In this document: positions 1-64,000 of the stretch, piece by piece | Numbering within the stretch: position 1 is the first letter of the stretch | Layout: the number at the start of each line of letters is the position of its first letter | Assembly: GCA_002869165.1 (NCBI GenBank) | Contig: PKTK01000001.1 | Location: forward strand, 510,005 to 574,004 | Direction of reading: 5' to 3' | Length of the DNA stretch: 64,000 nucleotides | Source of the DNA: Candidatus Parcubacteria bacterium | GTDB taxonomy: Bacteria > Patescibacteriota > Patescibacteriia > Patescibacteriales > UBA12075 | Position numbers and translations under genes: made by a program | Notes under the pieces: model-generated | Database searches by the model: none | Told to the model about the DNA's origin: nothing | What the model saw: the letters and a program-made list of their open reading frames with translations, nothing else

Positions 1-163
1 CTTGATCAATCTCTTCATCTCTTGCCTCATCTTCAATAATCTCTTCGAATTCCTCAACCTCATTCTGCTTTGGAACTGGTTTTTTGGTAAACTCTGTCAC
101 TGAAGAATCGCGAAGGTTTATTTGGATATCGTTATTGTTTTCGTTGTTGTCTTTTTTACTCAT
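1..163 (-). CDS. hypothetical acidic protein, N-terminal part only (gene continues past the left edge)
   Basis: ATG at 161-163 overlaps (ATGA) the TGA stop of ORF 160-693. The frame stays open to position 1 (MSKKDNNENNNDIQINLRDSSVTEF...). Confidence 0.4.
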   Translation of the reverse strand, partial: MSKKDNNENNNDIQINLRDSSVTEFTKKPVPKQNEVEEFEEIIEDEARDEEIDQ

Positions 164-693
164 ATTGTATTATGAAGTTTGAGTATTTTATCAGTTTTAA
201 TTTTAGCTTCTTGTTCAAGAAAAAAATTATTTACTCCCTGTATCATTGAAAGCCATTTTTTAATTACATCCATTATTTTCCTAGCTGAATTCCTGCCATT
301 ATTTAAAATATCTTTAATAGTTCTAGTGGCATTCTCACCAGCTTGTTTGAATTGCGATCTTTGAACTGGGTCCATTTTTATATAAAGCCCTTCTAAGCCA
401 TCAGCTAGTATATTCTCTATTTCTTTTAGCTCTTTTTCATGCTGAAACCTGCTTTGACTTTGAGAAACAATGCTAGTAGGGCTAGCAATTTCTGCATTTG
501 TTTTTCCATCTTCTTCAACTAAGTCCTCTAAGGTCTTTTCGTTTTCAAAAGCATTGTCTGACTTTTCAGGTATAGACTTTTTTAGGCCTGGGTCTTCATG
601 AATAGGCGCTTCAAAATCCTTTAAATCGAACTTCTCAGCAATATTTATTTTTTCTTGATTGTTTTTTTCTTCCATGGCTATATTATACCACAT
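160..693 (-). CDS. hypothetical protein (177 aa; likely start at MEEKNNQ, position 675)
   Basis: Long ORF co-directional with its neighbours and coupled to the next gene by an ATGA overlap. No recognisable domain. Confidence 0.5.
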   Translation of the reverse strand: MWYNIAMEEKNNQEKINIAEKFDLKDFEAPIHEDPGLKKSIPEKSDNAFENEKTLEDLVEEDGKTNAEIASPTSIVSQSQSRFQHEKELKEIENILADGLEGLYIKMDPVQRSQFKQAGENATRTIKDILNNGRNSARKIMDVIKKWLSMIQGVNNFFLEQEAKIKTDKILKLHNTI

Positions 694-711
694 TTGGCAA
701 AAAAATAAAAA

Positions 712-1284
712 CTACTCAAATAAAACCTGAATCTCATATGCATCATCATTTTTTGCTAAACCACTTGGATTACTTTTTTGTATGATTAGTGATCCATTGT
801 TTTTATAATCAGGTTTTTCGAATTCCAAAGTGCCTTTGAAAGCGACCATTTCTTCGGTCATCCAATCACCATAAGCAGTTACATATCCTTCAGCTATTAT
901 AAGTCCGTCCCAATCGGTTAAAACAACCGGCATCGTAGCTTCAAAGAACCAAGTTCCTTTTGCTTCTCCCACAATTTTTAAGGGACTTGTGATTACTTGA
1001 TTGGGTCTAGGTAAATCTAATACAACTTCACTGATTTCAATTGGTCCCAAATCTACTTCCTCAACAAACAACTGGTCACCACTACGACATTGTCTAGGAT
1101 ATGACTCCATCACTGGATTGCCTTCCTGCACACAAGTGTCAAAGTCATTTATTTCTATATCCAAATCACCTTGTTTGCATTCCGTGCAAGTTAAGTCAAT
1201 TCCTTTAATAGATATATACTGCCATCCAATCAATAATAGGAGAATTAGGATTAATACTGATAGGATTAAATATTTTTTTAACAT
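712..1284 (-). CDS. membrane-anchored Gmad2 immunoglobulin-like domain protein
   Basis: N-terminal TM helix (LILSVLILILLLLIGW). The C-terminal part (ITSPLKIVGEAKGTWFFEATMPVVLTDWDGLIIAEGYV...FKGTLEF) matches the Gmad2 Ig-like pattern. Confidence 0.6.
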   Translation of the reverse strand: MLKKYLILSVLILILLLLIGWQYISIKGIDLTCTECKQGDLDIEINDFDTCVQEGNPVMESYPRQCRSGDQLFVEEVDLGPIEISEVVLDLPRPNQVITSPLKIVGEAKGTWFFEATMPVVLTDWDGLIIAEGYVTAYGDWMTEEMVAFKGTLEFEKPDYKNNGSLIIQKSNPSGLAKNDDAYEIQVLFE

Positions 1285-1316
1285 ATTTTTTTAACAATTT
1301 ATCTAACAAAATAGAT

Positions 1317-2603
1317 TTACCTACCCCGCCACTGCTTATCCTGTCTAACTAATAATTCTTCAGCTCTTAATGGTTCGGCCATTAGTTCTAGAACTATTTT
1401 TTCCATTCTCATTCCTTGTGAACCTTTAACCAGCATAAGATCATTTTGCTTAATCCTATTTTGCAAGAATTTCCCAGCCTCTTCAGATTTATCAAAAGCA
1501 AATACATCCTCTTCTCTCATGCCATTCTCTTTGGCGCTTCTAGCTATATCCTTTGCCCTTTCACCAACTACTACCAATTTATCAATCTTGCTTTTAGCAA
1601 CGTACTCACCAACTTGCCTATGACTATCAACACTAACAGGACCTAGTTCAAGCATATCTCCAAGCACTGCATACTTTTTTGCTCCTTCATCTATTTTGGC
1701 AATTTTCAATGCGCTAACTGCCAACAAAGCTGATTTTGGCTCAGAATTATAAGTATCATCAATAATACTAGTGTGCTTGATACCTTCTACAACATTGAGT
1801 CTTCCCACAGGAGATTTGTAATCTCGCAGATATTCACATACCTTGTCCAAATTCACGTTATAAATAATACCCACACAAATTGCCGCCAAACTTGAATATA
1901 CTGCACCCAAACCTATCACATTGGGTAATTCCACTCTATGTCTAGCTCCTAGATATTTAAGCTCATAGCCAACACCTTTTAATTTATTTTCCTTGTCGTA
2001 GTTAAAATGGATATTTCTAGCGCTCACTACAGAATTTTCACTTAGTCCAAAAGAAATAACTCTAGCCTCTTATTTTTCTGCCATTTTCTTTGTCCCTTCA
2101 TCGTCAAAATTTATAATTGCATAACCTGCTTTTTCAATTGAAGAAATTAACTTACCTTTCTCAGCTTGTAGTGCTTCCCTGTTTTTAAAATGCTCGAGAT
2201 GAACCGAACCAACCAATGTAGCAACACCAATAATAGGTTTGGCGATTTCTGTTAAATAATCCATATCTCCTGGTTTATCTATCCCCATTTCCAGTATCAA
2301 TATTTCAGGATAATTTTTATCTTCTACTATCAAAAGCCAAAGAACTTTAAAACCGATAATAATCCAACCGAAAATATTTTTACCTGGAGAATAAGAGCCA
2401 ATTATTGTAAGTGGTAGACCAATTTCGTTATTATAATTTTTTTCTGACTGCCTAACGCGCTTCTCTTTTTTTAAAATACTATATATCGCCTCCTTAGTAC
2501 TAGTTTTACCAACCGAACCAGTAATAGCAATCACTGCTGGTTGATATTTTTTCAGTATCAGTTTAGCCCAATACCGAAGTTTTAATTCAATAAATTTTTT
2601 CAT
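1317..2603 (-). CDS. murF: UDP-N-acetylmuramoyl-tripeptide--D-alanyl-D-alanine ligase MurF; ORF-track pieces 2070-2603 and 1317-2027 lie in one frame across an in-frame TAA at 2070-2072
   Basis: Mur ligase P-loop ITGSVGKTSTKE in the N-terminal piece and the Mur ligase C-terminal domain (DDTYNSEPKSALLAV..., VLGDMLELG) in the other. The junction reads ...KKMAEK*EARVISFGLSENSVVSARNIHF. Confidence 0.8.
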
Positions 2604-2654
2604 ATATTTTCATTTATCCTCCTCCTTTCGAGATACCAAGGGACAATAATTTGT

Positions 2655-3281
2655 TCAAGTCCCAATAGACACTGGTGTTTTAATATTCTTGTGCTCTGAA
2701 ATATGAGCAAATAGGTCAATTATTGTCTTTAGTATGGCAAAAGCTAATAAAAATAGCAATGTTTGATTGGTAGAAGCAATTATGAATCCTCCTGCGATAA
2801 GAATTATGTGCAAAAAAATCACTCTTTTATAAGGAGCAAAGATCAAATCAAATGGACGTTTTTTTTCAAACTCTTTAGCTCCAATATAGTTTATAAAAAA
2901 CGATAATGTGTGACTTGCAAGTACAGCCAAAAATCCCATAAATACACTTTGCCAACTAAAACCGTATTTTGAAAATAAAGTAAATACAAAAACCCCGTGC
3001 ACCAAAGTAAAAACCCCATAATGAACTATAAAGAAAGGCAAAACAAAAACCTTGCTAGTCAATTTTCTTACTTTAGACACTAAAGGATTAGCTTCAACGA
3101 CTGTCTCTTTTATAAGAAGAATTTTAAATACATTAAATATCCCAATAATCAAATTTTCTGACCAGTACACAAACATAAGCGTGAACAAAGTAAAATTATG
3201 ATTATACACACCATAAACCAAAGCCATGTTTGACATTATCAGAATTAATGATGAAATTTTAAGATTGTTATTCAAATTCAT
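2655..3281 (-). CDS. polytopic membrane protein, unknown function
   Basis: 208 aa with about 6 hydrophobic segments; co-directional with murF. Confidence 0.5.
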   Translation of the reverse strand: MNLNNNLKISSLILIMSNMALVYGVYNHNFTLFTLMFVYWSENLIIGIFNVFKILLIKETVVEANPLVSKVRKLTSKVFVLPFFIVHYGVFTLVHGVFVFTLFSKYGFSWQSVFMGFLAVLASHTLSFFINYIGAKEFEKKRPFDLIFAPYKRVIFLHIILIAGGFIIASTNQTLLFLLAFAILKTIIDLFAHISEHKNIKTPVSIGT

Positions 3282-3406
3282 ATCAATATATTAATATTAT
3301 CTATTATTTTTCATCTCTTTATTTTTTCTTTGTTAATCAAGAATAATTTAGTAGAAGAATAAATATAATTATGATAAAATAAAAATATAATTCATAAAAT
3401 AACCAT

Positions 3407-3937
3407 ATGGAAGGATTTTTGCGTTTTTCAAGAATATATCTTCTATCAATATTTAGTGTTGGTATTACATATTTAATTATTATTACTATTGGTCGTATAG
3501 TAGAAAGTTTTTCACCTTCGAATCAATCCTTTACGAGTGTTGGCGGTATAGTTGCATTAATAATGCTTCCTTTTGTCTCGCTAGTAACGACAGTAATAAT
3601 TAATATCCTTTTCAAAAAAGATTTTGAATATGCTATTGTAAATATATTATTATCGATATGTTTTTTTATAATAAATTTTTTTCTATTTATTCAAATAGAT
3701 ATTATCATTAAAATAGCATTATTTTACATTCCAACAATTCTTATAAGCACACCTTTAGTAGTTTTTGGTGTACTAGATTTAAAAACTTTTTATATTAAAA
3801 AGAAAACCAAACGTGAATATAAACATAATTTTAAAACTTATAAAATATCTATCATTATTACCTTGCTTCTATATGCTATTCTTATGATATTAATAAACAC
3901 TTTACCATCAAATTATTATATTTTTAACCCTTACTAA
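3407..3937 (+). CDS. polytopic membrane protein, unknown function
   Basis: 176 aa, very hydrophobic, followed by a terminator hairpin at 3961-3987. Confidence 0.45.
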   Translation: MEGFLRFSRIYLLSIFSVGITYLIIITIGRIVESFSPSNQSFTSVGGIVALIMLPFVSLVTTVIINILFKKDFEYAIVNILLSICFFIINFFLFIQIDIIIKIALFYIPTILISTPLVVFGVLDLKTFYIKKKTKREYKHNFKTYKISIIITLLLYAILMILINTLPSNYYIFNPY

Positions 3938-3960
3938 AAAATATCGACCATAGCATAAAA

Positions 3961-3987
3961 ACAGCTACAACTAAAAGCTGTTTTTTG
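3961..3987 (+). terminator. rho-independent terminator candidate
   Basis: acagct-acaactaaa-agctgt followed by tttttg. Confidence 0.65.
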
Positions 3988-4044
3988 TTCCCTGCAAAAT
4001 CATGTTAATTATTATAATATAATTCAAATTCATAATATTGTTTT

Positions 4045-4076
4045 GTGTATCTTTAAAGATATCTTTAAAGATACAC
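4045..4076. repeat. perfect 32-bp palindrome
   Basis: gtgtatctttaaagat|atctttaaagatacac, lying between convergent genes. Confidence 0.9.
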
Positions 4077-4090
4077 ATGGCAAACAATAG

Positions 4091-4139
4091 AAAAAACTAA
4101 CGATGAACATACCAATGAACATACTATGGTATGTTCATC
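4091..4139 (-). terminator. rho-independent terminator candidate for 4178-6049
   Basis: 12-bp stem gatgaacatacc/ggtatgttcatc. On the minus strand it is followed by a T-run (aaaaaac on plus). Confidence 0.65.
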
Positions 4140-4177
4140 ATTTATAACTATGATGAATAAAAAAACTAAATCAATTA

Positions 4178-6049
4178 TTATTCCATCTTCCCTTCACTCT
4201 TTGGATTATAACCATTAGCAACTTCCACTCCATCACCATATCCATCACCATCTGTATCTGGATTATTTTTGTCTGTACCTAATTCATCTTCTCGTTCATC
4301 TATCAATAAGTCACCATCAGTATCAGTTCCTCTAGTAGCGCCTGAATATGTAATAGCCTGCATAATATTCCAGTCATCGGTTGAACTTGGATTATAGCCA
4401 TAAATTGCTCTAAATGTTTTAATTCCTTGAGTTTCTGAGTCTAAGTTTCTATTCTCTGCTTTTTGCCTTAGTCCATAAGCCATAACTGTAACTGCAGCGT
4501 TATCGCTAGCTACATTCATATCAGCAATTCTTTTGTATATTTTTTGGAATTGTTCCTTGGCCCTCTTTTCAGCTTCTTCGTTTGTTATACTTGGCCATCT
4601 ACCATTAGCTATTTTAATAGCATCAGCTAATTCTTCTTCATTTTCAGGCAACTTATCAAAGGCTGATTTATACGAATATATTACAGCTGCTCTTTCGCAC
4701 TCACCTAATTGCTTGGTATTCTCATCTACTCCGTAAGTAATAAAGTTGTTAAGTGCGTTCTGCATATTCTCTGACACTTCATTTGTGTCCTTTGTCAGGT
4801 TTGATAAATACTTAATTCTAGCTTCTTGTTCACGAGTTTCGTCTTGTGACTCATGCAATTCTAAAAGAATTTCATCAAGCTTTTGAGAGTGGAGACGAGA
4901 TGCACTTAACTCAATGTCAATAATATCCTGAGTTTTTTTACATACTCCCTCACTGCAACCATCTACACATTTTATTAAGCTAAATATCTCGTCCGAGCCA
5001 GTATATTCATCAATATCATTAATATTACAAGACCCCTCTAACACATAGCAATCTTCACCTTCACAAGTATTGCTGCCCGTCTCACCAAATATTTCTTTAT
5101 AGCTTGTATAAAACTTTCCATCTTTTTCAAAACTATATCCACCCGAACTATTTTTTCCTGAAAACACACATACATCATTGTAATGCCTCAAATTATTGTC
5201 AAAATTAATAGTAACTCTACCAAATTTATATACATTAGTTCCTTTATCACTGTCCACACATTCTGATTCACCGTTTATTGCTTCAAAATCCTTTATTTCA
5301 CTATCGGCGTCTTGAATACATTCACCCATGTTGCAACCATATGCACAATGCCAATATTTACTGCGTGGTATATTATTGTCGCAAACTGTTTCCTTTACTA
5401 GACAATTAATTCCATAACACTTGTCGACAAGCTCTTTTATTACTCCATCCTCACTGAGCGCACAAGCATCATTATACTCCCTCTCTCCCATTAGCACTAC
5501 TCCATATTCATCATAATTTAAGCCATTATCAGAATCGCTGCACACTGGAACAGAAAGTGGCTCTCCATCTCCTATCTTCACTTGCATTTTATATGTGTTA
5601 TTTTCCTCATTTAACTCCTCTATTGTATTGCTTTTAGCCTCATTAATAATATTGTTATCTACTCGAAAAGTAAAAGTTTCATCGATGCTTGAATCATTTG
5701 AAAAAATATAAGATCCGGATAAAGTAACTGTATATAATTTATCCTTTTCCATGCTCACCCCTGAGTTTTCAACATAAAAACTTGAACAACTTTTAAATCC
5801 TCCCCAATACTCTGCTGTTGGTTCAGTTGTCACGCAAACTGAAAAATCACTATCCACAGAGATTTCAGATAAATTTTTTATATATACCTTAAAATATAAT
5901 GATTGTTTATCAGAAAAAGAAGAATCTTCCAGAATTTTTTCTACATTATCAATGGTTAAATCAGGAAGACTTTCAGTTGACTGAGCCTGAACTCCTACAC
6001 ATAAAAATATTGCAAAAAAGATACTTGATACCAACATCCTTATTTTCAT
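4178..6049 (-). CDS. secreted Cys-rich repeat protein with C-terminal calcium-binding (thrombospondin type 3-like DxDxDG) repeats
   Basis: Signal peptide MKIRMLVSSIFFAIFLCVGVQA. Two internal Cys-rich modules (CSDSDNGLNY..., CVDSDKGTNVY...). C-terminus DTDGDLLIDERE...DTDGDGYGDGVEVANGYNP. Confidence 0.6.
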   Translation of the reverse strand: MKIRMLVSSIFFAIFLCVGVQAQSTESLPDLTIDNVEKILEDSSFSDKQSLYFKVYIKNLSEISVDSDFSVCVTTEPTAEYWGGFKSCSSFYVENSGVSMEKDKLYTVTLSGSYIFSNDSSIDETFTFRVDNNIINEAKSNTIEELNEENNTYKMQVKIGDGEPLSVPVCSDSDNGLNYDEYGVVLMGEREYNDACALSEDGVIKELVDKCYGINCLVKETVCDNNIPRSKYWHCAYGCNMGECIQDADSEIKDFEAINGESECVDSDKGTNVYKFGRVTINFDNNLRHYNDVCVFSGKNSSGGYSFEKDGKFYTSYKEIFGETGSNTCEGEDCYVLEGSCNINDIDEYTGSDEIFSLIKCVDGCSEGVCKKTQDIIDIELSASRLHSQKLDEILLELHESQDETREQEARIKYLSNLTKDTNEVSENMQNALNNFITYGVDENTKQLGECERAAVIYSYKSAFDKLPENEEELADAIKIANGRWPSITNEEAEKRAKEQFQKIYKRIADMNVASDNAAVTVMAYGLRQKAENRNLDSETQGIKTFRAIYGYNPSSTDDWNIMQAITYSGATRGTDTDGDLLIDEREDELGTDKNNPDTDGDGYGDGVEVANGYNPKSEGKME

Positions 6050-6077
6050 AATTTTTATTTAATTTTAAATATTAACT

Positions 6078-6106
6078 CGTAATTGTTAATTCGTAATTCG
6101 TAATTG
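6078..6106. repeat. heptamer micro-array (CGTAATT-like x4)
   Basis: cgtaatt gttaatt cgtaatt cgtaatt g, in the spacer between the ftsI stop and the next start. Confidence 0.8.
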
Positions 6107-6110
6107 ATTT

Positions 6111-8072
6111 TCATCTCTCTTTATCAACTTGATAATAATTCAATATAAACTCAGCAAGTTCGCCAAAAAGCGGAGCGGCTGATGAAGCTGAGTATTCTAC
6201 ACTTTTGGGGTCATCAAGTTTGACCAACATCACAAACTTAGGATCATCAACTGGAGCAAAGCCAACAAAAGAGTGGATGGTTTTATTGCTATAACCTCCT
6301 ACTCCAGCAACTTGAGCTGTTCCTGTCTTGCCAGCAACATAATAGCCGTCAACAGCGGCTAGAGTAGCATGTCCTCCATCAACTACATTCACAAGCATCC
6401 CAGAAACTAACAATGCGGTGCGCTCAGATACTACTCGTCCAAGTTGAGCAGGTTGAGTTTTGAAAATTGTGCCATCTGGGTTTACAATCTCAGCAACCAA
6501 GTGAGGTTTAATGAGCATCCCTCCATTAGCAATTACCGAATAGGCTGATATAATTTGCAAAGGAGTAGCTGTGATACCCTGTCCAAATGAAGCAGTGGCA
6601 ATTTCTACCGGACGCATTGTGGTTCTAAGTAAATTTTCAATATTGGACACGCCCTCTGTTTCTAATTCAATGCCAGTTTTCTCACCAAACCCGAATTTTC
6701 TTACATATTTAGAAAATTTTTCATAACCCAATTCTTCGACAGCAAAAATTGTTCCCGTATTGAGAGATTCCTCCAGCACAGTTTTCATGTCAACATTACC
6801 ATGACCACCATGAGTTTCATAGTCAGAATTTTTGATCGGCTTATCCCAACCTTCAACCATATCATAGCCTTTGTCAAAATAAGTTGTTTCTGGCTCTATT
6901 ACTCCATCATCAATAGCGGCCGCCAAAGTGATTGTCTTGAAAATTGAACCAGGTTCATAAGCATCAAAAATCGCTGGATTATTATACACATTTGTATCAT
7001 CAACCTCGTTATAATGATTTGGATCATAATCAGGCCATGAACACATAGCTAATATAGCCCCAGTGTTTGGTTCCATTACAATTACAGTCCCTCCATCAGC
7101 GCCATACCTCATTGCTTCCTCTTCCAATCTCTTGCAAGCAACATACTGAATCGATCTATCGATTGTTAGTATCAAAGAACTACCATCACGCGCTTCTTCA
7201 TATTCTCGATCATTGATAATTATCAGATCACCATTGGCTGCTCTTTCGGCTTTGATAAAACCTCTTCTACCGGAAAGCTCCTCATCAAAAAAACCCTCCA
7301 ATCCGTACCTGCCAGCTTCCTCATCTCCCTGATAACCCACAAAACCAATAAGCTGCGAACCGTAATTTTTCTCTGGATAATACCTATGTTTTTCATACAT
7401 ATAGTCCAGTCCTTCTGTATCAATTGCCAAAACTTTTTCTAGATCCTCATCCTCCACCTTTTTCTTAATTGGTTCGTATGGGTCATCCGGTTTATTGAGT
7501 CTAGCCATATATGACTCAACAGCTTCTATTTTTCTTATCTTTAATTCGGCCTCCTTTTTTATTTCATAAAATTCCTTTAATTCTTCATACTCCTGAACAT
7601 TCAGAGCAACCTCTTCACTTTCTCCATCATCTTCCCATTCCTCTGGAAAAAGCGCCTTAAAATATTCGTCAGCTTTCAATTCCTCATCCAGTTCCTCAAC
7701 AACTCTTGTTTCATCAAAAATTTTATATAATTCATTGGCCACATAATCAGGATTTTTTATTTTTTTTGGTATCGCATATAAAAATGCAAAATCCTTGTTA
7801 GTGGCAATAGGATAAAGATCCACCTCGGTATTTTCACTTTTGTCTTGGATAAAAATTCTACCACGCATCGCTTCTATCTCGTTATTCACCAAATGCTGAT
7901 CATTGGCCAAAGCTATATACAAATCACTTTTAAAAAGCTGTAAATAAGCTAGTCTAGCCATCAAAGCAAAACCAAATAAAAAAATAATCGTTATCAAAAT
8001 ATTCAAACGACTATTTTTGTTCTTATTTCCTTGTTTTCTTTTTCTTTTTTTACCGCTGCCTCGATAAATCAT
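6111..8072 (-). CDS. ftsI: penicillin-binding protein 2/FtsI-type peptidoglycan D,D-transpeptidase
   Basis: N-terminal TM anchor, SxxK motif (SIFKTITLAAAI), KTG motif (GKTGTAQV), and position in the dcw cluster after the ftsL-like gene. Confidence 0.85.
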   Translation of the reverse strand: MIYRGSGKKRKRKQGNKNKNSRLNILITIIFLFGFALMARLAYLQLFKSDLYIALANDQHLVNNEIEAMRGRIFIQDKSENTEVDLYPIATNKDFAFLYAIPKKIKNPDYVANELYKIFDETRVVEELDEELKADEYFKALFPEEWEDDGESEEVALNVQEYEELKEFYEIKKEAELKIRKIEAVESYMARLNKPDDPYEPIKKKVEDEDLEKVLAIDTEGLDYMYEKHRYYPEKNYGSQLIGFVGYQGDEEAGRYGLEGFFDEELSGRRGFIKAERAANGDLIIINDREYEEARDGSSLILTIDRSIQYVACKRLEEEAMRYGADGGTVIVMEPNTGAILAMCSWPDYDPNHYNEVDDTNVYNNPAIFDAYEPGSIFKTITLAAAIDDGVIEPETTYFDKGYDMVEGWDKPIKNSDYETHGGHGNVDMKTVLEESLNTGTIFAVEELGYEKFSKYVRKFGFGEKTGIELETEGVSNIENLLRTTMRPVEIATASFGQGITATPLQIISAYSVIANGGMLIKPHLVAEIVNPDGTIFKTQPAQLGRVVSERTALLVSGMLVNVVDGGHATLAAVDGYYVAGKTGTAQVAGVGGYSNKTIHSFVGFAPVDDPKFVMLVKLDDPKSVEYSASSAAPLFGELAEFILNYYQVDKER

Positions 8073-8082
8073 ATTTTTTTAA

Positions 8083-8463
8083 CTACCTTTTTGCCACAAC
8101 GCCATCAACCACTGTAAAGTAATCAATATTATCCACTTTTACCATACCGATTTTTTTTGCTTTTTCATTTATATTTTCATACGATTCCAAAGCCATTGCT
8201 TCTAACTCATATCTTTCATTTTCAATTTGAAGTTCATTTATTGTTACCTTTAAATCTTGTAAGATAAAACCTTTAATTGATAGATCGTTTATACTTACAA
8301 CATATCCTACCATAAATACTACAATCAATAAAGCTATGCTTTTATTTAATATTGAATGCAATCTTTCTCGATTTGCCTTAATAATTTCAAGACTTCTATC
8401 ACTAAAAGATGACGTTTTGTTTTTATTTGCCCCGCAAATAGGTATTTTTGAATTTCTTGTCAT
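8083..8463 (-). CDS. FtsL-like cell division protein (single TM helix plus coiled coil)
   Basis: 126 aa with a TM helix (ALLIVVFMVGYVV) followed by a coiled-coil stretch. It sits between rsmH and ftsI, so the call is positional. Confidence 0.45.
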   Translation of the reverse strand: MTRNSKIPICGANKNKTSSFSDRSLEIIKANRERLHSILNKSIALLIVVFMVGYVVSINDLSIKGFILQDLKVTINELQIENERYELEAMALESYENINEKAKKIGMVKVDNIDYFTVVDGVVAKR

Positions 8464-8516
8464 TATTATCCTATGTCTTATGGGGAAAAGACATTTTGTT
8501 TGAATTTTTATTTTTG

Positions 8517-8580
8517 TTTTGAATTGCGTGTGAGCAATTCATCCGCCATGCCGAAGACACTTTGGGCGGATAACTTGAAT
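8517..8580. repeat. GC-rich two-hairpin element, copy 1 (copy 2 at 48437-48496)
   Basis: ttttgaattgcgtgtgagcaattcatccgccatgccgaagacactttgggcggataac. Stems are gaattgc/gcaattc and atccgcc/ggcggat. Confidence 0.7.
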
Positions 8581-8609
8581 CACGTACACACTTTATTTTA
8601 TACCAAAAA

Positions 8610-9548
8610 CTATAATTTCTCTGCTACTCTCAGTTTAGCGCTTCTAGCTCTTGGATTCTTTAGAAGCTCCTCTTTGCCTGCTTCCAAAGGTTTTTTGTTG
8701 ACTACTTTTAGTCTTGCCTTGTGATTACATCTACACACCGGAATTTCAGGTGGGCAAATGCAATCACGAGACTCATCCTTGAAAAAATTTTTAACCACCC
8801 TATCTTCCAGGCTATGAAAACTAACTACAATCAAACGCCCTTTTTCTTTTAATTTATTAAGCGCCTGAGGTAGAGCGGATTCCAATCTCTCTATCTCATG
8901 ATTGCTAGCGATTCTAATAGCCTGGAAAGTTTTGGTAGCAAAATGAATTTTTGATTTGTGTAAATAACTAGTTGGCACTCCTCCCCGTACTGCCTCCAGT
9001 AATTCACTTATCTTTGTTATTTTTTTCTCACGTCTTACTCTGATAATTGACTTAGTAATACTTCGAGCAAAACGCTCCTCCCCGTATTCTTTTAAAATAC
9101 GAATTAATTCCTTTTCTTTTGCATAATTAACTATTTCAATTGTTTCATTATCTTCCTCTCCTAGCCCTTCAAAGGTCATATCCAAAACTGCATCACTGCG
9201 AAAGGACATTCCTCTGCCTAGATCGTCAATTTGCGCACTAGATATCCCAAGGTCCATCACCACTAGTGCAAATTCTTTTTCTTTGATTCTATTATCAATT
9301 TCATTAAAGCCTGCATTTATAAGTTCGATGTTATTTAGTTTCTCCTCTTTGATCTTGACTTGAGCATTTTTTATTGCCCGCTTGTCTAGATCAAAACTAA
9401 ATACTTTGCCTTTTTCACCCACTTTCTTGGCTAGTTCAAGTGTATAACTAGCTCCACCTAGTGTACAATCAATCACAAAATCTCCTTTCTTTAAACAGGC
9501 GTTCTCCATTACCTCCTTAAGTAATACTGGGATATGTTTGTATTTCAT
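8610..9548 (-). CDS. rsmH: 16S rRNA (cytosine1402-N4)-methyltransferase RsmH
   Basis: 312 aa; MKYKHIPVLLKEV..., DCTLGGASYT, DLGISSAQID, FHSLEDRVVK. Full-length RsmH/MraW pattern. Confidence 0.9.
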   Translation of the reverse strand: MKYKHIPVLLKEVMENACLKKGDFVIDCTLGGASYTLELAKKVGEKGKVFSFDLDKRAIKNAQVKIKEEKLNNIELINAGFNEIDNRIKEKEFALVVMDLGISSAQIDDLGRGMSFRSDAVLDMTFEGLGEEDNETIEIVNYAKEKELIRILKEYGEERFARSITKSIIRVRREKKITKISELLEAVRGGVPTSYLHKSKIHFATKTFQAIRIASNHEIERLESALPQALNKLKEKGRLIVVSFHSLEDRVVKNFFKDESRDCICPPEIPVCRCNHKARLKVVNKKPLEAGKEELLKNPRARSAKLRVAEKL

Positions 9549-9571
9549 CTAAACCACTTTTCTAATTTCTA

Positions 9572-9709
9572 TTAAATTACCAACGCTTTGGCTCTAGCTA
9601 AAACTATTGTTCTTAGTTCATCGGTATTAACTAATGGCGCTTTTATCACTCTAACTCTAACTGACTTTCTGTCAGCTTTGCCAGATTGGCATTTTATTTT
9701 TTTTGTCAT
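9572..9709 (-). CDS. possible small basic protein (45 aa)
   Basis: ATG..TAA ORF MTKKIKCQSGKADRKSVRVRVIKAPLVNTDELRTIVLARAKALVI fills the protease-rsmH gap. No SD and no homology recognised. Confidence 0.25.
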   Translation of the reverse strand: MTKKIKCQSGKADRKSVRVRVIKAPLVNTDELRTIVLARAKALVI

Positions 9710-9727
9710 TTTGTTTTTGTTTTATTT

Positions 9728-12118
9728 TTAATTTAATTTTTGAAAATCACTATTTGATATTCCCACGCTCTGCTCTCTCATTACCTGAAATGCATCAGAT
9801 GGTCTTCCCAAGAAATAACGACTGTTATTTTTTGGATCCACATACCACGCCTCTCCATTGCTCTCGACTTGTAAAAATATTTTGCCACTTTGGCTTTGTG
9901 AAAAATTATTATCTAGACCAATTTTTTTTCCGTTTGAAAATCTCGGATCATACCCATTTCTAATCTCATCCCTATCACTAAATCCATCACCATCACTATC
10001 ACTTTTCATAGGGTCAGTTCCGATTGCTTCCTCTAACTCATTTGACAAACCGTCACCATCACTATCTTCACCCAAGGAATAATCTACGGCTATTGGTATT
10101 TTTTCTAGGTTGGCATTGCTGATTCCTATTCCTTGTTCTCTCATTACTTGAAATGCATCTGCTGGTCTTCCTAGATAATATGCTAAATCTGTGCCTGGAT
10201 TCACATACCAAGCCCTACCTTCATTTTCTACTTCTAAAAGAATTTTACCTTTTTGATTTTTGCCAAACTGTGATCTCATTTGAATAGGGTCTAAACTTAA
10301 CACTGTTTCTGGACTAGAATTGGCTGTATCTTGTGTAACGACATTTTCCTGACTATTTACCGATGCAATCTTTCCTTCATCTGTTATATCAAAGCCTAGA
10401 CTAAATTGACTCAATATTTCCTTCTCAAAAATCTTTCTATCTTCCTTAAATCTTGTATCATTACCTTCGTCAGCTTCATAAAAAGCTGAATAATCTATTT
10501 CTATTGCCATATCAACACTTCTAAATTCATAATATAGATCATAAACATCAAAACCATCGCTATCTTTAGCTGCAAATTTTTCCGTAAACATTACCTCATT
10601 ATATAGCTCAGCATTCACATAATAACTGGTTGATTTATCATAATATTCAACATCAAAATCATCCTCCAACAAAGAAACGAAAAGACTTGAATCGTATTTA
10701 CTTTTTATATATTTTAAATAATCTTCATTACTCATTGCTTGCACTGCTTCGCTAATTTCTGAAATATCTATACTGAATCCAATATTTTGATTTTCAAGAC
10801 TAGAAAAAGAAACAGGAGAAGATTTGGAATTATCTTCCATTCCTAACCAATTTTCATTTGCAGTTATTTGAAAAAAAGGACTTTCATTCTTATAGGTATT
10901 TATATAATTCACTGATTTTAGTGAATCTGAAAACACTATACTATCCAAAAACATATCAATTTCTGTTTTACTATAATCATCCTCTCCATAATAACATGTA
11001 ATAGTAAACATATAATCATCAACAACCACGGTTTTTTGATGAAGCTCCATCCCATACATATCAATTATATCCTCAAAGCCTTCATGTCCTTTAAAATCGA
11101 TCTTTTCTTCACTGTATATTGTCATTCCTACCGTTGATAAAAAATTCACTGCCATCATGTAATCATCAATCTTCACATTTTCTTCATTAATAGGACTTCT
11201 TGTCCATACGATATTAAATAAACCCGCCTCAGAATCACTTTCATTCACTACCTCCAAAGCACTTTCTTCATTATAAGCAAACTCCCAATCTCCATCTATC
11301 GTAATACTGAAACCTAAATCTGAACTTGAAAAAATTTTACTGTCATTAACGCTTTGTTTTATCTTAATAAAATCTTTCATTCTTAAATTAAGATACAATG
11401 GAGTAGCGATCTTGGTCATGTTTTCATCTATCCAAGCGTTTACTTCTGTTATATCAATAACATATCCAAGTGAACCTAAAAGATCAGAGTGGGCCTGTGT
11501 TGTTATTCCTATTAGTTCTCCATCAGAATTAATAAGAGCACCGCCAGATGAACCATATGAAAATTCAGCATCAGTTTTAAGCCAGTTTTGATTATATTTT
11601 TCAAGTGTACCCGAAAGAATACCTGTAGTAACAGTGAGCGTATCCTCACCTATAGCCGGATACCCCAAAGCAGTGACAGTGTCCTCTTCTGTCATATTAT
11701 TTTCAGTAATTCTTTCTATTGATTTAAAATATGAACTATCACCTTCCAAGCCTTCAATCTTTTTCATCTGCAAAATCGCCAAGTCATTATCTTCATCACC
11801 CGCAATAATATCGGCACTATATGAACATAACGGTTCAGTGTCTGTATTAGTAGTAAGACAAACTAATAAAGCCACATCTACTTCGTTGTCAAAAGAGTCT
11901 TTTTCAGAAACCACATGATAATTGGTTAAAACTATTCCACTATCTTCAATAATAACACCGCTTCCGGAACTTAAAGGAGTAATCATATAGTCACTATCTT
12001 CGTAATAAGTATATATCTTAACTATATAATTATAGTTTTCTGAAGCAGCAAAAACTCCTTTCCCAGTTATCAAAAATAAAGAAAGGAGTACAATAAAAAT
12101 GTAATATTTTTTAAGCAT
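9728..12118 (-). CDS. secreted trypsin-like (S1C) serine protease with C-terminal repeat domains and DxDxDG repeats
   Basis: Start moved to MLKKYYIFIVLLSLFLITG (signal peptide). Motifs TNYHVV (His), DLAILQ (Asp), GSSGGALINSDGELIGI (Ser). Two copies of the GKI(L/F)L(E/Q)VE..G.AWYV.P...Y(Y/F)LGRP.DAFQVMREQ module. Confidence 0.75.
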   Translation of the reverse strand: MLKKYYIFIVLLSLFLITGKGVFAASENYNYIVKIYTYYEDSDYMITPLSSGSGVIIEDSGIVLTNYHVVSEKDSFDNEVDVALLVCLTTNTDTEPLCSYSADIIAGDEDNDLAILQMKKIEGLEGDSSYFKSIERITENNMTEEDTVTALGYPAIGEDTLTVTTGILSGTLEKYNQNWLKTDAEFSYGSSGGALINSDGELIGITTQAHSDLLGSLGYVIDITEVNAWIDENMTKIATPLYLNLRMKDFIKIKQSVNDSKIFSSSDLGFSITIDGDWEFAYNEESALEVVNESDSEAGLFNIVWTRSPINEENVKIDDYMMAVNFLSTVGMTIYSEEKIDFKGHEGFEDIIDMYGMELHQKTVVVDDYMFTITCYYGEDDYSKTEIDMFLDSIVFSDSLKSVNYINTYKNESPFFQITANENWLGMEDNSKSSPVSFSSLENQNIGFSIDISEISEAVQAMSNEDYLKYIKSKYDSSLFVSLLEDDFDVEYYDKSTSYYVNAELYNEVMFTEKFAAKDSDGFDVYDLYYEFRSVDMAIEIDYSAFYEADEGNDTRFKEDRKIFEKEILSQFSLGFDITDEGKIASVNSQENVVTQDTANSSPETVLSLDPIQMRSQFGKNQKGKILLEVENEGRAWYVNPGTDLAYYLGRPADAFQVMREQGIGISNANLEKIPIAVDYSLGEDSDGDGLSNELEEAIGTDPMKSDSDGDGFSDRDEIRNGYDPRFSNGKKIGLDNNFSQSQSGKIFLQVESNGEAWYVDPKNNSRYFLGRPSDAFQVMREQSVGISNSDFQKLN

Positions 12119-12146
12119 GTTTTTTGTTTTTATTTTTATATTTTTT

Positions 12147-12578
12147 TTAAACTCCCAGTTCACCCAAAGCTTCAGCTATCTCTGTGCTTTCTGCTTCAGC
12201 TTCTGTTTTGTATTTGTCCCAATTTTCTTCATCCCAGATCTCAAGTCTATCAAATAGACCAGCTACGATAGTTTTTTTATTAAGACCCGCATACTTGCGT
12301 AAATACTCAGGTAAATTAATGCGTCCCTGTGCATCACACTCTACATCCATAGCTCCAGCCAACATTAAACGTGAAAAAGCCCTGGCCTTAGATTGACTGA
12401 TTGGAAGATTGGCCAGTTTTTCTACGATCTTTTCCCATTGATCACGCGTATATAAAAAAAGACAGTTATCAAGACCCCTGGTCACCACTGCTCCTTGTTT
12501 TAACTTTTCTCTGAACTTAGCTGGAACTGCTAGCCTGCCTTTTACATCTAAGTTGTGATTGTATTCTCCAATAAACAT
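12147..12578 (-). CDS. mraZ: transcriptional regulator MraZ
   Basis: MFIGEYNHNLDVKGRLAVPAKFR... and a second SpoVT/AbrB-like half (DAQGRINLPEYLR). The ORF-track start at 12608 adds 10 unlikely residues. Confidence 0.85.
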   Translation of the reverse strand: MFIGEYNHNLDVKGRLAVPAKFREKLKQGAVVTRGLDNCLFLYTRDQWEKIVEKLANLPISQSKARAFSRLMLAGAMDVECDAQGRINLPEYLRKYAGLNKKTIVAGLFDRLEIWDEENWDKYKTEAEAESTEIAEALGELGV

Positions 12579-12627
12579 GAATAATTGTATTAGGTAATAA
12601 TGTGACAAGCATGATTTTGTTTTTGAA

Positions 12628-12690
12628 CTAAGGATCAGGAGGAGACTGATCGGACCTTCCTGGTTTAGATCAGTCCCCTTCTTCGCCTTA
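12628..12690. repeat. extended imperfect hairpin, copy 1 of 2
   Basis: ctaaggatcaggaggagactgatc[ggaccttcctggttta]gatcagtccccttcttcgcctta. Confidence 0.7.
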
Positions 12691-12852
12691 ATTTTTTTAA
12701 TCTTGAATGAGTCAGCACATTATCTTGGCCAGCTCACTTATATTTTTGTTTTTAAGGTTTTTGTTTTGGCTTTTATCTGATTATTTTGATCAGACAATTT
12801 TTGTTTTGATATTTTTATTTTGGTTTTTTTAGGAATACTGTTCTTCTTTTGT

Positions 12853-12913
12853 CTTAAGATCAGAGGAGGAAACTGATTTAATAGTTTACAAATCAGTTCC
12901 CTTCTTCGCCTTA
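12853..12913. repeat. extended imperfect hairpin, copy 2 of 2
   Basis: cttaagatcagaggaggaaactgattt[aatagtttaca]aatcagttcccttcttcgcctta. Same stem and tail as copy 1 but a different loop. Confidence 0.7.
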
Positions 12914-13289
12914 ATTTTAAACTTTTGTTTTTGAAGCATCCCCATGCCTTTTTTTGTTTGGAGTCTAGAAACTCCTATGGTTTAAAACTTTGGTTTTTGT
13001 TTTTGTCCTGCATGCGAGACAGGATGGGGCTCACATTTCATTTCACCACTGTTCCCCACTCTTCACCCTTATGATTCTATTATACACCACTTTTACCCAA
13101 AAGTCAATCTGGACACTCCACCTGTTTTTTGTCTTAAGTTAAAAGAAAAAATATCTTTAATACCCAGGTGTTTAAAAGTGGAGACTTATACACATAGCCA
13201 AGCTAAAACTGTTCTTCCTAGAAACTTATGCTTATCAACATACTTGTCCACATTTTTCTCCCCAAACTGTTAATAACTATAAAATAAGC

Positions 13290-13318
13290 TTGATTTATTA
13301 ATGTTTTTATACTATATT
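13290..13318 (+). promoter_or_regulatory. sigma70-type promoter candidate (TTGATT-17-TATATT) for 13360-13545
   Basis: Hexamers at 13290-13295 and 13313-13318 with a 17-nt spacer, about 40 nt upstream of the ATG. Confidence 0.5.
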
Positions 13319-13359
13319 ATCTGTATAAAGATAGTTCATTAAAAAATAGGGAGAAAAAA

Positions 13360-13545
13360 ATGGCAGAAGAAAATAAAAAAAAGAAAATAACCCTGTTTTG
13401 TTTTGAAAGATCACCTAATGATCCAATCGCTGGTGATAATAGACTAACCAAATCCATAAATTTAGCTAACTTCACTGGCACTGGAGCCAGTATTAATGAT
13501 TTAATTAAAAATCCAGAAAAACACCGAAAAGGCCCAGGAAAATAG
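13360..13545 (+). CDS. small hypothetical protein (61 aa)
   Basis: Strong SD (agggagaaaaaaATG), its own promoter candidate and a strong terminator directly downstream. Confidence 0.5.
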   Translation: MAEENKKKKITLFCFERSPNDPIAGDNRLTKSINLANFTGTGASINDLIKNPEKHRKGPGK

Positions 13546-13572
13546 AAATCATAATAAATTTCTAAAATAGCA

Positions 13573-13601
13573 AAAACCTCGCTGAAGACGAGGTTTTTTT
13601 A
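13573..13601 (+). terminator. rho-independent terminator
   Basis: aacctcg-ctgaaga-cgaggtt followed by ttttttt. Confidence 0.8.
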
Positions 13602-13661
13602 TTGACAATTTAAATATTTTAGAATCTATTAATTTTTTAATGTATAATAAAGCTATAAATA

Positions 13662-14387
13662 ATGATAAATACTATAAGTATGACATGCGAAGATATTAAA
13701 AAAGATCTAAAAAAGGCCTCAGACCCACAAAAAGCACTAATTTTAGCTAGATTTTTTAAAACAAGGCCTGGAGAATATGGTGAAGGATATGTATTTATTG
13801 GCGTAAAAATGCCAGATCAACACCAAATTGCTAAAAAATATATTGATATTTCATTAAAAGAAGCTATAAAACTTCTAAAATCACCAATTCACGAACACAG
13901 AATGACATCTTTACTAATATTAGTAAAAAAATACCAAAAGACCAAAAATATTAAAGAAAAGCAAGAAATATATAAAGAATATATTAAAAATAAACAATAT
14001 ATCAATAATTGGGACCTGGTGGACGTCACCACCCCAAAAATCGTCGGCGACTACTTATACAATAATCCTGCAGACCTCGGAGGTCTGCGAAAAATGCTTG
14101 ATTCAAATAATCTCTGGGATAGACGTATTGCTGTGCTTACCACCTACACTTTTATTAAAAATGGTAATTTTGATCTGATTTTAGAGTTTGCTGAAAAATC
14201 ACTAGATGATTCTCACGATCTCATGCACAAGGCTGTTGGTTGGATGCTTCGAGAAATGGGTAAAATTGATATCGAGGTCTTACGCGCTTTTCTCAAAAAA
14301 CACCATAAAACTATGCCTCGAACTATGCTAAGATATGCAATTGAAAAAATGAATGCAAACGAAAGAAAGAAATGGATGGCCAAATAA
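13662..14387 (+). CDS. DNA alkylation repair enzyme (AlkD-like HEAT-repeat family)
   Basis: 241 aa; ARFFKTRPGEYGEGYVFIGVKMP, NNWDLVD, WDRRIAVL, KAVGWMLRE. This is the pattern of the DNA alkylation repair family. Confidence 0.7.
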   Translation: MINTISMTCEDIKKDLKKASDPQKALILARFFKTRPGEYGEGYVFIGVKMPDQHQIAKKYIDISLKEAIKLLKSPIHEHRMTSLLILVKKYQKTKNIKEKQEIYKEYIKNKQYINNWDLVDVTTPKIVGDYLYNNPADLGGLRKMLDSNNLWDRRIAVLTTYTFIKNGNFDLILEFAEKSLDDSHDLMHKAVGWMLREMGKIDIEVLRAFLKKHHKTMPRTMLRYAIEKMNANERKKWMAK

Positions 14388-14388
14388 A

Positions 14389-14413
14389 AACCCTAGCGCT
14401 TTTAGCTAGGGTT
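14389..14413. terminator. hairpin terminator candidate between convergent genes
   Basis: aaccctagc-gctttt-gctagggtt. Confidence 0.5.
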
Positions 14414-14420
14414 TTGGCTT

Positions 14421-14651
14421 TTAAAAAACTTGGATGTTACCACTTCCATATATTCCTGGTTTATCAGGAGTTATAATAACACCATTGTCATTCTTTTTTT
14501 CTTTTAAAATAATGTTAGTTGTTACCTTGTTGTCATCAAAAGTTTTTCCATTCACATCTCTGAATATTGAGACTATTTGCAGTTTTACTTCAACAACATC
14601 ATCGTTATCCAAATATTTTTGGATATCAATTACTGCATTCTTTTCACTCAT
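14421..14651 (-). CDS. small hypothetical protein (76 aa)
   Basis: SD aaggagagagttaATG; 8-nt overlap with the upstream ORF. Confidence 0.5.
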   Translation of the reverse strand: MSEKNAVIDIQKYLDNDDVVEVKLQIVSIFRDVNGKTFDDNKVTTNIILKEKKNDNGVIITPDKPGIYGSGNIQVF

Positions 14652-14982
14652 TAACTCTCTCCTTTTTAATATCTTTGATCACTTCTCTCTGTGGTTTATA
14701 CCTTCCTGTTCTACAAGTCAACCCCTCCAACCAATGAAGAACTACTTTTGCTACATAACCACCCATTGATTTAAGGGTGCGCTTACTCCCATCCTCTTCA
14801 TAAAGATCTTTATCTACCATGTATTTTGTTATTTCGTGCTCAATTTCATAAACACTACAATCACCCGATTTGATTTCAAGCTCCTCGTGAATAAAATGTT
14901 GAACACCTTCCTCCATTTCATTAAAAGAACTCAAATCAATCGGCTTATCAGAAATAATAAATGCAACATGTTTTTTGACCAT
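14644..14982 (-). CDS. hypothetical protein (112 aa)
   Basis: SD aggaggtagacATG; coupled to 14421-14651. Confidence 0.5.
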   Translation of the reverse strand: MVKKHVAFIISDKPIDLSSFNEMEEGVQHFIHEELEIKSGDCSVYEIEHEITKYMVDKDLYEEDGSKRTLKSMGGYVAKVVLHWLEGLTCRTGRYKPQREVIKDIKKERVNE

Positions 14983-14991
14983 GTCTACCTC

Positions 14992-15345
14992 CTACCCAAT
15001 ATTAGGTTCGGCTTTGTATTTTGGTTTTACGAATGAGTAATTTTCAAGCTTTATTTCTTCGCCTGATTTAGCTTTACAAGGAACACCCAGAGCATATGAC
15101 AAAGCGTTAGCGATCACCACCCCAATTCGCAGTGCAGAAAATCCCTCTCCCTCATCATTTACCTCTACCTCCTTTATATCTTTAATATCTAGATTATTTT
15201 TCTTGAGTATTTTATCAATCTCGGGCAGCAGTTTTTCACATTGTCTGTATTTAGACTCAACCTCAATCGAATCAATTTCTTTATCATTCTTAATCAAAGA
15301 TAAACTAAAATGCTCATTTTTACTTGTATCAATATATAGTTTCAT
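14992..15345 (-). CDS. tsaB: short TsaB/YeaZ-like t6A biosynthesis protein
   Basis: MKLYIDTS...GEGFSALRIGVVIANALSYALGVP matches the TsaB N-terminal domain. At 117 aa it is shorter than typical TsaB. Confidence 0.65.
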   Translation of the reverse strand: MKLYIDTSKNEHFSLSLIKNDKEIDSIEVESKYRQCEKLLPEIDKILKKNNLDIKDIKEVEVNDEGEGFSALRIGVVIANALSYALGVPCKAKSGEEIKLENYSFVKPKYKAEPNIG

Positions 15346-15446
15346 ATTTTTTTAATATTTCTAATAACACACTAACACAAAGATTACTAGATTACAAATC
15401 TACTAATTTTACTACAATACTACGAATAATCATTTTTTACTCATTC

Positions 15447-15680
15447 TGTCATTCCCGTGAAAGCGGGAACAACAGGAGAGAATGAATGTTTTAAAATTTA
15501 CCTATGGGGGTTTGGGGGATGGAGTTCGCGTCATTGGTAGTGGCAAGAAGATAACAACATACACTAGCGAATCGGAATCCCCCAAAACTTTTTGTTACTT
15601 TTTGGTTACAAAAAGTAAGTTTACAAATTATTATAGTTTATTGCGATGTTCTCAAAATTCCTGCCTTCGCAGGAATGACA
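15447..15680. repeat. MITE-like TGTCAT...ATGACA element (234 bp)
   Basis: Ends tgtcattcccgtgaaagcgggaac ... attcctgccttcgcaggaatgaca (terminal inverted repeat TGTCATTCC/GGAATGACA), with internal hairpins. Confidence 0.7.
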
Positions 15681-15701
15681 AAAAAAAGGAGGGGCGAAAA
15701 C

Positions 15702-15730
15702 AAAAACAGCCGGATAAACCGGCTATTTTT
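15702..15730 (-). terminator. bidirectional hairpin terminator downstream of 15781-16932
   Basis: agccgg-ataaa-ccggct flanked by an A-run and a T-run. Confidence 0.6.
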
Positions 15731-15780
15731 AATTAAAACGAAAATATACTTGTCCCACCGTGGCTTTTAGCGTAGGGGGA

Positions 15781-16932
15781 TTAAATTAATTTTTCTTTTC
15801 TAGAAAAGAAAAATCCTTTTAATGCGAGTGCTTTTTCATACAATCTTTCAGTGTCTACCGTAATAGTATTCCAGTCATACTGAATCTTAACTCTTGTAGC
15901 TCCCTGGCTTCTCTTATTGTCCACCATATTAGGGCTATCCAGAAGTTTGACAAGCATATTTCTTAGACTATCCACATTTTTATTTTCAAAATAAAATCCT
16001 GAATTTCTAAGAGCTTCTTCGTTTTCTGGAATATCTGAAGCAAGTACTGCTTGCTCATATGACATAGCTTCCAGTAGAGCGATCGACAAGCCTTCTGATT
16101 CTGATGGTTGTACAAAGAGATAAGCATTGGTAAATAGCTCTTTTAATGTATCACCAGACTGTCTGCCAGTGAATATAATATTGTCATTGCCATCGGCCAT
16201 AGATTTAAGCTCATCAACAAAACCATCAGTATATGAACCATCACCTACGATTACTAGTTTTTTATCAGTATCAATCTGCTTATAAGCATCAATTAAATAC
16301 TGAAGACCCTTGTGGCGTACGATTCTAGAAATAGCTACGATATAATTATCTTTTTCTAGCCCCCACTTTTTGATGTTGTTTGGCTCTTTCTTTTCAGCTG
16401 TGCCAACACCATTAGGTATATAGTTAACAGTTCTCTTGTATTTAACCTGAGCATACTGTTGGATATTTCGAGAAATACCAATAACCTCATCAGCTACCTT
16501 ATTACATACTAGTTCACCAAACTTTAAATAAGCCTTGGCAAAACTTCCCCATTTTTGGTGGGTATAGCACATAGTATGAAAAGTAGAGATTACTGGGGTT
16601 GTTGGTTTGAATATCTTCACTAACCACAATAGACTTGAAGGTCCGATTGAATGAAAGTGAACTAAATCAACTTTTCTTTCTACAAAAATCGCATGTAAGC
16701 TTGCTAAAAAAGTATGCACAATAGCGTCTAAATTCTTACTTGATATGCTAGGCAAACTAACAAGTCTTACACCCTTATATTCTTTTAAGTTTTTATCGGT
16801 ATAATTAGGTCTGGTATAAACAACGACTTCGTGACCTCGACTAGCCAATCTGGTGGCTAGCTCCTCAACATGAGTCTCCACTCCTCCGGAAACTGCTGGG
16901 ATACCTTTTTGTCCGATTATTAAAACTTTCAT
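15781..16932 (-). CDS. glycosyltransferase family 4
   Basis: 383 aa; N-terminal GGVETHVEELA and C-terminal PSESEGLSIALLEAMSYEQAVLASD (GT4 E-x7-E region). Confidence 0.8.
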   Translation of the reverse strand: MKVLIIGQKGIPAVSGGVETHVEELATRLASRGHEVVVYTRPNYTDKNLKEYKGVRLVSLPSISSKNLDAIVHTFLASLHAIFVERKVDLVHFHSIGPSSLLWLVKIFKPTTPVISTFHTMCYTHQKWGSFAKAYLKFGELVCNKVADEVIGISRNIQQYAQVKYKRTVNYIPNGVGTAEKKEPNNIKKWGLEKDNYIVAISRIVRHKGLQYLIDAYKQIDTDKKLVIVGDGSYTDGFVDELKSMADGNDNIIFTGRQSGDTLKELFTNAYLFVQPSESEGLSIALLEAMSYEQAVLASDIPENEEALRNSGFYFENKNVDSLRNMLVKLLDSPNMVDNKRSQGATRVKIQYDWNTITVDTERLYEKALALKGFFFSRKEKLI

Positions 16933-16953
16933 ATATTTAAGTTATCTTTTAAA

Positions 16954-18258
16954 TTATTTTACATTCAATGAAATACTATAAGTTAATTCACTAGCCATGC
17001 CCTCAACTCTAATATCAATAGTTTGAGCTTTCATTCTAGGAATTAAAATAGTTCTTGTAAATCTACCATTGGAATCACTACTTGCACTCCATTTGGCATC
17101 TCTGTAACCTGGAATTGTGATCTCCAGTTTTTCGTTTAGACCAAATCCTTGACCACTTACAGTTACATAATTATATGAGAGCGTATTTGTCTTATCAAGA
17201 CTTAGGCTCAAATCTTCAATAGGAGCATAGTCTAGTTCTCTAGCTTCATATGTATCAATCAAATCCAAATCTTCATCAAGAACCAATATTTCATTATTAT
17301 TAAAAATTACTATTTTGTCTCCCTTAGAGTCTGCGCTTACTTCAATATCCATTGCCCAGCCACGACCAGCACCAATTTCAGTAGTGTACTGCCAATCAAG
17401 TGCTTTTAGGTCTTCTTTGTTACTTTTCACAACTCCGATACCATCAGAAAAGTATACGCTTGAATCACGTCTTGATTCCTCAACATCATAACCTAAGTTA
17501 GATGTATGTTTAAAACGTCTTATTTCATTACCGTTAATGTCAAAAACTCTTAGAGCTTCATCATCGACTAAATAAATTTCTTGTTTATCAGCGTCATAGT
17601 AAACCCCTCTTGAGCTATCTTCGTTCTTGGTATAATAAATATCTGCTACAACCTCTCTTTTCTCTGTGCTGTAAATTTCAACCAAACTACCTACAAAAAC
17701 AAAAATATATTCACCGTTTTCAGAAATTGTAATATTTTCGGTTTTTTCATAACCTAGGTCAAAAGCATTTACAACTTGCATGTCAGAATTCCAAAACTTA
17801 ATTTCTTTGCTACCGATAGTAACAAGATAATCATCAGTGGTTTCGATCTGCATCATCCAATCCCAAGCATTATCTCTAAGTTTATCAACCAAAACTGGTC
17901 TATATGGATCGCTGATATCATATTTTGACAAATATGTACCATTAGATAGATACATATACAATTTTCCGTTTACAGTACTAAATTCTACATCATAAAATGT
18001 ATCAGACCCCTTAGGTAGTCTGGTAAACTCTGGTTTGAAAGCTGCTGTTCTAACGATATTGTTATCTTCTAGAACAAAAAGCTCTACTGCACCTGTGTTG
18101 GTAGTAGCAAAAACTAGCTTATTATGAAAAGTAATTGCTTCACCTGAATAATACACCTTGGTTCGTGACTGTAAGTCTGGACTAACAACCACAAAAAGCA
18201 TTACTAGGGATAAAGCAACAATTAAAATTGTCTTTGTTTTATTTAGTTTAAAATTCAT
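16954..18258 (-). CDS. membrane-anchored extracytoplasmic protein, probably beta-propeller-like, with an Ig-like C-terminus
   Basis: N-terminal signal anchor and repetitive beta-rich sequence. No catalytic motif recognised. Confidence 0.55.
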   Translation of the reverse strand: MNFKLNKTKTILIVALSLVMLFVVVSPDLQSRTKVYYSGEAITFHNKLVFATTNTGAVELFVLEDNNIVRTAAFKPEFTRLPKGSDTFYDVEFSTVNGKLYMYLSNGTYLSKYDISDPYRPVLVDKLRDNAWDWMMQIETTDDYLVTIGSKEIKFWNSDMQVVNAFDLGYEKTENITISENGEYIFVFVGSLVEIYSTEKREVVADIYYTKNEDSSRGVYYDADKQEIYLVDDEALRVFDINGNEIRRFKHTSNLGYDVEESRRDSSVYFSDGIGVVKSNKEDLKALDWQYTTEIGAGRGWAMDIEVSADSKGDKIVIFNNNEILVLDEDLDLIDTYEARELDYAPIEDLSLSLDKTNTLSYNYVTVSGQGFGLNEKLEITIPGYRDAKWSASSDSNGRFTRTILIPRMKAQTIDIRVEGMASELTYSISLNVK

Positions 18259-18288
18259 ATTATTTTATTTATTATTTCTAAACATTAT

Positions 18289-18317
18289 ATTCTAACAAAT
18301 TTTTTATATTTTGTCAA
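18289..18317 (-). promoter_or_regulatory. sigma70-type promoter candidate (TTGACA-17-TAGAAT) for 16954-18258
   Basis: On the minus strand, TTGACA is at 18317-18312 and TAGAAT at 18294-18289. Confidence 0.55.
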
Positions 18318-18348
18318 GAGTAATTATTCTTTATTAACTTCTAATTAT

Positions 18349-19557
18349 TTATTTAATATTAGGCACATTTTTTACTTTATAAATATTCATTAACTTATCA
18401 TAATGTTTTAAAGAATTAATAGATTGTAGGCTATTCTTAGCATTTTTTGACATTTTGTCAAGATTTTTGTCAACCAACGAATCAATCACTTTACTTAATT
18501 CCCCTTGGCTAAATGGATTGAAAAGAATACCATTTTCACCATCACTTATCACCTCTTTCATACCACCAATATTTGAAGCTACAACTACTTTACCCCTAGC
18601 TAATGACTCAAGTAGAACATATGGCATGTTCTCCGGCCAGATTGATGGAATAACCACTGCCTTGGCCTTGCTTATTTCATTTTCTAAATCATTGTCATAT
18701 TTTGCTCCCAATATTTTGATCTTATCTTCTAATTGTTCTGATTTAATAAGTTCAACAAGAGTATCTTTTTCTTCACCCTCTCCAACAATATGCAAATTAT
18801 ATTCTTGCTTAGACTCTTTATAAGCTTTGATTAGTTTGTCAACGCCTTTTTCTCTAGAAACCCTGCCGTAATACAATAAATAATCACTAGGTTCATCCTC
18901 TTTATCAAGTGGATCAACAAAATTAACATTTACCCTGATCTTGTCCTGATTCACACCTCCAGCCACACAAACATCTTTCATATACTGACTGGGTGCAATG
19001 AATTCATCCACCAAATCATAGTATTTTTTTATATTGTGATTATATTTATATTCTAGATATGCAAGTAAAGATTTAGAAAATGAATTCTTAATACATTTTT
19101 GCTTAAGAAGACTCATTAGAGAACCGTTTAAACAAGCATGACAGATCTGTCCATTACAAAATAATTGGTAATTTGGACAAACCATAAAATAATCATGCAT
19201 GGTTAGCACCACCCTTATATTGTTTTTCTTAAGTAGTTTAATAATCGCTGGGGATACTTGATAATATATATTATGTAAATGCGCTACTTCTGGCTGTTCA
19301 TCTCGAATAAGTTTTTTTAAACGTCTAAGTGCGTCATAGTTATAAAATATCTTTAAAATATTCAAAAAACCAAACTTATCCAAATTCACTTCCTTGAAAA
19401 AATACTTGGAATAAGGAGTAGAGTAGTTCTTGTCAGACTGCATGGAAAACGGAATCACGGTGTGTCCCTTTTTTTCCAAAAGCTTAGACACATCAAACAT
19501 ATAGCGCTCTGCCCCACCCTTTAAATAATAAAATTTGTTTATTTGAAGTATTTTCAT
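18349..19557 (-). CDS. glycosyltransferase (GT4/GT1-type)
   Basis: 402 aa; N-terminal GGAERYMFD and C-terminal PSIWPENMPYVLLESLARGKVVVASNIGG. Confidence 0.8.
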   Translation of the reverse strand: MKILQINKFYYLKGGAERYMFDVSKLLEKKGHTVIPFSMQSDKNYSTPYSKYFFKEVNLDKFGFLNILKIFYNYDALRRLKKLIRDEQPEVAHLHNIYYQVSPAIIKLLKKNNIRVVLTMHDYFMVCPNYQLFCNGQICHACLNGSLMSLLKQKCIKNSFSKSLLAYLEYKYNHNIKKYYDLVDEFIAPSQYMKDVCVAGGVNQDKIRVNVNFVDPLDKEDEPSDYLLYYGRVSREKGVDKLIKAYKESKQEYNLHIVGEGEEKDTLVELIKSEQLEDKIKILGAKYDNDLENEISKAKAVVIPSIWPENMPYVLLESLARGKVVVASNIGGMKEVISDGENGILFNPFSQGELSKVIDSLVDKNLDKMSKNAKNSLQSINSLKHYDKLMNIYKVKNVPNIK

Positions 19558-19603
19558 TTTTAAATTTATAATTATAGCTGTATCAATCTAAGTATATTTT
19601 GTT

Positions 19604-19684
19604 GTGTCATTCTAAACGGAGTAATGAATCTCATTGTCTTGCGCTCTTTCCTCGAGATTCTTCGCTAGCGCTCAGAATAACACC
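19604..19684. repeat. MITE-like element, GTGTCATTCTAAA subfamily (81 bp)
   Basis: gtgtcattctaaacgg...cgctcagaataacac; paralogue at 50145-50221. Confidence 0.7.
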
Positions 19685-19719
19685 TAAAGAGACATAATCT
19701 TATTTCTTAATTCTTAATA

Positions 19720-20679
19720 TTATTTCACAAAATTATTGATCTTATTCTTGAGCATCCAAGAAATAACTTTAGTCTTGTGCTTTTTAATAGCTGGTCTAGC
19801 CGTACAGATCATCCAAGAATCTTTAAACTCGTGATTTTTTTGCATCAGGTCTTCAAGCTTGGTACTGTTAATATTGCCCAAAAGCTCACTTGACACATCA
19901 TTGGCAAAAATATTTCCTTGTGGATCAATGAAAAAATTTGCTTTTCCAGAATAGTCCGGCAATAGTCTTTGACCTGTTTTTAGGTAATGTTTCATGCCAT
20001 GAGCAAAATATGCTCTTGCCCATCTTTTGATTTTCCAACTTGATAGCTCTTGTTTTATCAACCAATCAAGCTCATCAATCATTTTAGCTTTATTATCCAA
20101 AGAATTATCAGCCTTAAAAAAATTATCACTTGAGTGAGTAACCGCTAGACTCATTTCCATATCTAATCTATTAGCCACATCATAGACTCTTTTCAGTTCA
20201 TGAGTATTATAATCCCCCATAGTAAAACCAATACGAAGATTATTCATTCCTGCTTTTTTTAAATAAGCAATGGTCTCTAGTATTCGTTCAAAGCCTCCTG
20301 GAATATTTCTAACATCATTATGTCCTTCACCAATTCCATCCAAAGAAATGGCTATACCGATATTTGGCTTTATCTTCATAATCTCTTTGGTTTTTTCAAG
20401 TATTAAATCACTTGCAAAACCATTGCTAGAAATAATTATATTTGCCTTGGGTAAATGATCAACAATAGCCTTAATCATATCAACCAAATCTTTACGCAAA
20501 AATGGCTCACCACCACTTATATTGATGCTTTTTAAATTCCTAGGTAACTTTTTAATATCTTCCAAACTAAACTCATTTTCATGGTTTTTTATCTGCCAGA
20601 TATTACACATTCTGCATCTTGAATTACAGCGATAGGTCACTGCTAGTACTATTTCATCAATTTTATTTGTTATTTTCAT
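19720..20679 (-). CDS. radical SAM protein
   Basis: CxxxCxxC motif (YRCNSRCRMCNIW) and GGEPFLR; embedded in the glycan cluster. Confidence 0.75.
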   Translation of the reverse strand: MKITNKIDEIVLAVTYRCNSRCRMCNIWQIKNHENEFSLEDIKKLPRNLKSINISGGEPFLRKDLVDMIKAIVDHLPKANIIISSNGFASDLILEKTKEIMKIKPNIGIAISLDGIGEGHNDVRNIPGGFERILETIAYLKKAGMNNLRIGFTMGDYNTHELKRVYDVANRLDMEMSLAVTHSSDNFFKADNSLDNKAKMIDELDWLIKQELSSWKIKRWARAYFAHGMKHYLKTGQRLLPDYSGKANFFIDPQGNIFANDVSSELLGNINSTKLEDLMQKNHEFKDSWMICTARPAIKKHKTKVISWMLKNKINNFVK

Positions 20680-20749
20680 AATATTAGGGTAAAATTATAT
20701 TATATATTTAAAAACTTTTAACCTCTAATACTAACATATTTTTTAAATT

Positions 20750-22102
20750 ATGTCAAGTAAAATATCCTCACAAAAAATTTGGATTATCATACTTTTTTCC
20801 CTAATATTAGTATCTATTGTTCCTTTTTTTTCATCTAATGCTAGCATAGTTTTACTTTGGTTAGTGTTTTTATGGACTTTTTTACTGGCTTTTTTATTTC
20901 CTAAAATCGGTATTTTCCTGATTATTTTTATACGCCCAATACTAGACATATTTGGTTCTGAAGATATATTGAATATTACGGGGGTTGGTCTAAATACTGC
21001 TTCCTTGTTTGCCTTAGCCACCATTACCTACTCTGTATGGATTATTATCTGGAAAAAATCTACCAAAACTCCTCCTCTCTCCCTACCCTGGCTTATCTTT
21101 CTCGGGGCAGCTTTTTTCTCGTCTTTTATTTCCCTGTCACTAAAAATAAGTATTAGTGAATTCTTAAGACTCTTGAGTATTTTTGCTTTATTTTTTATTG
21201 CTTACAATACTATTAATAAACACAACTACGCTCAATTCATCAAAACCGTTATTCTTTCTGCTTTAATTCCTTCAGGCTTTGCGGTTTATCAATTCATTAC
21301 TAAAACTGGTATAACTCTTCCTTTTGAGGGAATTTACAATCGTATTTACGGAACTTTTGCTCATCCTAATCTTTTTGCCTACTATTTGGTTTTAGCTATT
21401 GGTTTGTCAGTTTTTATCCTGCTTTCCAACAAAAGAAAAGAAATGAATAATTACTTTTTTGCTATCCCTCTTGTTTTCTTTTTAGTTATGCTCACTTTAA
21501 CTTATACTAGAGGAGCTTGGCTAGCTATTGTGCTAATGTTTTCTATAATTGGTGTGCTTAGATTCAGAAGTTTGTTAATTGCATTTTTGGTTTTTATAAT
21601 CGCTTTTTATATTTTTGTCCCTGTTGTTCAAAATAGAGTTAATGATCTTTTTAATAGCTCTCCTGATAGCTCTATATCCTGGCGAAAAACTCTATGGAAG
21701 GATGCTTTGGGGTATTACCAGGAAAAACCAATTACTGGTTTCGGTACAGGACTAGCACAAACCCTCATCCTGAGTAAGCGCGGTGAAGAAATGGGCTCTC
21801 CAGACCCACATAATGACTATTTAAAAATTGCCTTAGAAAATGGTATCCTCGGACTTGCTTCATATCTACTTCTGATTATTTCCTTGTTGATTACTTTACT
21901 TGAACATTTCAAAAAAAATACTCACTCAGCTGTGGTCAATATCTCTCTCCTGCTTCTAGCTATAAGCGCTTCCTTGTTCGTAATGAGTTTAGCTGATAAT
22001 ATCTTGAGAAACACTGCTCTTATGTGGGCCTATTGGTCTATACTAGGTGGCTTTTTCGCCGTCTCTCCTGCTACCAAAAAATTTCGCAAAGAAAATATTT
22101 AA
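20750..22102 (+). CDS. O-antigen ligase (Wzy_C) family membrane protein
   Basis: 450 aa, more than 10 TM segments, YTRGAWLAIVL loop motif and HNDYLKIALENGILG. Confidence 0.75.
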   Translation: MSSKISSQKIWIIILFSLILVSIVPFFSSNASIVLLWLVFLWTFLLAFLFPKIGIFLIIFIRPILDIFGSEDILNITGVGLNTASLFALATITYSVWIIIWKKSTKTPPLSLPWLIFLGAAFFSSFISLSLKISISEFLRLLSIFALFFIAYNTINKHNYAQFIKTVILSALIPSGFAVYQFITKTGITLPFEGIYNRIYGTFAHPNLFAYYLVLAIGLSVFILLSNKRKEMNNYFFAIPLVFFLVMLTLTYTRGAWLAIVLMFSIIGVLRFRSLLIAFLVFIIAFYIFVPVVQNRVNDLFNSSPDSSISWRKTLWKDALGYYQEKPITGFGTGLAQTLILSKRGEEMGSPDPHNDYLKIALENGILGLASYLLLIISLLITLLEHFKKNTHSAVVNISLLLLAISASLFVMSLADNILRNTALMWAYWSILGGFFAVSPATKKFRKENI

Positions 22103-22120
22103 AATAAGCAAAAAAAGAAA

Positions 22121-22155
22121 AAAGCCGTATCGAATTTCGATACGGCTTTTGGTTT
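22121..22155. terminator. bidirectional terminator hairpin
   Basis: gccgtatcgaa-t-ttcgatacggc flanked by aaaaaa and ttttggttttt. Confidence 0.7.
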
Positions 22156-22173
22156 TTCGGCAGTCAGTGTTTA

Positions 22174-22779
22174 TTACTGACGAACAAAGATCTGAGGATT
22201 ATCCCCTTCTTTCCTGACCGGAACATTCGAAATCGGATCAGAATTTTTGGTGATAGCCTCATAGCCAGGCTCATTGATTAATACGCCAAGACGCTCAACT
22301 TCTGAATTTCTGCAGAATTTGTCATCAAGGCTAATCCAGGCATAAATTTTCCTGTCTTTGTCAATATTTGCCCAGGCCCTGACAGCATACATATTATACG
22401 GTGAACCAGTCAGTTTGATTTTGAGACGAAGGGTTTCATCATCAATCTTGGTTGTTTCAACAGCGTATTCCTTCTCGTCTTCAGGAATGGGAATCCATTT
22501 TTTTTCACCATCTTTGTCTCCCAGGTAAAACACCGAAATAAAACCCTGGTAAACTGGATTCTTGACTCCGTCTTCCTCAAGTTGCTCTGGGTAGAGTTTG
22601 AAGTTATACTCGACGAACCCGTCTTCCATGTGAAAAACCTCAAATCCACCTTCGGAATCACCGCCAGTACATACAAACTTCTCATTCGCAGTCTGGATGA
22701 TGTTGTTACCGTTTGCCCATGCCTGTCCAAAAGTAAGCATGACCGCCATTGCCAATGTAATAATCAGACTCTGTTTCAT
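22174..22779 (-). CDS. secreted hypothetical protein (island gene 4)
   Basis: Signal peptide MKQSLIITLAMAVMLTFGQAWA, SD aaggaggacaaaATG, and higher GC than the flanks. Confidence 0.6.
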   Translation of the reverse strand: MKQSLIITLAMAVMLTFGQAWANGNNIIQTANEKFVCTGGDSEGGFEVFHMEDGFVEYNFKLYPEQLEEDGVKNPVYQGFISVFYLGDKDGEKKWIPIPEDEKEYAVETTKIDDETLRLKIKLTGSPYNMYAVRAWANIDKDRKIYAWISLDDKFCRNSEVERLGVLINEPGYEAITKNSDPISNVPVRKEGDNPQIFVRQ

Positions 22780-22903
22780 TTTGTCCTCCTTTTTGGATTT
22801 ATGTGTTGTTTGAGCTGATTTCTTTTGCCAATGCTCTTTAAACTACAAAGAACAATTTTCTAGACAAATATTTTTATCTACAATATCTTCTTTTTAGTTT
22901 TGT

Positions 22904-22956
22904 AAAAAACAGGTGATGTGTTGTGTTAATCCAACACATCACCTGGAATTTTTTTC
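22904..22956 (-). terminator. bidirectional terminator downstream of 23166-24425
   Basis: 14-bp stem caggtgatgtgttg/caacacatcacctg with T-runs on both strands. Confidence 0.7.
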
Positions 22957-23165
22957 TTAGCATGTTTTTTCTCTCCTGTCTACATCTTAGGTTTTCTGAG
23001 AAAATTCTGCTTATTAGCATCTAGTCTAGACTTATCCATCAGTTTGATAGAGCGCTCTACAATTTGTAGATCCGCGAATAATCATGAAGTCACATACAAT
23101 TTGTAGTTCACTCCATCATCACCTGTCTTTTTTGACTATTTGCTGTTTACAGATTTAATCATGCT

Positions 23166-24425
23166 TCAGTTTACCACTAGATCTTCATCGGTCGCTTCTC
23201 TGATCTGGTGAGCTTGATATGCTCGCCAGGCCTGACCGGCATCAATGTAGAAAGCAACGGGGTGCCATTTATCTTCACCACCATCACTCAGTGCCAGTTC
23301 ATAATTGAAAAGCGCCAGATTGAAGATGTCCTGACCATACCAGCCCAGGCTAGCACTCGGACCGAACTTGAAATATGCTTGATCCGTGGCTATATTTTCA
23401 CCCAGGGCCAGATTGATCTCGGGCACAACTCGCAAAGTGTCAGTCAGACTGATGTCATAGATACTTTGACGAAGCGCCAGCTCAACCGTTTCGATCTCAG
23501 TCGGGTCAGCTTCGAGAGCTTCCCCGTTCCAGGAATGTTTCTGGTCTTCTGAGAAAGATTTGACATACTCGAGGTTGAGTTCAGACTTCCTGAACCATTC
23601 ACTGCTGTTATCCGTGAACAGATTGAACATGTTCAGATGAGCAGAAGCCAGGAATATCGGAGTGGATTGTTTACTCTTATAGAGATCAATCCCACCCTTG
23701 TCATACTGCATACCGAGACCAACGTCAATGTCAGCGTCCCAATGATCACCATACATCTTGACAGTCGGGCCTACAACCCACTTCCACCAGTCGTATTTGT
23801 AACCATTGTCTTTTCCTTTACCGCGAGCCAGGAAGCCAAATATACCTCCCCCGTAGTCAACTCCGTTGTAGCTTGTCCAGCCGAGATATCCTCGAGCCTT
23901 GAGCCACTGATAGTTTCCTTTGTGGGAACCTGGTTTTTCAGCTGTTTTCTTGGCTTTTTCGTACCAACCTGCGCCAGCGATCAAAGCAAAATTTTGATAA
24001 TCCTTGTCGTACTGATCTTCATTGTCCTGTACAATCTGGTGCTGGGGTACCGGCGGGAAAATAAAGGAATTCGATTGGGCAGACACACTCTGCAGGTCCT
24101 TGACCTCGATTTTGCTTGCCTGGAATTTTACTTTCTTTCCAGCGGGTATTAAAACCGGAATTGGTTTTTCTTTTCCTGAATATACGAACTTTTCAGGTAC
24201 AACAAGCTTTTGCCCCGGATATATAAGATCCGGATTTTTGAGCTTGTTTACTTCAGCCATTTTTCGCCAGGAAACATGATAGGTCTTGTTCGCAATCAAA
24301 CTCAGGATTTCTCCTCGTTTAACAGTATGAACAAGCCTTTCATCTGGCGGATCTTTTGCATATGCTTGGCCTACCATCAGGCCAAGCAGTAAGCAGAAGA
24401 TCAGAAATGATGCAATTTTCCTCAT
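23166..24425 (-). CDS. secreted LysM-domain protein with an aromatic/Gly-rich beta-rich C-terminal region (island gene 3)
   Basis: Signal peptide ...MVGQAYA. LysM-like HTVKRGEILSLIANKTY...NKLKNPDLIYPGQKLVVP. SD caggagagaaagcATG. Confidence 0.65.
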   Translation of the reverse strand: MRKIASFLIFCLLLGLMVGQAYAKDPPDERLVHTVKRGEILSLIANKTYHVSWRKMAEVNKLKNPDLIYPGQKLVVPEKFVYSGKEKPIPVLIPAGKKVKFQASKIEVKDLQSVSAQSNSFIFPPVPQHQIVQDNEDQYDKDYQNFALIAGAGWYEKAKKTAEKPGSHKGNYQWLKARGYLGWTSYNGVDYGGGIFGFLARGKGKDNGYKYDWWKWVVGPTVKMYGDHWDADIDVGLGMQYDKGGIDLYKSKQSTPIFLASAHLNMFNLFTDNSSEWFRKSELNLEYVKSFSEDQKHSWNGEALEADPTEIETVELALRQSIYDISLTDTLRVVPEINLALGENIATDQAYFKFGPSASLGWYGQDIFNLALFNYELALSDGGEDKWHPVAFYIDAGQAWRAYQAHQIREATDEDLVVN

Positions 24426-24449
24426 GCTTTCTCTCCTGTTATTTTAATT

Positions 24450-25379
24450 TTAAACTTCCTCTACTTTTCCTTCATCTATTAAAGCTTGAATCCTGCCCGG
24501 GTTTTTTATCAGAAATGTTCTTCCGCTTTTCCGAGCATCTGATGGACTAAAAAAAGTGTAACTTTCTTGCTTTTCCTCATCAGGAAAACAAACATACCTA
24601 CCTTCATCGGTCACGTCAATAAATATTTTATATCTTTTTTCATTAACATTAACCGGTGTTTTTGCCCAATGAGGCGAAATTATTGCATTTTTTACTACAT
24701 TTGTTATTCCGGAAACATTTGAAACTGCTTCCAGAATTATTTCATTCTCTTCGCTTGATCTTCTCTTGCTGGCACTTATCATAAACATGACAACCACTGC
24801 AAGAATCAAGAAAATCACCGCACAACCGATAACTAGAGCGTACGCCCATTTAAGAGAGGCTTGCTCGGGGATAGACTCGAGACTATTTTTCACGGTCTTT
24901 TCCAAATTGTTCAATGCATTTGCAGAACTTTGCAAACTGGCATTAATACGGCCTTCGTTAATACTTGTAGCACTAGCGACCTTAGTCGGTAGATTATTGA
25001 TTACCTCTTCCAGACTTTCAAGTCTTTCTGAGACACTAACCAAATCCCCATTCAACTGAGTCTTTAGTGTTTTGATCTCTTCTACCAGATCTTCTCTAGT
25101 GTCAAATTTTTTGTCTTGCAAAGACACTGAAAGCTCATTGAGCTTAGCCATGATCTCGGCTTGCTCGTCAGCTTTGGTTTTGTAACGAAGTACATCACCA
25201 GGTTTAATATTCCTGGTACCGAACTCGGGGTTCCACTCTACTAACTTTGCCCGGTCAATTTTCATGGTCCAAGCAAACTCGGAAATTGTATCTCCCCAAA
25301 CAACTTTATGTTCTCGCCACTCAGCACTATAAGCACTGGTAGTAAACAAACAAATGATAATAAAAACTATCGTTCTCAT
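24450..25379 (-). CDS. LysM-like / coiled-coil / single-TM protein (island gene 2)
   Basis: Start moved to MRTIVFIIICLFTTSAYSA (SD aaggagataaacATG). Contains HKVVWGDTISEFAW...IKPGDVLRYK, a coiled-coil segment and TM helix WAYALVIGCAVIFLILAVVVMFMI. Confidence 0.6.
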   Translation of the reverse strand: MRTIVFIIICLFTTSAYSAEWREHKVVWGDTISEFAWTMKIDRAKLVEWNPEFGTRNIKPGDVLRYKTKADEQAEIMAKLNELSVSLQDKKFDTREDLVEEIKTLKTQLNGDLVSVSERLESLEEVINNLPTKVASATSINEGRINASLQSSANALNNLEKTVKNSLESIPEQASLKWAYALVIGCAVIFLILAVVVMFMISASKRRSSEENEIILEAVSNVSGITNVVKNAIISPHWAKTPVNVNEKRYKIFIDVTDEGRYVCFPDEEKQESYTFFSPSDARKSGRTFLIKNPGRIQALIDEGKVEEV

Positions 25380-25425
25380 GTTTATCTCCTTCTCAATTTG
25401 AGTATGTTTCACCAATTTGGCAAAA

Positions 25426-26370
25426 CTATTTGGATAAATCAAGCTGATTAACCAGGCCTTTTATGACCTGATTTCTTTCGTCCAACTCTTTTTTATAAGC
25501 TTTTACCACTGCCCGAAACTCGTTTGCCAGGTCATATCTTACACATTTTGATCTAGCGGTGCGAGCAGTCCAATCACTATCGATCAGAGCGGCCAGCACC
25601 TTATCAATCGTGTGATAAGGTAAATTCGGCAAAGCAAATAAAGAAATTTTGAATCCCTTAACAACTCTCTGCCCGACTGTATAGCCAGGATTTTCAGTTG
25701 CCATCATACGAAATTCTTCTTTCTCAAGTACGCTTGAACGAACACTCCCGTCAGCCATTACATAGCTATTGGGAAATTTTGTTTCAAACTCTTTTCGATA
25801 CGCCTGCCAGACTTCTGAGCCGACTTTAATATCGTAGATACTCTCGGACTTTCTACCAAGATAATTTTTCCAGACCTGATTGATAGACGAAAGACTTTGA
25901 CCATTTTTAGAGAAAAACTCCTTCTGGTAAGCCTTGTTGTCAATCTTTTCGGGATAATACTCAAGCTGCTCACCAGTCAGTGCATAAGCATAGCCGGCAT
26001 CAGCGTTGAATACTACAAATTTCGCTGGCATCAAAATACTCTTTTTATGAGCAACGATTGCCAATCCCACAAGATCACCATCAGGTGAAATATCCCAGTT
26101 ATATACATAACCGTGATATATCTTGTCATTGTCATATCCAAGTGTTGGATAGACTCCAGACATTCCGACCGACTCTGTTAACAGTGCCGGATCCAGAAAT
26201 ACTGGAAAAATAGTAACGTAGTCAGTATTGGTTTTTTCAAGCTCCACAGGATGTGGGGCTGAAATGTTTGCGCCAATATCAGTAATTGCGTGATTTGGCA
26301 ATGTCTTTCCACACGAACTAAGCGCTACGGCCAAAACGATCAAAATAGACAATCTTGTTATAGCTTTCAT
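25426..26370 (-). CDS. putative lipoprotein (island gene 1)
   Basis: Lipobox-like signal MKAITRLSILIVLAVALSSC; SD aaggagaccaaaaATG. Confidence 0.6.
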   Translation of the reverse strand: MKAITRLSILIVLAVALSSCGKTLPNHAITDIGANISAPHPVELEKTNTDYVTIFPVFLDPALLTESVGMSGVYPTLGYDNDKIYHGYVYNWDISPDGDLVGLAIVAHKKSILMPAKFVVFNADAGYAYALTGEQLEYYPEKIDNKAYQKEFFSKNGQSLSSINQVWKNYLGRKSESIYDIKVGSEVWQAYRKEFETKFPNSYVMADGSVRSSVLEKEEFRMMATENPGYTVGQRVVKGFKISLFALPNLPYHTIDKVLAALIDSDWTARTARSKCVRYDLANEFRAVVKAYKKELDERNQVIKGLVNQLDLSK

Positions 26371-26487
26371 TTTTGGTCTCCTTTTTCTTCAATTTGAAGT
26401 TATCACGAATCAATTTGACCGTGACGATTAAATCTGCAATTGTAATGAACAAGAATCTTTCTTAGACTCTCAAGCTATGACGGTTAA

Positions 26488-27444
26488 TTAACCGTCATAA
26501 TTTGAGTTTCTAAAAACATTAGACATATTACCTTTAATATTCTTTTTGTCTCTAGGATTTTTTTGTATATTATTATTTGAATTGTTAATTCTATTATTTC
26601 TAATATTTTTATTGTTTTGATTATTATGCTTATTAGTATTTTTATAATTACTATTTGCAAAACGATTATTTTTGTGTGTTACAGGTTCTTCATCAACCAA
26701 TACATCTTCTATACTAGGTTTTCTTTTTTCTTCGATGCTTTGGTGAGATATCGACTCGCTCACATCTAGATGAGCCGCTACATAACTATTCTCTGTAATT
26801 CTCTTGGAACCAGGAAAAAGTCTAATGTCATAATCTCTGGATGGCAAAATATAAATATAAGCAATACTAATAACAAAACCGAATACAAAAGCAAGTGAAA
26901 AATTCATAACAATATTTGGTTTTACCGGCCATGATGATAACAATGGTTGATCAATAATCTTTACCTCAACATCATTTCCTGAACCATGATATGAACTATG
27001 CTTGGTTTGCAAAGTATAATTAATTGCCTGTGAGATCTTTTCAGCTTGCCACTTATTTTTATGATATACCACGATATCGATCATACCAGTAGCAGCATTT
27101 GCACTAGCATCTACTGAACTTAACCACTCTTTCATTTGCTCACGAGCATTACCAGAAAAATAATCAGTATCTATATCAAAGCCAGCTTTCATTACTTCTA
27201 CGAAAAATGAATTAGATGAAATGACTTCTGAAAGTACATTACTCAAATATTCATTTGACTTAGCAGTAACATAAGGATCACTCCCTGCGCTAAAACTTTG
27301 CACCACCATGATCTTTGATGTACTTGAATACTTTAAAGGTTGCAAAAATGTAAATAATGCACTAAGTACCAATACCGTAATCATGATAGTCGCTATAGTC
27401 TGCTTCTTTCTTCTTATTAATTGTATAAACTCCTTGATTTCCAT
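26488..27444 (-). CDS. Wzz-like polysaccharide chain-length determinant with an Asn-rich C-terminal tail
   Basis: N-terminal IQLIRRKKQTIATIMITVLVLSALFTFLQPLKYSSTSKIMV and a second TM helix near residue 185. The tail is NNRFANSNYKNTNKHNNQNNKNIRNNRINNSNNN. Confidence 0.55.
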   Translation of the reverse strand: MEIKEFIQLIRRKKQTIATIMITVLVLSALFTFLQPLKYSSTSKIMVVQSFSAGSDPYVTAKSNEYLSNVLSEVISSNSFFVEVMKAGFDIDTDYFSGNAREQMKEWLSSVDASANAATGMIDIVVYHKNKWQAEKISQAINYTLQTKHSSYHGSGNDVEVKIIDQPLLSSWPVKPNIVMNFSLAFVFGFVISIAYIYILPSRDYDIRLFPGSKRITENSYVAAHLDVSESISHQSIEEKRKPSIEDVLVDEEPVTHKNNRFANSNYKNTNKHNNQNNKNIRNNRINNSNNNIQKNPRDKKNIKGNMSNVFRNSNYDG

Positions 27445-27482
27445 ATAAATGAATTAAATAATATAATAAATTTTGACCTTCT

Positions 27483-27511
27483 AATCTATCATATTTTTGA
27501 TATTTTGTCAA
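27483..27511 (-). promoter_or_regulatory. sigma70-type promoter candidate (TTGACA-17-TAGATT) for 26488-27444
   Basis: On the minus strand, TTGACA is at 27511-27506 and TAGATT at 27488-27483. Confidence 0.55.
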
Positions 27512-27600
27512 TAGTAACAAGATTTCAAATTTACAAAACTTTCCAATAAATAGCAGAACAAATGCTTATGATAATAAAATATAGCTAATATTAAGTAAAT

Positions 27601-27632
27601 AAATTAAAAGAGCAGACCACTAGGTCTGCTCT
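27601..27632 (-). terminator. terminator candidate downstream of the cysteine desulfurase gene
   Basis: agagcagacc-acta-ggtctgctct, followed on the minus strand by ttttaattt. Confidence 0.6.
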
Positions 27633-27658
27633 GTGTGATGTATATTATAGAATATATG

Positions 27659-28894
27659 CTATGTATTGTATATCGGATTCATTTTCCTGATTTTTTCAAT
27701 TATTGGTGGTAATTTCTCCAGTAAATATTCAATTTCTTCTTCTGTATTGTGCTTACCTAAGCTGAATCTGATTGAATTATGTGCAATCTCTTTCTTAATA
27801 CCCATAGCTATTAAAACGTGACTAGCCTTAAGTGAACCAGATGCGCAAGCTGAGCCGGTTGAGACGGCAATTCCTTCAATATCAAGTGACATTAGAACCG
27901 CCTCTCCTTCGCATCCTTTGAAAGAAAAATGTGCATGAGCCGGAGTAGCGTTTTCTCTGTCAGTATTCAAGACAACATCAGGGATCTTTTCTAATACTCC
28001 ATCCACTAATTTGTCACGTAATTTTGCAATTTTTTTATTATCTTTTTCCAATGTTTTTTCATCCAATTGTTCAACTGCTGCACCCAGCCCGACTATTCCT
28101 GTTACGTTTATAGTACCGCTTCGTTTATTCCATTCTTGATGACCTCCTCTTTGTAAAGACTCCATTGGTACATCCTTTTGACAGTACAAAGCCCCTACTC
28201 CTTTAGGGCCATAAATTTTATGCCCCGACATAGATAACATATCAACATAGTTCCATTTCACGTCTTGCTTGAAAAAATTAACTCCCTGAGTAGCATCCAC
28301 ATGAAAATAAGCTTTTTGTGGCCTTTCTCCTCTTTCTTTAACGGATAATTTTTTCCATTCTCGCTCACGTGATTCATTGTGTTTTTTTATGGTTTTACCG
28401 ATTTCTCTAATAGGCATTACCGCCCCGACCTCAGAATTTACATGCATTATACTAACCAAAACTGTATTATCTTTTAGCTTTTTCTTAAAATCTTCTACAT
28501 CCACCACTCCATTAGGTAAAACTTTTACATGGTCTACCTCTACACCCTCAGCTTCCAGTTCCATAAAAGGCTCTAGTACAGCATCATGTTCTACAATTGA
28601 CGTTATTACATGTGGATTTTTTATACCTTGTTTTTTTATAGCCTTAATAAATCCTTTGATAGCTAAATTGTCAGACTCAGTTGCCCCTGAAGTAAAAATA
28701 ACCTCCGTTTCAGAGCAATTCAAAAACTTTGCCATTTGAGTTCTGGCTATATCAAGCCCCTTTGCAGCATCCAGTCCAAAACTGTGAATTGAGGTAGCAT
28801 TACCATAAGTATCAGAAAAATAAGGCATCATTGCCTCTAAAACTTTTTTGTCCACTGGGGTGGTGGCACTATGATCGAAATATACTTTTCTCAT
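27659..28894 (-). CDS. cysteine desulfurase (NifS/IscS family)
   Basis: 411 aa; PLP-lysine region SMSGHKIYGPKGVGALY and active-site loop STGSACASG. Confidence 0.9.
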   Translation of the reverse strand: MRKVYFDHSATTPVDKKVLEAMMPYFSDTYGNATSIHSFGLDAAKGLDIARTQMAKFLNCSETEVIFTSGATESDNLAIKGFIKAIKKQGIKNPHVITSIVEHDAVLEPFMELEAEGVEVDHVKVLPNGVVDVEDFKKKLKDNTVLVSIMHVNSEVGAVMPIREIGKTIKKHNESREREWKKLSVKERGERPQKAYFHVDATQGVNFFKQDVKWNYVDMLSMSGHKIYGPKGVGALYCQKDVPMESLQRGGHQEWNKRSGTINVTGIVGLGAAVEQLDEKTLEKDNKKIAKLRDKLVDGVLEKIPDVVLNTDRENATPAHAHFSFKGCEGEAVLMSLDIEGIAVSTGSACASGSLKASHVLIAMGIKKEIAHNSIRFSLGKHNTEEEIEYLLEKLPPIIEKIRKMNPIYNT

Positions 28895-28908
28895 ATTTTA
28901 GCTGTCAA

Positions 28909-28986
28909 CGAAAATACGAATCTGTACGAATTTACGAATCTAACTTCAACGAATATTATAAAATTATTCGTAGATTCGTATTTTCG
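28909..28986. repeat. nested inverted repeat built from TACGAAT words
   Basis: cgaaaatacgaatct (28909-28923) pairs perfectly with agattcgtattttcg (28972-28986). An inner pair is acgaata/tattcgt. Confidence 0.75.
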
Positions 28987-29038
28987 CAGACTGGGTATTT
29001 TCTATAATCAATATTTCTTATACAATTATTTTCAAGAA

Positions 29039-29278
29039 CTAAATCCCTACTACTTCCTTCACCTCGGGAACCTCTTTTTTTAATTCTGCTTCTATTCCTT
29101 GTTTCAAGGTCATTTGTGCCATAGGACATCCTACACACATCCCTTTTAATTGGACTTGCACAACGCCAGTTTTTTCATCGACTGACACAAAATCAACATC
29201 CCCACCATCAGCTTGTAGGCTAGGACGTACTTTTTCTAAAGCATTCTTTATTTTTTTTTCTAAATCTTTTTCGTTCAT
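29039..29278 (-). CDS. NifU C-terminal (Nfu-like) Fe-S cluster protein
   Basis: 79 aa; VRPSLQADGGDVDFVSV...GMCVGCPMAQMTLKQGIE (CxxC). Confidence 0.8.
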   Translation of the reverse strand: MNEKDLEKKIKNALEKVRPSLQADGGDVDFVSVDEKTGVVQVQLKGMCVGCPMAQMTLKQGIEAELKKEVPEVKEVVGI

Positions 29279-29348
29279 ATATTGTTAGTTAAAAGTTAAA
29301 AAGTTAAAAGTTTATAAAGTTACTTTCTACTTTACAAACTTTCTAACT

Positions 29349-29720
29349 TTATAAACTCTTTTTATTTTGATAATCTTTAATAGCTGAATGCAAAGCATCC
29401 ACTCCAAGCATTGAGCAGTGAATCTTTGGTGCTGGTAATCCCCCCAAGTCATTAACAATGTCATCTTTATTCATTGCAAGCGCCTCTTCTAGAGTCTTGC
29501 CCTTAGCAAGCTCAGTTGCGGCCGAGGAAACAGCAATTGCAGCAGCACAACCCAAAGTCTCGAATTTTATATCTTCAATTCGATTATCTTTAATGCGCAA
29601 ATAAATTTTCATCACATCTCCGCAAGTTGGATTTCCTTCTTGTCCCACAGCATCAGGATTGTCCATACTTCCCTGATTGCGCGGATTACGAAAATGTTCC
29701 ATTACTTTTTCACTGTACAT
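29349..29720 (-). CDS. iscU: Fe-S cluster assembly scaffold IscU/NifU-N
   Basis: Start at MYSEKVMEHFRNPRN. Motifs GNPTCGDVMKIYL, LGCAAAIA, PAPKIHCS. The first 6 codons in the ORF track come from a heptamer array. Confidence 0.85.
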   Translation of the reverse strand: MYSEKVMEHFRNPRNQGSMDNPDAVGQEGNPTCGDVMKIYLRIKDNRIEDIKFETLGCAAAIAVSSAATELAKGKTLEEALAMNKDDIVNDLGGLPAPKIHCSMLGVDALHSAIKDYQNKKSL

Positions 29721-29728
29721 ATTTAAAT

Positions 29729-29800
29729 CACATAACACATATCACACATCACATAGCAATCAACCAATAATGTTATGTGCTATGTCTTATGTGATATGTG
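29729..29800. repeat. two inverted heptamer arrays (CACATAA-like x4 / TGNTATG x4) forming a hairpin
   Basis: cacataa cacatat cacacat cacatag ... tgttatg tgctatg tcttatg tgatatg. Confidence 0.75.
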
Positions 29801-29805
29801 AAAAA

Positions 29806-30558
29806 TTAATAAATAAACACCTCTGTCCCTACCTCTGTCCAATTATATACTTCCTCTGCCTCTCCAACCCCCAAACGAATACAACCGTGCGATACTGGTG
29901 TTCCTAGGTGATTTTCACCTTCTTTGTAACCGCCTGGCCATTCTGGAAGTTCATGAATGCCGAATTTACCATAGTTCATACCAAGCCAATAAGGCATCCA
30001 AAGACCATAAGCAGATGACCATGGCCGAGGAAGTTTATTATAAATCGTAAAATGACCTTTAGGAGTAGGCATACTAGGCTTACCAGTTGAAACTGTATAA
30101 GTCTTCATGCGAACTCCACCGAGAAATATACTTAATTCCTGGGCGCCAGTATTTACTTCTATTCTTTTCTCTAAACTACTTGTGCCTTTTTTCAAAGGAT
30201 CAAAAAAATTAGCTATCTCAATACCATCCCTTAGCCCATCTCCATCTGTATCAATATTTGATAAATCTGTATGAAAATTGAGTTCCATTCTATCACTTAG
30301 ACCATCACCATCAAAATCACTTTCTTCTAACTTCAAAGGTCGAGAGTCAAGAGGCGTATATCCATTGTTGAGCTCCGTCCAGTCAGAATAATTATCATCA
30401 TCAGTGTCTGCTTTTTCGGTATCGGTTTTATATATTTCAATCTCATCCTTGTCAGGTACACCATCAATATCAGCATCACGAAAAACTGAAGCGCTGCTAA
30501 CTAGCACTCCTAGTGAAAAAATTAATACTGCAAATAAAAATATTTTGGGGATTTTCAT
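29806..30558 (-). CDS. L,D-transpeptidase (YkuD domain) with N-terminal DxDxDG calcium-binding repeats
   Basis: Signal peptide, repeats DADIDGVPDKDE/DTDDDNYSDW/DFDGDGLSD/DTDGDGLRD, and catalytic HLGTPVSHGCIRL. Confidence 0.8.
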   Translation of the reverse strand: MKIPKIFLFAVLIFSLGVLVSSASVFRDADIDGVPDKDEIEIYKTDTEKADTDDDNYSDWTELNNGYTPLDSRPLKLEESDFDGDGLSDRMELNFHTDLSNIDTDGDGLRDGIEIANFFDPLKKGTSSLEKRIEVNTGAQELSIFLGGVRMKTYTVSTGKPSMPTPKGHFTIYNKLPRPWSSAYGLWMPYWLGMNYGKFGIHELPEWPGGYKEGENHLGTPVSHGCIRLGVGEAEEVYNWTEVGTEVFIY

Positions 30559-30568
30559 ATTTGAAGAT

Positions 30569-30979
30569 TTATTTTATCAAATCAGATAGATTGATTTTGG
30601 ATAGAGTTGAAACAACCGCATCCTGAACCTTGATCAAAACCTTTGGCACTTCACAATACTTACCAGCCCTACACTTAACTTCACCATGTTTATGAATGCA
30701 CTTAAAGGGGCTAACCTGTCCTTCAAGTGCTTCCACAATTTCCAAAGCAGTTATATTTCTCGCGCATCTACTGAGTGTGTAGCCTCCAGAAGCACCAACT
30801 TCTGCTTTTACCAAACCTGCCTTTTTTAAACTAGAAAATATTCGTTCTAAATAAGACAAAGAAATATTCTGCTCCTTGGCGATGGTAGCCAGTGACAAAC
30901 TTCCTTTTCTATAAGTTCTAGCTAAACTAGTCATTGCCCGAATTCCATAGGTTGTCTTGGTTGAAAATTTCATATTCAA
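30569..30979 (-). CDS. Rrf2-family (IscR-like) transcriptional regulator
   Basis: MKFSTKTTYGIRAMTSLA...LSYLERIFSSLKKAGLV wHTH, plus three Cys (CIHKHGEVKCRAGKYC). It heads the Fe-S operon. Confidence 0.8.
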   Translation of the reverse strand: MNMKFSTKTTYGIRAMTSLARTYRKGSLSLATIAKEQNISLSYLERIFSSLKKAGLVKAEVGASGGYTLSRCARNITALEIVEALEGQVSPFKCIHKHGEVKCRAGKYCEVPKVLIKVQDAVVSTLSKINLSDLIK

Positions 30980-30985
30980 ATAATT

Positions 30986-31002
30986 CCTACTAAACTAGTA
31001 GG
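30986..31002. promoter_or_regulatory. candidate Rrf2 operator (inverted repeat CCTACTA-n3-TAGTAGG)
   Basis: Lies between the minus-strand promoter candidate and the regulator ATG. Confidence 0.3.
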
Positions 31003-31009
31003 TATTATT

Positions 31010-31037
31010 AATATAACATATGTGCACTATATGTCAA
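31010..31037 (-). promoter_or_regulatory. promoter candidate (TTGACA-16-TATATT) for the Rrf2/isc operon
   Basis: On the minus strand, TTGACA is at 31037-31032 and TATATT at 31015-31010. Confidence 0.5.
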
Positions 31038-31041
31038 ATCA

Positions 31042-31070
31042 TTGACAAAAATAAAAATATATACTATAAA
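31042..31070 (+). promoter_or_regulatory. promoter candidate (TTGACA-17-TATAAA) for 31129-32367
   Basis: Back to back with the minus-strand -35 element. Confidence 0.5.
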
Positions 31071-31128
31071 TAAATATTAAAACTAGTATATTTACAACTA
31101 AATAAACACAAAAAAACAGGAGGAAAAC

Positions 31129-32367
31129 ATGGACGACAGAGTAAAACAGGCTTTTTGGGGCGGTTTTTTAACGTCAATAATTGGTTTACCACCGGCACTT
31201 TTGACTGAAAACCTTTATTTGCTTTTGGTCTTTGGTTTTATCGGCTTTTCGCTTGGCTATTGCTACCATATAATTGCCGAGAAGACTAGTTACGCCATAG
31301 ATATAATAAGCAAACAGGGAGTGGGTCAAGCCGTAAAAAACGACAGTCTTGTCAAAGTATGGCTGCGGCATCTTGGTAAAAGAATCAAAAAACTATACCA
31401 CCTCATCGACCGAACTATCGTTATCATCGCCTACCCGTTTTTGAATCTTCCAAAAGCGCTCAGAATAAGCTACCAATGGCTTATTTTAGCTGCAGTATGC
31501 ACTATCGAGCATGCAAAAGATGCACCCGGGAGATTTTCAGAGTGGATTGACTTTGAAATAAACAAAATCTTCATGGACAATCTCATTTCTGTAATAACTT
31601 CCACTTGTATTGTTTTTCTGACTTCGCTTGCCCTGATAACAAGTAGTCTTGCGGGAAACCCAAAAGACCCAACAGATCCAACAGGAACAATCCTTATTTC
31701 TTTTCTACTGGCAGGCCTATCTCTAATAGCAAATATCGATAAAATAACGTTCCTTTGGTTTATCAAGAAAGAATCGTCATATTTTGCCAAATACAAAAGA
31801 AATAAACGTTTTTATTTCTTGTACACTCTACTTGAATGCACTTGGCTTGGTTCTTGGGCGGCCTTGCTTGGCTATATAGGGTTTTTTTATTTTTTCATTA
31901 CAATGGCAGTTATCATGGCTTCCATATTCATTTACTTTCCATTGCTCTTCTTAATCAAAATGAGTTGGACTGCTATTATCTGGAACAACAAAACAGGCCT
32001 ACCAAGTTTTATCGTAGCGATCACAACAGCCTGGTTATTTTATGACCTTATCATAAGTCATGAACTAAGCATTCTGATACAAGGGGTTCTAATTATTGTT
32101 TCTGGTGTCACGGGGGGTCTTTTAACAGCTACCTTTTGCCACCTCACAGAAAAAATATTTGTAACAAAACCTGATTGGTGTGATCAACCCTATTTTGATT
32201 CAGAGTGTTGTGATAATGGTATCTTAGAAAAGGGCATAAAAGATATTGGCACTTCTGTCATAAGGGTGTCATCCCTTATCTGGAATACAGTCCTATTTGT
32301 TACACCGACCAAAAATCGGAAAAACTGGCAAATAAAAAATGCAAATAAACTAGTATTTAATCTGTAA
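31129..32367 (+). CDS. large polytopic membrane protein, unknown function
   Basis: 412 aa, many TM helices, SD caggaggaaaacATG, own terminator. GC is somewhat above the local background. Confidence 0.55.
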   Translation: MDDRVKQAFWGGFLTSIIGLPPALLTENLYLLLVFGFIGFSLGYCYHIIAEKTSYAIDIISKQGVGQAVKNDSLVKVWLRHLGKRIKKLYHLIDRTIVIIAYPFLNLPKALRISYQWLILAAVCTIEHAKDAPGRFSEWIDFEINKIFMDNLISVITSTCIVFLTSLALITSSLAGNPKDPTDPTGTILISFLLAGLSLIANIDKITFLWFIKKESSYFAKYKRNKRFYFLYTLLECTWLGSWAALLGYIGFFYFFITMAVIMASIFIYFPLLFLIKMSWTAIIWNNKTGLPSFIVAITTAWLFYDLIISHELSILIQGVLIIVSGVTGGLLTATFCHLTEKIFVTKPDWCDQPYFDSECCDNGILEKGIKDIGTSVIRVSSLIWNTVLFVTPTKNRKNWQIKNANKLVFNL

Positions 32368-32373
32368 TCATCA

Positions 32374-32410
32374 TAGGCCAAGTGTTAAAAAATACACTTG
32401 GCCTTTTTAT
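32374..32410 (+). terminator. rho-independent terminator
   Basis: aggccaagtgt-taaaaaat-acacttggcct followed by ttttt. Confidence 0.75.
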
Positions 32411-32430
32411 TTTCTAAACATGGTATAATA

Positions 32431-32459
32431 TTGACATATCTAACAAAATAAGCTAATAT
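32431..32459 (+). promoter_or_regulatory. consensus-like promoter (TTGACA-17-TAATAT) upstream of secE
   Basis: Hexamers at 32431-32436 and 32454-32459. A TGgTATAAT extended -10 also occurs at 32421-32429. Confidence 0.6.
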
Positions 32460-32625
32460 TAAGTTATTAATAAATGGACCCAAGCGGGGCCGTTTTTAAT
32501 TACTTAAAAATTACTAATATTAGACATTTTTAAGTAATTTACGTTTCTAATCAATAAATTAACAATATTTTAAAATACTGCTATCTTCTACAAGTTAAAA
32601 AGGTAGCAACTAAAAGCTAAATTAT

Positions 32626-32817
32626 ATGGCTAATAAGCTAACAAATTACATCAAAGGCTCAATCGAGGAAATGAAAAAAGTTACCTGGCCTACCAAAAAG
32701 GAAACTCAAAGCTACACAATATTAGTTATTGGAATTTCTGTGGCAGTAGCACTATTTCTTGGTGCGGTTGATTTTGTTTTTAATCAAGGTTTTGAGTTAC
32801 TTGTATCAACTATTTAA
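32626..32817 (+). CDS. secE: preprotein translocase subunit SecE
   Basis: 63 aa; EEMKKVTWPTKKET followed by one TM helix, in the position before nusG. Confidence 0.85.
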   Translation: MANKLTNYIKGSIEEMKKVTWPTKKETQSYTILVIGISVAVALFLGAVDFVFNQGFELLVSTI

Positions 32818-32836
32818 TAATAAACATCATATAGTT

Positions 32837-32969
32837 TGTCATCTCGAGCGAAATCGACAAGGTGAATTACCGGAGGCAAGAGAGAGTGCTCTGAGACAGA
32901 GATCCCTTCGTTGTAAATATTTCCCGTTTAAGAGATTTCTCCCTGCACTCCGTTTTAGTCGAAATGACA
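32837..32969. repeat. MITE-like TGTCAT...ATGACA element (133 bp)
   Basis: tgtcatctcgagcgaaatcgacaaggtg ... gttttagtcgaaatgaca, between secE and nusG. Confidence 0.7.
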
Positions 32970-32991
32970 AAAAAATTAAATTAATAAAAAT

Positions 32992-33537
32992 ATGGCCAAA
33001 CAAACATTAAATCAAGGTAGAAGATGGTATGTGCTTCACACCTATTCTGGTTACGAAGAAAATGTTGAAAAAAATCTAAAACAAAGAATTGAGTCTATGG
33101 ATATGGAAGACAAAATTTTTAATATTTTAATTCCGACTGAGAATAAAATCAAAATCAAAAACGGAAAAAGAAAAGTAGTAGAAGAAAAGATCTTCCCAGG
33201 TTATGTAATGGTAGAAATGATCGTAAACGATGATTCTTGGTACGTGGTGCGTAACACCCCAAATGTAACTGGTTTTATTGGAACCGGAACTATTCCAACT
33301 CCAATTTCTGAAAAAGAGGTAAAAGGACTTCAAAAAAGAATGGGAGTTGAGGAGCCTAAATTTAAAATCGATATTTCAATTGATACTCCAGTTCGAATCA
33401 CTGATGGACCCTTCAAGAATCTAGAAGGAAAGGTTACTTCAATCGATGAAGCAAAAGGAAAATGTAAAGTACTAGTGTCTATGTTTGGCCGTGAGACACC
33501 AGTTGAATTGGACTTTTTGCAGATTAAGAAAATATAG
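32992..33537 (+). CDS. nusG: transcription termination/antitermination factor NusG
   Basis: 181 aa; RRWYVLHTYSGYEENV (NGN domain) and a KOW domain (VRITDGPFKNLEGKVTSID). Confidence 0.9.
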   Translation: MAKQTLNQGRRWYVLHTYSGYEENVEKNLKQRIESMDMEDKIFNILIPTENKIKIKNGKRKVVEEKIFPGYVMVEMIVNDDSWYVVRNTPNVTGFIGTGTIPTPISEKEVKGLQKRMGVEEPKFKIDISIDTPVRITDGPFKNLEGKVTSIDEAKGKCKVLVSMFGRETPVELDFLQIKKI

Positions 33538-33606
33538 TAAATTGCTATATTATTCAATTGTTAAATTGTTAAAAAACATATAAATTTTAACAAGCACTCA
33601 ACATCT

Positions 33607-33686
33607 TGTCATTTCGACTGAAAGGAGAAATCCCTTATACGTAAATATTTACGGCGAAGAGATCTCTCACTTCGTTCGAGATGACA
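33607..33686. repeat. MITE-like TGTCAT...ATGACA element (80 bp)
   Basis: tgtcatttcgactgaaaggagaaatccc...gagatctctcacttcgttcgagatgaca. Confidence 0.75.
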
Positions 33687-33732
33687 AGTAATTCAAATAC
33701 CACTGTTCTTAAAAATAAATGAGGTAATAATT

Positions 33733-33906
33733 ATGAGTAATAATCTATTAACAGCAACTGTTATCTCGAGAAAAAGACTAAAAAGAAAACTTTCTCAAAA
33801 CACCAAATTTTCAATTGCAATAAAGTCTTTGTTTAAAAGACATGATTATGCAATCGAAGCTGGCAAAATATTTACCAAGCTTGATAAAACAAAATTTGGA
33901 AAATAA
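33733..33906 (+). CDS. possible small basic protein (57 aa)
   Basis: SD gaggtaataattATG; MSNNLLTATVISRKRLKRKLSQ...; below the ORF-track cutoff. Confidence 0.3.
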   Translation: MSNNLLTATVISRKRLKRKLSQNTKFSIAIKSLFKRHDYAIEAGKIFTKLDKTKFGK

Positions 33907-33950
33907 CTTCAATGTTCTAAAAATCAATCAAACAGATAAGCGGGAGAGAA

Positions 33951-34106
33951 ATGAAAAATAAGGAGAGGGAGAGATTTGTTAAGGAAAGGAACAAACTGCG
34001 CGATGATTTGATTAAAATGATAAGAATAATGCAAAACATCGACGCAAAAACAAAAAAAGGGATTAAAAATGGTCAACAAATCTCTAGCAAGAAAATTCAA
34101 ACTTAA
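33951..34106 (+). CDS. possible small basic protein (51 aa)
   Basis: SD-like gggagagaaATG; MKNKERERFVKERNKLRDDLIKMIRIM... Confidence 0.25.
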   Translation: MKNKERERFVKERNKLRDDLIKMIRIMQNIDAKTKKGIKNGQQISSKKIQT

Positions 34107-34245
34107 AGGTAATAGGAATAAAACTAGCGAGGGTGCTAAAGATTTTATTTCACTGCTAACTAGACTCAATAAAATTATTACCAATTCTGGTAAGAATAGT
34201 GTAGATGATTTAAGTCAAAGTAATTTTCGAATAAAAAGGAGCTAA
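34069..34245 (+). CDS. possible small basic protein (58 aa), overlapping the previous ORF out of frame
   Basis: MVNKSLARKFKLKGNRNKTSEG...; ends inside the hairpin ggagctaaacaa/ttgtttagctcc (34238-34262). Confidence 0.25.
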   Translation: MVNKSLARKFKLKGNRNKTSEGAKDFISLLTRLNKIITNSGKNSVDDLSQSNFRIKRS

Positions 34246-34356
34246 ACAATTTGTTTAGCTCCATTATTAACACAACATAAGTTAATGGCATAAAGTTTAT
34301 AAAGGTTATTACATAATAACGCTTCTCTTTACAAACTTTTCACTTTTAACTTAAAA

Positions 34357-34398
34357 ACCTAAAAGCTAATAGCTAAAAGCTAGAAGCTAGAAGCTAAA
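34357..34398. repeat. heptamer micro-array (AGCTARA x6) ending 6 nt before the rplK ATG
   Basis: acctaaa agctaat agctaaa agctaga agctaga agctaaa. Confidence 0.85.
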
Positions 34399-34404
34399 AA
34401 ATAT

Positions 34405-34830
34405 ATGGCTAAAAAAGTAATGACAATCGTCAAGTTGCAAATCCCAGCTGGCCAAGCTAATCCAGCTCCTCCAGTAGGACCTGCACTTGGACAACACGGG
34501 CTACAAATTCAAGATTTTTGTACTAAATTCAATGACGCGACCAGAGATAGAATGGGAGATATTGTTCCTGTTGAAATAACAGTTTATGAAGACAGAACTT
34601 TCGACTTTATCACAAAAACCCCACCAGCTTCAGCATTGCTAAAAAAACATTTGAAGCTAAAAAAGGGTTCACAAAAACCTTTAACTGATAAAGTAGCAAG
34701 TATCACCCAAAAAGAGCTAGAAGAAATAGCTGCAATCAAATTACCTGACCTAAATACAAACGATGTTAAACAGGCAGCGAAAATTATTGCAGGAACTGCT
34801 AGACAAATGGGTGTTGAAATTAAAGACTAA
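34405..34830 (+). CDS. rplK: 50S ribosomal protein L11
   Basis: 141 aa; [24 protein letters not shown]... is the canonical L11 signature. Confidence 0.95.
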
Positions 34831-34868
34831 AACCTTTAAATTGTTTATTTTACAACTCCGGAGGGAAT

Positions 34869-35099
34869 ATGAGTTTTAGGATTACAAATAAGAAAAAACT
34901 AGATCTAGAAATAGATCTGTATCAAAAAATCTTAACTCTTCTACTATTCATAGCTTGGGCAGTAATGGAAACTTATAATTTGCTAACCTGCAAAAATGCA
35001 CTTATTTCCTTTCTTATCTATATTTTGCTGTGTGTATGCCAAGGCATTTATATAGAATATCAAAAAAGAAAAGGAAATCTTATTGTAAAAAACGACTAA
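34869..35099 (+). CDS. small membrane protein (76 aa) inserted between rplK and rplA
   Basis: SD ggagggaatATG, two hydrophobic helices, and a hairpin aaggcaag/cttgcctt at 35107-35126. Confidence 0.4.
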   Translation: MSFRITNKKKLDLEIDLYQKILTLLLFIAWAVMETYNLLTCKNALISFLIYILLCVCQGIYIEYQKRKGNLIVKND

Positions 35100-35159
35100 A
35101 AACACTAAGGCAAGAATACTTGCCTTTTAAATCAATTACCAAATTGAAATATAAAATCT

Positions 35160-35195
35160 AGTAACGTACCATGGTACGTTACTTGGTACGTTACT
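35160..35195. repeat. 24-bp perfect palindrome plus an extra direct half-site
   Basis: agtaacgtacca|tggtacgttact followed by a second tggtacgttact. Confidence 0.85.
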
Positions 35196-35225
35196 AAAAA
35201 TTAACTGGTGGGAGGACTCCTCTTT

Positions 35226-35323
35226 TGCCATTCCTGGCGACCGAAGGGAGGGAAAGGAATCTCGTGAAGATTAATCTTGATAAGATTCCTTTCCCTTACA
35301 CTTCGTTCCGACTGGAAATGACA
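35226..35323. repeat. MITE-like element (TGCCATTCC...GGAAATGACA, 98 bp)
   Basis: Internal inverted repeat gggaaaggaatc/gattcctttccc; sits 34 nt upstream of the rplA ATG. Confidence 0.65.
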
Positions 35324-35356
35324 AAAAGATGATCCGCTTTACCACTAAAAAAACAC

Positions 35357-36040
35357 ATGACAGAAGAAAAAAAGACAAAAAACAAGGTATAATTTGACAG
35401 ATTCAAATCATATTCTATCGAAGAAGCTATTATACTAGCAAAAGAATTAGACAAAGCAAAATTTGATGCTTCTGTTGAACTTCATTTCAAACTAGGAATC
35501 GATCCTAGAAAAGGAGACCAACAAATCAGAACTGCCCTATCACTTCCTCACGGAACTGGTAAATCAGTTAAAGTTGCTGCTTTTGTGTCTGATGAAAAAA
35601 TCAAAGAATGTAAAGACGCTGGTGCAGATTTCGTAGGAAATACTGACTTGATTGAAGAAATCAAAAAGACTGAAAAGACTGACTTCCAAGTAGCTGTAGC
35701 AGAACCTGCTATGATGCGTGAATTAGCTCAAATAGCTAAAATTCTTGGAACTCGTGGCCTAATGCCTAGCCCAAAGAACGAAACTGTGACTCCAAATCCA
35801 ACTCAAGCAATCGCTGAGCTCAAAAAAGGTAAAATCAGCTTCAAAAACGATGATGGTGGAAACATTCATGTATCTGTTGGAAAAGTAAGTTTTGATGAAG
35901 CAAAACTAAAAGAAAATATTGATGCCATGATTGACTGTATCAAAAAAGCCAAACCAGCCAAATCAAAAGGAATATATATCAGAAACATCTCTCTAAGTAC
36001 ATCCATGGGGCCAGGTATTAAGGTAATGATTCCGAAATAA
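35357..36040 (+). CDS. rplA: 50S ribosomal protein L1; ATG at 35357, in-frame TAA at 35390-35392 (codon 12); ORF-track piece 35585-36040 is only the C-terminal two thirds
   Basis: [80 protein letters not shown]... is continuous L1 sequence in the frame of 35585-36040. Confidence 0.85.
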
Positions 36041-36047
36041 TAGATAA

Positions 36048-36118
36048 CAGAAAACAGACGACAGAGTATTATATACAAAAAGAGGCGAAAGCCTCTTTTT
36101 TCTGTTGTCTGTTTTCTG
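36048..36118 (+). terminator. strong nested-hairpin terminator after rplA
   Basis: Outer stem cagaaaacagacgacag/ctgttgtctgttttctg; inner stem agaggc-gaaa-gcctct followed by ttttt. Confidence 0.8.
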
Positions 36119-36193
36119 ATACAATTTGCCCTATCCCCCACTATTTGCTAAAATAAAATAACCTAAATAAACACTAATATTATTAGAAAATAT

Positions 36194-36772
36194 ATGGCTG
36201 ACCTCAAAAATCCCAAGAAAAAAAGACTCAACTGGGATGAAACTCTCATGAATTTAGCTATTTTGGTTAGCAAGAGAGCATCTTGTAAATTTCATGAAAC
36301 AGGCGCTGTTTTTGTAGACAAAAACAAAAGAATTATCTCAATGGGCTACAATGGACCCACCGAAGGCGATGAACACTGCTTAGATATTGGTTGTGCCAAA
36401 GTTGATGGCGACCCAAAAACAGGCAAACTTATGCGTTGTCGCGGTGCTCATGCTGAAGTTAATGGTATAATCAACTGCCAAGACACCAAGAGACTTAGAG
36501 GAGCTACAATCTATACTGTATTATTCCCTTGCTACGACTGCATGAAAGCACTAAACAACGTCGGTATTGCCGAACTAGTTTATCTAAAAGTATACAAAAG
36601 AATCCAAGACGGTGGAGCTGGTGAAGAATTAGAAATAGAATCAACTGAACTAGCCAAAAAAAGAAATATCATCATCCGCAAATACTCAGGACCAGTCTTC
36701 TGCGACTTCCCTGACGACTACTGTGTGAGCGAAGACAAAGGCAAGGACAATAGAAGCGAGTGGGGATTTTAA
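36194..36772 (+). CDS. dCMP deaminase (ComEB-type cytidine/deoxycytidylate deaminase)
   Basis: Zinc motifs HAEVNGI and PCYDCMKAL. Confidence 0.85.
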   Translation: MADLKNPKKKRLNWDETLMNLAILVSKRASCKFHETGAVFVDKNKRIISMGYNGPTEGDEHCLDIGCAKVDGDPKTGKLMRCRGAHAEVNGIINCQDTKRLRGATIYTVLFPCYDCMKALNNVGIAELVYLKVYKRIQDGGAGEELEIESTELAKKRNIIIRKYSGPVFCDFPDDYCVSEDKGKDNRSEWGF

Positions 36773-36773
36773 T

Positions 36774-36801
36774 CACAAAACACATAACACATATCAAATA
36801 T
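36774..36801. repeat. heptamer micro-array (CACAnAn x4)
   Basis: cacaaaa cacataa cacatat caaatat, in the spacer between the deaminase and Nudix genes. Confidence 0.7.
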
Positions 36802-36809
36802 TTGAAAAT

Positions 36810-37235
36810 ATGGCTAATATACAAAAAATTGGTGTAAGCGCATTTATTTTAGTTGACGATAAACTTCTAATTGTAAAACGAGCAGCAAATGAATCTTTTC
36901 TGCCAAATTACTACGAAATGCCGGGAGGAAAAATCGAATATGGTGAAAAACCGGAGGATGCCTTAATAAGAGAAGTTAAAGAAGAAACAAGCCTAGATAT
37001 TAAAGTTAATTCCCCTTACTCTACTTTCTCTTATGTAAATAATGTTAAAAATAAACATACCATTGATATACAATACATCTGTAAATCAGAATCCAATGTT
37101 AACGATGTAAAGCTTTCAGAAGAACAAGACAGCTTTGAATTAATTGAAGAAAAAGACATAGATAAATACAATATTAGTGATGAGATGAAAAATGCAATTA
37201 AAAAAGGCTTTGACTTTCTCAACAAAATCAAATAA
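36810..37235 (+). CDS. Nudix hydrolase
   Basis: Nudix box GGKIEYGEKPEDALIREVKEETSL. Confidence 0.8.
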   Translation: MANIQKIGVSAFILVDDKLLIVKRAANESFLPNYYEMPGGKIEYGEKPEDALIREVKEETSLDIKVNSPYSTFSYVNNVKNKHTIDIQYICKSESNVNDVKLSEEQDSFELIEEKDIDKYNISDEMKNAIKKGFDFLNKIK

Positions 37236-37264
37236 TTATTATTTCACGTCCTGCTTATCACTCT

Positions 37265-37299
37265 GATATGTGATATGTGATACGTGATACATGAAATAT
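37265..37299. repeat. heptamer micro-array (GATAYGT x5) running into the next start codon
   Basis: gatatgt gatatgt gatacgt gatacat gaaatAT(G). Confidence 0.8.
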
Positions 37300-37846
37300 G
37301 ATATTAGGCATAAAAGAACTACATAAATTAGTCAAAGAAAAAAACTTGGTAGAAAATCTATGCGCGAGAGAAAAAGAAAATCCAGAAGGAGCTGGCTTTG
37401 ACTTACGTCTAGCAGAAGTTTATGAACTCGAGGGTTCTGGCTTTTTGGGTGTTGAAAATCGAGATACTCCAAAGTCTAGTCTTGTAGCCAAGGATGATCC
37501 AAGTAAATCAGAAGAAGAAAACAGTTTTATTTTTAAACCTGGTGAATATTACCTGGTAAAAACCATGGAGAAGGTAAATCTACCAACTACCTTATCAGGA
37601 ATAATATTCCCTCGCACTACCCTGTTCCGCTCAGGCTTAGTTCTGGCTAATGGTATTGTACAACCAGGCTATTCTGGAGAGCTTACTTTTGGTATCTGTA
37701 ATATGAGCAAATCCAATATCAAAGTATCGTTTGGTGCTCGTGTGGTTCACATCACTTTCCAAGAAGTACTCGGCGAAGGAAATCAATACCGTGGTCAATG
37801 GCAAGGCGGAAGGGTGAGTACTGAGGGAGAAGAAGTTCAAATATAA
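37298..37846 (+). CDS. dCTP deaminase/dUTPase-superfamily protein (Dcd-like)
   Basis: 182 aa; GFDLRLAEVYEL, VQPGYSGELTFGICNMS. This is the pattern of the trimeric dUTPase/Dcd fold. Confidence 0.65.
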   Translation: MILGIKELHKLVKEKNLVENLCAREKENPEGAGFDLRLAEVYELEGSGFLGVENRDTPKSSLVAKDDPSKSEEENSFIFKPGEYYLVKTMEKVNLPTTLSGIIFPRTTLFRSGLVLANGIVQPGYSGELTFGICNMSKSNIKVSFGARVVHITFQEVLGEGNQYRGQWQGGRVSTEGEEVQI

Positions 37847-37907
37847 TAAATCACATAACACTCAACACAAATCAAATCTTCTATGATATGTGCTGTGTGA
37901 TAAAAAT

Positions 37908-38897
37908 ATGCATCCAGAACATCAATACCTAGACTTAGTCAAAGATATCAAGGAGAATGGGGCTAAAAAAGAAATTTTTTTTACACCTGAAGTTTTAGAA
38001 GAATACAAGAAAAAGGGGCAAGAACCTCCTTATCTTTTGTCTGTTTTTGGTCGCCAACATAGATGGAATATGAAAGACGGCTTTCCTCTTTTGACTACCA
38101 AAAAAACATTTTTTAAATCAATCCTGACTGAACTTATTTGGTTCCTCTCAGGCTCTACCAATATCAAATACCTTGTAGATCAGAAAAATCCTATCTGGGA
38201 TGATTGGGCCTGGAAGCGCTACCACAAACATTGCCTAGAAAATGAGCCCGAAAAGGATATGAGTCAAAAAGATTTTATCGAAAAGATTCGTGAGTTACCA
38301 GCTACAGATCCTTGGGTGATTGAGTGGGCCGACCTCGTATATGCATATGGAAAAATGTGGCGACGCTGGCCTGCAAGTGATGGTCGAGAAATCGATCAAC
38401 TTTGCTGGGTTATCCAAGGCCTCAAAGACAAGCCATACAGAAAGTCCTATGTAGTTTCTGGTTGGAACCCTGACTTTATATACGCCATGGCTTCAGAAAA
38501 AAACCGCAATGAAGTTCCACCTTTTTGTCACACTATGTTTCAATTTCAAGTGGTTGACGGTAAGTTAAACCTCGGTCTCTACCAAAGATCAGCTGATTTA
38601 TTTCTTGGAGTGCCATTCAATATTGCCAGCTACTCCATGCTACTTCTCATGGTAGCTCAGGTAACTGGCCTTGAAGCTGGAGAATTTGTTCATACCTTCG
38701 GTGATGTACATATTTATTCTAATCACTTTGAACAACTTGATGAACAAATCAAACGTGAGCCCATGCCTTTTCCAGAACTTAAAATAAACCCTGACATAAA
38801 AGATATTGATGACTTTAAATTTGAAGACTTTGAATTAGTTAATTATGAACACCACCCACCACTTCGTGGTGAAGTAGCTAATGTGGGTGGCTTCTAA
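37908..38897 (+). CDS. thyA: thymidylate synthase ThyA (long form with an insertion)
   Basis: Start at MHPEHQYLDLV. Motifs FGRQHRWNM, PPFCHTMFQFQV (catalytic Cys), RSADLFLGVPFNIASYSML, HIYSNH. Confidence 0.9.
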   Translation: MHPEHQYLDLVKDIKENGAKKEIFFTPEVLEEYKKKGQEPPYLLSVFGRQHRWNMKDGFPLLTTKKTFFKSILTELIWFLSGSTNIKYLVDQKNPIWDDWAWKRYHKHCLENEPEKDMSQKDFIEKIRELPATDPWVIEWADLVYAYGKMWRRWPASDGREIDQLCWVIQGLKDKPYRKSYVVSGWNPDFIYAMASEKNRNEVPPFCHTMFQFQVVDGKLNLGLYQRSADLFLGVPFNIASYSMLLLMVAQVTGLEAGEFVHTFGDVHIYSNHFEQLDEQIKREPMPFPELKINPDIKDIDDFKFEDFELVNYEHHPPLRGEVANVGGF

Positions 38898-38902
38898 AAT
38901 TT

Positions 38903-39379
38903 ATGATTTCAATAATTGCCATAATTGGAAAAAATCGTGAACTTGGTTGTGAAAACAAGCTTCTTTGGAGCATCCCCGAAGACATGGATAGATTCAAAAC
39001 ACTAACTACTGGCCACCCTGTTATTATGGGCAGAAAAACTTTTGAGTCCATCGGACATGCTCTTCCTGGAAGAACAAATATTGTTATAACAAAACAAAAT
39101 AATTATATTGCCAGTGGTTGCCAAGTAGTTGACTCTATGGATGAGGCTATCCGTGAAGCCAAAATTTCTGATGGTTCTGATGAAATATTTATTATTGGTG
39201 GTGCTCAAATATACGAAATTGGACTAGACTTTGCTAACAAACTATACTTAAGTATTGTTGACGATGCTCCAGTTGCTGATGTCTACTTCCCTGACTACTC
39301 AAGATATAATAAAATAATCAAAGAAGAAGGGATTGAAAACGATAAATACAAAATAAAGTTTTTAGAAATTACCAGGTAA
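38903..39379 (+). CDS. folA: dihydrofolate reductase
   Basis: MISIIAIIGKNRELGCENKLLWSIPEDMDRFKTLTTGHPVIMGRKTFESIG; directly follows thyA. Confidence 0.85.
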   Translation: MISIIAIIGKNRELGCENKLLWSIPEDMDRFKTLTTGHPVIMGRKTFESIGHALPGRTNIVITKQNNYIASGCQVVDSMDEAIREAKISDGSDEIFIIGGAQIYEIGLDFANKLYLSIVDDAPVADVYFPDYSRYNKIIKEEGIENDKYKIKFLEITR

Positions 39380-39453
39380 ATAACACCCCTCACCATAAAT
39401 AGTCCCCTCACCTCTGTACATTATGATAGTATTGTCACCACAAATATACAATT

Positions 39454-39611
39454 TGTCATCCTGGGGCTTTCACTGAAGTATGTTTTTTACAAAGTAAAAA
39501 ACTAAGAAAGATGAAAGAACCCGGGATCCATCAACGTTCTAGGTAAGTATAACGTTATCATCAATGAACACGTTCCTGGATCCCGGATCGCCTTCGGCGT
39601 ACAGGATGACA
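39454..39611. repeat. MITE-like element, TGTCATCCTGGG subfamily (158 bp)
   Basis: tgtcatcctggggc...gcgtacaggatgaca; inner inverted repeat cccgggatcca/tggatcccgg. Confidence 0.7.
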
Positions 39612-39662
39612 AAAGCGGTAATAACATTTGACAAATACACACCTCAAAGGGGAATTAAATAT

Positions 39663-40214
39663 ATGAATAAAAAAATAATCGCCATAGTTGGAATGTGTGG
39701 TTCAGGCAAGTCAGTCGCCACCAACTATCTCATGAAAAAATTAAACGCCCCAAAAGTCTATCTAGGTGAAGCCACCTTTGATCGCATGAAAGAGGAAGGA
39801 CTAGAATTAAACTATGATAACGAAAAAATCACTAGAGAAAAAATCAGAGCCGAACTAGGCATGGGAGCTTACGCAATTCTTGCTCAAGAAAAAATAGAAA
39901 ATCTACTAAAAGAAAACAACACAGTCATAATCGAAAGCCTCTACTCCTGGGATGAATACAAAATATTCAAAGATAAATATGGAGACAATTTCAAGGTATT
40001 GGCAGTTTTTGCTGGACCTGACACAAGATTTGAACGTCTGAGTAGTCGAGAAAACGAAAGACCAATCAAAGACATTGAAACTTTCGAAAAAAGAGACTAT
40101 ACTGAAATTGAGAACATTGCCAAAGGTGGACCTATAGCTAGAGCAGACTATACCGTGATAAATGAAGGAAGCACAGAAGAATTATTTAAACAAATTGATA
40201 AATATATTAAATAG
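39663..40214 (+). CDS. P-loop nucleotide/nucleoside-monophosphate kinase-like protein
   Basis: Start at MNKKIIAIVGMCGSGKS (Walker A). The 33 upstream ORF-track codons lie in the MITE. Confidence 0.55.
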   Translation: MNKKIIAIVGMCGSGKSVATNYLMKKLNAPKVYLGEATFDRMKEEGLELNYDNEKITREKIRAELGMGAYAILAQEKIENLLKENNTVIIESLYSWDEYKIFKDKYGDNFKVLAVFAGPDTRFERLSSRENERPIKDIETFEKRDYTEIENIAKGGPIARADYTVINEGSTEELFKQIDKYIK

Positions 40215-40219
40215 TTAGT

Positions 40220-40327
40220 TGTCATCCTGGGACTAAAGCGTTGTTGAAGAACTCGCGATCCAGAAAACGTTATAACACAATGGATCCCGGGTTCTCCTTC
40301 GCTCCGCTCCGGAGCCCCAGGATGACA
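40220..40327. repeat. MITE-like element, TGTCATCCTGGG subfamily (108 bp)
   Basis: tgtcatcctgggac...ggagccccaggatgaca; shares the ggatcccggg core with 39454-39611. Confidence 0.7.
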
Positions 40328-40338
40328 AAAATAAAACA

Positions 40339-40896
40339 ATGCAACAGAAAAAAATAATCGGAATAATCGGTGAACAGGCTAGTGGCAAAGGAGCTGCTGC
40401 CGATATCATCAGAAATAAATATGGTGGCTCCAGGCTCACCTATTCTAATATACTAAGACGTACTACAGATTCTCTTCACCTAGAAGCTAGTAGAGATAAT
40501 CTCATCAATATGGCTCTAGTCTTGAAAAAGGGTTTTGGTGATGATGTTTTAAGCAAGGCAATGATAAAAGATGTGGAAGGAGAAGATACTGATTTGGTGA
40601 TAGTTGATGGTTTCCGAATGCCTGGAGATCCTGAATCATTTCGAGAAGCATTTGGCAAAAACTTTACTTTCATCTACGTCACTGCTGATCAAAAATTGAG
40701 ATACGAAAGAAGTGTAGGCAGAGGTGAAAAAGCTGGTGAATCAGAAGCAAGTTTTGAAGAATTCGCTTCCAAGGAATCTCTAAAAACTGAAAGTTCAGTA
40801 TCCGAGGTGGCCAAATCAGCTGACTACAAGATCGAAAATAACGGTGGAATTGAAGAACTTGAAGAAAAAATCATCAAAATAATGAGTAAAATATAA
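40339..40896 (+). CDS. P-loop nucleotide kinase-like protein (second copy)
   Basis: Walker A IIGIIGEQASGKGAAA and Walker B-like LVIVDGFR. Confidence 0.55.
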   Translation: MQQKKIIGIIGEQASGKGAAADIIRNKYGGSRLTYSNILRRTTDSLHLEASRDNLINMALVLKKGFGDDVLSKAMIKDVEGEDTDLVIVDGFRMPGDPESFREAFGKNFTFIYVTADQKLRYERSVGRGEKAGESEASFEEFASKESLKTESSVSEVAKSADYKIENNGGIEELEEKIIKIMSKI

Positions 40897-40914
40897 ACAA
40901 ATAGGAGGTGTACA

Positions 40915-41307
40915 TTGAAAAAGAAAAAACCTAAAGTAACAACCTTAATAAAAGATAAGGACTTAAAAACCACTGAACAAATCAACAAAGAAATTGATAA
41001 AATTCTCGGCACCAAAAAAAAGCCGCTAGATGATAAAACCAAAAATATCAAACGAACCTTAGTATTTCTAAAGATCATTTCGGTAATTTTTATCATCGGT
41101 GCCTCATTTTCAACCGTAAATTTGGCAATATTGTGTCATGCTAACATTTTCAGTCTAAGTCTCGATGAAATAGCAGCTTTAGGATTAGAATTCCAGAAAA
41201 CTCTTTTTATCTGTTTTTTTTCTATATTTGGTTTAGCATTTTCAGCTTTTCAAATCGCTTATTATCAGTTCAGGATCATAAGCTCAACAAAAAACCAGAA
41301 CGACTAA
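40915..41307 (+). CDS. hypothetical membrane protein (TTG start)
   Basis: SD aggaggtgtacaTTG, Lys-rich N-terminus followed by 3 TM helices. The terminator overlaps the stop codon. Confidence 0.45.
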   Translation: MKKKKPKVTTLIKDKDLKTTEQINKEIDKILGTKKKPLDDKTKNIKRTLVFLKIISVIFIIGASFSTVNLAILCHANIFSLSLDEIAALGLEFQKTLFICFFSIFGLAFSAFQIAYYQFRIISSTKNQND

Positions 41308-41326
41308 TCTTAGTCGTTCTTTTTTT
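41297..41326 (+). terminator. rho-independent terminator
   Basis: agaacgacta-atct-tagtcgttct followed by tttttt. Confidence 0.75.
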
Positions 41327-41331
41327 ACAGC

Positions 41332-41360
41332 TTGCATTTTTATTATTTTTAGGCTATTAT
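41332..41360 (+). promoter_or_regulatory. promoter candidate (TTGCAT-17-TATTAT) for gatB
   Basis: Hexamers at 41332-41337 and 41355-41360. Confidence 0.45.
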
Positions 41361-41492
41361 TAGTATATAAATGCACTAATATCTTGTGCGATTTTTTAGT
41401 TTTTTATCTAATATTAAACTAATAAATTCTTAAAAACTGTAAATTATTCTATTTCACTTTCTACTTTACAAACTTTATAAACTTTTAACTAT

Positions 41493-42998
41493 ATGGAATA
41501 CGATGTAATTATCGGCTTGGAAATACATGCTGAACTCAAAACCAAATCAAAAATGTTTTGCGAATGTGATAACAATCCGGAGGGTAAAAAACCAAATGAA
41601 AATACCTGTCCAATTTGTCTTGGACATCCTGGTTGTTTGCCTATTCCAAACAAACAAGCAATAGAATGGACAGTTTTAACTGGTCTGGCACTACATTGTA
41701 AGGTTAATAAATTATCAAAATTTGATAGAAAAAATTACTTCTATCATGATCTACCAAAAGCATATCAGATTTCTCAGTATGACTTGCCTTTTGTGTATGA
41801 TGGCTATATGCAGGTTGATGATACACGGGTTGCTATTACTCGGATTCACCTAGAAGAAGATACTGGCAAAAACACTCATCCAGCTGGCAAGAACTATTCA
41901 TTGATTGATTTCAATAGATCATCAACTCCTCTCATGGAAATGGTAACTGAGCCAACTATAAAATCAGCAGAACAAGCTAAAAAATTCTGTCAACAATACC
42001 AACAAATCTTAAGATACTTGGATATCTCTAATGCTGATATGGAAAAAGGAGAAATGAGATGTGAGGCAAATATCTCAGTGCAAGAGAAAGGTAAATGGGA
42101 ATACTTGGGAAATTGTGAAATCAAGCCAATCGGAGATTATAAACTAAGTCCAAAAGTTGAAGTCAAAAACATCAACTCTTTTAAAGCCGTGGAAAAGGCT
42201 ATCAACTTCGAAATCAAAAGACAAATTGAAGCTCTAGAAGATGGTGAAAAGCTTGTACAGGAAACTCGTGGTTGGGACGAAAACAAAGCAGTAACAGTAA
42301 GCCAAAGAACCAAAGAAACTTCAGCTGACTATAGATACTTTCCTGAACCAGATATTCCTCCAATCAAATTTGAAGCTAGCGAAATTGAAGCTATCAAAGC
42401 CAAACTAACTGAAATGCCACCAGAGAAAAAAGTACGCTTCATAGAGCAATATGACTTTGACGCTGATACTGCTGAGATACTTGTAGCCGACAAGCAAATT
42501 GCTAACTTTGCCGAAAACACAATCTCTGAACTAAGAGCCTGGATTGATTCAAATGGTGATGACTGGGAAAGACAAAAGAAAAAACTTGCCAAAACAGCAT
42601 CCAACTGGCTAACTTCTGAACTATTTAAATATATCAAAGCAGATGGTATGGAAGTAATCAAGAAAATCACGCCAGAAAATTTTGCTGAACTAATCACGCT
42701 AATATATCAAGGCAAGATTAACTCAAGCGCTGGCCAGACAGTACTTGAAAAAATGGCCACTGACGGAGGAGATCCTAGCAATATCGTAGAAGAACTCGGC
42801 CTTGAGCAAATCGATGACGAAGCTGAACTGGAAAAAACCATTCAAAATATTCTAGACCAAAACGCTTCTCAAGTCGAAGAATACAAAAGCGGAAAAGAAA
42901 ACGTTATCCAATTCTTTGTTGGTCAAACCATGTCAGCCACGAAAGGAAAGGCTAACCCTAAAAAAGTAATAGAAATACTAAAAAAACTATTATCATAA
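41493..42998 (+). CDS. gatB: Asp/Glu-tRNA amidotransferase subunit B
   Basis: 501 aa; MEYDVIIGLEIHAELKTKSKMFC, CPICLGHPG, RIHLEEDTGK, and a C-terminal GatB/YqeY domain. Confidence 0.9.
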   Translation: MEYDVIIGLEIHAELKTKSKMFCECDNNPEGKKPNENTCPICLGHPGCLPIPNKQAIEWTVLTGLALHCKVNKLSKFDRKNYFYHDLPKAYQISQYDLPFVYDGYMQVDDTRVAITRIHLEEDTGKNTHPAGKNYSLIDFNRSSTPLMEMVTEPTIKSAEQAKKFCQQYQQILRYLDISNADMEKGEMRCEANISVQEKGKWEYLGNCEIKPIGDYKLSPKVEVKNINSFKAVEKAINFEIKRQIEALEDGEKLVQETRGWDENKAVTVSQRTKETSADYRYFPEPDIPPIKFEASEIEAIKAKLTEMPPEKKVRFIEQYDFDADTAEILVADKQIANFAENTISELRAWIDSNGDDWERQKKKLAKTASNWLTSELFKYIKADGMEVIKKITPENFAELITLIYQGKINSSAGQTVLEKMATDGGDPSNIVEELGLEQIDDEAELEKTIQNILDQNASQVEEYKSGKENVIQFFVGQTMSATKGKANPKKVIEILKKLLS

Positions 42999-43183
42999 AT
43001 CTCTTCGATCGATCCTTTAGGGTTAGCCACAAAAGGAAAGGCTAATCCTAAAAAAGTGATAGAAATACTAAAAAAACAAATGTCGTAAATCTCTTCGATC
43101 GATCCTTTAGGGTCAGCCACAAAAGGAAAGGCTAATCCTAAAAAAGTGATAGAAATACTAAAAAAACTAATGTCTTAAATCTC
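42935..43183. repeat. 90-bp tandem repeat (~2.75 copies) duplicating the last 20 codons plus stop of gatB and 27 nt of downstream sequence
   Basis: agccacgaaaggaaaggctaaccc... starts at 42935, 43025 and 43115. Each copy ends ...EILKK(LL/QM/LM)S-TAA. Confidence 0.9.
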
Positions 43184-43196
43184 AATAAATTTAAAT

Positions 43197-43230
43197 AAAA
43201 AAAGAGACTAATAAGCCAGTCTCTTTTTTA
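43197..43230. terminator. bidirectional terminator between gatB and 43240-43632
   Basis: agagact-aataagcc-agtctct flanked by aaaaaa and ttttt. Confidence 0.75.
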
Positions 43231-43239
43231 TATTTTAAT

Positions 43240-43632
43240 TTATTTTGCAACTAGAAAAACAACTATTAGCGCTCCTATCCCAACAATAAGTAATACACTA
43301 CTAATTATCGCTGACTTCTTTTTCAATTCAATCTCTTTTTCAGTAAGCGGTCTTATCTTGTCTTGATTTTTCTTTTCCATACCAGCACCAATTGCTACCC
43401 CTATAGCAATACCAATTGCAGGTCCCACTCCCATATTTCCAGTAGCCACACCCACAGCAACGCCAATTGGTAAACCAATAGCTATTCCCTGTCCCATAAA
43501 ATGCCCTTTGGGATGTTTACCAGTTTTTTTAAACTCTTCTCTATGAAGTTTAAAAACTGACCTCATCACAATAAGTAAAATTATTGCGATAATAGCAAAG
43601 ATAAACATCATGCTTAAATATTCTGTCGGCAT
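43240..43632 (-). CDS. membrane protein with a glycine-zipper segment
   Basis: 130 aa; TM helices at both ends and central GIAIGLPIGVAVGVATGNMGVGPAIGIAIGVAIGAG. Confidence 0.5.
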   Translation of the reverse strand: MPTEYLSMMFIFAIIAIILLIVMRSVFKLHREEFKKTGKHPKGHFMGQGIAIGLPIGVAVGVATGNMGVGPAIGIAIGVAIGAGMEKKNQDKIRPLTEKEIELKKKSAIISSVLLIVGIGALIVVFLVAK

Positions 43633-43712
43633 ATTTTTTCTTTAATTTTTAGTTTTATTATTATAACAATAAAAAAAGACATTGCCTAGACAATGTCTTT
43701 TAGCGACTTTTT

Positions 43713-44012
43713 TTAATCATCAAAAAAGTTAATTTCACCATAAGTCATTCCAGAAAGTTCTTCAAGGCGCTTTATTCTTCCCTCTTTACTACCTGGCTTG
43801 ACTGTAATATTAACCACAGCTTTAGCTACTACCCAGTCGCAAATTTTGCAATATGCCTGAAACAAAGCTCTGGAATTATGATCATACCAGTCCTCTTGAT
43901 TTGGGTTTTCCGGCAAAGCATCATGAATATCTTTGAGAACACTCAAGGCACCATCCCAATCCTCTTCTGACATAAACTTCTTGAATTCTTCCTTCAGATC
44001 TTTCAATTTCAT
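43713..44012 (-). CDS. small cytosolic hypothetical protein (99 aa)
   Basis: SD aggagaaacagacaATG; no recognisable domain. Confidence 0.5.
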   Translation of the reverse strand: MKLKDLKEEFKKFMSEEDWDGALSVLKDIHDALPENPNQEDWYDHNSRALFQAYCKICDWVVAKAVVNITVKPGSKEGRIKRLEELSGMTYGEINFFDD

Positions 44013-44024
44013 TGTCTGTTTCTC

Positions 44025-44408
44025 CTAGTTTTTTACTAAAAATATAATATTTCTATTATTCAGCTGACTTTGAGTAAAATAAAAAAGATAAGCCTCTTTT
44101 AATTCCTTATTGGGTCTATGGTTTTCAATTAAAATCCAGTGTTTTATTCCTTCTGTGTATGATCTTGTTACCTTGGAGTACGTATCAGGCAAATAAACAA
44201 TTACGTTTTGTTTATTGCTTAAAAAATCAATTTCCACCGGATAATGAGAGACTTCTTTAACAATACTCTCCTGCAAAGCATTCTCCTGAATTTCCTGCTT
44301 AGCAGGTTTTATTTTCATGCCTATTCCCACCCCAACTAAAAAAATAATCAAAATAATAAAAATTTCTACCAAGTCAAATCTACTAATCTTTTCACTGCAA
44401 TTTTTCAT
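44025..44408 (-). CDS. membrane-anchored hypothetical protein (127 aa)
   Basis: One TM helix (IFIILIIFLVGVGIGM); purine-rich leader gggggaacagtATG. Confidence 0.5.
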   Translation of the reverse strand: MKNCSEKISRFDLVEIFIILIIFLVGVGIGMKIKPAKQEIQENALQESIVKEVSHYPVEIDFLSNKQNVIVYLPDTYSKVTRSYTEGIKHWILIENHRPNKELKEAYLFYFTQSQLNNRNIIFLVKN

Positions 44409-44463
44409 ACTGTTCCCCCTGTTCTTTTTTAGAAAAATACATCATCCCTCTGTTATTTATATC

Positions 44464-44787
44464 TTAGTTCAAATTAATTGATTCTTTTTTGTATGACTCC
44501 CATTCAACTTCCATCTTTTCAAGCTCAAGCAATTTATCACATTCTTCATCATGAAAATATCTTAAATTTTCACACATTCTTTTCTTTCCAAAAAGATCAT
44601 CAAAATGTTTTCTGTTTTTTTTATATGTTTTTACGTCACCTACTGTTAATTTTTTGTTATTATAAATGGATTTTTCAGCAATGCTTACATTTTTATAATT
44701 ATCTATGTACAATAAACCCTTAATTATTAAAAGCAATATTACAACAACAACTATTATTCCAAAAAAAATTTTAATATAATCCTTCAA
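44464..44787 (-). CDS. membrane-anchored hypothetical protein (107 aa, TTG start)
   Basis: SD aggaggtagaaTTG; TM helix FFGIIVVVVILLLIIKGLL. Confidence 0.5.
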   Translation of the reverse strand: MKDYIKIFFGIIVVVVILLLIIKGLLYIDNYKNVSIAEKSIYNNKKLTVGDVKTYKKNRKHFDDLFGKKRMCENLRYFHDEECDKLLELEKMEVEWESYKKESINLN

Positions 44788-44837
44788 TTCTACCTCCTGC
44801 TATTTTATTGTTTTAAAGACCAAAATTTTATGCTAAT

Positions 44838-44866
44838 ATTTAAGCAAATTTTTTACTTTTTGTCAA
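44838..44866 (-). promoter_or_regulatory. promoter candidate (TTGACA-17-TTAAAT) for the 44787-43240 gene set
   Basis: On the minus strand, TTGACA is at 44866-44861. Confidence 0.5.
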
Positions 44867-45011
44867 GCCATATAGCAGGGGTATTAATACCAGTATCAAT
44901 AGGGTATTAATAGGGTATTGATACCTGTTTTTTACATTCCCCTCCTGATATACATTATGAACAGCTTGTCATCTTTTTTATAAATATTTTTGTTAGAATA
45001 TAACGTTGTTT

Positions 45012-45160
45012 TGTCATTTCGATCCGAAGGGAGAAATCCCTTATACTCAGATAATTATCAATGCTTTACTATTCCCACGTCTAAGGGATTTCTACCCCAG
45101 GGCACCTATCTTGCTTCGCAATTATCCTCGTCCCTTTGCTTCGCTGCACTCGAAATTACA
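45012..45160. repeat. MITE-like TGTCAT...element (149 bp)
   Basis: tgtcatttcgatccgaagggagaaatccctta...taagggatttct...ctcgaaattaca. Confidence 0.7.
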
Positions 45161-45230
45161 AAAATAATTACAAAAAGTGACACCTCGTTCATTAAAAAAG
45201 TTTACTCTCCCTCAAGGTGAGAATTTTGTA

Positions 45231-45265
45231 AAAACAAAAAACTCCCCTATTCGAGGAGTTTTTTG
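45231..45265 (-). terminator. bidirectional terminator downstream of rpsI
   Basis: aaaaaactcc-cctattcga-ggagtttttt. Confidence 0.7.
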
Positions 45266-45307
45266 AATATGTAAAACGGAATATAGACGGTTCCGTCGTG
45301 AGAGTCT

Positions 45308-45751
45308 TTAACGCTTTGACCACTGTGGAGCTCTTCTAGCTTTCTTTAGACCTGGTTTCTTTCTTTCTTTACGTCTAGCATCTCTGGTTACCCAGCCTTT
45401 AGCTCTTAGTGATGGTTTCAATGTTTCATCCATCTCAACTAAAGCTCTTGAAATACCGTGTCTAATGGCTGAGGCTTGTCCTAATTTTCCACCACCAGTT
45501 ACCACAGCAGAAATTGTGAAATCTTTAAGGTTACCAGATAGTTTAAGTGGTTGCTTAACTATTTTCATGCCATATTCAGAAAAGTATTCAGTAGCATCCA
45601 TACCATTAACGATAATAGCGCCATCACCTTTTTTATAAACTCTTACTCTAGCGATAGCTACTTTTCTTCGTCCAATAGTAGCGATGTATTTACCTTTTAG
45701 CTTTGGTAATTCTACAGTCTTTTTTGTTGTCTCTTTAGTATCTTTGGTCAT
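45308..45751 (-). CDS. rpsI: 30S ribosomal protein S9
   Basis: 147 aa; [19 protein letters not shown], ending ...[10 protein letters not shown]. Confidence 0.95.
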
Positions 45752-45758
45752 ATAATAT

Positions 45759-46118
45759 TTATCTGATAATTAATCTTTTCAACATGTCTTTTCTGAATTT
45801 TACCGGAGGTAACATTTCTCTAACAGCTCTTTTAATAATATCAGCTGGATTAGCTTTATTTAAATCTGACATTTTCTTTTCTTTTAATCCTCCTGGATAA
45901 CCTGAATAACTAAAATATTTCTTTTGATCTAGTTTTTTACCAGTAAAACTAAGCTTGTCAGCATTTACAACTTCTACAATATCACCACAATCTAAATGAG
46001 GTTCAAATTCTGGTTTATTTTTTCCACGCAAAAGTGTAGCGATCTCGGTTGCGATTCTACCTACGCTTTTTTCTTCAGCGTCAATTTTATGAATTGTTCT
46101 TGTTACTGTTTTTGCCAT
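45759..46118 (-). CDS. rplM: 50S ribosomal protein L13 (short, 119 aa)
   Basis: [39 protein letters not shown]; directly upstream of rpsI. Confidence 0.9.
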
Positions 46119-46124
46119 CTTTTT

Positions 46125-46478
46125 TTATTTAACTAATTCAATAACAGCCATAGCTGCGCCATCACGTGATCGTGGTGGAAGCTTAGTAATTCGTGTATAA
46201 CCACCTTCTCTTTTCTTGTATCTACCACCTAGCACTTCCATAGCTTTTTTTACTGCCATTTTTTGTGGAAATAATTCAATCAACCTTCTTCTAGCTGTTA
46301 AATCTTCTTTTTTAGCTGTAGTAATTGCTTTTTCTACCAAAGATCTTACGGCTTTTGCCTTTGCTTCAGTTGTGCTTACTTTTTCGTAAATCAAAACACT
46401 TGCTGCTAAATTCCTTAGCATCATTTCTCTATGTGCTTTTTCTCTACCTAGGGTAGTTTTCTTTACTCTGTGTCTCAT
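46125..46478 (-). CDS. rplQ: 50S ribosomal protein L17
   Basis: MRHRVKKTTLGREKAHREMMLRNLAASVLIYEKVSTTEAKAK... Confidence 0.9.
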   Translation of the reverse strand: MRHRVKKTTLGREKAHREMMLRNLAASVLIYEKVSTTEAKAKAVRSLVEKAITTAKKEDLTARRRLIELFPQKMAVKKAMEVLGGRYKKREGGYTRITKLPPRSRDGAAMAVIELVK

Positions 46479-46498
46479 GGTTATCTAATTTAAAATTA

Positions 46499-47242
46499 TT
46501 ATTTTTCTTCCTCTTTAGCATCTTCTTCTTTCTTATCTTCTTTTTTCTCCTCTTTGGCTCCTCCCACCAAAGCTCCAAACTGTTCTACTAATATATCAAC
46601 TGATTTATTAAATGCTTCTTCTGGACTAATAGTCCCATCAGTAATAATATCTAACACAACTTTATCCCAGTTGGTCATCTTACCTACACGAGCATTTTCA
46701 ACAGTAATACCTACGTGTTTCACTGGTGAATAAACTGAATCCATTTCAATAAAATTTACAATCTTTTCTTTTTCTTCTCTATTTTCTACAGCTTCAAATC
46801 CCATGCCTTTTTTAGCAAAAATCTTTGCTTTCAAGCTACCTGCCATATCAGTTATGTGACCTAACACTAGATCTGGATTCATGATTTCAACCTGGGAATT
46901 CTTGGTAATATCGCCTGCAGTAATTTCCTTTTTTCCAGCTATGTCTAGCTCTAATTCAACCGGTTCGTCACCATGAATCTTCATGCGTAATTGCTTTAGA
47001 TTCAAAACAAATTCCAAAACATCTTCTTTTAAGTGTGAAAGAGCCATAAATTCATGCTCAACGCCTTCAATGACAACACCAATTGGAGCAGCACCAGGCA
47101 TACTTGAAAGAAGTACACGCCTAATAGAATTACCTAAGGTAACTCCAAAACCTGGAAAACAAGGACCAATTTCTACAATAGTGTTGTTTTCTTTTTTGGT
47201 TTTTTCAAATTTTACGTTTTTTGGTAATGCGATATTCCCCAT
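46499..47242 (-). CDS. rpoA: DNA-directed RNA polymerase alpha subunit, N-terminal domain only (247 aa, no alpha-CTD)
   Basis: GFGVTLGNSIRRVLLSSMPGAAPIGVVIEGVEHEF... The alpha-NTD is followed only by the Lys/Glu tail GGAKEEKKEDKKEEDAKEEEK and a TAA. Confidence 0.85.
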   Translation of the reverse strand: MGNIALPKNVKFEKTKKENNTIVEIGPCFPGFGVTLGNSIRRVLLSSMPGAAPIGVVIEGVEHEFMALSHLKEDVLEFVLNLKQLRMKIHGDEPVELELDIAGKKEITAGDITKNSQVEIMNPDLVLGHITDMAGSLKAKIFAKKGMGFEAVENREEKEKIVNFIEMDSVYSPVKHVGITVENARVGKMTNWDKVVLDIITDGTISPEEAFNKSVDILVEQFGALVGGAKEEKKEDKKEEDAKEEEK

Positions 47243-47285
47243 ATCATTTGTTTAGTTTATAAAAACTTATATGAAATATAATTTA

Positions 47286-47915
47286 CTATCTTGAATAATA
47301 CTCAACGATAACTTGAACGTTGAAGTTTGGATTGATATCCTTCATATCTGGTTGGTGCAATACTTTAGCTACGATCTTGTTCTTGTCTAGATTTAACCAA
47401 CCTGGGACCTCTTTATTTTTCAATCTATCAGTCAATTCTTTGAATAATTTTAGATTCTTCTTATTAGCTTTGATGGTAATCTCGTCACCTTGTCTTACGA
47501 TATAAGAAGGAATATCTACTCTTTGACCATTGATAGTCAAAAGTCCATGGCTAATAATTTGTCTAGCTTGTGGTCTTGATGTTGCAAAACCTAATCTATA
47601 AACAATATTATCAAACCTTGTTTCAAGTAATTTAAGAAAGTTTTCTCCTGTATTACCTGACTTCTTACCAGCCTTATCAAAAGTTAATCTGAATTGTTTT
47701 TCCATCAAATTGTATTGTCTCTTTGCTTTTTGCTTTTCTTGAAGCTGTGTTCCGTAGTCAGTAAGTCTAGCTCTTCTAGTTGAACCATGTACTCCTGGTG
47801 GGTAATTTCTCTTTACAATAGCACATTTCTGAGAATTACATCTCTCACCTTTAAGAAAAAGCTTTTCACCTGCTCTTCTGCATCTTTTACATTTTGGATT
47901 TAAGTCTTTAGCCAT
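47286..47915 (-). CDS. rpsD: 30S ribosomal protein S4
   Basis: 209 aa; CKRCRRAGEKLFLKGERC, an S4 RNA-binding domain (RLDNIVYRLGFATSRPQARQ-like), and cluster position. Confidence 0.95.
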   Translation of the reverse strand: MAKDLNPKCKRCRRAGEKLFLKGERCNSQKCAIVKRNYPPGVHGSTRRARLTDYGTQLQEKQKAKRQYNLMEKQFRLTFDKAGKKSGNTGENFLKLLETRFDNIVYRLGFATSRPQARQIISHGLLTINGQRVDIPSYIVRQGDEITIKANKKNLKLFKELTDRLKNKEVPGWLNLDKNKIVAKVLHQPDMKDINPNFNVQVIVEYYSR

Positions 47916-47935
47916 TTATTTAAACTTCTTATTTA

Positions 47936-48622
47936 TTAAACTCTTCTAGGCTTGCGTTGTCTGCAACCATTGTGTGGTTTAGGGGTTACATCTTGAATAG
48001 AAGTAACTACAAGTCCGTTATTATTTAGTGATCTAATTGCTTATTCTCTGCCTGTTCCCACTCCTTTTACAAATACACTCACTTCAGACAAACCAAACTC
48101 TTCCCTTGCCTTGCCTACAGCAATTCTAGTGATAATCTGAGCAGCATATGGAGTAGCCTTTTTAGGTCCTTTAAACCCGGCTATACCAGCTGAAGCCCAA
48201 GAAATAACACTGCCATTTTGATCAGTAAGGGTTACTATAGTATTATTATAAGTTGATTTAATAAAAGCTTTTCCCGTTGGAACTTTTCTGGCTACTTTTT
48301 TCTTTTTCTTTCTTACTTTGCTTTTTTTATTCTTTTGCTCGTTTTCGGTCTTTTTCTTTTCTAATTTCTTGATGATTTCTTCTGGCAAAGTTTCAAGTCC
48401 TGAAGAGTCTTTTTCGGTTTTTAGACTAACCTCATCTTTTGAATCGCGTGCAAGCGATTCATCCGCCGCACCGGAGGTGCTTTGGGCGGATTCGTTTTCT
48501 TTAGTATCTACATCAACATTAGCAGTTTTATCTGCCTTTTTTTCTACTTTGTCACCACCTTCGGTCTCAGTAGTTTTTGCGTCTTTTGTTGTTTTTTCTT
48601 CACTCATAGATATGAATATCAC
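47936..48622 (-). CDS. rpsK: 30S ribosomal protein S11 with a ~100-aa charged N-terminal extension; frame crosses an in-frame TAA at 48041-48043
   Basis: ORF-track piece 48041-48622 ends ...VKGVGTGRE. The same frame continues as [37 protein letters not shown] (47936), which is the conserved S11 C-terminus. Confidence 0.85.
48437..48496. repeat. GC-rich two-hairpin element, copy 2, inside the rpsK N-terminal extension
   Basis: ttttgaatcgcgtgcaagcgattcatccgccgcaccggaggtgctttgggcggattcg; about 76% identical to 8517-8580 with paired stem changes. Confidence 0.7.
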
Positions 48623-48648
48623 TGAAAAATATTATTTAAAGATTTATT

Positions 48649-49044
48649 TTATGTCTTTTGAGATCCTGCTTTGCTCTTGCCTGACCCAACTGTAGCTCTC
48701 TTGCCACCTCTCACGGTTCTACTATTTGTTTTTGATCTTTGACCTCTTACAGGTAAGTTTCTTGTGTGTCTAAGACCTCTATATGAACCAATTTCCTTCA
48801 AACGTTTGATATTACTAGCAATTTCACGTCTCAAATCACCTTCAACTTTTTTCCCCTTTTCAATCAAAACTCTGAGTTTGTTGGCTTGGTCGTCTGTTAA
48901 ATCCTTTACTCTAGTATTTGGATCAATTTTTGCTTGCTCCAAAATATTTTGAGAAGTTTTTAAACCAATACCATAAATATAAGTTAGAGAAATCTCTACT
49001 CTTTTTTCATTTGGAATTGTTACACCTGCGATTCTAACTGCCAT
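48649..49044 (-). CDS. rpsM: 30S ribosomal protein S13
   Basis: [27 protein letters not shown]... Confidence 0.95.
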
Positions 49045-49065
49045 AATATTTAAATATTTAATAAA

Positions 49066-49179
49066 TTAACCTTGTCTTTGCTTGTGCTTAGGGTTTTTAC
49101 ATAACACAACAACCCGACCTTTTCTTCGGGTAGTTTTACAATCTTTACAAATTTTCTTGGCACTTGCTCTAACTTTCAT
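49066..49179 (-). CDS. rpmJ: 50S ribosomal protein L36
   Basis: 37 aa, translated by hand: [37 protein letters not shown]. Too short for the ORF track. Confidence 0.85.
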
Positions 49180-49248
49180 GGTTTCAAAAATAAATTAAAT
49201 AAGGAGATGTTTTCATCTCATAAATTAATGTAGTTTTTTTAAAGACTA

Positions 49249-49491
49249 CTACAGTCTAAAGGTAATTCTGCCTTTAGTCAAATCATAAGGACTAATTTGA
49301 ACTTTTACCTTGTCTCCAGGAAGTAGTCGAATGCGATTCATTCGCATTTTTCCTGAAAGGTGAGCCAGAATTTCATGATCGTTTTCAAGAAGCACCTTAA
49401 ATGATGCCGCTGGCATCAGTTCTAGCACTTCTCCTTTTACTTCAATAAACTCTTTTGAGTCTATTTGTTTTTTTTCGTCTTTTTTACTCAT
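49249..49491 (-). CDS. infA: translation initiation factor IF-1
   Basis: 80 aa; [62 protein letters not shown]. Confidence 0.9.
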
Positions 49492-49598
49492 TTATTAGTG
49501 TTATCTCTAAACACAAAAAATTTGGCAAAACAGAAAATTTTACCAATGTTTACGGTAATTAATGTTTACTTAGTAAATTTTAATTACTTAGTAAAATT

Positions 49599-49627
49599 AT
49601 TATATATTTATTTTTTTCAAATGTCAA
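49599..49627 (-). promoter_or_regulatory. consensus promoter (TTGACA-17-TATAAT) for the infA-rpmJ-rpsM... operon
   Basis: On the minus strand, TTGACA is at 49627-49622 and TATAAT at 49604-49599. Confidence 0.6.
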
Positions 49628-49646
49628 GAGATAAAACAATTATTAG

Positions 49647-49674
49647 TTAAAAATTAAGAATTAAGAATTAATTA
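49647..49674. repeat. heptamer micro-array (TTAAGAA x4, reverse orientation of AATTCTT)
   Basis: ttaaaaa ttaagaa ttaagaa ttaatta. Confidence 0.75.
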
Positions 49675-49716
49675 CTAATATTAGCTAATATATATTCTTT
49701 TAAACTCATTGCTGTT

Positions 49717-49744
49717 TAAAAATTGGAAATTGGAAATTGGAAAT
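49717..49744. repeat. heptamer micro-array (GGAAATT x3-4)
   Basis: aaaaatt ggaaatt ggaaatt ggaaatt. Confidence 0.85.
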
Positions 49745-49768
49745 TTTTCCTTCTTTCAACATTTTTAA

Positions 49769-49816
49769 ATAAAAAAACGTTGTTATTGTTTGTCTATAAG
49801 CTAACAATAACAACGT
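49769..49816 (-). terminator. terminator downstream of 49831-50061
   Basis: Perfect 15-bp stem aacgttgttattgtt/aacaataacaacgtt, followed on the minus strand by ttttttt. Confidence 0.75.
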
Positions 49817-49830
49817 TAGATAAGTTTGTC

Positions 49831-50061
49831 TCATTTATAATCTCTTCTAATGGACTTATTAAAGTATATTGAGTCTATAAATGAATAAAAAAAACAAAAG
49901 CTCATAACTGCTATAATCACTGGAAATGATTCATTTTTTGGAAAATATTTTACAACAAAAGAAAAAGTTGTCAAATAAATTATTGTTAAAATTGCAAGCT
50001 TACAGACAATCTTTCCTAAAGGCGCTCTTAAGTAATTTTTGTATTGCCTAATGTTATACAT
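49831..50061 (-). CDS. small membrane protein (76 aa)
   Basis: SD aaggagaaaaATG, two TM helices, own terminator. Confidence 0.4.
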   Translation of the reverse strand: MYNIRQYKNYLRAPLGKIVCKLAILTIIYLTTFSFVVKYFPKNESFPVIIAVMSFCFFYSFIDSIYFNKSIRRDYK

Positions 50062-50144
50062 TTTTCTCCTTTTTTAAATTATAACGTACAAGGGTTGTCC
50101 ATAATATTTTTAACAAATCTCCCAAATCTAGTCAAATAAAAAAA

Positions 50145-50221
50145 GTGTCATTCTAAAGCGCCAGCGAAAAATATCGTTTTACAAATATTCACGGGATTTT
50201 TCACTTCGCTCAGAACGACAC
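50145..50221. repeat. MITE-like element, GTGTCATTCTAAA subfamily (77 bp)
   Basis: gtgtcattctaaagcg...cgctcagaacgacac. Confidence 0.7.
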
Positions 50222-50233
50222 TTAAAGGAGAGT

Positions 50234-50275
50234 ATTCTTAATTCTTAATTCTTAATTCTTAATTCTTAATTCTTA
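50234..50275. repeat. heptamer array (ATTCTTA x6)
   Basis: Six perfect ATTCTTA units. Confidence 0.95.
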
Positions 50276-50285
50276 ATTACAGACA

Positions 50286-50325
50286 CCCCTCCCCCTTCGG
50301 GGACTCCCCTTTCTAGGGGAGAATT
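50286..50325. repeat. GC-rich double hairpin immediately 3' of alaS (paralogue at 55031-55075)
   Basis: cccctcccccttcggggactcccctttctaggggagaatt. Confidence 0.75.
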
Positions 50326-50334
50326 AGAAAAGTA

Positions 50335-52218
50335 TTACTCAATGATTGCTTTCACTCTTCTAACTCCAGCAGATGAACTCTTTTCCTTGGCGATACGGAA
50401 CTTGCCCCCAATTTCACCTGTATGAGTTACGTGAGGACCACCACAAATCTCTTTAGAAAAAATATCATCCCCCTCACCTACTTGATATACCTTTACCTTC
50501 TCACCATATTTTGATTCAAATACACCAGTTGCGCCTTGAGCTTTGGCCTCATCTACGCTCATTTCAGTAAATGTTACTGGCATGTCTTTTTCTATTACTT
50601 CATTTACTATTCTTTCAATTTCTGCTTTTTGTTCATCAGTTATTTTTTCACCATGTGAAAAATCAAAACGTAATCGCTCAGCTGTGATATTAGATCCCTT
50701 TTGCTGTACATGATCCCCCAGCACTCTCCTCATAGCTTCAAGCATCAAATGAGCGGTTGTGTGAAGCCTGGTTACTTCTTCACTAGAATCAGCCAAACCA
50801 CCTTTAAACTTACCAGCTGAAGCTGTACGAGAAAGATCCTGATGTTTTTTCATTTCAATTTCAAAAGACTTCATATCAATCTCCATGTTTTTCTCTTGAG
50901 CCATTTCCTCTGTCATTTCTATTGGAAAACCATAGGTTGTAAATAATTTAAAAGCTACTTCACCTGGAATTATTTTATTGGCAGATATTTTGGACATTGT
51001 CCATTTATTAAATTCTTTTTCACCTTGCACTAATGTCTTACGAAATTTATCTTCCTCTTTATTCATTTCATCTATAATTCTTTCTTGATTATCAACTAGC
51101 TCTGAATAATTTTCTTTATAATCTTTAATAACAATCTTGGCTACTTCAGATGTAAAGTTGGACTCAACTCCCAAGACATATGCAAAACGAACAGCACGAC
51201 GAATAAGTCGTCTAGTAAAATATCCTTGATCTTTGTTAGATGGATTAGCTCCGTCACAAATCAAAAATACTGAAGCCCGCAAATGATCCATAATAACTCG
51301 AAAAGCTCTAGTCTCATCATCTTTTTCACCATATTTTTTACCTGCTATTTCTTCTATTTTATTTTTTAGCTCAGTAAATACATCACACAAAAACACATCT
51401 GGATTATCAGCTACGGCTACAGCCAAACGCTCAAGCCCTCCACCAAAGTCAATATTTTTACCTTTAAGCTCTTCAAAGCCCTTAGCTGTTTTTTGGAATT
51501 GCATAAACACATTGTTCCCAATCTCCAAGAAACGTCCACAATCACATGCTGGATGACATGGTTCATCTTTCCAAGGAGAATTCTCATGAAGCTGTAAGTG
51601 TTCCCCAAAATCCCAAAACATCTCAGAATCAGGTCCACCTGGTTCACCTTCCGGCATATTCTCATGTACACCAACCCGACTCCACCAATTTTCTTTTTCG
51701 TTATAATAAAATATCCGACCACCCTGCATGCCCTTTTTTTCTGCCATATCAACAGCTTTAGCTTCTATTCCATCTTTCTTAAATTCTTCTTGCCACAATT
51801 TTACTGCCTCATCGTCTTTTGGGATACCATACTTTTCATTGCCTCGATAAACTGAAACATAAAGACGTTTAGGGTCTAATCCAAGCTCACTAGTTAAAAA
51901 TTCATACATCCAAGGCACTTGCTCGGCCTTGAAATAATCCCCCAAAGACCAATTGCCAAGCATCTCAAAAAATGTAGTATGTCTATTGTCTCCAACATCA
52001 TCTATATCCATAGCTCGAAAACATTTTTGTGAATCAGCAATTCTAACACCTTCTGGATGTTTCTCGCCCAAAAGATAATGCACCATAGGCTGCATACCAT
52101 AACCTGTAAAAAGAGTTGATGGGTCATTTTCTGGAAGAAGCGAGGCGCTCGGCACAATAGCATGTCCTCTATCTTTAAAAAAATCTAAATATTTTTGTCT
52201 TAAAACGTTTGAATTCAT
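50335..52218 (-). CDS. alaS: alanine--tRNA ligase (short form without the C-Ala domain)
   Basis: Start at MNSNVLRQKYLDFFKDRGH. Motifs FTGYGMQP, RHTTFFEMLGNWSLGDYFK and editing-domain HTTAHLM. The ORF-track start adds 5 residues. Confidence 0.9.
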   Translation of the reverse strand: MNSNVLRQKYLDFFKDRGHAIVPSASLLPENDPSTLFTGYGMQPMVHYLLGEKHPEGVRIADSQKCFRAMDIDDVGDNRHTTFFEMLGNWSLGDYFKAEQVPWMYEFLTSELGLDPKRLYVSVYRGNEKYGIPKDDEAVKLWQEEFKKDGIEAKAVDMAEKKGMQGGRIFYYNEKENWWSRVGVHENMPEGEPGGPDSEMFWDFGEHLQLHENSPWKDEPCHPACDCGRFLEIGNNVFMQFQKTAKGFEELKGKNIDFGGGLERLAVAVADNPDVFLCDVFTELKNKIEEIAGKKYGEKDDETRAFRVIMDHLRASVFLICDGANPSNKDQGYFTRRLIRRAVRFAYVLGVESNFTSEVAKIVIKDYKENYSELVDNQERIIDEMNKEEDKFRKTLVQGEKEFNKWTMSKISANKIIPGEVAFKLFTTYGFPIEMTEEMAQEKNMEIDMKSFEIEMKKHQDLSRTASAGKFKGGLADSSEEVTRLHTTAHLMLEAMRRVLGDHVQQKGSNITAERLRFDFSHGEKITDEQKAEIERIVNEVIEKDMPVTFTEMSVDEAKAQGATGVFESKYGEKVKVYQVGEGDDIFSKEICGGPHVTHTGEIGGKFRIAKEKSSSAGVRRVKAIIE

Positions 52219-52267
52219 ATAATTATAATGCAAATCTACAAATATTATTATTCACATACGTGCTATA

Positions 52268-52298
52268 GACCTCCGAGGTCCCCGGGACCTCGGAGGTC
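52268..52298. repeat. 31-bp GC-rich perfect palindrome upstream of alaS
   Basis: gacctccgaggtccc-c-gggacctcggaggtc (15-bp arms), about 50 nt upstream of the alaS start. Confidence 0.9.
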
Positions 52299-52561
52299 CC
52301 AGTCACGAACATTGTTAATATTAATAGATTATATTTATCTTTAGTGTTAATAAACAAAAAAGGCTTCTAGCATTTAGCTAAAGCCCTACAAACAAATAAA
52401 ATAAAGACTTTTCAAGCTAAATGCCAAAAGCCATTCCCGCGTTATGCTTTATTTTATTAAAACCGTTATATTTATTGTATTTCATAGAAATTAGTATATA
52501 TTAAATCCCCTAAAAATGCAAATTAAAAAGACTGGTCAAAATCTCCAGTCTTTTATATTTC

Positions 52562-52945
52562 TTATAAATCGATTACAACGAATCTTTTATTCCCTCCACT
52601 GGCCACTCCAGCGCTCTTTGATGCATCATTGTTGATTGTCATTGCAAGTGCCCTGGAAGCAAATCCAGATATATCTTTGTTTGGGTCATAGCACTCATAC
52701 CATACGCTTTTGAGCCCGTCTTCACTAAAAGTAAAGACAAGTTCCTCGCTTGCATACTGAAGCGTCATCTGCTCTCTGTTTGCCTGACACCCAGCAGGAT
52801 CGGCAATACCCATTTTTTCACATACCTGTTCTGGTGTGTCACCGACAACAAGGTCAAAGACTTTGTCATAATCCAAAGCACCTCCAGCAAAAACTGGTAC
52901 AGATAAACCAAAAACAAAAGCTACTACTAAAATCACTTTTTTCAT
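52562..52945 (-). CDS. small secreted hypothetical protein (127 aa)
   Basis: Signal peptide MKKVILVVAFVFGLSVPVFA, SD aaggaggtgagcgATG, GC above the local background. Confidence 0.5.
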   Translation of the reverse strand: MKKVILVVAFVFGLSVPVFAGGALDYDKVFDLVVGDTPEQVCEKMGIADPAGCQANREQMTLQYASEELVFTFSEDGLKSVWYECYDPNKDISGFASRALAMTINNDASKSAGVASGGNKRFVVIDL

Positions 52946-53004
52946 CGCTCACCTCCTTTGCTTAAAATAACAATTTTATTGGAAAAATTCCAAAATACAT
53001 CTAA

Positions 53005-53033
53005 AAATTATCATTTGAAGGCTTTTTTGTCAA
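53005..53033 (-). promoter_or_regulatory. promoter candidate (TTGACA-17-TAATTT) for 52562-52945
   Basis: On the minus strand, TTGACA is at 53033-53028. Confidence 0.5.
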
Positions 53034-53076
53034 CAAAAAACTCAAGCGCTAATTACTTGAGTTTTAAAAAGAGGTC

Positions 53077-53166
53077 TTAGAATGGTAAAGTAATTTGGCC
53101 ATTAACCATCATCAACATAGCTGTACAAAGTAAAGCAATCAAAGCAATGCCAAAATCCTTGCTCAT
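53077..53166 (-). CDS. possible 29-aa hydrophobic peptide
   Basis: MSKDFGIALIALLCTAMLMMVNGQITLPF. Has its own promoter candidate (TTGTTA-17-TATAAT with TG, 53223-53251) and terminator hairpin ctcaag/cttgag (53041-53062). Confidence 0.3.
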   Translation of the reverse strand: MSKDFGIALIALLCTAMLMMVNGQITLPF

Positions 53167-53332
53167 TTTATAGACAGTTTTATTAAGTTTAATATTAGAT
53201 AATATATTAATAATATATCAACATTATACCATAAATAAATATTTTTAACAAAAACCGTCAACTTTTATAGCGACGGTTTAAAAATTACTATATTTTAAAG
53301 ACTTATATATTCCACCCAACTAAACTCAACTT

Positions 53333-53584
53333 TTAAAGTCTTTCAATTTCTTTTGTTTTAATTTTTGAGATTGTTTCTGAGACTAAGTAAGCTGCATGCA
53401 AGGCCGACATGGCTTTTTTTTGAAAATCCACGCCCTCTATGTAGCTACTAGGGCACGATTTTCGAAAAAGATTAAATCTTGCATAAAATCCTTCTTTTAT
53501 TTGCTCCAACTCTTCTATACTTCCTGCACTAAACTCACAAATCTTTTTTCCGCCCTCTTCTATACAAACTTTGTATTCTGGCAT
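53333..53584 (-). CDS. small hypothetical protein (83 aa from MPEYKV)
   Basis: SD aaggagagatccATG. The ORF-track start at 53617 would overlap the upstream gene. Confidence 0.4.
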   Translation of the reverse strand: MPEYKVCIEEGGKKICEFSAGSIEELEQIKEGFYARFNLFRKSCPSSYIEGVDFQKKAMSALHAAYLVSETISKIKTKEIERL

Positions 53585-53613
53585 GGATCTCTCCTTTTCA
53601 CTTTTATAAAAGA

Positions 53614-54819
53614 TCAATTTTCAAAAATTTTGCCAATATCACTTTTTTTAAATTTTTCTGCTCGAGCGAATCTATCAAAATAATATTCGGTTTTTAGCCT
53701 GGCTTTGTTATTCCCAATTGCTTCAAGTATACATTCGAGGCTTCTCTTCTTGAATCTGTCTCTATATTTCTTTTCTAAGTTCTCGCTTAAATCTCTTAGC
53801 TTCTTTGATCTTTGTTTTATCACTTTCACATCTACTTGTCCGGGCATTGAATAAGCTGGGGTTCTCTCATGAGCGGAAAATGAAAATACATGAATCTTGG
53901 AAAACTGCATTGCCTGACAAAATTCATAAGTCTCCAGAAGGTCACCGTCCTCTTCTCCAGGAAAACCAACAATCACATCAGTAGTAATAGCAATATCGGG
54001 AATCTTAGATCTTAGATCATAAACCTTATTTTTAAAATCTTCTAATCTATAAGGCCTGTTCATGAGTTTCAAAATCTTGTCACAACCAGACTGAAGTGGA
54101 ATATGGAGATGATTGCAAATCTTTTTTTCTTTCTTGATCAACTCAATTAATTCATCACTAACTTCATTTATTTCAATTGAGCTTAACCTTATTCTACCTA
54201 AATCTTTTATTTCTAAAATGTCATTGATTAAATCAATTAACTTGTACTCACTATCATGCCCATAAAGCCCGAGGTGAATTCCTGACAATACTATCTCCCT
54301 ATATCCTTCTTGAACTGCTTTTTTAATTTCTAACAAAACATCCTCTCTTTTTCGACTACTTAATCCGCCTCTTGTATATGGGATAATACAGTATGAACAA
54401 AACTGCTCGCAACCGTCTTGCACCTTGATAAAATATCTTGATCTAGTCTGCTGACTTAAGTCCGAATCATGAGAATAGCTATGTGAAGTGCCTAAAATAA
54501 ATTCCTCTAAAGTACTATGGTCTTTGGTATCCAAGATAAAATCAACCCCCAATTTTTCACTATCAATTTCAGACACTCTTGGCCAACAACCAGCCAAAAT
54601 TATCTTTGCCTTGGGATTTTCTTTCTTGGCTTTAGTGATCATGCGTCTATTTTTGGTTACTGCGCTATGAGTTACTGAGCAGGTGTAAACAATCGCATAC
54701 TCAGCATTTTCTTTCGTTTCTTTTAAATTCCCCAGACTCAAAGCCGACCCTAGCTTCCCAGCGTCATACTGATTCACCTTGCATCCAAGTGAGTATAATT
54801 TGTAAGTATTTTTTTTCAT
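53614..54819 (-). CDS. MiaB/MtaB-family radical SAM tRNA methylthiotransferase (MtaB-like)
   Basis: N-terminal YSLGCKVNQYD and radical SAM CEQFCSYCIIPYTRG; 401 aa. Confidence 0.75.
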   Translation of the reverse strand: MKKNTYKLYSLGCKVNQYDAGKLGSALSLGNLKETKENAEYAIVYTCSVTHSAVTKNRRMITKAKKENPKAKIILAGCWPRVSEIDSEKLGVDFILDTKDHSTLEEFILGTSHSYSHDSDLSQQTRSRYFIKVQDGCEQFCSYCIIPYTRGGLSSRKREDVLLEIKKAVQEGYREIVLSGIHLGLYGHDSEYKLIDLINDILEIKDLGRIRLSSIEINEVSDELIELIKKEKKICNHLHIPLQSGCDKILKLMNRPYRLEDFKNKVYDLRSKIPDIAITTDVIVGFPGEEDGDLLETYEFCQAMQFSKIHVFSFSAHERTPAYSMPGQVDVKVIKQRSKKLRDLSENLEKKYRDRFKKRSLECILEAIGNNKARLKTEYYFDRFARAEKFKKSDIGKIFEN

Positions 54820-54847
54820 AATAAACTATATTTACATACCCCATTTT

Positions 54848-54986
54848 TGTCATTTCGAACGCAAGTGAGACAAGGTGCCTGTGGTGAATCCCTTCGCAGT
54901 TTTAAGCCGTCACATCTAAGGGATCCCCGCCTGAATGTATTCATTTCGGGCAGGTCTCTAGTCGCTTCACTCTCTACGAGATGACA
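54848..54986. repeat. MITE-like TGTCAT...ATGACA element (139 bp)
   Basis: tgtcatttcgaacgcaagtgagacaaggtg...ctctctacgagatgaca. Confidence 0.7.
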
Positions 54987-54999
54987 ACTAAGATAAAGT

Positions 55000-55027
55000 A
55001 TTCTTAATTCTTAATTCTTAATTCTTA
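55000..55027. repeat. heptamer array (ATTCTTA x4)
   Basis: Four perfect ATTCTTA units. Confidence 0.9.
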
Positions 55028-55030
55028 AAA

Positions 55031-55075
55031 CCCCTCCCCGCTTCGCGGGACTCCCCTTTAAAAAAGGGGAGAATT
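55031..55075. repeat. GC-rich double hairpin immediately 3' of the ABC-F gene (paralogue of 50286-50325)
   Basis: cccctccccgcttcgcgggactcccctttaaaaaaggggagaatt. Confidence 0.75.
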
Positions 55076-55086
55076 TTCTTAATTCT

Positions 55087-56850
55087 TCAATATTCATAAG
55101 CCAAACTCATCCATTCTGATTCCATATCAATGATAATTTGTTCAAGCTCTTTGAGTCTATTTTGTTTTTCCAGATCAATGCTAGTTGGATTTTCTAGAAA
55201 AAAACCTATGAGCTCATCTTTTTCTTTTTTTAAATCTTCTAGATTTTTTTCAATTCTTTGCATTTGTCTGGCATTTTTCTTGCTTTTTTCATATATTGCT
55301 TTGCGTTCTTCTTTTTTCTTGTTCTCTTCTTTTTTCTTCTCTTCTGTTTTCTTGATCTTCAATTCATCAAGCAGTCTTTCTAGATATTCAATATAATCTC
55401 CATACAATCTTTTAATACGCCCTTTCTTTACCTCCAAAACTCCCTCAGAAACAATACTGGTAAAAGTTCTATCATGACTAGTAAATATAACCGTAGCATT
55501 TGATTCAGCTAGTGCCAAAGCCAAGGACTCAGCAGTTTCAAAATCAAGATGGTTAGTTGGTTCATCAAGAAGCAATATATCATTCTCCTGTAAGAATATC
55601 CCGGCTAGACAAAGCCTAGCTTTTTCTCCTCCAGACAAAACTGAAATCGGCTTTTTCAAATCCTGCGAAGAAAAAAGAAAATCTCCAGCCATCTTCATCA
55701 CCTGCTCAATACGAAATAAATTTCCAGCTTTGCGCTCCAAATATCTCTCCACAGTTTCTTGTCCGTTCAATTCTCGGCTAATATGTTGCGCGTAATAGGC
55801 AATACGTAAATTCTTGGACAATCTAATCTTACCAGCAATCGGATCTAATCTTACTGCTAGAGTTTTTAAATAGGTACTTTTTCCTTCTCCATTATCTCCA
55901 AGCAAAGCCAAGTGCTCACCTCTACTAATCTCCACTTCGATATCACTAGCTACTGATTTGTCTTTATAGCCAATCTCTAAACCAAGATTTCGATAAGCAA
56001 AGCCTTTTCGATTTGTTGCTTCTGGGATTTTTATATTGGCAATTTTCAAAGAATTCTCAATCGCAATCATCTCTATTCTTTTCATTTGCTTTTCTTTAGA
56101 TTTGGCTTGCTTAGCTTTTGATGCTTTGGCGCCAAATCTATCGATGAATTTTTGTAATTTAGCTTTTTTCTTGCCTAGTTTTTTATTTATCTTCTGTACC
56201 TCTTCTAATTTTTCTCGTTTAAAAGCCAGATAAGCCTCAAGTCTACCTGGAAAATGATAAGCCTTGCCTCTCTCAATATCAACAACTTCTTTACAAACAT
56301 TTTTGATAAAACGTCTATCGTGAGAAATTATCAAACATGCTCCCTTGTAACTAATCAAAAAATTCTCAAGCAGCAACATAGTGGAAAGATCTAAGTAATT
56401 GGTTGGCTCATCAAGGAGTAATAAATTTGGATCAGACAAAAGCATGGCTGTCAGTTTAACTCTCATCTGAAATCCTCCAGAAAGCTCCAATACCTTCATT
56501 TCTAATCTTTCATTTTTCAAATTAAAAATCGAAGCGGTTTTGGCACATTGCCAAGCTTCTTTGTCACTTTTACGTAAAAGATATTCAAGCACGGTTTCAT
56601 CTTCCAAGAAATCATCTTCTTGTTCAATTATTCCCAATCTTGTTCCTTCGCTAATAATCACTTCACCTTCATCTGCTTTAGTTATCCTATTAATAATCAA
56701 CATAAGAGTTGACTTCCCTGCACCGTTTCTACCAATCAAGGCAATCTTTTGTCTTTCTCCAATACAAAAACTAACCTCATCAAGCACAGCCTGACCGGCA
56801 AAAGATTTTTTTATATTTTGTACTTGTAATAAAACTGACATATTTTTCAC
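55087..56850 (-). CDS. ABC-F family ATPase (two ABC domains, no TMD)
   Basis: Two Walker A motifs (GRNGAGKST, GDNGEGKST), two signatures (LSGGFQMRV, LSGGEKARL), and a charged C-terminal coiled coil. Confidence 0.85.
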   Translation of the reverse strand: MKNMSVLLQVQNIKKSFAGQAVLDEVSFCIGERQKIALIGRNGAGKSTLMLIINRITKADEGEVIISEGTRLGIIEQEDDFLEDETVLEYLLRKSDKEAWQCAKTASIFNLKNERLEMKVLELSGGFQMRVKLTAMLLSDPNLLLLDEPTNYLDLSTMLLLENFLISYKGACLIISHDRRFIKNVCKEVVDIERGKAYHFPGRLEAYLAFKREKLEEVQKINKKLGKKKAKLQKFIDRFGAKASKAKQAKSKEKQMKRIEMIAIENSLKIANIKIPEATNRKGFAYRNLGLEIGYKDKSVASDIEVEISRGEHLALLGDNGEGKSTYLKTLAVRLDPIAGKIRLSKNLRIAYYAQHISRELNGQETVERYLERKAGNLFRIEQVMKMAGDFLFSSQDLKKPISVLSGGEKARLCLAGIFLQENDILLLDEPTNHLDFETAESLALALAESNATVIFTSHDRTFTSIVSEGVLEVKKGRIKRLYGDYIEYLERLLDELKIKKTEEKKKEENKKKEERKAIYEKSKKNARQMQRIEKNLEDLKKEKDELIGFFLENPTSIDLEKQNRLKELEQIIIDMESEWMSLAYEY

Positions 56851-56983
56851 GTATCATGAATCACAAATCACATAACACATAAAATGCTTTAAACTTTAAC
56901 ATTTAGTCTCTTTCTCTTGTTTTAAAAAGGAGAACAAGGGGGAGTAAAATAAATTTTTATTTACCAAAAACCAATCTCCTTTA

Positions 56984-57012
56984 ATACTATAAAAACCAAC
57001 CAAAAGGGTCAA
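56984..57012 (-). promoter_or_regulatory. promoter candidate (TTGACC-17-TAGTAT) for the ABC-F gene
   Basis: On the minus strand, TTGACC is at 57012-57007 and TAGTAT at 56989-56984. Confidence 0.45.
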
Positions 57013-57042
57013 GAAAAAAAGAGCTGGTCAAGCGCCAGCTCT
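57013..57042 (-). terminator. terminator downstream of 57055-57285
   Basis: agagctgg-tcaagcg-ccagctct, followed on the minus strand by ttttttt. Confidence 0.7.
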
Positions 57043-57054
57043 TATAAAAAATTA

Positions 57055-57285
57055 TTAAGTAAACACTTTTTCTTTTTTGTGCCCTTTTATAATCATGCAA
57101 AGATCGCCTTTTTTATCAACTAATAAAGTCATCCGAACAGGATAAAATCCTGTTTTATTTTCATTAGCCTCTTTTGTAACAAAAACTTTCTCAACGACCT
57201 CCGCTTCATTTTTCTTTAAGCCTGATATTTTTATAGCGACTTCTTTTTCTGTTTTTATTTCTTTCACAATCTTATCAAGCAACAT
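57055..57285 (-). CDS. small hypothetical protein (76 aa), in frame with the upstream ORF
   Basis: No SD; the ATG is 6 nt after the TAA of 57292-57531 in the same frame. Confidence 0.45.
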   Translation of the reverse strand: MLLDKIVKEIKTEKEVAIKISGLKKNEAEVVEKVFVTKEANENKTGFYPVRMTLLVDKKGDLCMIIKGHKKEKVFT

Positions 57286-57291
57286 CTTAAC

Positions 57292-57531
57292 TTAGCTTTC
57301 GTTTTCTCTTAAATCATACCAACTCTTAAATGCTCCATTTAAAAAAATTTCATTCTGTAACTCCAATTGAATACTTGGATGACGGCTAAAGATTGATACT
57401 TGTGAATAATCACCCATATTCTTATAAAATACACTATAGTCGGTTCGTTTTAGATCAATAGACCCCAATGAAGCTTTAAAAAATCCTAATTCCTTATTTG
57501 GAACATTCAATATAATAGCTTCATTTTCCAT
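57292..57531 (-). CDS. small hypothetical protein (79 aa)
   Basis: SD aaggagggaaaaATG; promoter candidate at 57578-57606. Confidence 0.5.
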   Translation of the reverse strand: MENEAIILNVPNKELGFFKASLGSIDLKRTDYSVFYKNMGDYSQVSIFSRHPSIQLELQNEIFLNGAFKSWYDLRENES

Positions 57532-57577
57532 TTTTCCCTCCTTTTATTAAGTTTAAAAGTAACATATTTATGCAATA

Positions 57578-57606
57578 TATTTAATACATTTTTCTATTTT
57601 TGTCAA
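57578..57606 (-). promoter_or_regulatory. promoter candidate (TTGACA-17-TAAATA) for 57531-57055
   Basis: On the minus strand, TTGACA is at 57606-57601. Confidence 0.5.
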
Positions 57607-57617
57607 ATCACCTAAAC

Positions 57618-57646
57618 TTGCAAATAGCCTATTTTTTTGTTAAAAT
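57618..57646 (+). promoter_or_regulatory. promoter candidate (TTGCAA-17-TAAAAT) for gyrB
   Basis: Hexamers at 57618-57623 and 57641-57646. Confidence 0.5.
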
Positions 57647-57713
57647 AGAAGTATAAATACCCAAAAAATTGGGTATGATTTTTTGATTATATAAATAAAA
57701 TTCAAATACAAAT

Positions 57714-59732
57714 ATGGCTAAAAAAGAAGAAAAAAAAGTAATAAAGAAAAAATCAGACTACGGCGCTGAGGCGATTACAGTTTTGGAGGGACTGGATCCA
57801 GTAAGAAAAAGACCAGGTATGTACATTGGCTCAACAGCTAGCTCTGGACTACATCATTTAATCTGGGAAGTAGTAGATAACGGCTTTGATGAAGCTATGG
57901 CTGGACACGCTGATACTGTCACTATTACCCTACAAGAGGATGGCATGGTTCGAGTAGAGGATAATGGGCGTGGTATCCCAGTTGACAAACACAAAGTAAC
58001 TGGTGTATCTGCACTTGAAACAGTTTTAACCAAACTTCACGCTGGTGGTAAATTTGGTGGCGAAGGATCAGGCTACAAAGTATCTGGTGGTCTTCACGGT
58101 GTTGGTGTATCAGTAGTAAATGCTCTATCAAAACACTTAAAAGCCGAAGTACACCGAGATGGTAAAATCTGGACCCAGGAATACAAAATTGGCAAACCAA
58201 AAGGAAAAATCAAATCAGCTGGCACCACCAAAAAAACTGGAACTGTTATCACCTTTTTGCCAGATGACAGTATTTTTACTGAAACCGAATTCAAATGGGG
58301 CACCATTCTAGACCATCTAAGAAGACAAGCATATCTAACCAAGGGAGTAACTGTTAATATTCACGACCGCAGAAAAGAACATAGCCAAAAAGATTATTCA
58401 TTTTATTTCGAAGGTGGTGTTCTTTCTTACATCAAAAATTTAAACTTAAATAAAACTGTAAAAAACCCAACTATTTTCTATGTTGAAAAAGAAATTGAGA
58501 ACTCAAAGATTGAAATAGCACTCCAATACAACGATGAGTACAATGAAACTGTTCTACCTTTTGCCAATAATATCCCAAATCCAGAAGGTGGTACCCACCT
58601 AGTTGGCTTTAGAACTGCTCTAACAAGAACTCTCAATTCATATGCTAGAAATCAAAAGCTTCTCAAAGAAAAAGACGAAAACCTAGCCGGTGAAGATGTT
58701 CGAGAAGGCTTAACTGCAATTGTTTAAGTTAAGCTAACCGAACCACAATTTGAAGGGCAAACAAAAGGAAAACTGGGAAACGCTGAAGTAAAAACTCAAG
58801 TTGAACAAATATTCGGTGAATCTTTTGCAACGTTTTTAGAAGAACACCCCAAAGAAGCAGAAGCAATCATTGGTAAATGTATCGTAGCCTCTCAAGCTCG
58901 TATTGCTGCAAGAACTGCCAGAGCTTCTATTCTACGAAAAGGCGCTCTAGATGGTATTACTCTACCAGGTAAACTAGCTGACTGTTCTAGCCGAAAAGCC
59001 GAGGAGTCTGAAATATTTATCGTGGAGGGCGACTCCGCTGGAGGTTCTGCCAAACAAGGACGTGATAGAAAATTCCAGGCCATCCTACCCCTACGTGGTA
59101 AGATTCTAAACGTAGAAAGAGCTAGATTAGATAAAATGCTTGCCAATAACGAAATTAAAAATCTAGTAATTGCACTAGGTACAAACATCAATGATCAATT
59201 TGATATAGAAAAACTCAGATATCATAGAATCGTGATCATGACAGATGCTGATGTTGATGGTGCTCATATCAGAACCTTACTATTAACCCTTTTCTTTAGA
59301 CACTTTAATGAATTAGTGGCTGCTGGACATCTTTACATCGCCCAACCACCACTATATCAAGTCAAAAAAGGTGCCAAAGTAGAATACGCTTATTCTGAAG
59401 CTGAAAAAGAAAAAATTATTAAATCATTGGGTGGGCACGTAGATGAAGAAGTAAAAGAACTTGAAGAAGGTGAGGAAGAAAACGAAGAAGAAACAAAAAA
59501 GAAAGCCAACGCCAGAATCTCTATTCAGCGATATAAGGGTCTTGGTGAAATGAACCCTGAACAATTATGGGAGACAACTATGGATCCTGAACAACGTGTT
59601 ATGAGCCAAGTTACCATAGAAGATGCTGCTTATGCTGATAAAATATTTGATATGCTCATGGGTGGAGATGTTGCTCCAAGAAAACACTTCATTCAAACAC
59701 ATGCTAAGAAGGTTGAAAATCTTGATATATAA
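57714..59732 (+). CDS. gyrB: DNA gyrase subunit B; one frame throughout, with an in-frame TAA at 58725-58727 (ORF-track pieces 57714-58727 and 59022-59732)
   Basis: GHKL ATPase motifs ([23 protein letters not shown]), [12 protein letters not shown], Toprim [36 protein letters not shown], and C-terminus ...AKKVENLDI. Confidence 0.9.
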
Positions 59733-59766
59733 ATAGCTATTAGCTTCTAGCTTTCAGCTTTTAGAA
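59732..59766. repeat. heptamer micro-array (nnTAGCT x5; reverse orientation of the rplK-leader AGCTAnA array)
   Basis: aatagct attagct tctagct ttcagct tttagaa, starting at the gyrB stop codon. Confidence 0.8.
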
Positions 59767-59791
59767 TATAAAACAAAAAAAGGAATCCCAT

Positions 59792-59830
59792 ACAAAAGTA
59801 GCAATCCACAATTGCTACTTTTGTTTTATA
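59792..59830 (+). terminator. gyrB terminator
   Basis: 14-bp stem acaaaagtagcaat/attgctacttttgt followed by ttta. Confidence 0.7.
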
Positions 59831-59831
59831 T

Positions 59832-59857
59832 AAAAAAGCGGCCTTTATAAGGTCGCT
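59832..59857 (-). terminator. terminator candidate for the minus-strand genes ending at about 59874
   Basis: agcggcc-tttataa-ggtcgct, followed on the minus strand by tttttt. Confidence 0.55.
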
Positions 59858-59873
59858 TTATATATTACATTTT

Positions 59874-60014
59874 TCATTCTTCCTGAATCTCCTTTTTTTC
59901 TGTCTGAACCGAAATAACAGCACAGGTCATAGCAATGCCCATAATAACACAAGTTGCAATCACTCCACTGTTAAAAACACCCGAGAAAAATATTACTGTA
60001 ACTACATACTCCAA
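59874..60014 (-). CDS. possible 46-aa hydrophobic peptide (TTG start)
   Basis: (M)EYVVTVIFFSGVFNSGVIATCVIMGIAMTCAVISVQTEKKEIQEE, between 60043-60396 and a terminator. Purine-rich aaggtg sits just upstream. Confidence 0.3.
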   Translation of the reverse strand: MEYVVTVIFFSGVFNSGVIATCVIMGIAMTCAVISVQTEKKEIQEE

Positions 60015-60042
60015 TTTTCACCTTAAGCAAAATAATCCTCCT

Positions 60043-60396
60043 TTAGCCTTGTTTTTTGAATTGAACCTTGAAGATCGGTTCGTATTTATTTTCATATTGA
60101 TCAGTAATCTCAATCATCTCGCCCTTCATTACTTTCGTCAAAGCAGCGTCAGATAAAAGCATCTGATCATTTTCAATATCAAGCTTCAAAGTATCTAAAC
60201 GTTCAAGTTCTTTTTGAAAATCAAGTTTAATATTATCTTCAATCTCCTTTTTTTTCTGCCTAAGCTCTTTTAATGCTTCGACCACTTCTTGAAGTTGTTT
60301 TGAATTTGAAAGAGCATCTCTATACATTGACTTGAGCTCTTTTTGCTCTTTTTTTGTTTCCTGGATCCTGTCAAAGATCTGTTGAATGTTTGCCAT
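60043..60396 (-). CDS. coiled-coil hypothetical protein (start at MANIQQIF)
   Basis: 117 aa, heptad-rich. The 10 upstream ORF-track codons are unlikely to be translated. Confidence 0.5.
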   Translation of the reverse strand: MANIQQIFDRIQETKKEQKELKSMYRDALSNSKQLQEVVEALKELRQKKKEIEDNIKLDFQKELERLDTLKLDIENDQMLLSDAALTKVMKGEMIEITDQYENKYEPIFKVQFKKQG

Positions 60397-60453
60397 AAAA
60401 AACAAAAAATATCCACCAAAAATCACGGGGATATTATTTTAAATAATTAAATA

Positions 60454-61110
60454 TCAAGCTGCTTCCAATTCATCTATCACGACTACATTTTCATTTTCAA
60501 GTATTTCATACAAAAAAACATCTGTAATATCTCTTCGATAAATAAACTCATTCATATCCATCAAAGTATAGTTCACTTCCCTGCCTAATTCAAGTTCTAA
60601 CTCTTTAATGATCTTAGTTAGTTTAGTTTTGTTCAAAGCCCCTACCAAAAGTAAATCTGATGGAGCATCGTCTACATTAGTGAAAAATCCTGTTAAAATC
60701 ATTAATTTGGGTCTACCAGCTGCCAAAATTTTTTCGGAAAAATCTTTTTCATACAAAACTTGCGCCTTCATAAAGAGTGCTTTTATTTCTTCGTATAATA
60801 TAAAAGTCTTTTCTATTTGATAATATTTCTTTTCTGTTTTACTTGGCTTCTTGGGTTTCTTTTCTTCATCGCTCTCTTCATCTTCTTCTGAACCCATAAC
60901 ACCATCGCTCTCCTGTGAAGTCTTGAGCAATCCAAAATCCTCCAAATTATCAAGTTCACGCCTGACAGAATTTAACTGTAAACCAGTATCTCGAGCAAGT
61001 TGTCTAATATAAAATCTCTCATTTGGATGTGCTAAAAAAAGCTTGAGTATTTTTACTCGAGCAGTTGAACCGAATAATTTATTTAATAAAAATTTTGGAG
61101 AATCTGCCAT
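60454..61110 (-). CDS. winged-helix (ArsR-like) DNA-binding protein with an extra C-terminal domain
   Basis: STARVKILKLFLAHPNERFYIRQLARDTGLQLNSVRRELDNLEDFGLL. Confidence 0.6.
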   Translation of the reverse strand: MADSPKFLLNKLFGSTARVKILKLFLAHPNERFYIRQLARDTGLQLNSVRRELDNLEDFGLLKTSQESDGVMGSEEDEESDEEKKPKKPSKTEKKYYQIEKTFILYEEIKALFMKAQVLYEKDFSEKILAAGRPKLMILTGFFTNVDDAPSDLLLVGALNKTKLTKIIKELELELGREVNYTLMDMNEFIYRRDITDVFLYEILENENVVVIDELEAA

Positions 61111-61272
61111 ATTTATTTTTCTTATATCTATATTTTATAGCAATTTAATAATTTGTAAAGTATTAAAAGTCAATTTGAAATATATAGGCTATTTATAGTA
61201 TAATAGTTATATAAAGAATAGTCAAAAACTTATTTGGCTGATTTTGTGTATATATAGGTATATCAAGCAAAA

Positions 61273-63522
61273 ATGAACTATAAATTTGCCCAATTCATTC
61301 AAACTCCAGGAAAAAAGGCTAAATCTTTTTCCGATGTTTTTGTAGCTCAACCAGATTCTCACAAAGAAGAATTGGCTGGTAAGCTTTTTGTGGTTCTGGA
61401 GATAAACAGTAAAGATACCAAGGGTTTAAAGATTATTAATTTTTTACTTGATTCAATTGTTCAAAATTTTTACCAAAATGAAAAGCTGATTTTGCGAGAA
61501 CGCTTATCTACTTTAAAAATTGAACATATTTTCGAAGCTAGTTTAGCTAAAACTAATAAACATTTTACAGACTTTCTAAAAAACGAAAGAATAAAGATCA
61601 ATGCTAGCGATCTAAACATTACTACCGGAGTAGTTTTTGAAAATGAAATTCATATCGCCAATATCGGCACCAACAAAGCTCTATTAATTATCCCCAATAC
61701 TAAACCAGAAGAGAATCAAGAAAGATTCAAATTAGTTGACATCTTCAAATCCTCAGGTCACGAAGAAGAAAAAATCGATAGAATATTTTCCAATGTCATA
61801 AGCGGTCATATTCCAGAGAAAGCTGCTTTGCTTATTTGCAACGAAACTCTACCAGAATATATTTCTAAGAATAAATTAAGTGAAATTATCTCTTCCTTGC
61901 CACCAATCGGTGCTACCGAACAAATAAAAAACATCACTAAAAACATAAATGCTTATGTTTCTTTTTTGGGCGTAATCATAAAAAGTACTGCCACTCCAAA
62001 AACTCAAGTTGAGGCACGAGAAAGGGTCAAAATAAATAGTAACGAATCTATCAACAAACTAAACACCACTGAAAGTGAGACCGAACAATTACTTACTCCA
62101 TCAGGCATGATAAACTTCAAAAAATGGCTAGGTGTGCTTAGTTTACCCTTTTCCTCCTTTTCTAATAACAAAGCGAAAAAATCAGCTCTAGGATTAAAAG
62201 ACAAAATATTAGTCAAAAGAATATCAACCAGTAAAAAAATATCAGGACTACTTTCGAATTTCTTTTCCAATTTATTTATTGCTTTTTCCAGAATTATTAG
62301 AAACATCAACCAAGCAAAAATATTTAAAACAATCTTTTCTCTTGCGGGACTTAAAATATTTTTTGGAAAAGTTCAAAACTTCTTTGCCAGGGGAAAATTA
62401 AATAAAAGAAAAATACTACTTGCTTTAAGTATAATTTTAATTGTTGTATTCATCTTTAATATAACTCGAACCAAAGAAAAAAATGAAAAAATCGTTGAAG
62501 AACAAAGCTATTCCGAATTAACTGAAATGATTGAAAAAAAACAAAACCAAGCTGAAGCTAGTTTATTATACTCAAATGACGAAGGAGCCAAAAAACTTTT
62601 TGATGAGATCAATTCTTTAATCGAAGAATTACCAACCGAAACCGAAGAACAACAAAGCCAATACAATGAATTTAAAGAAAAATTTAACGTTCAATTGGAA
62701 AAAATCAGACGGATCACTCGCCTAGATGATGCAACACTTATTGACAACCTTAACAATCTAAACTCCCGCGCCAATCCTCAAAACATAACCCTAATTGCCA
62801 GTAAAGGAAATCTATATATTTCTGATGCAACCAATAAGTCTTTTTACATTACTGACATCTTTGAAAAACAAAGTACAACTATAGCTGAACTTGATAAAGA
62901 GATTATTAGACTTGATTATCCTTTATTAATTCAAGAGGAAGAAAAAAATGAGATTATTTATTTTAATGCAGAAAACCTAATTTCATTAAGCGCTGAGGAA
63001 AAAACTACCGAAATATACTCAATCAATCTAGCCAGCTCCGATGTAGTTGATATGGATATATACAATTCTAACATATACCTCTTAAACCCTAGTGCTGGTC
63101 AAATATATAGACACCAAAGAACCGGCAATAACTTTGGCTCACCTACTCCGTGGATCAATGATGGCTCAAATATTGAAAACGCAATTAACCTTGCTATTGA
63201 CGGAAATATCTATATACTCTTCAGTGATGCCAGTATTAAACGATATCTAAGAGGATCTGAGGTTGATTTTGACCTTGAGCTTTGCGATCCACCTCTTGAG
63301 TCCCCTACTAAAATAAAGCTATCTCAGGAAGAAGACTTTCTTTATATTCTAGAACCAAAAAATCGTCGTATGTTAGTTTATAGTAAAGACGGGCAATTTC
63401 AAATGCAATACATGAGCGAAACCTTTGATGATCTAAAAGATTTTGTTGTTAATGAAGAAAACAAAAAACTATATTTCCTAAACGGAACACTAGTCTATCA
63501 AACTGAAGCCAGTCATTTTTGA
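61273..63522 (+). CDS. large hypothetical protein (749 aa) with a central TM segment and beta-rich C-terminus
   Basis: Long uninterrupted ORF with TM helix ILLALSIILIVVFIF near residue 385, followed by a terminator. Confidence 0.6.
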   Translation: MNYKFAQFIQTPGKKAKSFSDVFVAQPDSHKEELAGKLFVVLEINSKDTKGLKIINFLLDSIVQNFYQNEKLILRERLSTLKIEHIFEASLAKTNKHFTDFLKNERIKINASDLNITTGVVFENEIHIANIGTNKALLIIPNTKPEENQERFKLVDIFKSSGHEEEKIDRIFSNVISGHIPEKAALLICNETLPEYISKNKLSEIISSLPPIGATEQIKNITKNINAYVSFLGVIIKSTATPKTQVEARERVKINSNESINKLNTTESETEQLLTPSGMINFKKWLGVLSLPFSSFSNNKAKKSALGLKDKILVKRISTSKKISGLLSNFFSNLFIAFSRIIRNINQAKIFKTIFSLAGLKIFFGKVQNFFARGKLNKRKILLALSIILIVVFIFNITRTKEKNEKIVEEQSYSELTEMIEKKQNQAEASLLYSNDEGAKKLFDEINSLIEELPTETEEQQSQYNEFKEKFNVQLEKIRRITRLDDATLIDNLNNLNSRANPQNITLIASKGNLYISDATNKSFYITDIFEKQSTTIAELDKEIIRLDYPLLIQEEEKNEIIYFNAENLISLSAEEKTTEIYSINLASSDVVDMDIYNSNIYLLNPSAGQIYRHQRTGNNFGSPTPWINDGSNIENAINLAIDGNIYILFSDASIKRYLRGSEVDFDLELCDPPLESPTKIKLSQEEDFLYILEPKNRRMLVYSKDGQFQMQYMSETFDDLKDFVVNEENKKLYFLNGTLVYQTEASHF

Positions 63523-63558
63523 TTCACAAAACATATAACACAAAACATATATCAAAAA

Positions 63559-63597
63559 AACCGCTAACAATTTAATGTTGCGGTTTTTATTTTTTTA
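63559..63597 (+). terminator. rho-independent terminator
   Basis: aaccgc-taacaatttaatgt-tgcggtt followed by tttattttttt. Confidence 0.7.
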
Positions 63598-63933
63598 AAA
63601 AAACAATATACTCCACCAGTCTACTTTTGAAGACTCAGGGTCTTGAGCTTCTTTTTCAAAGATCAACAATGAAGCAAGTATTCTATTGTTTGTTGCTGGA
63701 GAGATTATAGCTACACCCATTGGTGTTTCTCGCATCAACGTCCAACCTTCTTCAAATAAATCACCCGGGGATACTACTTCTTCTGTCGCTAAATCTATAA
63801 AAGACTTACTTGCACCATGATCAGAATACTGAACAATTTTTGCTTTTTCATTTTTATTTCTTTAGATTGTGGTGATTTTTGTTTGCCAGAAACCAATATA
63901 ATTTTTACAGATTATTTTTCTATATTTAATCAT
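63595..63933 (-). CDS. hypothetical protein (112 codons) whose frame contains an in-frame TAA at 63862-63864
   Basis: The ATG (63931-63933) overlaps the stop of the upstream gene (ATGATTAA). Reads MIKYRKIICKNYIGFWQTKITTI*RNKNEKAKIVQYSDHGASKSFIDLATEEVV...WWSILFF. There is no start codon for 40 codons after the TAA. Confidence 0.4.
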
Positions 63934-64000
63934 TTTTGAGCTCAGCAATTTTTTCATTAATGCCGGCTTCATATCTATTTTCTTCAAACTGAAAAAGTGG
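63926..64000 (-). CDS. C-terminal end of a gene entering from the right edge
   Basis: Open frame ...PLFQFEENRYEAGINEKIAELKND-TAA. Confidence 0.35.
   Translation of the reverse strand, partial: PLFQFEENRYEAGINEKIAELKND

Follow-up and report, generated by a model that had tools for sequence, protein, structure and literature searches.

The in-frame TAA in murF of one deposited Parcubacteria record is probably a technical consensus error

The closest described counterpart of the gene considered here is the short form of MurF (UDP-N-acetylmuramoyl-tripeptide--D-alanyl-D-alanine ligase) that is common in Patescibacteria, in which a Mur_ligase_M domain with a P-loop is followed by a Mur_ligase_C domain. 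In-frame stop codons are known from recoded phages and from Gracilibacteria/Absconditabacteria, where UGA is read as glycine (code 25). A different source of apparent stops is guanine oxidation during library preparation, an artefact recognised by C>A/G>T changes that are strongest at CCG>CAG and that normally occur at low allele fraction (Costello et al. 2013, PMC3616734). The murF-type gene in the window, as the whole 64-kb stretch of DNA analysed here is called, has the same two domains as short-form MurF and no detectable N-terminal Mur ligase domain, and it is interrupted by a TAA codon in this record only. The locus is organised as follows.

1317..2603, minus strand: murF-type Mur ligase gene of 428 codons plus terminator, broken here but uninterrupted in the organism's other assemblies
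2070..2072, minus strand: in-frame TAA at murF codon 178, TCA (Ser) in public assemblies
2073..2603, minus strand: N-terminal piece of murF (177 codons), which encodes GSVGKTS, the P-loop, and the leading two thirds of Mur_ligase_M
1317..2069, minus strand: C-terminal piece of murF (250 sense codons), which encodes the remainder of the middle domain together with Mur_ligase_C

Translation of the minus strand confirmed the preliminary description, which had reported an in-frame TAA at 2070-2072 and had placed ORFs 2070-2603 (177 aa, ATG start) and 1317-2027 (236 aa, GTG start), as delimited by the ORF finder, in one frame. The junction reads GGG ACA AAG AAA ATG GCA GAA AAA TAA GAG GCT AGA GTT ATT TCT TTT GGA and translates as ...GTKKMAEK*EARVISFGLSENSVV..., while one-frame translation of 2612..1317 yields 428 codons with a sole internal stop (...FDDEGTKKMAEK*EARVISFGLSENSVV...). 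Between the TAA and the GTG lie exactly 14 sense codons, EARVISFGLSENSV, which had been taken for normal MurF sequence, and this was borne out. The two pieces had also been proposed to add up to a short-form MurF of normal length; read through the stop, the 428 codons match the intact 428-aa protein P0241 at all positions but the stop.

In the Pfam comparison, Mur_ligase_M (PF08245) matched the upstream piece (E=3.9e-25) and broke off at profile position 132 of 200, and Mur_ligase_C (PF02875) matched the downstream piece over profile positions 1-126 of 127 (E=1e-18). The P-loop, which follows the pattern GxxGKT/S, occupies residues 30-36. The stop falls within the middle domain and substitutes exactly one residue; murF is one gene severed by a single codon, and a chance juxtaposition of two ORFs is excluded.

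On sequence grounds, the gene is best filed as MurF, having both Mur ligase domains, a place in the dcw cluster and TIGR01143 (murF) as its top model. The intact protein scored 285.6 bits against this NCBIfam model (E=6.5e-85), the best of 16 families, where the curated cut-off is 288.6; the shortfall of 3 bits is probably due to the missing N-terminal domain, a feature shared with the Patescibacteria homologues. Identity to 425-446-aa homologues labelled MurF by their sources is 53-63%. As with described MurF, the gene belongs to a dcw-type division and cell-wall cluster, here with murF two genes downstream of the PBP transpeptidase gene. The order is mraZ, protease, rsmH, a small ORF, PBP transpeptidase, a 623-aa protein, a 176-aa ORF on the opposite strand, DUF6498 and murF; in the relative carrying locus L003, murF directly follows the PBP gene. 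The protease between mraZ and rsmH (9728-12163, minus strand) is a secreted-type protein of about 800 aa that combines a trypsin-like peptidase domain with a bacterial TSP3 repeat, in place of which the syntenic locus L003 has merely a 46-aa ORF.

A protein database search with the joined MurF returned thousands of Patescibacteria/Parcubacteria Mur ligases, of which the best 120 were aligned. All but one of these (119/120) are in one piece, with lengths of 421-446 aa, and in 101 of the 120 the column of the stop is occupied by Ser. The remaining homologue, P0003, is a near-identical fragment of 275 aa with ...KKMAEKSEARVISFG... at the junction. It is encoded on a contig (L001; ENA ERZ794998, k-mer coverage 2.7) that is 99.4% identical to window positions 1-2880 and has TCA at the site of the TAA. 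This contig carries a defect of its own at about positions 1109-1112 (window 1794-1804), an 8-bp deletion in murF that causes a frameshift, so that P0003 ends in ...DYKSPVVSCRRYQAH. The deletion is another assembly-specific defect, this time of ERZ794998, and occurs neither in the window nor in the JGI assembly.

The homologues bear on the idea that the two halves are made as separate polypeptides which assemble into an active ligase. The C-terminal piece does have a CDS of its own in the NCBI annotation, a 246-aa hypothetical protein (C0583_02520, PLX28082.1). However, the cut lies inside the middle domain and not between domains, and the first ATG, GTG or TTG past the stop is the GTG 14 codons downstream, the NCBI annotation having resorted to an ATT start. 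Separate expression of the halves in relatives, raised in the preliminary description, found no counterpart either: among the 120 best homologues no relative has a split gene, and the gene is intact in the same population. A functional split is hardly credible at all. The same description had asked whether another Mur ligase might substitute; no second Mur ligase was found in the 64-kb window, and no substitute is needed.

The window was compared with other assemblies of the same Parcubacteria population. Exact look-up of the IF-1 protein of the window led to contigs of JGI 3300007102 (Ga0102541_1058941, 129 kb) and ENA ERZ794999 (NODE_4, 500,921 bp, coverage 23), and further look-ups tiled the whole window. 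Together with Logan SRR5894289 and ENA ERZ794998, these assemblies match it from end to end without gaps at 99.94% identity, although some of them may derive from the same reads and not all may be mutually independent. Over window positions 39249-59491, the JGI and ERZ794999 contigs each differ from the window at 16 of 20,243 positions with no indel, and at 13 (JGI) or 14 (ERZ794999) of the 16 a public G:C is a T:A in the window. On both contigs gyrB (672 aa) and the ribosomal protein S11 gene (223 aa) are intact.

The murF stop is a single C>A change at window position 2071 (G>T on the plus strand) relative to the public assemblies. At the level of the assemblies a sense codon, TCA (Ser), stands at this site in JGI 3300007102 and ERZ794998, and a 428-aa murF is called on the JGI contig. 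The earlier account as two halves of one MurF with one residue replaced is upheld, but its suggestion of an essential gene that is tolerated as broken, read through or split is not. The exact intact 428-aa MurF is on record from JGI/IMG, Logan and ENA, the ENA copy on a 500,921-bp contig that is evidently ERZ794999 NODE_4. By contrast, the window variants of AlaRS, the ABC-F ATPase and ThyA are on record from NCBI only (PLX28137.1, PLX28141.1 and PLX28121.1), all from the MAG 'Candidatus Parcubacteria bacterium' with locus tags C0583_ and a 584,723-bp contig. The TAA is therefore a trait of one deposited record. In the exact protein look-up, no record was returned for the N-terminal pieces of murF and gyrB, for PLX28082.1, or for the intact-looking protein encoded at 29806-30558, which contains a private S31I change. 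Exact-pattern scans of genome and metagenome contig collections with the murF junction, the variable base being given as N, likewise gave no match.

Across the 64 kb, 33 substitutions are private to the window, and none of them is present in any other assembly. They comprise 31 C>A/G>T changes, one C>G and one T>C, which corresponds to a private C>A rate of about 5 per 10 kb in this MAG. Six of the changes create stops, listed here together with a cluster of missense changes in alaS.

2071: murF, TCA>TAA
35390..35392, plus strand: rplA (ribosomal protein L1), codon 12, GAA (Glu)>TAA at 35390; GAA in three other assemblies
45218: unannotated 94-aa ORF, probably not a gene, GGA (Gly)>TGA
48041..48043, minus strand: rpsK (ribosomal protein S11), TCA>TAA at 48042, 34 codons before the true end
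57292..57294, minus strand: 158-aa ORF between the ABC-F gene and gyrB, TCA>TAA at 57293
58725..58727, plus strand: gyrB, codon 338, TCA>TAA at 58726; TCA in JGI and ERZ794999
50335-52233, minus strand: alaS (PLX28137.1), private S45Y, P52H and P190H, all C>A and in conserved AlaRS stretches

The gyrB stop, like that of murF, replaces one profile position, at which 117 of 120 homologues have Ser. The preliminary description had grouped the two interruptions; they are of the same class, but the origin of both appears to be trivial, as does that of the stops in rpsK, rplA and the 158-aa ORF. In rplA the next possible start is 65 codons downstream of the stop, and the ORF finder lists a 151-aa remnant only. 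The public assemblies have TCA in rpsK and encode a 223-aa S11, whose last 34 residues are lost here. Neither half of the 158-aa ORF has a Pfam match. Three further private changes replace Gly by Cys, in the ABC-F ATPase (G29C), ThyA (G172C) and the 623-aa protein.

The effects of the 31 C>A/G>T changes were compared with an unselected model comprising every possible G:C>T:A change in the window, weighted by the observed trinucleotide preferences. The model shares are 57.6% missense, 16.4% nonsense, 13.7% synonymous and 12.2% intergenic, or 17.9, 5.1, 4.2 and 3.8 of 31 changes, and the corresponding observed numbers are 14, 6, 5 and 6 (chi-square about 2.4 on 3 degrees of freedom, by hand arithmetic). 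The private changes fit a process without selection. Between viable strains that had truly diverged, nonsense changes are expected to be all but absent and missense changes heavily depleted. The outgroup was GCA_054029735.1, a relative with conserved synteny (loci L002 and L003). It has Ser at the murF, gyrB and rpsK stop sites and carries the residue of the public assemblies at each of the 9 amino-acid-changing sites for which polarisation was possible, which makes the window alleles the derived ones.

These results can be set against a real nonsense mutation, in which the MAG would represent a true sub-lineage, for example a hypermutator without repair of oxidised guanine, with murF and other genes pseudogenised. 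Strains lacking mutY or mutM have a G:C>T:A mutation spectrum, and the private spectrum is as expected of defective 8-oxoG repair; moreover, the public record that contains the TAA was assembled to a contig of 584 kb. Such a lineage, however, would within the same 64 kb also lose gyrB and ribosomal proteins S11 and L1 and have a damaged AlaRS, and at whole-genome scale it would carry dozens of nonsense mutations, a load that is not viable. The split into missense, nonsense and synonymous changes matches zero selection, and only 1 of the 33 private substitutions is a transition, where real strains usually differ by many transitions. A real mutation is accordingly considered unlikely. Were all 31 changes real, a natural Parcubacteria sub-population would be hypermutating through unrepaired guanine oxidation and would owe its survival to suppression of ochre codons, to multiple genome copies or to complementation among its members, a scenario that is very unlikely.

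Another explanation is that UAA is read as Ser by a suppressor tRNA-Ser, or is read through, so that full-length MurF, GyrB and S11 are made. Seryl-tRNA synthetase does not read the anticodon, and Ser-inserting suppressors arise easily. Four in-frame TAA codons (murF, gyrB, rpsK and the 158-aa ORF) do stand at Ser positions, and Ser is conserved among the murF and gyrB homologues and present in rpsK of the outgroup. As in organisms with a reassigned stop codon, the stops interrupt conserved positions of essential genes in a bacterium of the candidate phyla radiation. Unlike in those organisms, the codon is still the main terminator, ending 46 of the 67 ORFs of at least 80 aa, and only 5-6 copies stand in frame among about 19,000 codons. 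The stops are absent from the other assemblies, from the outgroup and from the top 120 homologues of MurF and the top 120 of GyrB, being conserved in no relative. Nor do they stand for one amino acid: the rplA TAA replaces Glu, against four for Ser, and a TGA replaces Gly in the doubtful ORF. With a stop that is not conserved, a codon that remains the main terminator and several amino acids replaced, the murF TAA belongs to no recoding system. The stops also occur alongside 25 further C>A changes that do not involve stop codons. Reading of TAA as Ser was dropped on the strength of the rplA change, these 25 changes and the use of TAA as main terminator, and recoding or suppression in general is extremely unlikely. 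No tRNA genes were found in the 64-kb window, where TCA makes up 1.8% of codons and GAA 6%.

The share of TCA>TAA among the nonsense changes, four of six against about 20% expected (binomial p about 0.016, post hoc), looks like the product of context preference plus chance. All four lie in TCAG, as does a fifth, synonymous event at 27415. A systematic miscall of TCAG, for example through methylation-dependent basecalling, was considered and dropped: intact TCAG is still found 232 times on one strand and 247 times on the other, and the majority of the private changes are outside this motif.

The remaining reading, that the murF TAA is a technical consensus error in this record and not biology, the organism having an ordinary, uninterrupted murF, is given a probability of roughly 0.86. 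The distribution of differences among the assemblies bears on it directly. Singletons, counted wherever at least three sequences overlap, are as follows.

Window (NCBI MAG): 33, of which 31 C>A
ERZ794998 (coverage about 2.7, 22 kb covered): 33, of which 18 C>A
JGI 3300007102: 7, of which 6 C>A
ERZ794999 (coverage 23): 0
Logan SRR5894289: 0

The discrepancy typical of these data sets is C>A/G>T, and it is gone at good coverage. The same type of error hits the JGI 3300007102 assembly at a lower rate; its private differences are at 2662, 19750, 24046, 24867, 24869, 30402 and 41968, six of the seven being C>A/G>T.

The likeliest origin would be technical, in that oxidative damage to guanine (8-oxoG-type), or another process with comparable G>T/C>A errors, reached the consensus. 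At murF codon 178 a T would have been read in place of a template-strand G, the most plausible route being a pairing of 8-oxoG with A in the course of amplification, and that read, or the products of a single amplified molecule, may then have set the assembly consensus. The organism itself would make one 428-aa ligase from a normal murF. Among the 31 changes the 5' neighbour is a pyrimidine in 28; most events come from TCA, TCT and CCA contexts, and the highest per-site rate, 6.0 per 1000 sites, is that of CCG, on 3 events only. The private changes resemble described 8-oxoG artefacts (PMC3616734) in being nearly all G:C>T:A (31/33), in the lack of purifying selection and in their absence from a higher-coverage assembly of the same organism, and they may share the peak at CCG. 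They differ in that the published artefacts are at low fraction in deep data, whereas those found here were seen in an assembly consensus. A contig of 584 kb also implies decent coverage, which sits ill with about 5 consensus errors per 10 kb. Such errors would be accounted for, as a matter of conjecture, by amplification from single molecules or of whole genomes, or by an unusual step of correction or polishing. The strand orientation of the 31 changes falls into 14 runs by hand count, against about 16 expected, with no sign of long tracts of single-strand damage.

Because the organism has a normal murF, the interruption carries little biological weight, and its significance is for data quality. 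Within 64 kb the C>A errors of this MAG produce false pseudogenes or split genes in murF, gyrB, rpsK, rplA and the 158-aa ORF, as well as radical missense changes in AlaRS, ThyA and other proteins. Such records would mislead work on candidate phyla radiation genomes that looks for pseudogenes, lost or split genes, or alternative codes. A simple test, in which assemblies of the same population are compared and the substitutions are then examined for their spectrum and for agreement with an unselected model, tells error from real recoding.

Several other features of the window were recorded. The S11 encoded by rpsK (47936-48622, minus strand) is extended at its N-terminus by about 95 residues, among which Lys, Glu, Asp, Thr and Ser are abundant, and measures 223 aa here and 210 aa in GCA_054029735.1; S11 of model bacteria has about 130 aa. 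At 53333-54819 on the minus strand lies a MiaB-like radical SAM gene encoding 401 aa with UPF0004 and Radical_SAM domains, in which a TRAM domain was not detected; it is followed, with a 4-nt overlap, by a 94-aa ORF that has no Pfam match, and the public assemblies contain the same 401-aa gene. The 3' end of gatB (41493-42998) and the sequence beyond it (42932-43183, plus strand) form a direct repeat with an offset of 90 nt and about 93% identity. The last GatB residues (ANPKKVIEILKK) recur after the stop codon, also in the public assemblies, and the end of the gene appears to have undergone a small tandem duplication.

Follow-up and report, generated by a model that had tools for sequence, protein, structure and literature searches.

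In the window considered here (the whole stretch of 64,000 nucleotides that was analysed, from a Candidatus Parcubacteria bacterium), gatB ends in a fixed array of three units, which on balance is probably a small, weak-hairpin member of a family of gatB tail cassettes that is found in Parcubacteria and changes by unequal recombination. The family has the form of n units, each consisting of a 20-21-codon tail, its stop, 2-8 nt, (T)TCGATCGATCC and a GC hairpin, followed by a tail that lacks the spacer. As far as could be found, this recurrent arrangement is so far undescribed, the literature searched having yielded no description of gatB tail arrays. GatB is essential where Gln-tRNA and Asn-tRNA arise by transamidation, and its last helices are part of the YqeY-type tail domain that binds tRNA.

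Tandem Repeats Finder places a period-90 array at 42932-43183 (2.8 copies, 93% matches, 0 indels, score 441), by far the strongest tandem repeat in the window (the runner-up scores 90). The array is made up of three copies of the 72-nt end of gatB, each consisting of GTCA (GTTA in unit 2), 20 codons, TAA, and ATCTC, with two identical 18-nt fillers, TTCGATCGATCCTTTAGG, between them. In this register, unit 1 with its filler occupies 42932-43021, unit 2 with its filler 43022-43111, and unit 3, which is partial (72 nt), 43112-43183. The head-to-tail triplication of the gatB end that an earlier note had described is therefore real, and its period of 90 is correct, but the starts it gave for the copies (42935, 43025, and 43115) lie 3 nt inside the true boundary of the repeat. 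The features of the region, with the basis of each, are as follows.

41493..42998, plus strand: gatB coding sequence, 501 aa, ending in copy 1 of the tail and TAA at 42996-42998 (ORF list, Pfam, identity to NCBI protein P0001)
42932..43003, plus strand: unit 1, the working gatB end: GTCA, 20 codons (ATKGKANPKKVIEILKKLLS), TAA, ATCTC (repeat register)
43004..43021, plus strand: spacer 1, TTCGATCGATCCTTTAGG, with the GATCGATCC motif and a short weak hairpin, GATCC-TTTA-GGGTT (fits spacer model R1)
43022..43093, plus strand: unit 2, a silent copy: GTTA, ATKGKANPKKVIEILKKQMS, TAA, ATCTC (repeat register, scan for start and promoter)
43094..43111, plus strand: spacer 2, the same sequence as spacer 1 (18-mer search, model R1)
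43112..43183, plus strand: unit 3, a silent copy: GTCA, ATKGKANPKKVIEILKKLMS, TAA, ATCTC, then native downstream sequence with no spacer (repeat register)
43198..43229, no single strand: bidirectional intrinsic terminator common to gatB and the convergent gene at 43240-43632 (terminator scan)

Pfam finds GatB_N at residues 5-298 of the protein and GatB_Yqey at residues 363-500, up to the last position of the profile, and the protein is identical to NCBI protein P0001, labelled GatB of Candidatus Parcubacteria bacterium. (Exact-protein look-ups with the window GatB and P0001 gave no match; P0002 and P0003 were matched.) The body of the protein before the tail ends in ...ACCATGTCA, and the 20-codon peptide of each unit reads ATKGKANPKKVIEILKK followed by LLS in unit 1, QMS in unit 2, and LMS in unit 3. 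The amino acids of the unit 1 tail are those of the closest single-tail relative, L086, and the sequence 3' of unit 3 resembles the region past the single tail of that same genome. Each copy has its own TAA (42996-98, 43086-88, 43176-78), all three in the gatB frame and with no other stop between them, as the earlier note had it, and the note was right as well about the closeness of copies 2 and 3, the most similar pair: they differ at 3 positions, as against 8 for copies 1 and 2 and 6 for copies 1 and 3. Between copy 1 and each of the other two, dS (NG86) is about 0.4, and between copies 2 and 3 it is about 0.08, all of these values resting on just 20 codons. One of the changes in copy 2, from L to Q, falls at a hydrophobic position.

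Copies 2 and 3 have neither a start codon nor a promoter but share a 23-nt core with the gatB end, and a scan for terminators and promoters within the window array found none. Since the only terminator-like site past gatB in that scan is the one at 43198-43229 (fold energy -14.9 kcal/mol, z = -5.25), units 2 and 3 appear to lie within the gatB 3' UTR, upstream of the shared terminator, and the two copies are presumably transcribed and untranslated. The notion that the tails are independent small ORFs was considered and dropped, because an ATGA overlap of stop and start occurs only in the clade of L090 and L092 and even there is not always in the right frame (as read by eye).

A comparison of gatB 3' ends, which the earlier note had suggested, rules against an event private to the window: at least ten more distant lineages of Parcubacteria carry 2-7 gatB ends, with the same boundary and with periods of 90-96 nt, whereas in the four nearest relatives, at 80% GatB identity, the gene has just one end. 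Either, then, the window lineage gained its array horizontally or the relatives have all lost theirs. The distant arrays have in common the spacer motif (T)TCGATCGATCC and a hairpin, and boundary and spacer are shared even between lineages with a GatB identity of just about 65%. The GTDB genomes L007, L036, and L044 have a second tail and this spacer, L014 and L015 have variant or degenerate forms, and a metagenome scan added 9 further contigs, two of them with seven tails at a period of 95 nt. (Weak matches in L013 and L050 were left out, and an apparent second tail 2 kb downstream in L011 turned out to be the real gatB. A homologue search with the C-terminal half of the L092 GatB returned only distant partial proteins.) Every array closes with a tail that lacks the spacer, an order, [tail-spacer]n-tail, that fits the insertion of a tail together with its spacer and not the duplication of a native 3' UTR.

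The spacer belongs to gatB tails and to nothing else that was searched. In the window, the 18-mer TTCGATCGATCCTTTAGG is absent elsewhere at up to 3 mismatches (0.03 expected), and the spacer motif occurs twice in the 64 kb, both times in the gatB array; the filler is missing after copy 3 and from single-tail relatives. A model of spacer and core (R1) applied to both strands of 609 kb matches only the 3' side of gatB tails, and in the fetched loci GATCGATCC lies almost exclusively 7-14 nt past the gatB stop. The spacers, internal ones included, are strongly conserved at the nucleotide level beside tails that diverge. Those of L036 and L093, for example, differ at about 3 of 29 positions, in genes whose bodies are about 78% identical. 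L014 and L091 carry a second type of spacer, with the same hairpin and another boundary. The hairpin of the window spacer is weak (-3.2 kcal/mol), its fold being no more stable than that of shuffled sequence. RNAalifold, run on a MAFFT alignment of the spacers, recovered only 2 pairs, the 3' arm being misaligned, but folds of single sequences show hairpins, and the sole compensatory change seen is CCCGC/GCGGG versus CCCGA/TCGGG in L091 and L014. All 18 Rfam matches in 42700-43400 fall far below the gathering scores. The spacer could serve as a site of recombination or mobility or as a structure at the 3' end of the RNA.

The arrays are stable in the samples compared. Contigs from JGI 3300007102 and ENA ERZ794999 contain an array identical to that of the window and differ from it at 4 of 7506 positions, every assembly of the window species that spans the array has three copies (these are consensus assemblies), and L090 and L094, with seven tails each, have arrays identical between samples. 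Neither switching nor a change in copy number was seen between samples (window array; L090 = L094), so the window and seven-tail arrays are not hypervariable.

How might such arrays change? On their 5' side the tails share a near-invariant core, GCCACNAAAGGNAARGCNAAYCC (encoding ATKGKANP), and unequal homologous recombination between such cores would be the engine. It would act inside one genome and, probably, also on DNA taken up from a related one. Units could in this way be duplicated (copy 3 from copy 2 or the reverse) or deleted, and the gatB body could acquire a different tail in any reading frame. The founding event would have been the insertion of a tail-plus-spacer unit between the body of the gene and its native tail. 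Unequal recombination is indicated by neighbouring tails that are identical or nearly so: tails 1 and 2 and tails 5 and 6 of L090, tails 1 and 2 of L088, and copies 2 and 3 of the window. There are also hints of the transfer of cassettes. The tail GLLLELFKKLLT stands at different positions in L090 and L092, and the tail of L095 equals tail 3 of L090 (100% over 60 nt), although the L095 site lies at a contig end, where a chimeric join is possible; downstream, L095 agrees with L092 at 45-50 of 50 positions. In the arrays compared, no recombination event was seen, and recombination by itself leaves unexplained the conservation of the spacers, internal ones too, and the origin of the first spacer. 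The spare ends may be fossils, or they may be a usable archive.

Alternatively, the arrays could be footprints of site-specific insertion, a reading that seems to us unlikely though not fanciful. The insertions might be of integron-like circular cassettes of tail plus spacer, or else of a palindromic element of 18-28 nt accompanied by a target duplication of about 65-72 nt. The recombinase or transposase would be encoded elsewhere, and each new unit would bury the older tails, which then become fossils. The spacers conserved beside diverging tails speak for such a process, as does the [tail-spacer]n-tail order of all arrays. The last tail, moreover, is similar to the sole tail of sister lineages (L089 and L093 compared with L046) and is frameshifted in L092 (tail 4), the second type of spacer suggests repeated events, and the tail found at different positions in L090 and L092 points the same way. 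GC-rich palindromic mini-inserts occur elsewhere in these genomes and also count in favour of site-specific insertion. However, Pfam analysis of the neighbours in the window reveals no adjacent recombinase gene, none is consistently adjacent in L089, L090, and L093, the spacer is never found away from gatB (609 kb), no larger element was found between tails in the family, viral contigs gave no matches, and a target duplication of 65-72 nt has, to our knowledge, no precedent outside the duplication of CRISPR repeats. An unrelated case, L027, does have a larger element between tails.

Known mobile and repetitive systems resemble the gatB arrays only in part. Integrons are recognized by intI beside attI and by attC sites with a GTTRRRY core. 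Like their cassettes, gatB units are ordered and promoter-less, end in imperfect palindromes, are expressed from the upstream-most position, and vary in content between relatives, but they are fragments of a single gene, fused in register to gatB, there is no integrase among the flanking ORFs, and the boundaries read CA|GCCAC, with no GTTRRRY core. Integrative elements are known to enter the 3' ends of conserved genes, bringing a replacement end and leaving behind the displaced duplicate (PMC7192596). Here too a 3' end with its stop is duplicated, the displaced original lies downstream, and several copies may stack, but the gatB copies are 27-32 nt apart, one spacer serves in all lineages, and neither integrase nor cargo is present: just 27 nt separate the window copies, and no viral contig matched. 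(A candidate gatB-tail attP from tblastn, in the Komagataeibacter phage phiKM1, was rejected, as the fragment lies beside tRNA-Ser and an integrase and is probably host flank.) Dispersal like that of REP-like sequences or MITEs is not seen, the spacer model occurring only after gatB tails in 609 kb. CRISPR and TIGR arrays also alternate conserved, partly palindromic segments regularly with variable ones, and they are present in CPR bacteria. The variable segments of gatB arrays, in contrast, are not unrelated, unique spacers; they are homologues of one another, each encoding the same amphipathic tail, and the first unit belongs to an ORF. In TIGR arrays, units of 36 nt lie beside a Tas gene with a Nop domain (PMC12045711), as compared to gatB units of 90-96 nt, with no Nop-type Pfam match among the gatB neighbours.

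Perhaps, on the other hand, the spare tails are a silent archive maintained by selection, from which roughly the last 12 residues of GatB are now and then exchanged by recombination, much as with pilS and vls or orphan toxin modules, for example to escape an agent that targets the tail or the DNA or RNA behind it. We regard this as doubtful, to about the same degree as site-specific insertion. Neisseria (pilE/pilS) and Borrelia (vlsE) keep silent partial-gene cassettes for gene conversion, and cdiA and rhs genes have orphan C-terminal modules downstream. The likeness to gatB is that, behind one expressed gene, its 3' part recurs in promoter-less copies, with a conserved anchor at the start and divergence after it (in the window, copies 2 and 3 with their 23-nt core). 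The differences are that the target is an essential cytoplasmic tRNA-dependent amidotransferase and not a surface antigen or toxin, and that a cassette measures only about 65 nt; conversion events were not observed at gatB arrays. A diversity-generating retroelement does not fit, in that the differences between the window copies are not confined to adenines of a template (they include G>A, C>T, A>G, T>A).

The spare tails diverge as coding sequence does, which counts among the evidence for the family that changes by unequal recombination. The extra ends differ mainly at third codon positions: the counts for codon positions 1, 2, and 3 are 1, 2, and 10 between the second tails of L036 and L093, 2, 0, and 11 between tail 4 of L090 and tail 2 of L092, and, for window copy 1, 1, 1, and 5 against copy 2 and 1, 0, and 5 against copy 3. 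In favour of an archive, approximately 20 of 24 non-first tails retain an intact frame of 20-21 codons with the stop at the homologous place, and between genomes their dN/dS is about 0.1 or less, though 20 codons make for noisy estimates. L036 and L093 are homologous up to the stop of tail 2 and precisely no further, and both types of tail also occur as the sole tail in related single-tail genomes. Such divergence could, however, date from the time when each tail was active. In addition, some tails are decaying (tail 4 of L092 is frameshifted, those of L014, L015, and L091 are truncated, and window copy 2 bears its L-to-Q change), no switching was seen between samples, and GatB is a cytoplasmic housekeeping enzyme whose tail, so far as we know, no agent attacks.

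A bolder reading is that of a dedicated and selected system of gatB-end cassettes, in which the conserved GATC-rich hairpin element would mediate the capture, storage, and exchange of alternative C-terminal helices of GatB. This, too, we hold to be a minority prospect. If true, it would be the first case of a core translation enzyme diversified by a silent-cassette or integron-like system, and it would imply an antagonist, such as a phage, a host factor, or a nuclease, directed at the tail of GatB or at the DNA or RNA that encodes it.

A further account, essentially that of the earlier note, is of a recent replication slippage private to this genome, with occasional read-through of TAA adding 30-residue units to GatB. 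It now looks quite improbable. A period of 90 nt is exactly 30 codons, no other stop intervenes, and copies 2 and 3 are only 3 positions apart. Yet the array does not look like a recent slip: two other assemblies, with 4 SNPs elsewhere in 7.5 kb, have it base for base, and its copies are 3-8 substitutions apart, with the dS values given above. Nor is it a simple slip, which would not make the 18-nt filler found at the junction, and the GATCGATCC motif and hairpin of that filler recur between gatB ends in many Parcubacteria, the same motif and left boundary being found in the arrays of at least ten other lineages. As in VNTRs, the units run head to tail, neighbours are often identical, and copy number ranges from 2 to 7 between lineages. 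In gatB arrays, though, a foreign-looking, conserved spacer stands between copies and not after the last, boundaries recur, and copies diverge as coding sequence does. The unit is not contiguous ancestral sequence, given the filler TTCGATCGATCCTTTAGG, and copy number does not vary between close strains (the window species; L090 and L094; consensus assemblies).

As for read-through, related arrays have periods of 90, 92, 94, 95, and 96 nt, which put spare ends in all three frames, and this excludes read-through as a general explanation of the structure. Periods of 92, 94, and 95 nt are out of frame, the period varies even within the one array of L092, and the spacer of the in-frame array of L088 contains an in-frame TGA. 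No fixed open frame, such as read-through or frameshifting calls for, is maintained, and the in-frame layout of the window matches the chance expectation of one in three. The interrupted genes to which the earlier note appealed have some basis, since a single in-frame TAA interrupts each of two genes, gyrB (58725) and that of a Mur ligase (2070), which could mean that TAA is sometimes decoded, but TAA also ends most long ORFs (32 of 48), and the extension of GatB finds no support. Look-ups for the in-frame TAA of gyrB in other assemblies gave no match. Rare 30-residue extensions in the window organism are nonetheless conceivable; such a protein would span ...KKLLS-x-ISSIDPLGLATK. Programmed bypassing of the kind known from T4 gene 60 would need more than the stop and hairpin that are present: take-off and landing codons match only in L007 (GGA/GGA) and are mismatched in the window (copy 1 to 2: TCA versus TTA), in L044, and in L090.

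An assembly artefact, in which gatB ends from different strains were strung together, can be set aside as very improbable, for while short-read metagenome assemblies can mis-join repeats and a Logan contig stops inside copy 2, three independent assemblies of different origin agree exactly on the structure, the copies can be told apart, their 90-nt period is shorter than a read, misassembly would not create the filler, and homologous arrays occur in many other assemblies. The region was also considered as a terminus or dif feature and rejected, there being no switch of GC skew at 43 kb.

The arrangement stores up to seven alternative ends of gatB, separated by a spacer that is more conserved than synonymous sites. 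If the arrays are under selection, they would indicate that in CPR bacteria a conflict or a regulatory need surrounds a core enzyme of translation; if the arrays are footprints, they would represent a new small-scale mechanism of insertion or duplication. In practice, the arrays can break short-read contigs, yield spurious antisense gene calls, and may pass for CRISPR-like arrays.

The gatB gene of the window lies in AT-rich DNA (34% GC) of the Parcubacteria (CPR) and encodes a protein identical to one of Candidatus Parcubacteria bacterium at NCBI, encoded on a 585-kb contig. The GatB_Yqey domain (Pfam) extends to the final residue of this protein, and the end of the gene is present three times (copies 1 to 3):

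41493-42998, gatB
42932-43183, tandem array of gatB ends
43198-43229, strong bidirectional terminator, the sole terminator-like site downstream of gatB

Tandem Repeats Finder gave the array a score of 441, the strongest in the window by a large margin, for 2.8 copies at period 90 with 93% matches and without indels. Read in register, it consists of three 72-nt copies set apart by two identical 18-nt fillers (TTCGATCGATCCTTTAGG). Each copy comprises GTCA (GTTA in copy 2), 20 codons, TAA, and ATCTC, the codons encoding ATKGKANPKKVIEILKK and then LLS, QMS, or LMS, and copy 3 runs straight into the native downstream sequence and on to the terminator. The structure is as described in an earlier note, a 90-bp triplication with a TAA to each copy, except that the starts given there are off by 3 nt. 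Since neither a start codon nor a promoter-like site was found for copies 2 and 3, they are most likely located in the gatB 3' UTR. A 65-aa antisense ORF (42923-43120, minus strand) crosses the repeat and is called as a gene in the JGI annotation of comparison locus L001; it most likely arises as a side effect of the repeat, because lysine codons give phenylalanine codons on the opposite strand.

A GatB differing by one residue from that of the window is present in three other data sets. Contigs from JGI 3300007102 and ENA ERZ794999 carry the array base for base, although 4 of 7506 positions differ elsewhere, so the array is not an assembly artefact; a Logan contig stops within copy 2, as is usual for short-k assemblies that meet a repeat. 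Copies 1 and 2 differ at 8 positions, 1 and 3 at 6, and 2 and 3 at 3, and dS (NG86) is about 0.4 between copy 1 and copies 2 and 3 and about 0.08 between the latter two, noisy values from only 20 codons. The note's reading as a tandem triplication of the gatB end thus holds, but the recent slip it envisaged is not supported. The identity across assemblies, together with the substitutions between copies, shows that the triplication is older than the split among the sampled strains and is not a very recent slip.

In the four closest relatives, whose GatB is about 80% identical, gatB has a single tail, i.e., the last 20-21 codons of gatB and the stop, followed by a terminator. A second tail soon after the first stop was found, however, in several more distant Parcubacteria among the 80 GTDB species representatives examined. 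In three of these (L007, L036, and L044), the gap between tails holds GATCGATCC and then a GC hairpin, the same motif as in the window's filler. This 9-mer occurs almost exclusively 7-14 nt past a gatB stop (about 0.55 Mb of fetched loci), and scanning metagenomes for the motif with the tail core behind it gave nine further contigs from at least six samples. A sequence model covering both the spacer and the core, run on the two strands of the window and of 92 loci (609 kb in all), matched gatB-tail arrays only.

Repeated gatB ends in comparison loci (GTDB representatives and metagenome contigs)
L007, second tail, period 96
L036, second tail, period 92
L044, second tail, period 94
L014 and L015, second tail truncated
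L088 and L091, three tails each
L089 and L093, two tails each
L092, four tails
L090 and L094 (different samples), seven tails, period 95 nt
L027, 4004-4495, longer degenerate copy of the gatB end, 429 nt downstream, a 102-aa ORF between the copies

The duplication in L027, whose ORF has no Pfam match and where the GATCGATCC spacer is not present, is of another kind. In a neighbor joining tree of GatB, array genomes are dispersed in one large clade, intermixed with single-tail genomes; the other clade has no array-bearing genomes. The seven-tail array (L090 275-907; L094, minus strand) is identical between its two samples. Most junctions in the L090/L092 clade are A-TGA, so that an ATG overlaps each stop and begins an ORF of 33 codons that extends into the following tail. 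A close relative with one tail (L087) carries an IS200/IS605-type Y1 transposase gene (947-1324) immediately upstream of gatB.

All arrays follow one plan: a repeated unit of tail, stop, 2-8 nt, (T)TCGATCGATCC, and hairpin, closed by a last tail that has no spacer behind it. Internal tails share one start point, between …CA and GCCACNAAAGG. The motif's end forms part of the hairpin (TCCCGC…GCGGGA), with constant stems and variable loops; one stem pair shows compensatory change in L091 and L014 (CCCGA/TCGGG), and L044 and L088 have a stem of 8-9 bp. The window's hairpin is reduced to GATCC-TTTA-GGGTC and folds no better than shuffled sequence. The frame of the spacer relative to the next tail varies, and the spacer is therefore a non-coding nucleic-acid element.

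Tails differ from one another overwhelmingly at the third position of codons.

Number of differences at first, second, and third codon positions
L036 and L093, second tails: 1, 2, 10
L090 tail 4 and L092 tail 2: 2, 0, 11 (12 synonymous and 0 non-synonymous codon changes)
Window copies 1 and 2: 1, 1, 5
Window copies 1 and 3: 1, 0, 5

Between L036 and L093, identity in the gene body is about 78%, with divergence of the usual coding type, and coding-like divergence is found alike in both tails; only about 3 of 29 spacer positions differ, and homology reaches precisely as far as the second tail's stop codon. The spacer itself is under direct constraint at the nucleotide level. About 20 of the 24 non-first tails keep an intact frame and a stop at the homologous position. 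Decay is seen in the frameshifted last tail of L092, in truncated tails (L014, L015, and L091), and in copy 2 of the window, which has glutamine for leucine at a hydrophobic position. The third-position bias and the mostly intact frames indicate that each tail has been a working GatB end for most of its history, in place or elsewhere.

How might spare tails be used? The earlier note raised the possibility that TAA is sometimes read through. With periods of 90, 92, 94, 95, and 96 nt, spare tails occupy all three frames, the period varies even inside the L092 array, and the L088 spacer has an in-frame TGA; read-through, frameshifting, and matched-codon hopping are therefore excluded as the general route. 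The window's in-frame period is what chance would give in one array of three.

Identical neighbors (tails 1 and 2, and 5 and 6, of L090; tails 1 and 2 of L088) and the nearly identical copies 2 and 3 of the window show duplication of units in place. Tail GLLLELFKKLLT takes fourth place in L090 and second place in L092. L095 and L092 are 90-100% identical downstream of the array, yet the penultimate tail of L095 is identical over 60 nt to tail 3 of L090 and matches the same-position tail of L092 at only 29 of 50, with the caveat that this tail lies at a contig end. Last tails tend to be similar to those of single-tail sister genomes, although each of the two types is also found alone in relatives. 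Array content thus turns over from relative to relative, while each array stays stable across samples.

The account needing fewest assumptions is that arrays change by unequal homologous recombination, with the near-invariant 23-nt core encoding ATKGKANP as its anchor; that recombination drives the change is our inference. It could take place inside a single genome and probably also, following DNA uptake, between genomes of relatives, and it would duplicate or delete units or set a different tail after the gatB body in any reading frame. This account leaves the origin and conservation of the spacer unexplained. Possibly a site-specific process is at work, through circular cassettes of the integron kind or through insertion of a small palindromic element that duplicates a long target; no recombinase gene lies next to the array in the window, nor consistently beside the others. 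Or perhaps the spare tails are a selected silent archive. The window array matches no Rfam family and shows no replication-terminus signal, and the pattern is absent from viral contigs.

Gene-end duplication and cassette arrays are kinds already known. VNTRs share the head-to-tail units, silent-cassette loci and orphan toxin C-terminal modules the promoter-less 3' fragments with a conserved anchor, integron arrays the promoter-less units closed by a palindrome, and integrative elements the displaced gene ends that, as a general principle, they leave behind (PMC7192596). The gatB arrays nevertheless miss at least one defining, testable feature each of VNTR, integrative-element, and integron systems, and they are neither CRISPR nor TIGR arrays (PMC12045711). 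Literature searches turned up no account of gatB tail arrays. They form a recurrent, conserved, apparently undescribed cassette-array family at the gatB end, and the triplication in the window is a small member whose hairpin is weakened.

The note's remark on interrupted genes is supported by gyrB (57714-59732) and a Mur ligase gene (1317-2603, minus strand), each broken by a single in-frame TAA. That of gyrB (58725-58727) separates Pfam DNA_gyraseB profile positions 1-105 from 107-171 and stands at the site of a Ser in E. coli and B. subtilis GyrB, TCA to TAA being one change; it could reflect a pseudogene, an error in the consensus, or decoding of TAA. That of the Mur ligase gene, a gene of essential type, lies at 2070-2072, within the Mur_ligase_M domain.

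An AAA_18 kinase gene has on either side a copy (39453-39612 and 40219-40328) of a palindromic, GC-rich element, about 110-160 nt long and bounded by terminal inverted repeats of 13 nt (TTGTCATCCTGGG / CCCAGGATGACAA). Both copies are also in comparison loci L001-L003, and the first is read into the 5' end of a 216-aa ORF at 39564. Within gatB of L092 (2100-2175, minus strand), a GC-rich palindromic in-frame insert (…PLRSPRIRFGEAGLSDSEASD…) falls in the N-terminal zinc-binding region, and similar short, GC-rich, in-frame inserts occur in five other Parcubacteria GatB proteins (P0045, P0092, P0115, P0116, and P0119), which suggests that small palindromic elements are tolerated within coding sequence. 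Tandem heptamers of ATTCTTA, with 100% matches, lie at 50234-50278 (6.4 copies) and 55000-55028 (4.1 copies), 4.7 kb apart; others are at 34354-34399 (AAAAGCT, 6.6 copies) and 37264-37304 (TGATATG, 5.9 copies), and two face one another at 29727-29755 (ATCACAT) and 29773-29801 (TATGTGA).

Follow-up and report, generated by a model that had tools for sequence, protein, structure and literature searches.

Does a member of the Patescibacteria read its DNA gyrase gene through an ochre codon, or does the deposited sequence hold a base that the organism lacks? The question is raised by gyrB in a 64,000-nucleotide stretch of a Candidatus Parcubacteria contig, here called the window, in which a TAA codon stands inside an otherwise complete reading frame. 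The first-pass annotation, made from the letters of the window, had left three options: sequence or consensus artefacts, real nonsense lesions, and partial or context-dependent decoding of TAA. Comparison with other assemblies of the same population leads us to conclude that the gyrB TAA and four similar stops are very probably G:C→T:A base errors in the deposited MAG consensus.

Internal stop codon of gyrB

The gene and its interrupting codon lie as follows.

57714–59732, plus strand: gyrB, 672 codons, one base substituted and otherwise intact (GyrB models and sister gene calls)
58725–58727, plus strand: gyrB codon 338 (S338*), TAA generated by C→A at 58726; TCA (Ser) in the sisters

The TAA is present in the gyrB frame as first described, and reading continues past it through the Toprim region to the final ENLDI and a terminal TAA. 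The ORF list likewise cuts gyrB into 57714–58727 and 59022–59732, the split that had been reported. When the stop is translated as X, residues 11–672 match the NCBIfam GyrB model at 974 bits. The expectation that codon 338 usually encodes Ser was borne out by 80 GyrB relatives, which are Falkowbacteria/Patescibacteria sequences of 71–80% identity, as Ser occurs in 77 and Asn in 3. None of the 80 has a stop at this position.

A naturally split gyrB, restarting at the GTG of 59022, was considered and rejected, since the sister sequences have one uninterrupted gene; the intervening 294 nt encode conserved GyrB sequence, which also contradicts a split. The truncated GyrB piece had no match in the protein collections looked up, possibly because the source record annotates gyrB as a pseudogene and hence holds no protein for it.

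Sister assemblies

Sister sequences were located by exact-protein look-up with a neighbouring 749-aa ORF, and further look-ups tiled the whole window. This ORF (61273–63522) has no Pfam family on record and is identical across all assemblies. Together, four public assemblies cover the entire window without indels, all from the same Falkowbacteria-like population of Patescibacteria.

JGI 3300007102: contig Ga0102541_1058941, 129 kb
ENA ERZ794999: contig NODE_4, 500,921 bp, coverage of 22.95 (from the contig name)
Logan: SRR5894289
ENA ERZ794998: coverage of 2.86

Ungapped identity to the window is ~99.94–99.96% for JGI, ERZ794999 and Logan, and 99.79% for the low-coverage ERZ794998 contig. ERZ794999 and Logan show 0 differences from each other across 31 kb, and ERZ794998 shows 20 differences from ERZ794999/Logan in 11.7 kb. 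The ERZ794998 contig (L014) diverges from every other assembly in three tight clusters of mixed substitutions (window 29524–29556, 29749–29756 and 30915–30956), suggestive of low-quality read ends or of a second strain. The sisters may come from one project, in which case they are not fully independent biological samples.

In the JGI, ERZ794999 and Logan contigs (L001, L002 and L003), gyrB is called intact with 672 aa. Base 58726, which is A in the window, is C in all three, making three of the three sisters that cover gyrB.

Other interrupted genes

At least four further interrupted genes had been claimed in the first-pass annotation. In-frame TAA codons were found in three of them, at 2070 in murF, 35390 in rplA and 48041 in rpsK. 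The fourth claim, an ORF at 63862, did not survive, as the same TAA occurs in the sister assemblies and no gene is interrupted there; the open stretch upstream of it has ~49 codons and lies off-frame over the 3′ end of a called gene in a different frame (63926–64486). One interrupted site had been missed, at 57292–57294 on the minus strand, where a 158-aa ORF is split. The four sites that accompany gyrB are listed here.

2070–2072, minus strand: murF S178*, gene 1317–2603, G→T at 2071 (plus strand); TCA (Ser) in the JGI sister; identified by the murF model
35390–35392, plus strand: rplA E12*, gene 35357–36040, G→T at 35390; GAA (Glu) in the sisters; identified by the L1 model
48041–48043, minus strand: rpsK S189*, gene 47936–48607, G→T at 48042 (plus strand); TCA (Ser) in the sisters; identified by the S11 model
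57292–57294, minus strand: S80* of the hypothetical 158-aa ORF, 57055–57531, G→T at 57293 (plus strand); TCA (Ser) in the sisters

The murF, rplA and rpsK proteins each align to their family model end to end, and all three genes are intact in sisters, with 428 aa for murF (contig L006), 227 aa for rplA (four sister contigs) and 223 aa for rpsK. That no frameshifts are involved was also correct, since the window has no indels relative to the sister contigs.

The comparison with sister genomes, proposed earlier as a check, thus returned sense codons at every real site, TCA in gyrB, murF, rpsK and the 158-aa ORF, and GAA in rplA. We read the stops as assembly errors because the other assemblies have ordinary Ser or Glu codons at these sites. 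Among the three original options, the artefact is supported by this result (four TCA and one GAA) and recoding is not. Judged by the sister sequences, gyrB of the organism itself is predicted to be intact, with codon 338 as TCA (Ser), and to follow the standard code.

Local sequence was also inspected at two of the sites. A perfect 9-bp inverted repeat (58709–58735; GCTTAACTG-N9-CAGTTAAGC) includes the gyrB site in the sister sequence, where this site forms the pair that closes the loop. At 58726 and again at 57293 (57286–57293), the mutated base is followed by the 8-mer CAGTTAAG. The common 8-mer and the gyrB inverted repeat were set aside as probable coincidence, with n = 2 sites only.

Substitution spectrum of the window

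A consensus of three sisters (JGI, ENA ERZ794999 and Logan) served as the reference for calling differences private to the window. There are 35, spanning 239 to 63856, of which 32 are G:C→T:A transversions. If 20% of all substitutions belonged to this class, 32 or more out of 35 would still have a probability of only 1.5 × 10^−19.

G:C→T:A: 239, 2071, 4699, 5295, 10515, 11624, 12626, 13788, 18305, 22588, 27415, 28025, 30467, 32334, 33144, 35390, 38403, 40338, 41746, 45157, 45218, 48042, 49758, 49957, 51665, 52079, 52100, 53191, 56766, 57293, 58726, 63856
Other: 2662 (A>C), 46166 (C>G), 48179 (A>G)

At 2662 the only sister coverage is the JGI contig, and the A>C there may be that contig's own C>A. 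As for the G:C→T:A changes, 31 of the 32 are missing from every sister assembly covering the site. The exception is C>A at 41746, which causes P85H in the conserved NYFYPDLPK stretch of GatB; it occurs in the window and JGI, not in ERZ794999 or Logan, and represents a real polymorphism or else an error stemming from data that the two have in common.

On the plus strand, 18 of the 32 read G>T and 14 read C>A, and no bias between sense and antisense strands was found (14 C vs 11 G). The sequence context is restricted. The changed C has a 5′ pyrimidine in 29 of the 32 cases, when the background is 54% (P = 8 × 10^−6), or equivalently a purine follows the changed G. In GG and GA steps, it is the 5′ G that oxidises most readily. 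In the C orientation, the contexts were TCA (9), TCT (6), CCA (6), CCG (3), CCT (3) and CCC (2), and the 3 CCG compare with 0.72 expected, an enrichment of about four-fold. By hand estimate from the positions, ~4 adjacent gaps are shorter than 200 bp vs ~3.5 expected, and orientation runs number 14 vs ~16.8 expected; both runs and gaps are uninformative.

Changes of this kind are not confined to the window. Private differences of the JGI contig relative to ENA/Logan lie at 13057 of L001 and at window positions 19750, 24046, 24867, 24869, 30402 and 41968, and 6 of the 7 are G↔T or C↔A. Outside the window, one JGI-private change interrupts a 186-aa ORF with a stop. The same error type is therefore seen in another public assembly of the population, and error load tracks assembly quality.

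Two protein variants could be followed in cluster look-ups. The window versions of AlaRS and ABC-F were found only as the NCBI MAG proteins PLX28137.1 and PLX28141.1, and the JGI, ENA and Logan assemblies supplied the sister versions.

Effects on genes

The expected consequences of the spectrum were obtained by reconstructing the ancestral window, changing each of its G to T or C to A, and classifying the outcomes with the gene calls of the sisters.

Nonsense: 5 among all 35 differences, 5 among the 32 G:C→T:A, 3.6 expected
Missense: 17 among all 35, 15 among the 32, 21.6 expected
Synonymous: 6 among all 35, 5 among the 32, 2.9 expected
Intergenic: 7 among all 35, 7 among the 32, 3.9 expected

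Across the four classes, the counts show no significant departure from random G:C→T:A change (chi-square P = 0.085). Nonsense makes up 11.2% of the possible G:C→T:A changes, with which 5 or more out of 32 has a probability of 0.28. A genome would not normally have five interrupted genes in 64 kb, yet this is what 32 G:C→T:A substitutions predict. There is no sign of a selection filter acting against nonsense in essential genes. Missense falls below expectation (15 vs 21.6) and synonymous and intergenic changes above it, the difference being not significant.

The first-pass annotation had stressed that the interrupting codon is always TAA. This holds for the five real sites, but it is not special, as TAA makes up 64% of the stops that G:C→T:A could create in the window and five out of five has a probability of 0.107. 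The window has a GC content of 34%, and GAA, TCA and TAC are common codons. Both the stop count and the TAA-only pattern arise because G:C→T:A change acts on AT-rich codon usage.

For eight proteins, the missense change lies in or touches a Pfam domain, and the window allele can be compared with the sister allele.

AlaRS: −7.3 bits
L17: −2.8 bits
DNA_alkylation: −1.8 bits
GatB: −1.7 bits
ThyA: −0.5 bits
NusG: −0.4 bits
YkuD protein: TSP3 repeat hit lost in the window allele
ABC-F: +1.4 bits

The window allele scores lower in 7 of the 8 (sign test P = 0.035), and therefore the window holds the derived, worse-fitting states.

Could the changes be real mutations that occurred in vivo? The lineage might lack or have lost 8-oxoG (GO: MutY/MutM) repair and so accumulate G:C→T:A, and the MAG could have caught a hypermutated, dying or relic-DNA sub-population, or rare real variants at thin coverage. 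The spectrum and context of 8-oxoG are identical whether the lesion forms in a cell or in a tube, the window, JGI and ENA ERZ794998 each have private G↔T or C↔A differences, and the slight, non-significant shortage of missense points in the same direction. On the other hand, no viable clone could carry five nonsense changes in 64 kb that include gyrB, murF, rpsK and rplA; nonsense is not depleted relative to random expectation, and the best-covered assemblies have none of the changes. We consider this account improbable. A bolder form of it, in which the MAG represents an extreme oxidative hypermutator or decaying lineage of GO-repair-deficient, ultra-small Patescibacteria, conceivably surviving by tolerance of ochre codons, is given a slimmer chance still.

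Genuine pseudogenes would also show internal stops, which are their usual mark, and the organism is a small-genome member of the Patescibacteria, so that gyrB and the other genes might be decaying in a reduced symbiont genome. This reading is hardly credible. Each of these single-copy, essential genes is exactly one base off its intact sister copy, with no indels and no further lesions, and one mutation type extends across the whole window.

Proposed decoding of TAA

If TAA were partly or context-dependently read as sense, by a suppressor tRNA or programmed readthrough, full-length proteins would be made from the interrupted genes. This would suit the facts that all five in-frame stops are TAA, that the host genes are conserved and otherwise intact without frameshifts, and that the sisters have Ser at four of the five sites. 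The count of stops and their TAA bias are, however, both expected by chance from the spectrum, and the stops have the same type and context as the 27 other G:C→T:A changes, which are missense, synonymous or intergenic. Near-identical assemblies carry ordinary sense codons at five of five sites, and the residues replaced are Ser four times and Glu once, giving TAA no single meaning. The absence of a stop from the GyrB site of all 80 relatives argues against decoding as well.

TAA is also in regular use for termination. The terminators of 77 called genes are TAA (54), TAG (13) and TGA (10), and gyrB itself ends with TAA. As to programmed readthrough, the stops are not conserved in relatives and occur in one assembly only. 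The window plus ~40 kb of flanking sister sequence (~100 kb, a small part of the genome) yielded no tRNA gene and showed neither prfA nor prfB, and an Rfam scan of the window gave no hit, hence no recoding-associated or other RNA element. Taken together, we regard TAA decoding as extremely unlikely.

Other features of the window

Several repeats were observed. A 90-bp tandem repeat at 42932–43183 (2.8 copies, 93% identity), also present in the sister contigs, duplicates the final codons of gatB, which ends at 42998, together with downstream sequence. Two heptamer repeats are intergenic, namely a perfect (ATTCTTA)x6.4 at 50234–50278, just 3′ of alaS, and (AAAAGCT)x6.6 at 34354–34399, immediately upstream of the rplK start at 34405. 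Because there are no indels, the copy number of the heptamer repeats is equal in all assemblies.

Within 34405–36040, rplK and rplA are separated by a 76-aa hydrophobic ORF (34869–35099, no Pfam hit) and ~257 nt, and rplJ-rplL lie elsewhere, past the window end (L001 13348–14333). The gap between nusG and rplK (33538–34404, ~870 nt) contains three tiny called ORFs of 51–58 aa with no Pfam match, and no Rfam hit. The product of rpsK (47936–48607, minus strand; 223 aa) has its S11 domain only at residues 102–222, ahead of which is an N-terminal extension of ~100 aa rich in K/E/D.

Discussion

We favor oxidised guanine as the origin of the errors. Once guanine is oxidised, 8-oxoG would pair with A on copying, producing G:C→T:A in coding and non-coding sequence alike. 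Where such a change landed on TCA or GAA, TAA would result, as would have happened five times in the window. Oxidative damage or miscalls may thus have been carried into a thinly covered or bottlenecked consensus, and the damage may date from the environment, from extraction or shearing, or from amplification. For 8-oxoG errors to reach the consensus, low depth, a strong library bottleneck or very-low-input amplification would be needed.

With the stops read as consensus errors, the biological outcome is neither a new genetic code nor an interrupted gyrase. The matter is one of data quality, as a public NCBI MAG would hold ~5.5 substitution errors per 10 kb, nearly all of them G:C→T:A. This rate is enough to break about 1 gene in 16 within the window, and if it holds over the 585-kb contig, dozens of false pseudogenes would result. 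In AT-rich genomes, G:C→T:A errors give mostly TAA and so mimic a codon-specific signal. Screens for recoding should therefore compare the substitution spectrum with sister assemblies first.

Known stop reassignments in bacteria are UGA to Trp (translation table 4) and UGA to Gly (table 25, in Gracilibacteria/SR1); we know of no bacterial reassignment of TAA. A truly reassigned codon no longer serves as a terminator and has one meaning, and relatives share its in-frame occurrences. The window resembles the UGA cases in having in-frame stops in conserved genes of a candidate-phyla-radiation bacterium. It differs in that TAA is the main terminator, the stops occur in one assembly only, and both Ser and Glu are replaced.

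Deficiency in GO repair (mutY/mutM) produces a G:C→T:A mutator spectrum. Such mutators and the window have both the base change and the underlying lesion in common. A living mutator lineage would be purged of nonsense in essential genes, but the window has nonsense at the random rate.

The remaining comparison is with OxoG library artefacts, in which 8-oxoG formed during DNA handling is copied as T, yielding C>A/G>T (Costello et al. 2013, PMC3616734). Their context preference is strongest at CCG>CAG (Costello et al. 2013, Nucleic Acids Res 41:e67, PMC3616734), and they normally stand at low allele fraction in deep human data (PMC3616734). In contrast to that low fraction, the window errors are fixed in the consensus, which would imply very low depth or a bottlenecked or amplified library, and TCA and TCT rather than CCG are the commonest contexts, largely owing to the AT-rich background. 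The likeness lies in the pattern itself: the changes are nearly exclusively C>A/G>T, the changed C follows a pyrimidine, especially C, with CCG enriched, gene function is irrelevant to where they fall, and they are absent from the organism's other assemblies.

Follow-up and report, generated by a model that had tools for sequence, protein, structure and literature searches.

The 64,000-nt stretch of Candidatus Parcubacteria DNA analyzed here (the window; G+C 34%, with ordinary long ORFs under table 11) holds six in-frame TAA codons, and the one at 63862-63864 on the minus strand raises the question of whether it interrupts a gene, is decoded as an amino acid or lies outside any coding sequence. 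The initial annotation took it for another interruption, in a hypothetical gene translationally coupled to its neighbor. The upstream minus-strand gene, whose 186-aa product ends in AELKND, stops at TAA 63928-63926, and the ATG at 63933-63931 shares bases with this stop (ATGATTAA). From this ATG, 23 codons (MIKYRKIICKNYIGFWQTKITTI) lead to the flagged TAA, after which the same frame stays open for 88 sense codons until TAA 63597-63595, all as first described. As had also been noticed, the 88-codon frame lacks a start in its first 40 codons, the earliest canonical ones being TTG 63738 (codon 42) and ATG 63735 (codon 43). Ahead of the flagged TAA the frame is open for 48 codons and overlaps the upstream gene at its 3′ end, and ATG 63933 is not the earliest ATG in this open stretch. 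A terminator-like hairpin lies 12 nt past the stop of the 88-codon frame and is common to the convergent 749-aa gene; the automatic scan did not list it. The window has no Rfam match and no tRNA gene. The features are collected in Table 1.

Table 1. Features at and around the flagged TAA, and the other in-frame TAA codons of the window
Feature	Position	Strand	Remark
186-aa orphan gene, 3′ end	63926-64000	-	Full gene at window-equivalent 63926-64486; protein PLX28147.1, hypothetical protein C0583_02870, Candidatus Parcubacteria bacterium (NCBI listing)
23-codon mini-ORF MIKYRKIICKNYIGFWQTKITTI	63865-63933	-	Codon score and position-1 G given in the text
Sigma-70-like match, TAGAAA-16 nt-TATATT	63895-63922	-	Inside the mini-ORF; weak evidence
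Flagged TAA, next base A	63862-63864	-	Closes the frame 11 nt upstream of ATG 63851
Single window-versus-public difference within 63376-64000	63856	+	Window A, public C
ATG in +1 frame with A-rich leader	63849-63851	-	Proposed true start
Two A5 runs, 63848-63844 and 63841-63837	63837-63848	-	ATG AAA AAG CAA AAA TTG
ATT	63835-63837	-	In-frame near-cognate alternative start, codon 9
88 sense codons and stop	63595-63861	-	Body of a small orphan gene or relic
46-aa ORF from ATG 63735	63595-63735	-	Sole piece annotated by public gene callers
Terminator-like hairpin CCGCAACA / TGTTAGCGG	63554-63583	-	One bulge, then T7; read from sequence
In-frame TAA, murF	2070-2072		
In-frame TAA, rplA	35390-35392		
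In-frame TAA, rpsK	48041-48043		
In-frame TAA, 158-aa hypothetical gene	57292-57294		
In-frame TAA, gyrB	58725-58727		After 337 codons, followed by 334 more in frame

Exact-protein look-ups recovered public assemblies of the same strain from JGI (a 129-kb contig), from ENA (one contig of 501 kb and short ones of low coverage) and from Logan. Between 63376 and 64000, the flagged TAA and both A5 runs included, the sequence is the same in four public assemblies apart from base 63856. That base belongs to the private G:C>T:A changes and is not part of the TAA; on the minus strand the public contigs have AAAGAAAGAAAAATG there and the window has AAAGAAATAAAAATG. The flagged TAA is therefore part of the real sequence of the strain and lies outside the series of substitutions described below, so that its listing with the others, as one more interruption like them, is not supported: those are window-private. 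Indeed, all five interrupted genes are intact in the public contigs (672, 428, 227, 223 and 158 aa), which read TCA at four of the sites and GAA at the fifth. A base-by-base comparison over about 63.6 kb gave 35 differences from the public consensus in otherwise identical sequence, of which 32 are G:C>T:A, and 29 of these 32 lie in a pyrimidine-C (Y-C) context. Besides the five nonsense changes (TCA>TAA four times, GAA>TAA once), the coding changes are mostly radical missense (for example P>H and G>C, three times each, and G>V, R>I and D>Y). Several of them alter motifs that are conserved in AlaRS and in an ABC-F ATPase, and only five synonymous changes fall in confident genes. The nonsense share, about 5 of 25 changes in confident genes, is consistent with the 12.6% of coding G:C sites that are stop-capable. 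The JGI contig and an ENA contig of 2.9x coverage have private C>A changes of their own. In the JGI contig, a private TCA>TAA at L002 13057 (window-equivalent 64329) splits the 186-aa gene into calls of 52 and 117 aa, and about six further private C>A-type changes lie elsewhere. A mild oddity of the window is that TCA is the target of four nonsense changes out of five, although GAA outnumbers it threefold among codons (673 versus 217); in the full set of changes, the TCA context is 2.3-fold enriched (9 observed, 3.9 expected).

G>T and C>A noise of this kind arises from 8-oxoguanine library damage or from MutY/MutM-type repair deficiency. The private differences resemble it in their G:C>T:A bias, their Y-C context and the lack of any sign of selection, a likeness that concerns the other TAAs and not the flagged one. 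From the comparison of assemblies, the five other TAAs thus appear to be unselected substitution noise, of an oxidative-damage-type error or a mutator spectrum, rather than recoding. The alternative, in which TAA is sense-decoded or read through (by reassignment, an ochre suppressor or programmed readthrough) and the interrupted genes are made full-length, draws on the count of six in-frame TAAs within 64 kb, with the essential genes murF, rplA, rpsK and gyrB accounting for four, and on the fact that four of the five substitution-derived TAAs stand for TCA (Ser). A reassigned codon would be shared by other assemblies, would have lost its use as a terminator and would stand for one amino acid, and none of this is seen. 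At each of the five sites two or three otherwise identical public contigs lack the TAA, the in-frame TAAs stand for both Ser and Glu, and TAA ends 29 of the 47 confident genes, with TAAA the commonest stop tetranucleotide. Furthermore, the remaining private changes are mostly radical missense, such as P>H, G>C and G>V at conserved residues, and hence unselected, the window encodes no tRNA, and the flagged TAA does not belong to the substitution set. Sense decoding of TAA, whether by recoding or by readthrough, is already largely refuted by these observations, and we regard it as extremely unlikely. Recoding in CPR bacteria takes the form of UGA>Gly (code 25) in Gracilibacteria and Absconditabacteria, and phages recode UAG or UGA. 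The window looks similar at first sight, with several in-frame stops in essential genes, but it differs in the codon, which is TAA and still the main terminator, in the privacy of the copies to one assembly and in the mixture of Ser and Glu. A literature search on readthrough in CPR bacteria found no papers. The case is mainly a caution: a CPR genome that shows six in-frame TAAs, several of which fall in essential genes, might be taken to use a new genetic code, and a comparison of same-strain assemblies is what identifies five of them as private G:C>T:A changes and leaves the sixth as an ordinary stop before a small orphan ORF.

Several measures argue that the 88 codons past the flagged TAA are coding, in agreement with the earlier view that such a stretch is unlikely to be non-coding. 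Only 1 of 2263 stop-to-stop intervals (0.04%) in the sense-strand off-frames of window genes is at least 88 codons long. Codon usage was scored as a log-odds trained on 30 long window genes against a null without stop codons, each training gene being scored leave-one-out. The 88-codon frame scores 0.232 per codon, to be compared with 0.174 ± 0.123 for real 88-codon windows and −0.118 ± 0.125 for spurious open ones, none of which (0/23) reaches 0.232. The signal is present throughout: the first 40 codons, which hold no canonical start, score 0.304 (0 of 278 spurious windows as high), the first 21 score 0.275 (matched by 0.5% of spurious open windows) and the last 46 score 0.221. When only sense-strand off-frames serve as the null, 0 of 63 windows of 40 codons and 0.9% of those of 21 codons reach the scores of this frame. 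Base composition by codon position is similarly gene-like, with G at position 1 in a fraction of 0.34 of all 88 codons and 0.42 of the first 40, the value for genes being 0.32. Together, these properties indicate that the 88-codon frame is very probably a gene now, or was one until recently.

A single-sequence AlphaFold model, made with no alignment and only moderately confident (mean pLDDT 64.6), places strands at residues 8-14, 19-23, 28-30, 40-45 and 50-55 together with a short helix (pLDDT 70-81), and leaves residues 62-88 unstructured with pLDDT below 50. The folded part begins right past the A runs and the ATT at codon 9 and lies mostly before codons 42-43. Because the confident strands are mostly ahead of the canonical starts and the 5′ 40 codons are coding-like, the start of the gene must be irregular. 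The frame peptide SFIDLATEEVVSPGDLFEEGWTLMR also lies upstream of codon 42. Two public contigs (JGI and ENA) have a 46-aa ORF annotated here, a truncated call of the 88-codon frame; two of the three long public contigs are without a gene call at this place.

The 23 codons upstream of the flagged TAA behave differently. Their codon score of −0.034 falls between those of real genes (0.176 ± 0.183) and of spurious open frames (−0.170 ± 0.174), and only 1 of the 23 codons has G at position 1. So low a count is reached by 0.6% of real 23-codon windows, by 1 of 52 gene N-termini and by 13.9% of open off-frame windows. The mini-ORF also contains a sigma-70-like match that fits at 9 of 12 positions, in a region that has 7 such sites where 4.5 are expected. 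Where the frame overlaps the 186-aa gene, the clear coding frame is that of the 186-aa gene itself, up to its stop. The mini-ORF is most likely an untranslated spacer or leader, and its reading as the N-terminus of the downstream product is not supported by its composition. Similarly, what had been called translational coupling comes down to the ATGATTAA overlap, which does exist but opens a frame that is shut after 23 non-coding-like codons. Nor does the TAA have a coding signature on both sides, as programmed readthrough would lead one to expect: the downstream codons show it and the upstream 23 do not. A frameshift fusion of the frame to the upstream 186-aa gene was also considered and was dropped, since the 186-aa frame is clearly coding up to its stop.

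Where, then, does the small gene start? In the window, an SD is missing from 35 of the 47 confident genes, whose starts follow A/T-rich leaders (aaaaatATG, for example); a minority of window genes have strong AAGGAGG sites. A leader of this prevailing type, AAAGAAAGAAAA, precedes the ATG at 63851, 11 nt past the flagged TAA and in the +1 frame. As sequenced, this ATG opens a frame of 18 codons only (MKKQKLFSILIMVQVSLL), which scores −0.027, no better than the mini-ORF. One additional A in either A5 run, however, would join ATG 63851 to the 88-codon frame in an intact 85-aa ORF, the product of which would read MKKQK-IVQYSDHGASKSF..., that is, MKKQK-IVQYSD... or MKKAK-IVQYSD..., and would enter the first modeled strand (KIVQYSD) at once. 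A late frameshift that would join a signal peptide (MKKQKLFSILIMVQVSLL) to the body was rejected, because the 88-codon frame is the coding one across the same 18 codons (0.267 versus −0.027).

We therefore propose that TAA 63862-63864 would lie outside any gene, in a short leader between two minus-strand orphan genes, and that the second of these, the body of which would be the 88-codon frame at 63861-63598, would begin past the TAA as a gene or a very recent relic. Its likeliest start would be ATG 63851, the frame of which differs from that of the body by one base over the two A5 runs. A full-length product would then need a −1 slip of tRNA-Lys from AAA 63839-37 to AAA 63840-38; if no slippage takes place, the locus would be a fresh frameshift pseudogene. 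The in-frame ATT 63837 would be an alternative start. That the gene or relic begins past the TAA, mainly at ATG 63851 with a 1-nt frame break and less likely through ATT or slippage, is in our judgment probable. Both the choice of start and the present expression of the gene are what we infer from these features. Thus, of the earlier proposal of an interrupted gene, a coding-like ORF with an irregular start is retained, and the TAA is most likely a stop in the leader and not the interruption.

The way in which the frame break might be crossed can be compared with known systems. The locus resembles small genes and pseudogenes frameshifted at short homopolymers, which use, where functional, −1 slippage of the dnaX/IS-element type on A-rich sites (A AAA AAG): here an ATG in good context directly precedes AAA AAG CAA AAA, the body is in the −1 frame, tRNA-Lys could re-pair one base back, and an extra A would restore a single ORF. 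The sequence contains G AAA AAG and C AAA AAT but no canonical X XXY YYZ heptamer, and re-pairing from AAA to AAA would be perfect for a single P-site tRNA at the A runs. Unlike dnaX and the IS elements, the heptamer here is G AAA AAG at codons 2-3, with no upstream SD or significant structure (folding of 63940-63780 gives a z-score of −0.6, and no frameshift-stimulating structure was found), and there are no homologues that would show conservation. A plain 1-nt deletion explains the locus equally well. Initiation at AUU occurs in E. coli infC and pcnB. The present case is alike in that ATT 63837 is the sole table-11 start of the 88-codon frame before the first modeled strand and follows an A-rich leader, and unlike in that another frame has a strong ATG 14 nt upstream. 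Both programmed slippage and initiation at ATT are rare. It is rather unlikely that the orphan protein is currently made without a canonical in-frame initiator, whether by the tRNA-Lys −1 slip, by a start at AUU 63837 or by readthrough of the TAA, the last of which, giving a 111-aa product, is much the least likely of the three. Expression without a start in its own frame would make the ORF a minor case of slippage or of non-canonical initiation, in a Parcubacteria genome that is SD-less.

Searches for relatives bear on whether the frame is a gene and on where it starts. The 88-aa product found nothing in a 5.8-billion word-index search, and exhaustive HMMER against 1.84 billion representatives returned, apart from its own 46-aa fragment, only two highly repetitive proteins. 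The latter (678 and 1265 aa, with 4 and 8 summed stretches at 24-30% identity) were set aside as repeat or low-complexity artifacts. Neither the 88-aa nor the 186-aa protein has a Pfam match, the database matches of the 186-aa neighbor are fragments of its own gene from the same strain only, no paralogue was found in about 100 kb of the same genome, and Foldseek of the model against the PDB gave no analogue (best E 0.13, TM about 0.2). Scans of metagenome and viral contigs yielded no match. A scan of genome contigs yielded a single locus in a distant Patescibacteria MAG, with 39% identity on the 749-aa neighbor, and there (L001, 12407-13850) a DNA methyltransferase and endonuclease pair lies between a 789-aa gene and rplL. 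The presence of this R-M pair at a position taken here by two orphan ORFs suggests a variable, lineage-specific spot. In the collections searched, the 88-codon frame and its 186-aa neighbor thus appear to be orphans. As no homologue was found, the start is fixed by no comparative evidence.

Three other accounts of the locus have to be set against the proposal that the gene begins past the TAA. In the account closest to the original one, a 111-codon gene starting at ATG 63933 was lost to a nonsense mutation, now fixed, that turned a codon such as TCA, GAA or TAC into TAA by the route commonest in this lineage prone to G:C>T:A, and is now a nonsense pseudogene. The frame is indeed continuous through the TAA, its upstream piece is open and has an ATG where the preceding gene ends, and openness of this extent arises by chance before only about 9% of stops for at least 23 codons and 1.2% for at least 48 (sense off-frames). 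This openness, with its ATGs, is what a nonsense-interrupted gene would be expected to show, and it counts against the leader reading. Furthermore, TAA-creating G:C>T:A changes occur frequently in the assemblies of this strain, the TCA>TAA in the 186-aa gene of the JGI contig being an instance. Against the 111-codon gene stand the missing coding signature of the mini-ORF and the promoter-like site within it, and ATG 63851 with its A runs provides a start at the cost of a 1-nt change. By our own rough weighting of likelihood ratios, which is a personal estimate and not a computed one, the open upstream stretch favors the 111-codon gene about 13-fold, while the off-frame ATG with its A runs counts about fivefold, the position-1 G about sevenfold and the promoter match about 1.5-fold against it. 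As a rough inference, the frameshift model with ATG 63851 is thereby preferred about fourfold to the nonsense-interrupted gene, which is unlikely.

Alternatively, only the short ORF would be a gene, of 47 aa from TTG 63738 or of 46 aa from ATG 63735, and the 41 open codons that precede it would have arisen by chance or be left over from a once longer gene. Both starts are canonical, a GAAGGT lies 7 nt ahead of TTG 63738, and the ORF is the sole gene call in the public contigs; yet the first 40 codons outscore the last 46, at a level that no spurious window attains, the confidently modeled strands are mostly located before residue 43, the stretch from residue 62 onwards has pLDDT below 50, and SD motifs are rarely used in this genome. 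We consider this somewhat less plausible than the nonsense account. Finally, the frame might be no gene at all but a chance open frame in the 330-nt 3′ UTR or intergenic stretch between the 186-aa gene and the terminator. The want of any homologue among 1.84 billion representative proteins beyond its own 46-aa fragment would fit this, as would the two long public contigs of three that carry no call and the lack of a Pfam match, but the open length is like that of genes, as are the codon usage and the base composition by codon position, and a chance frame is very improbable. A gene or recent relic that begins past the flagged TAA thus accounts best for the coding signature and for the composition of the upstream piece.

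Two further features of the window were recorded in passing. The 3′ end of gatB is duplicated at 42932-43183 in a 90-nt tandem repeat (2.8 copies, 93% matches), with about 30 final codons of the gene and its stop recurring twice downstream (…ATKGKANPKKVIEILKK..S*). The alanyl-tRNA synthetase gene at 50335-52233 encodes 632 aa in the window and 627 aa as called in the public contigs, presumably shorter than a typical bacterial AlaRS.
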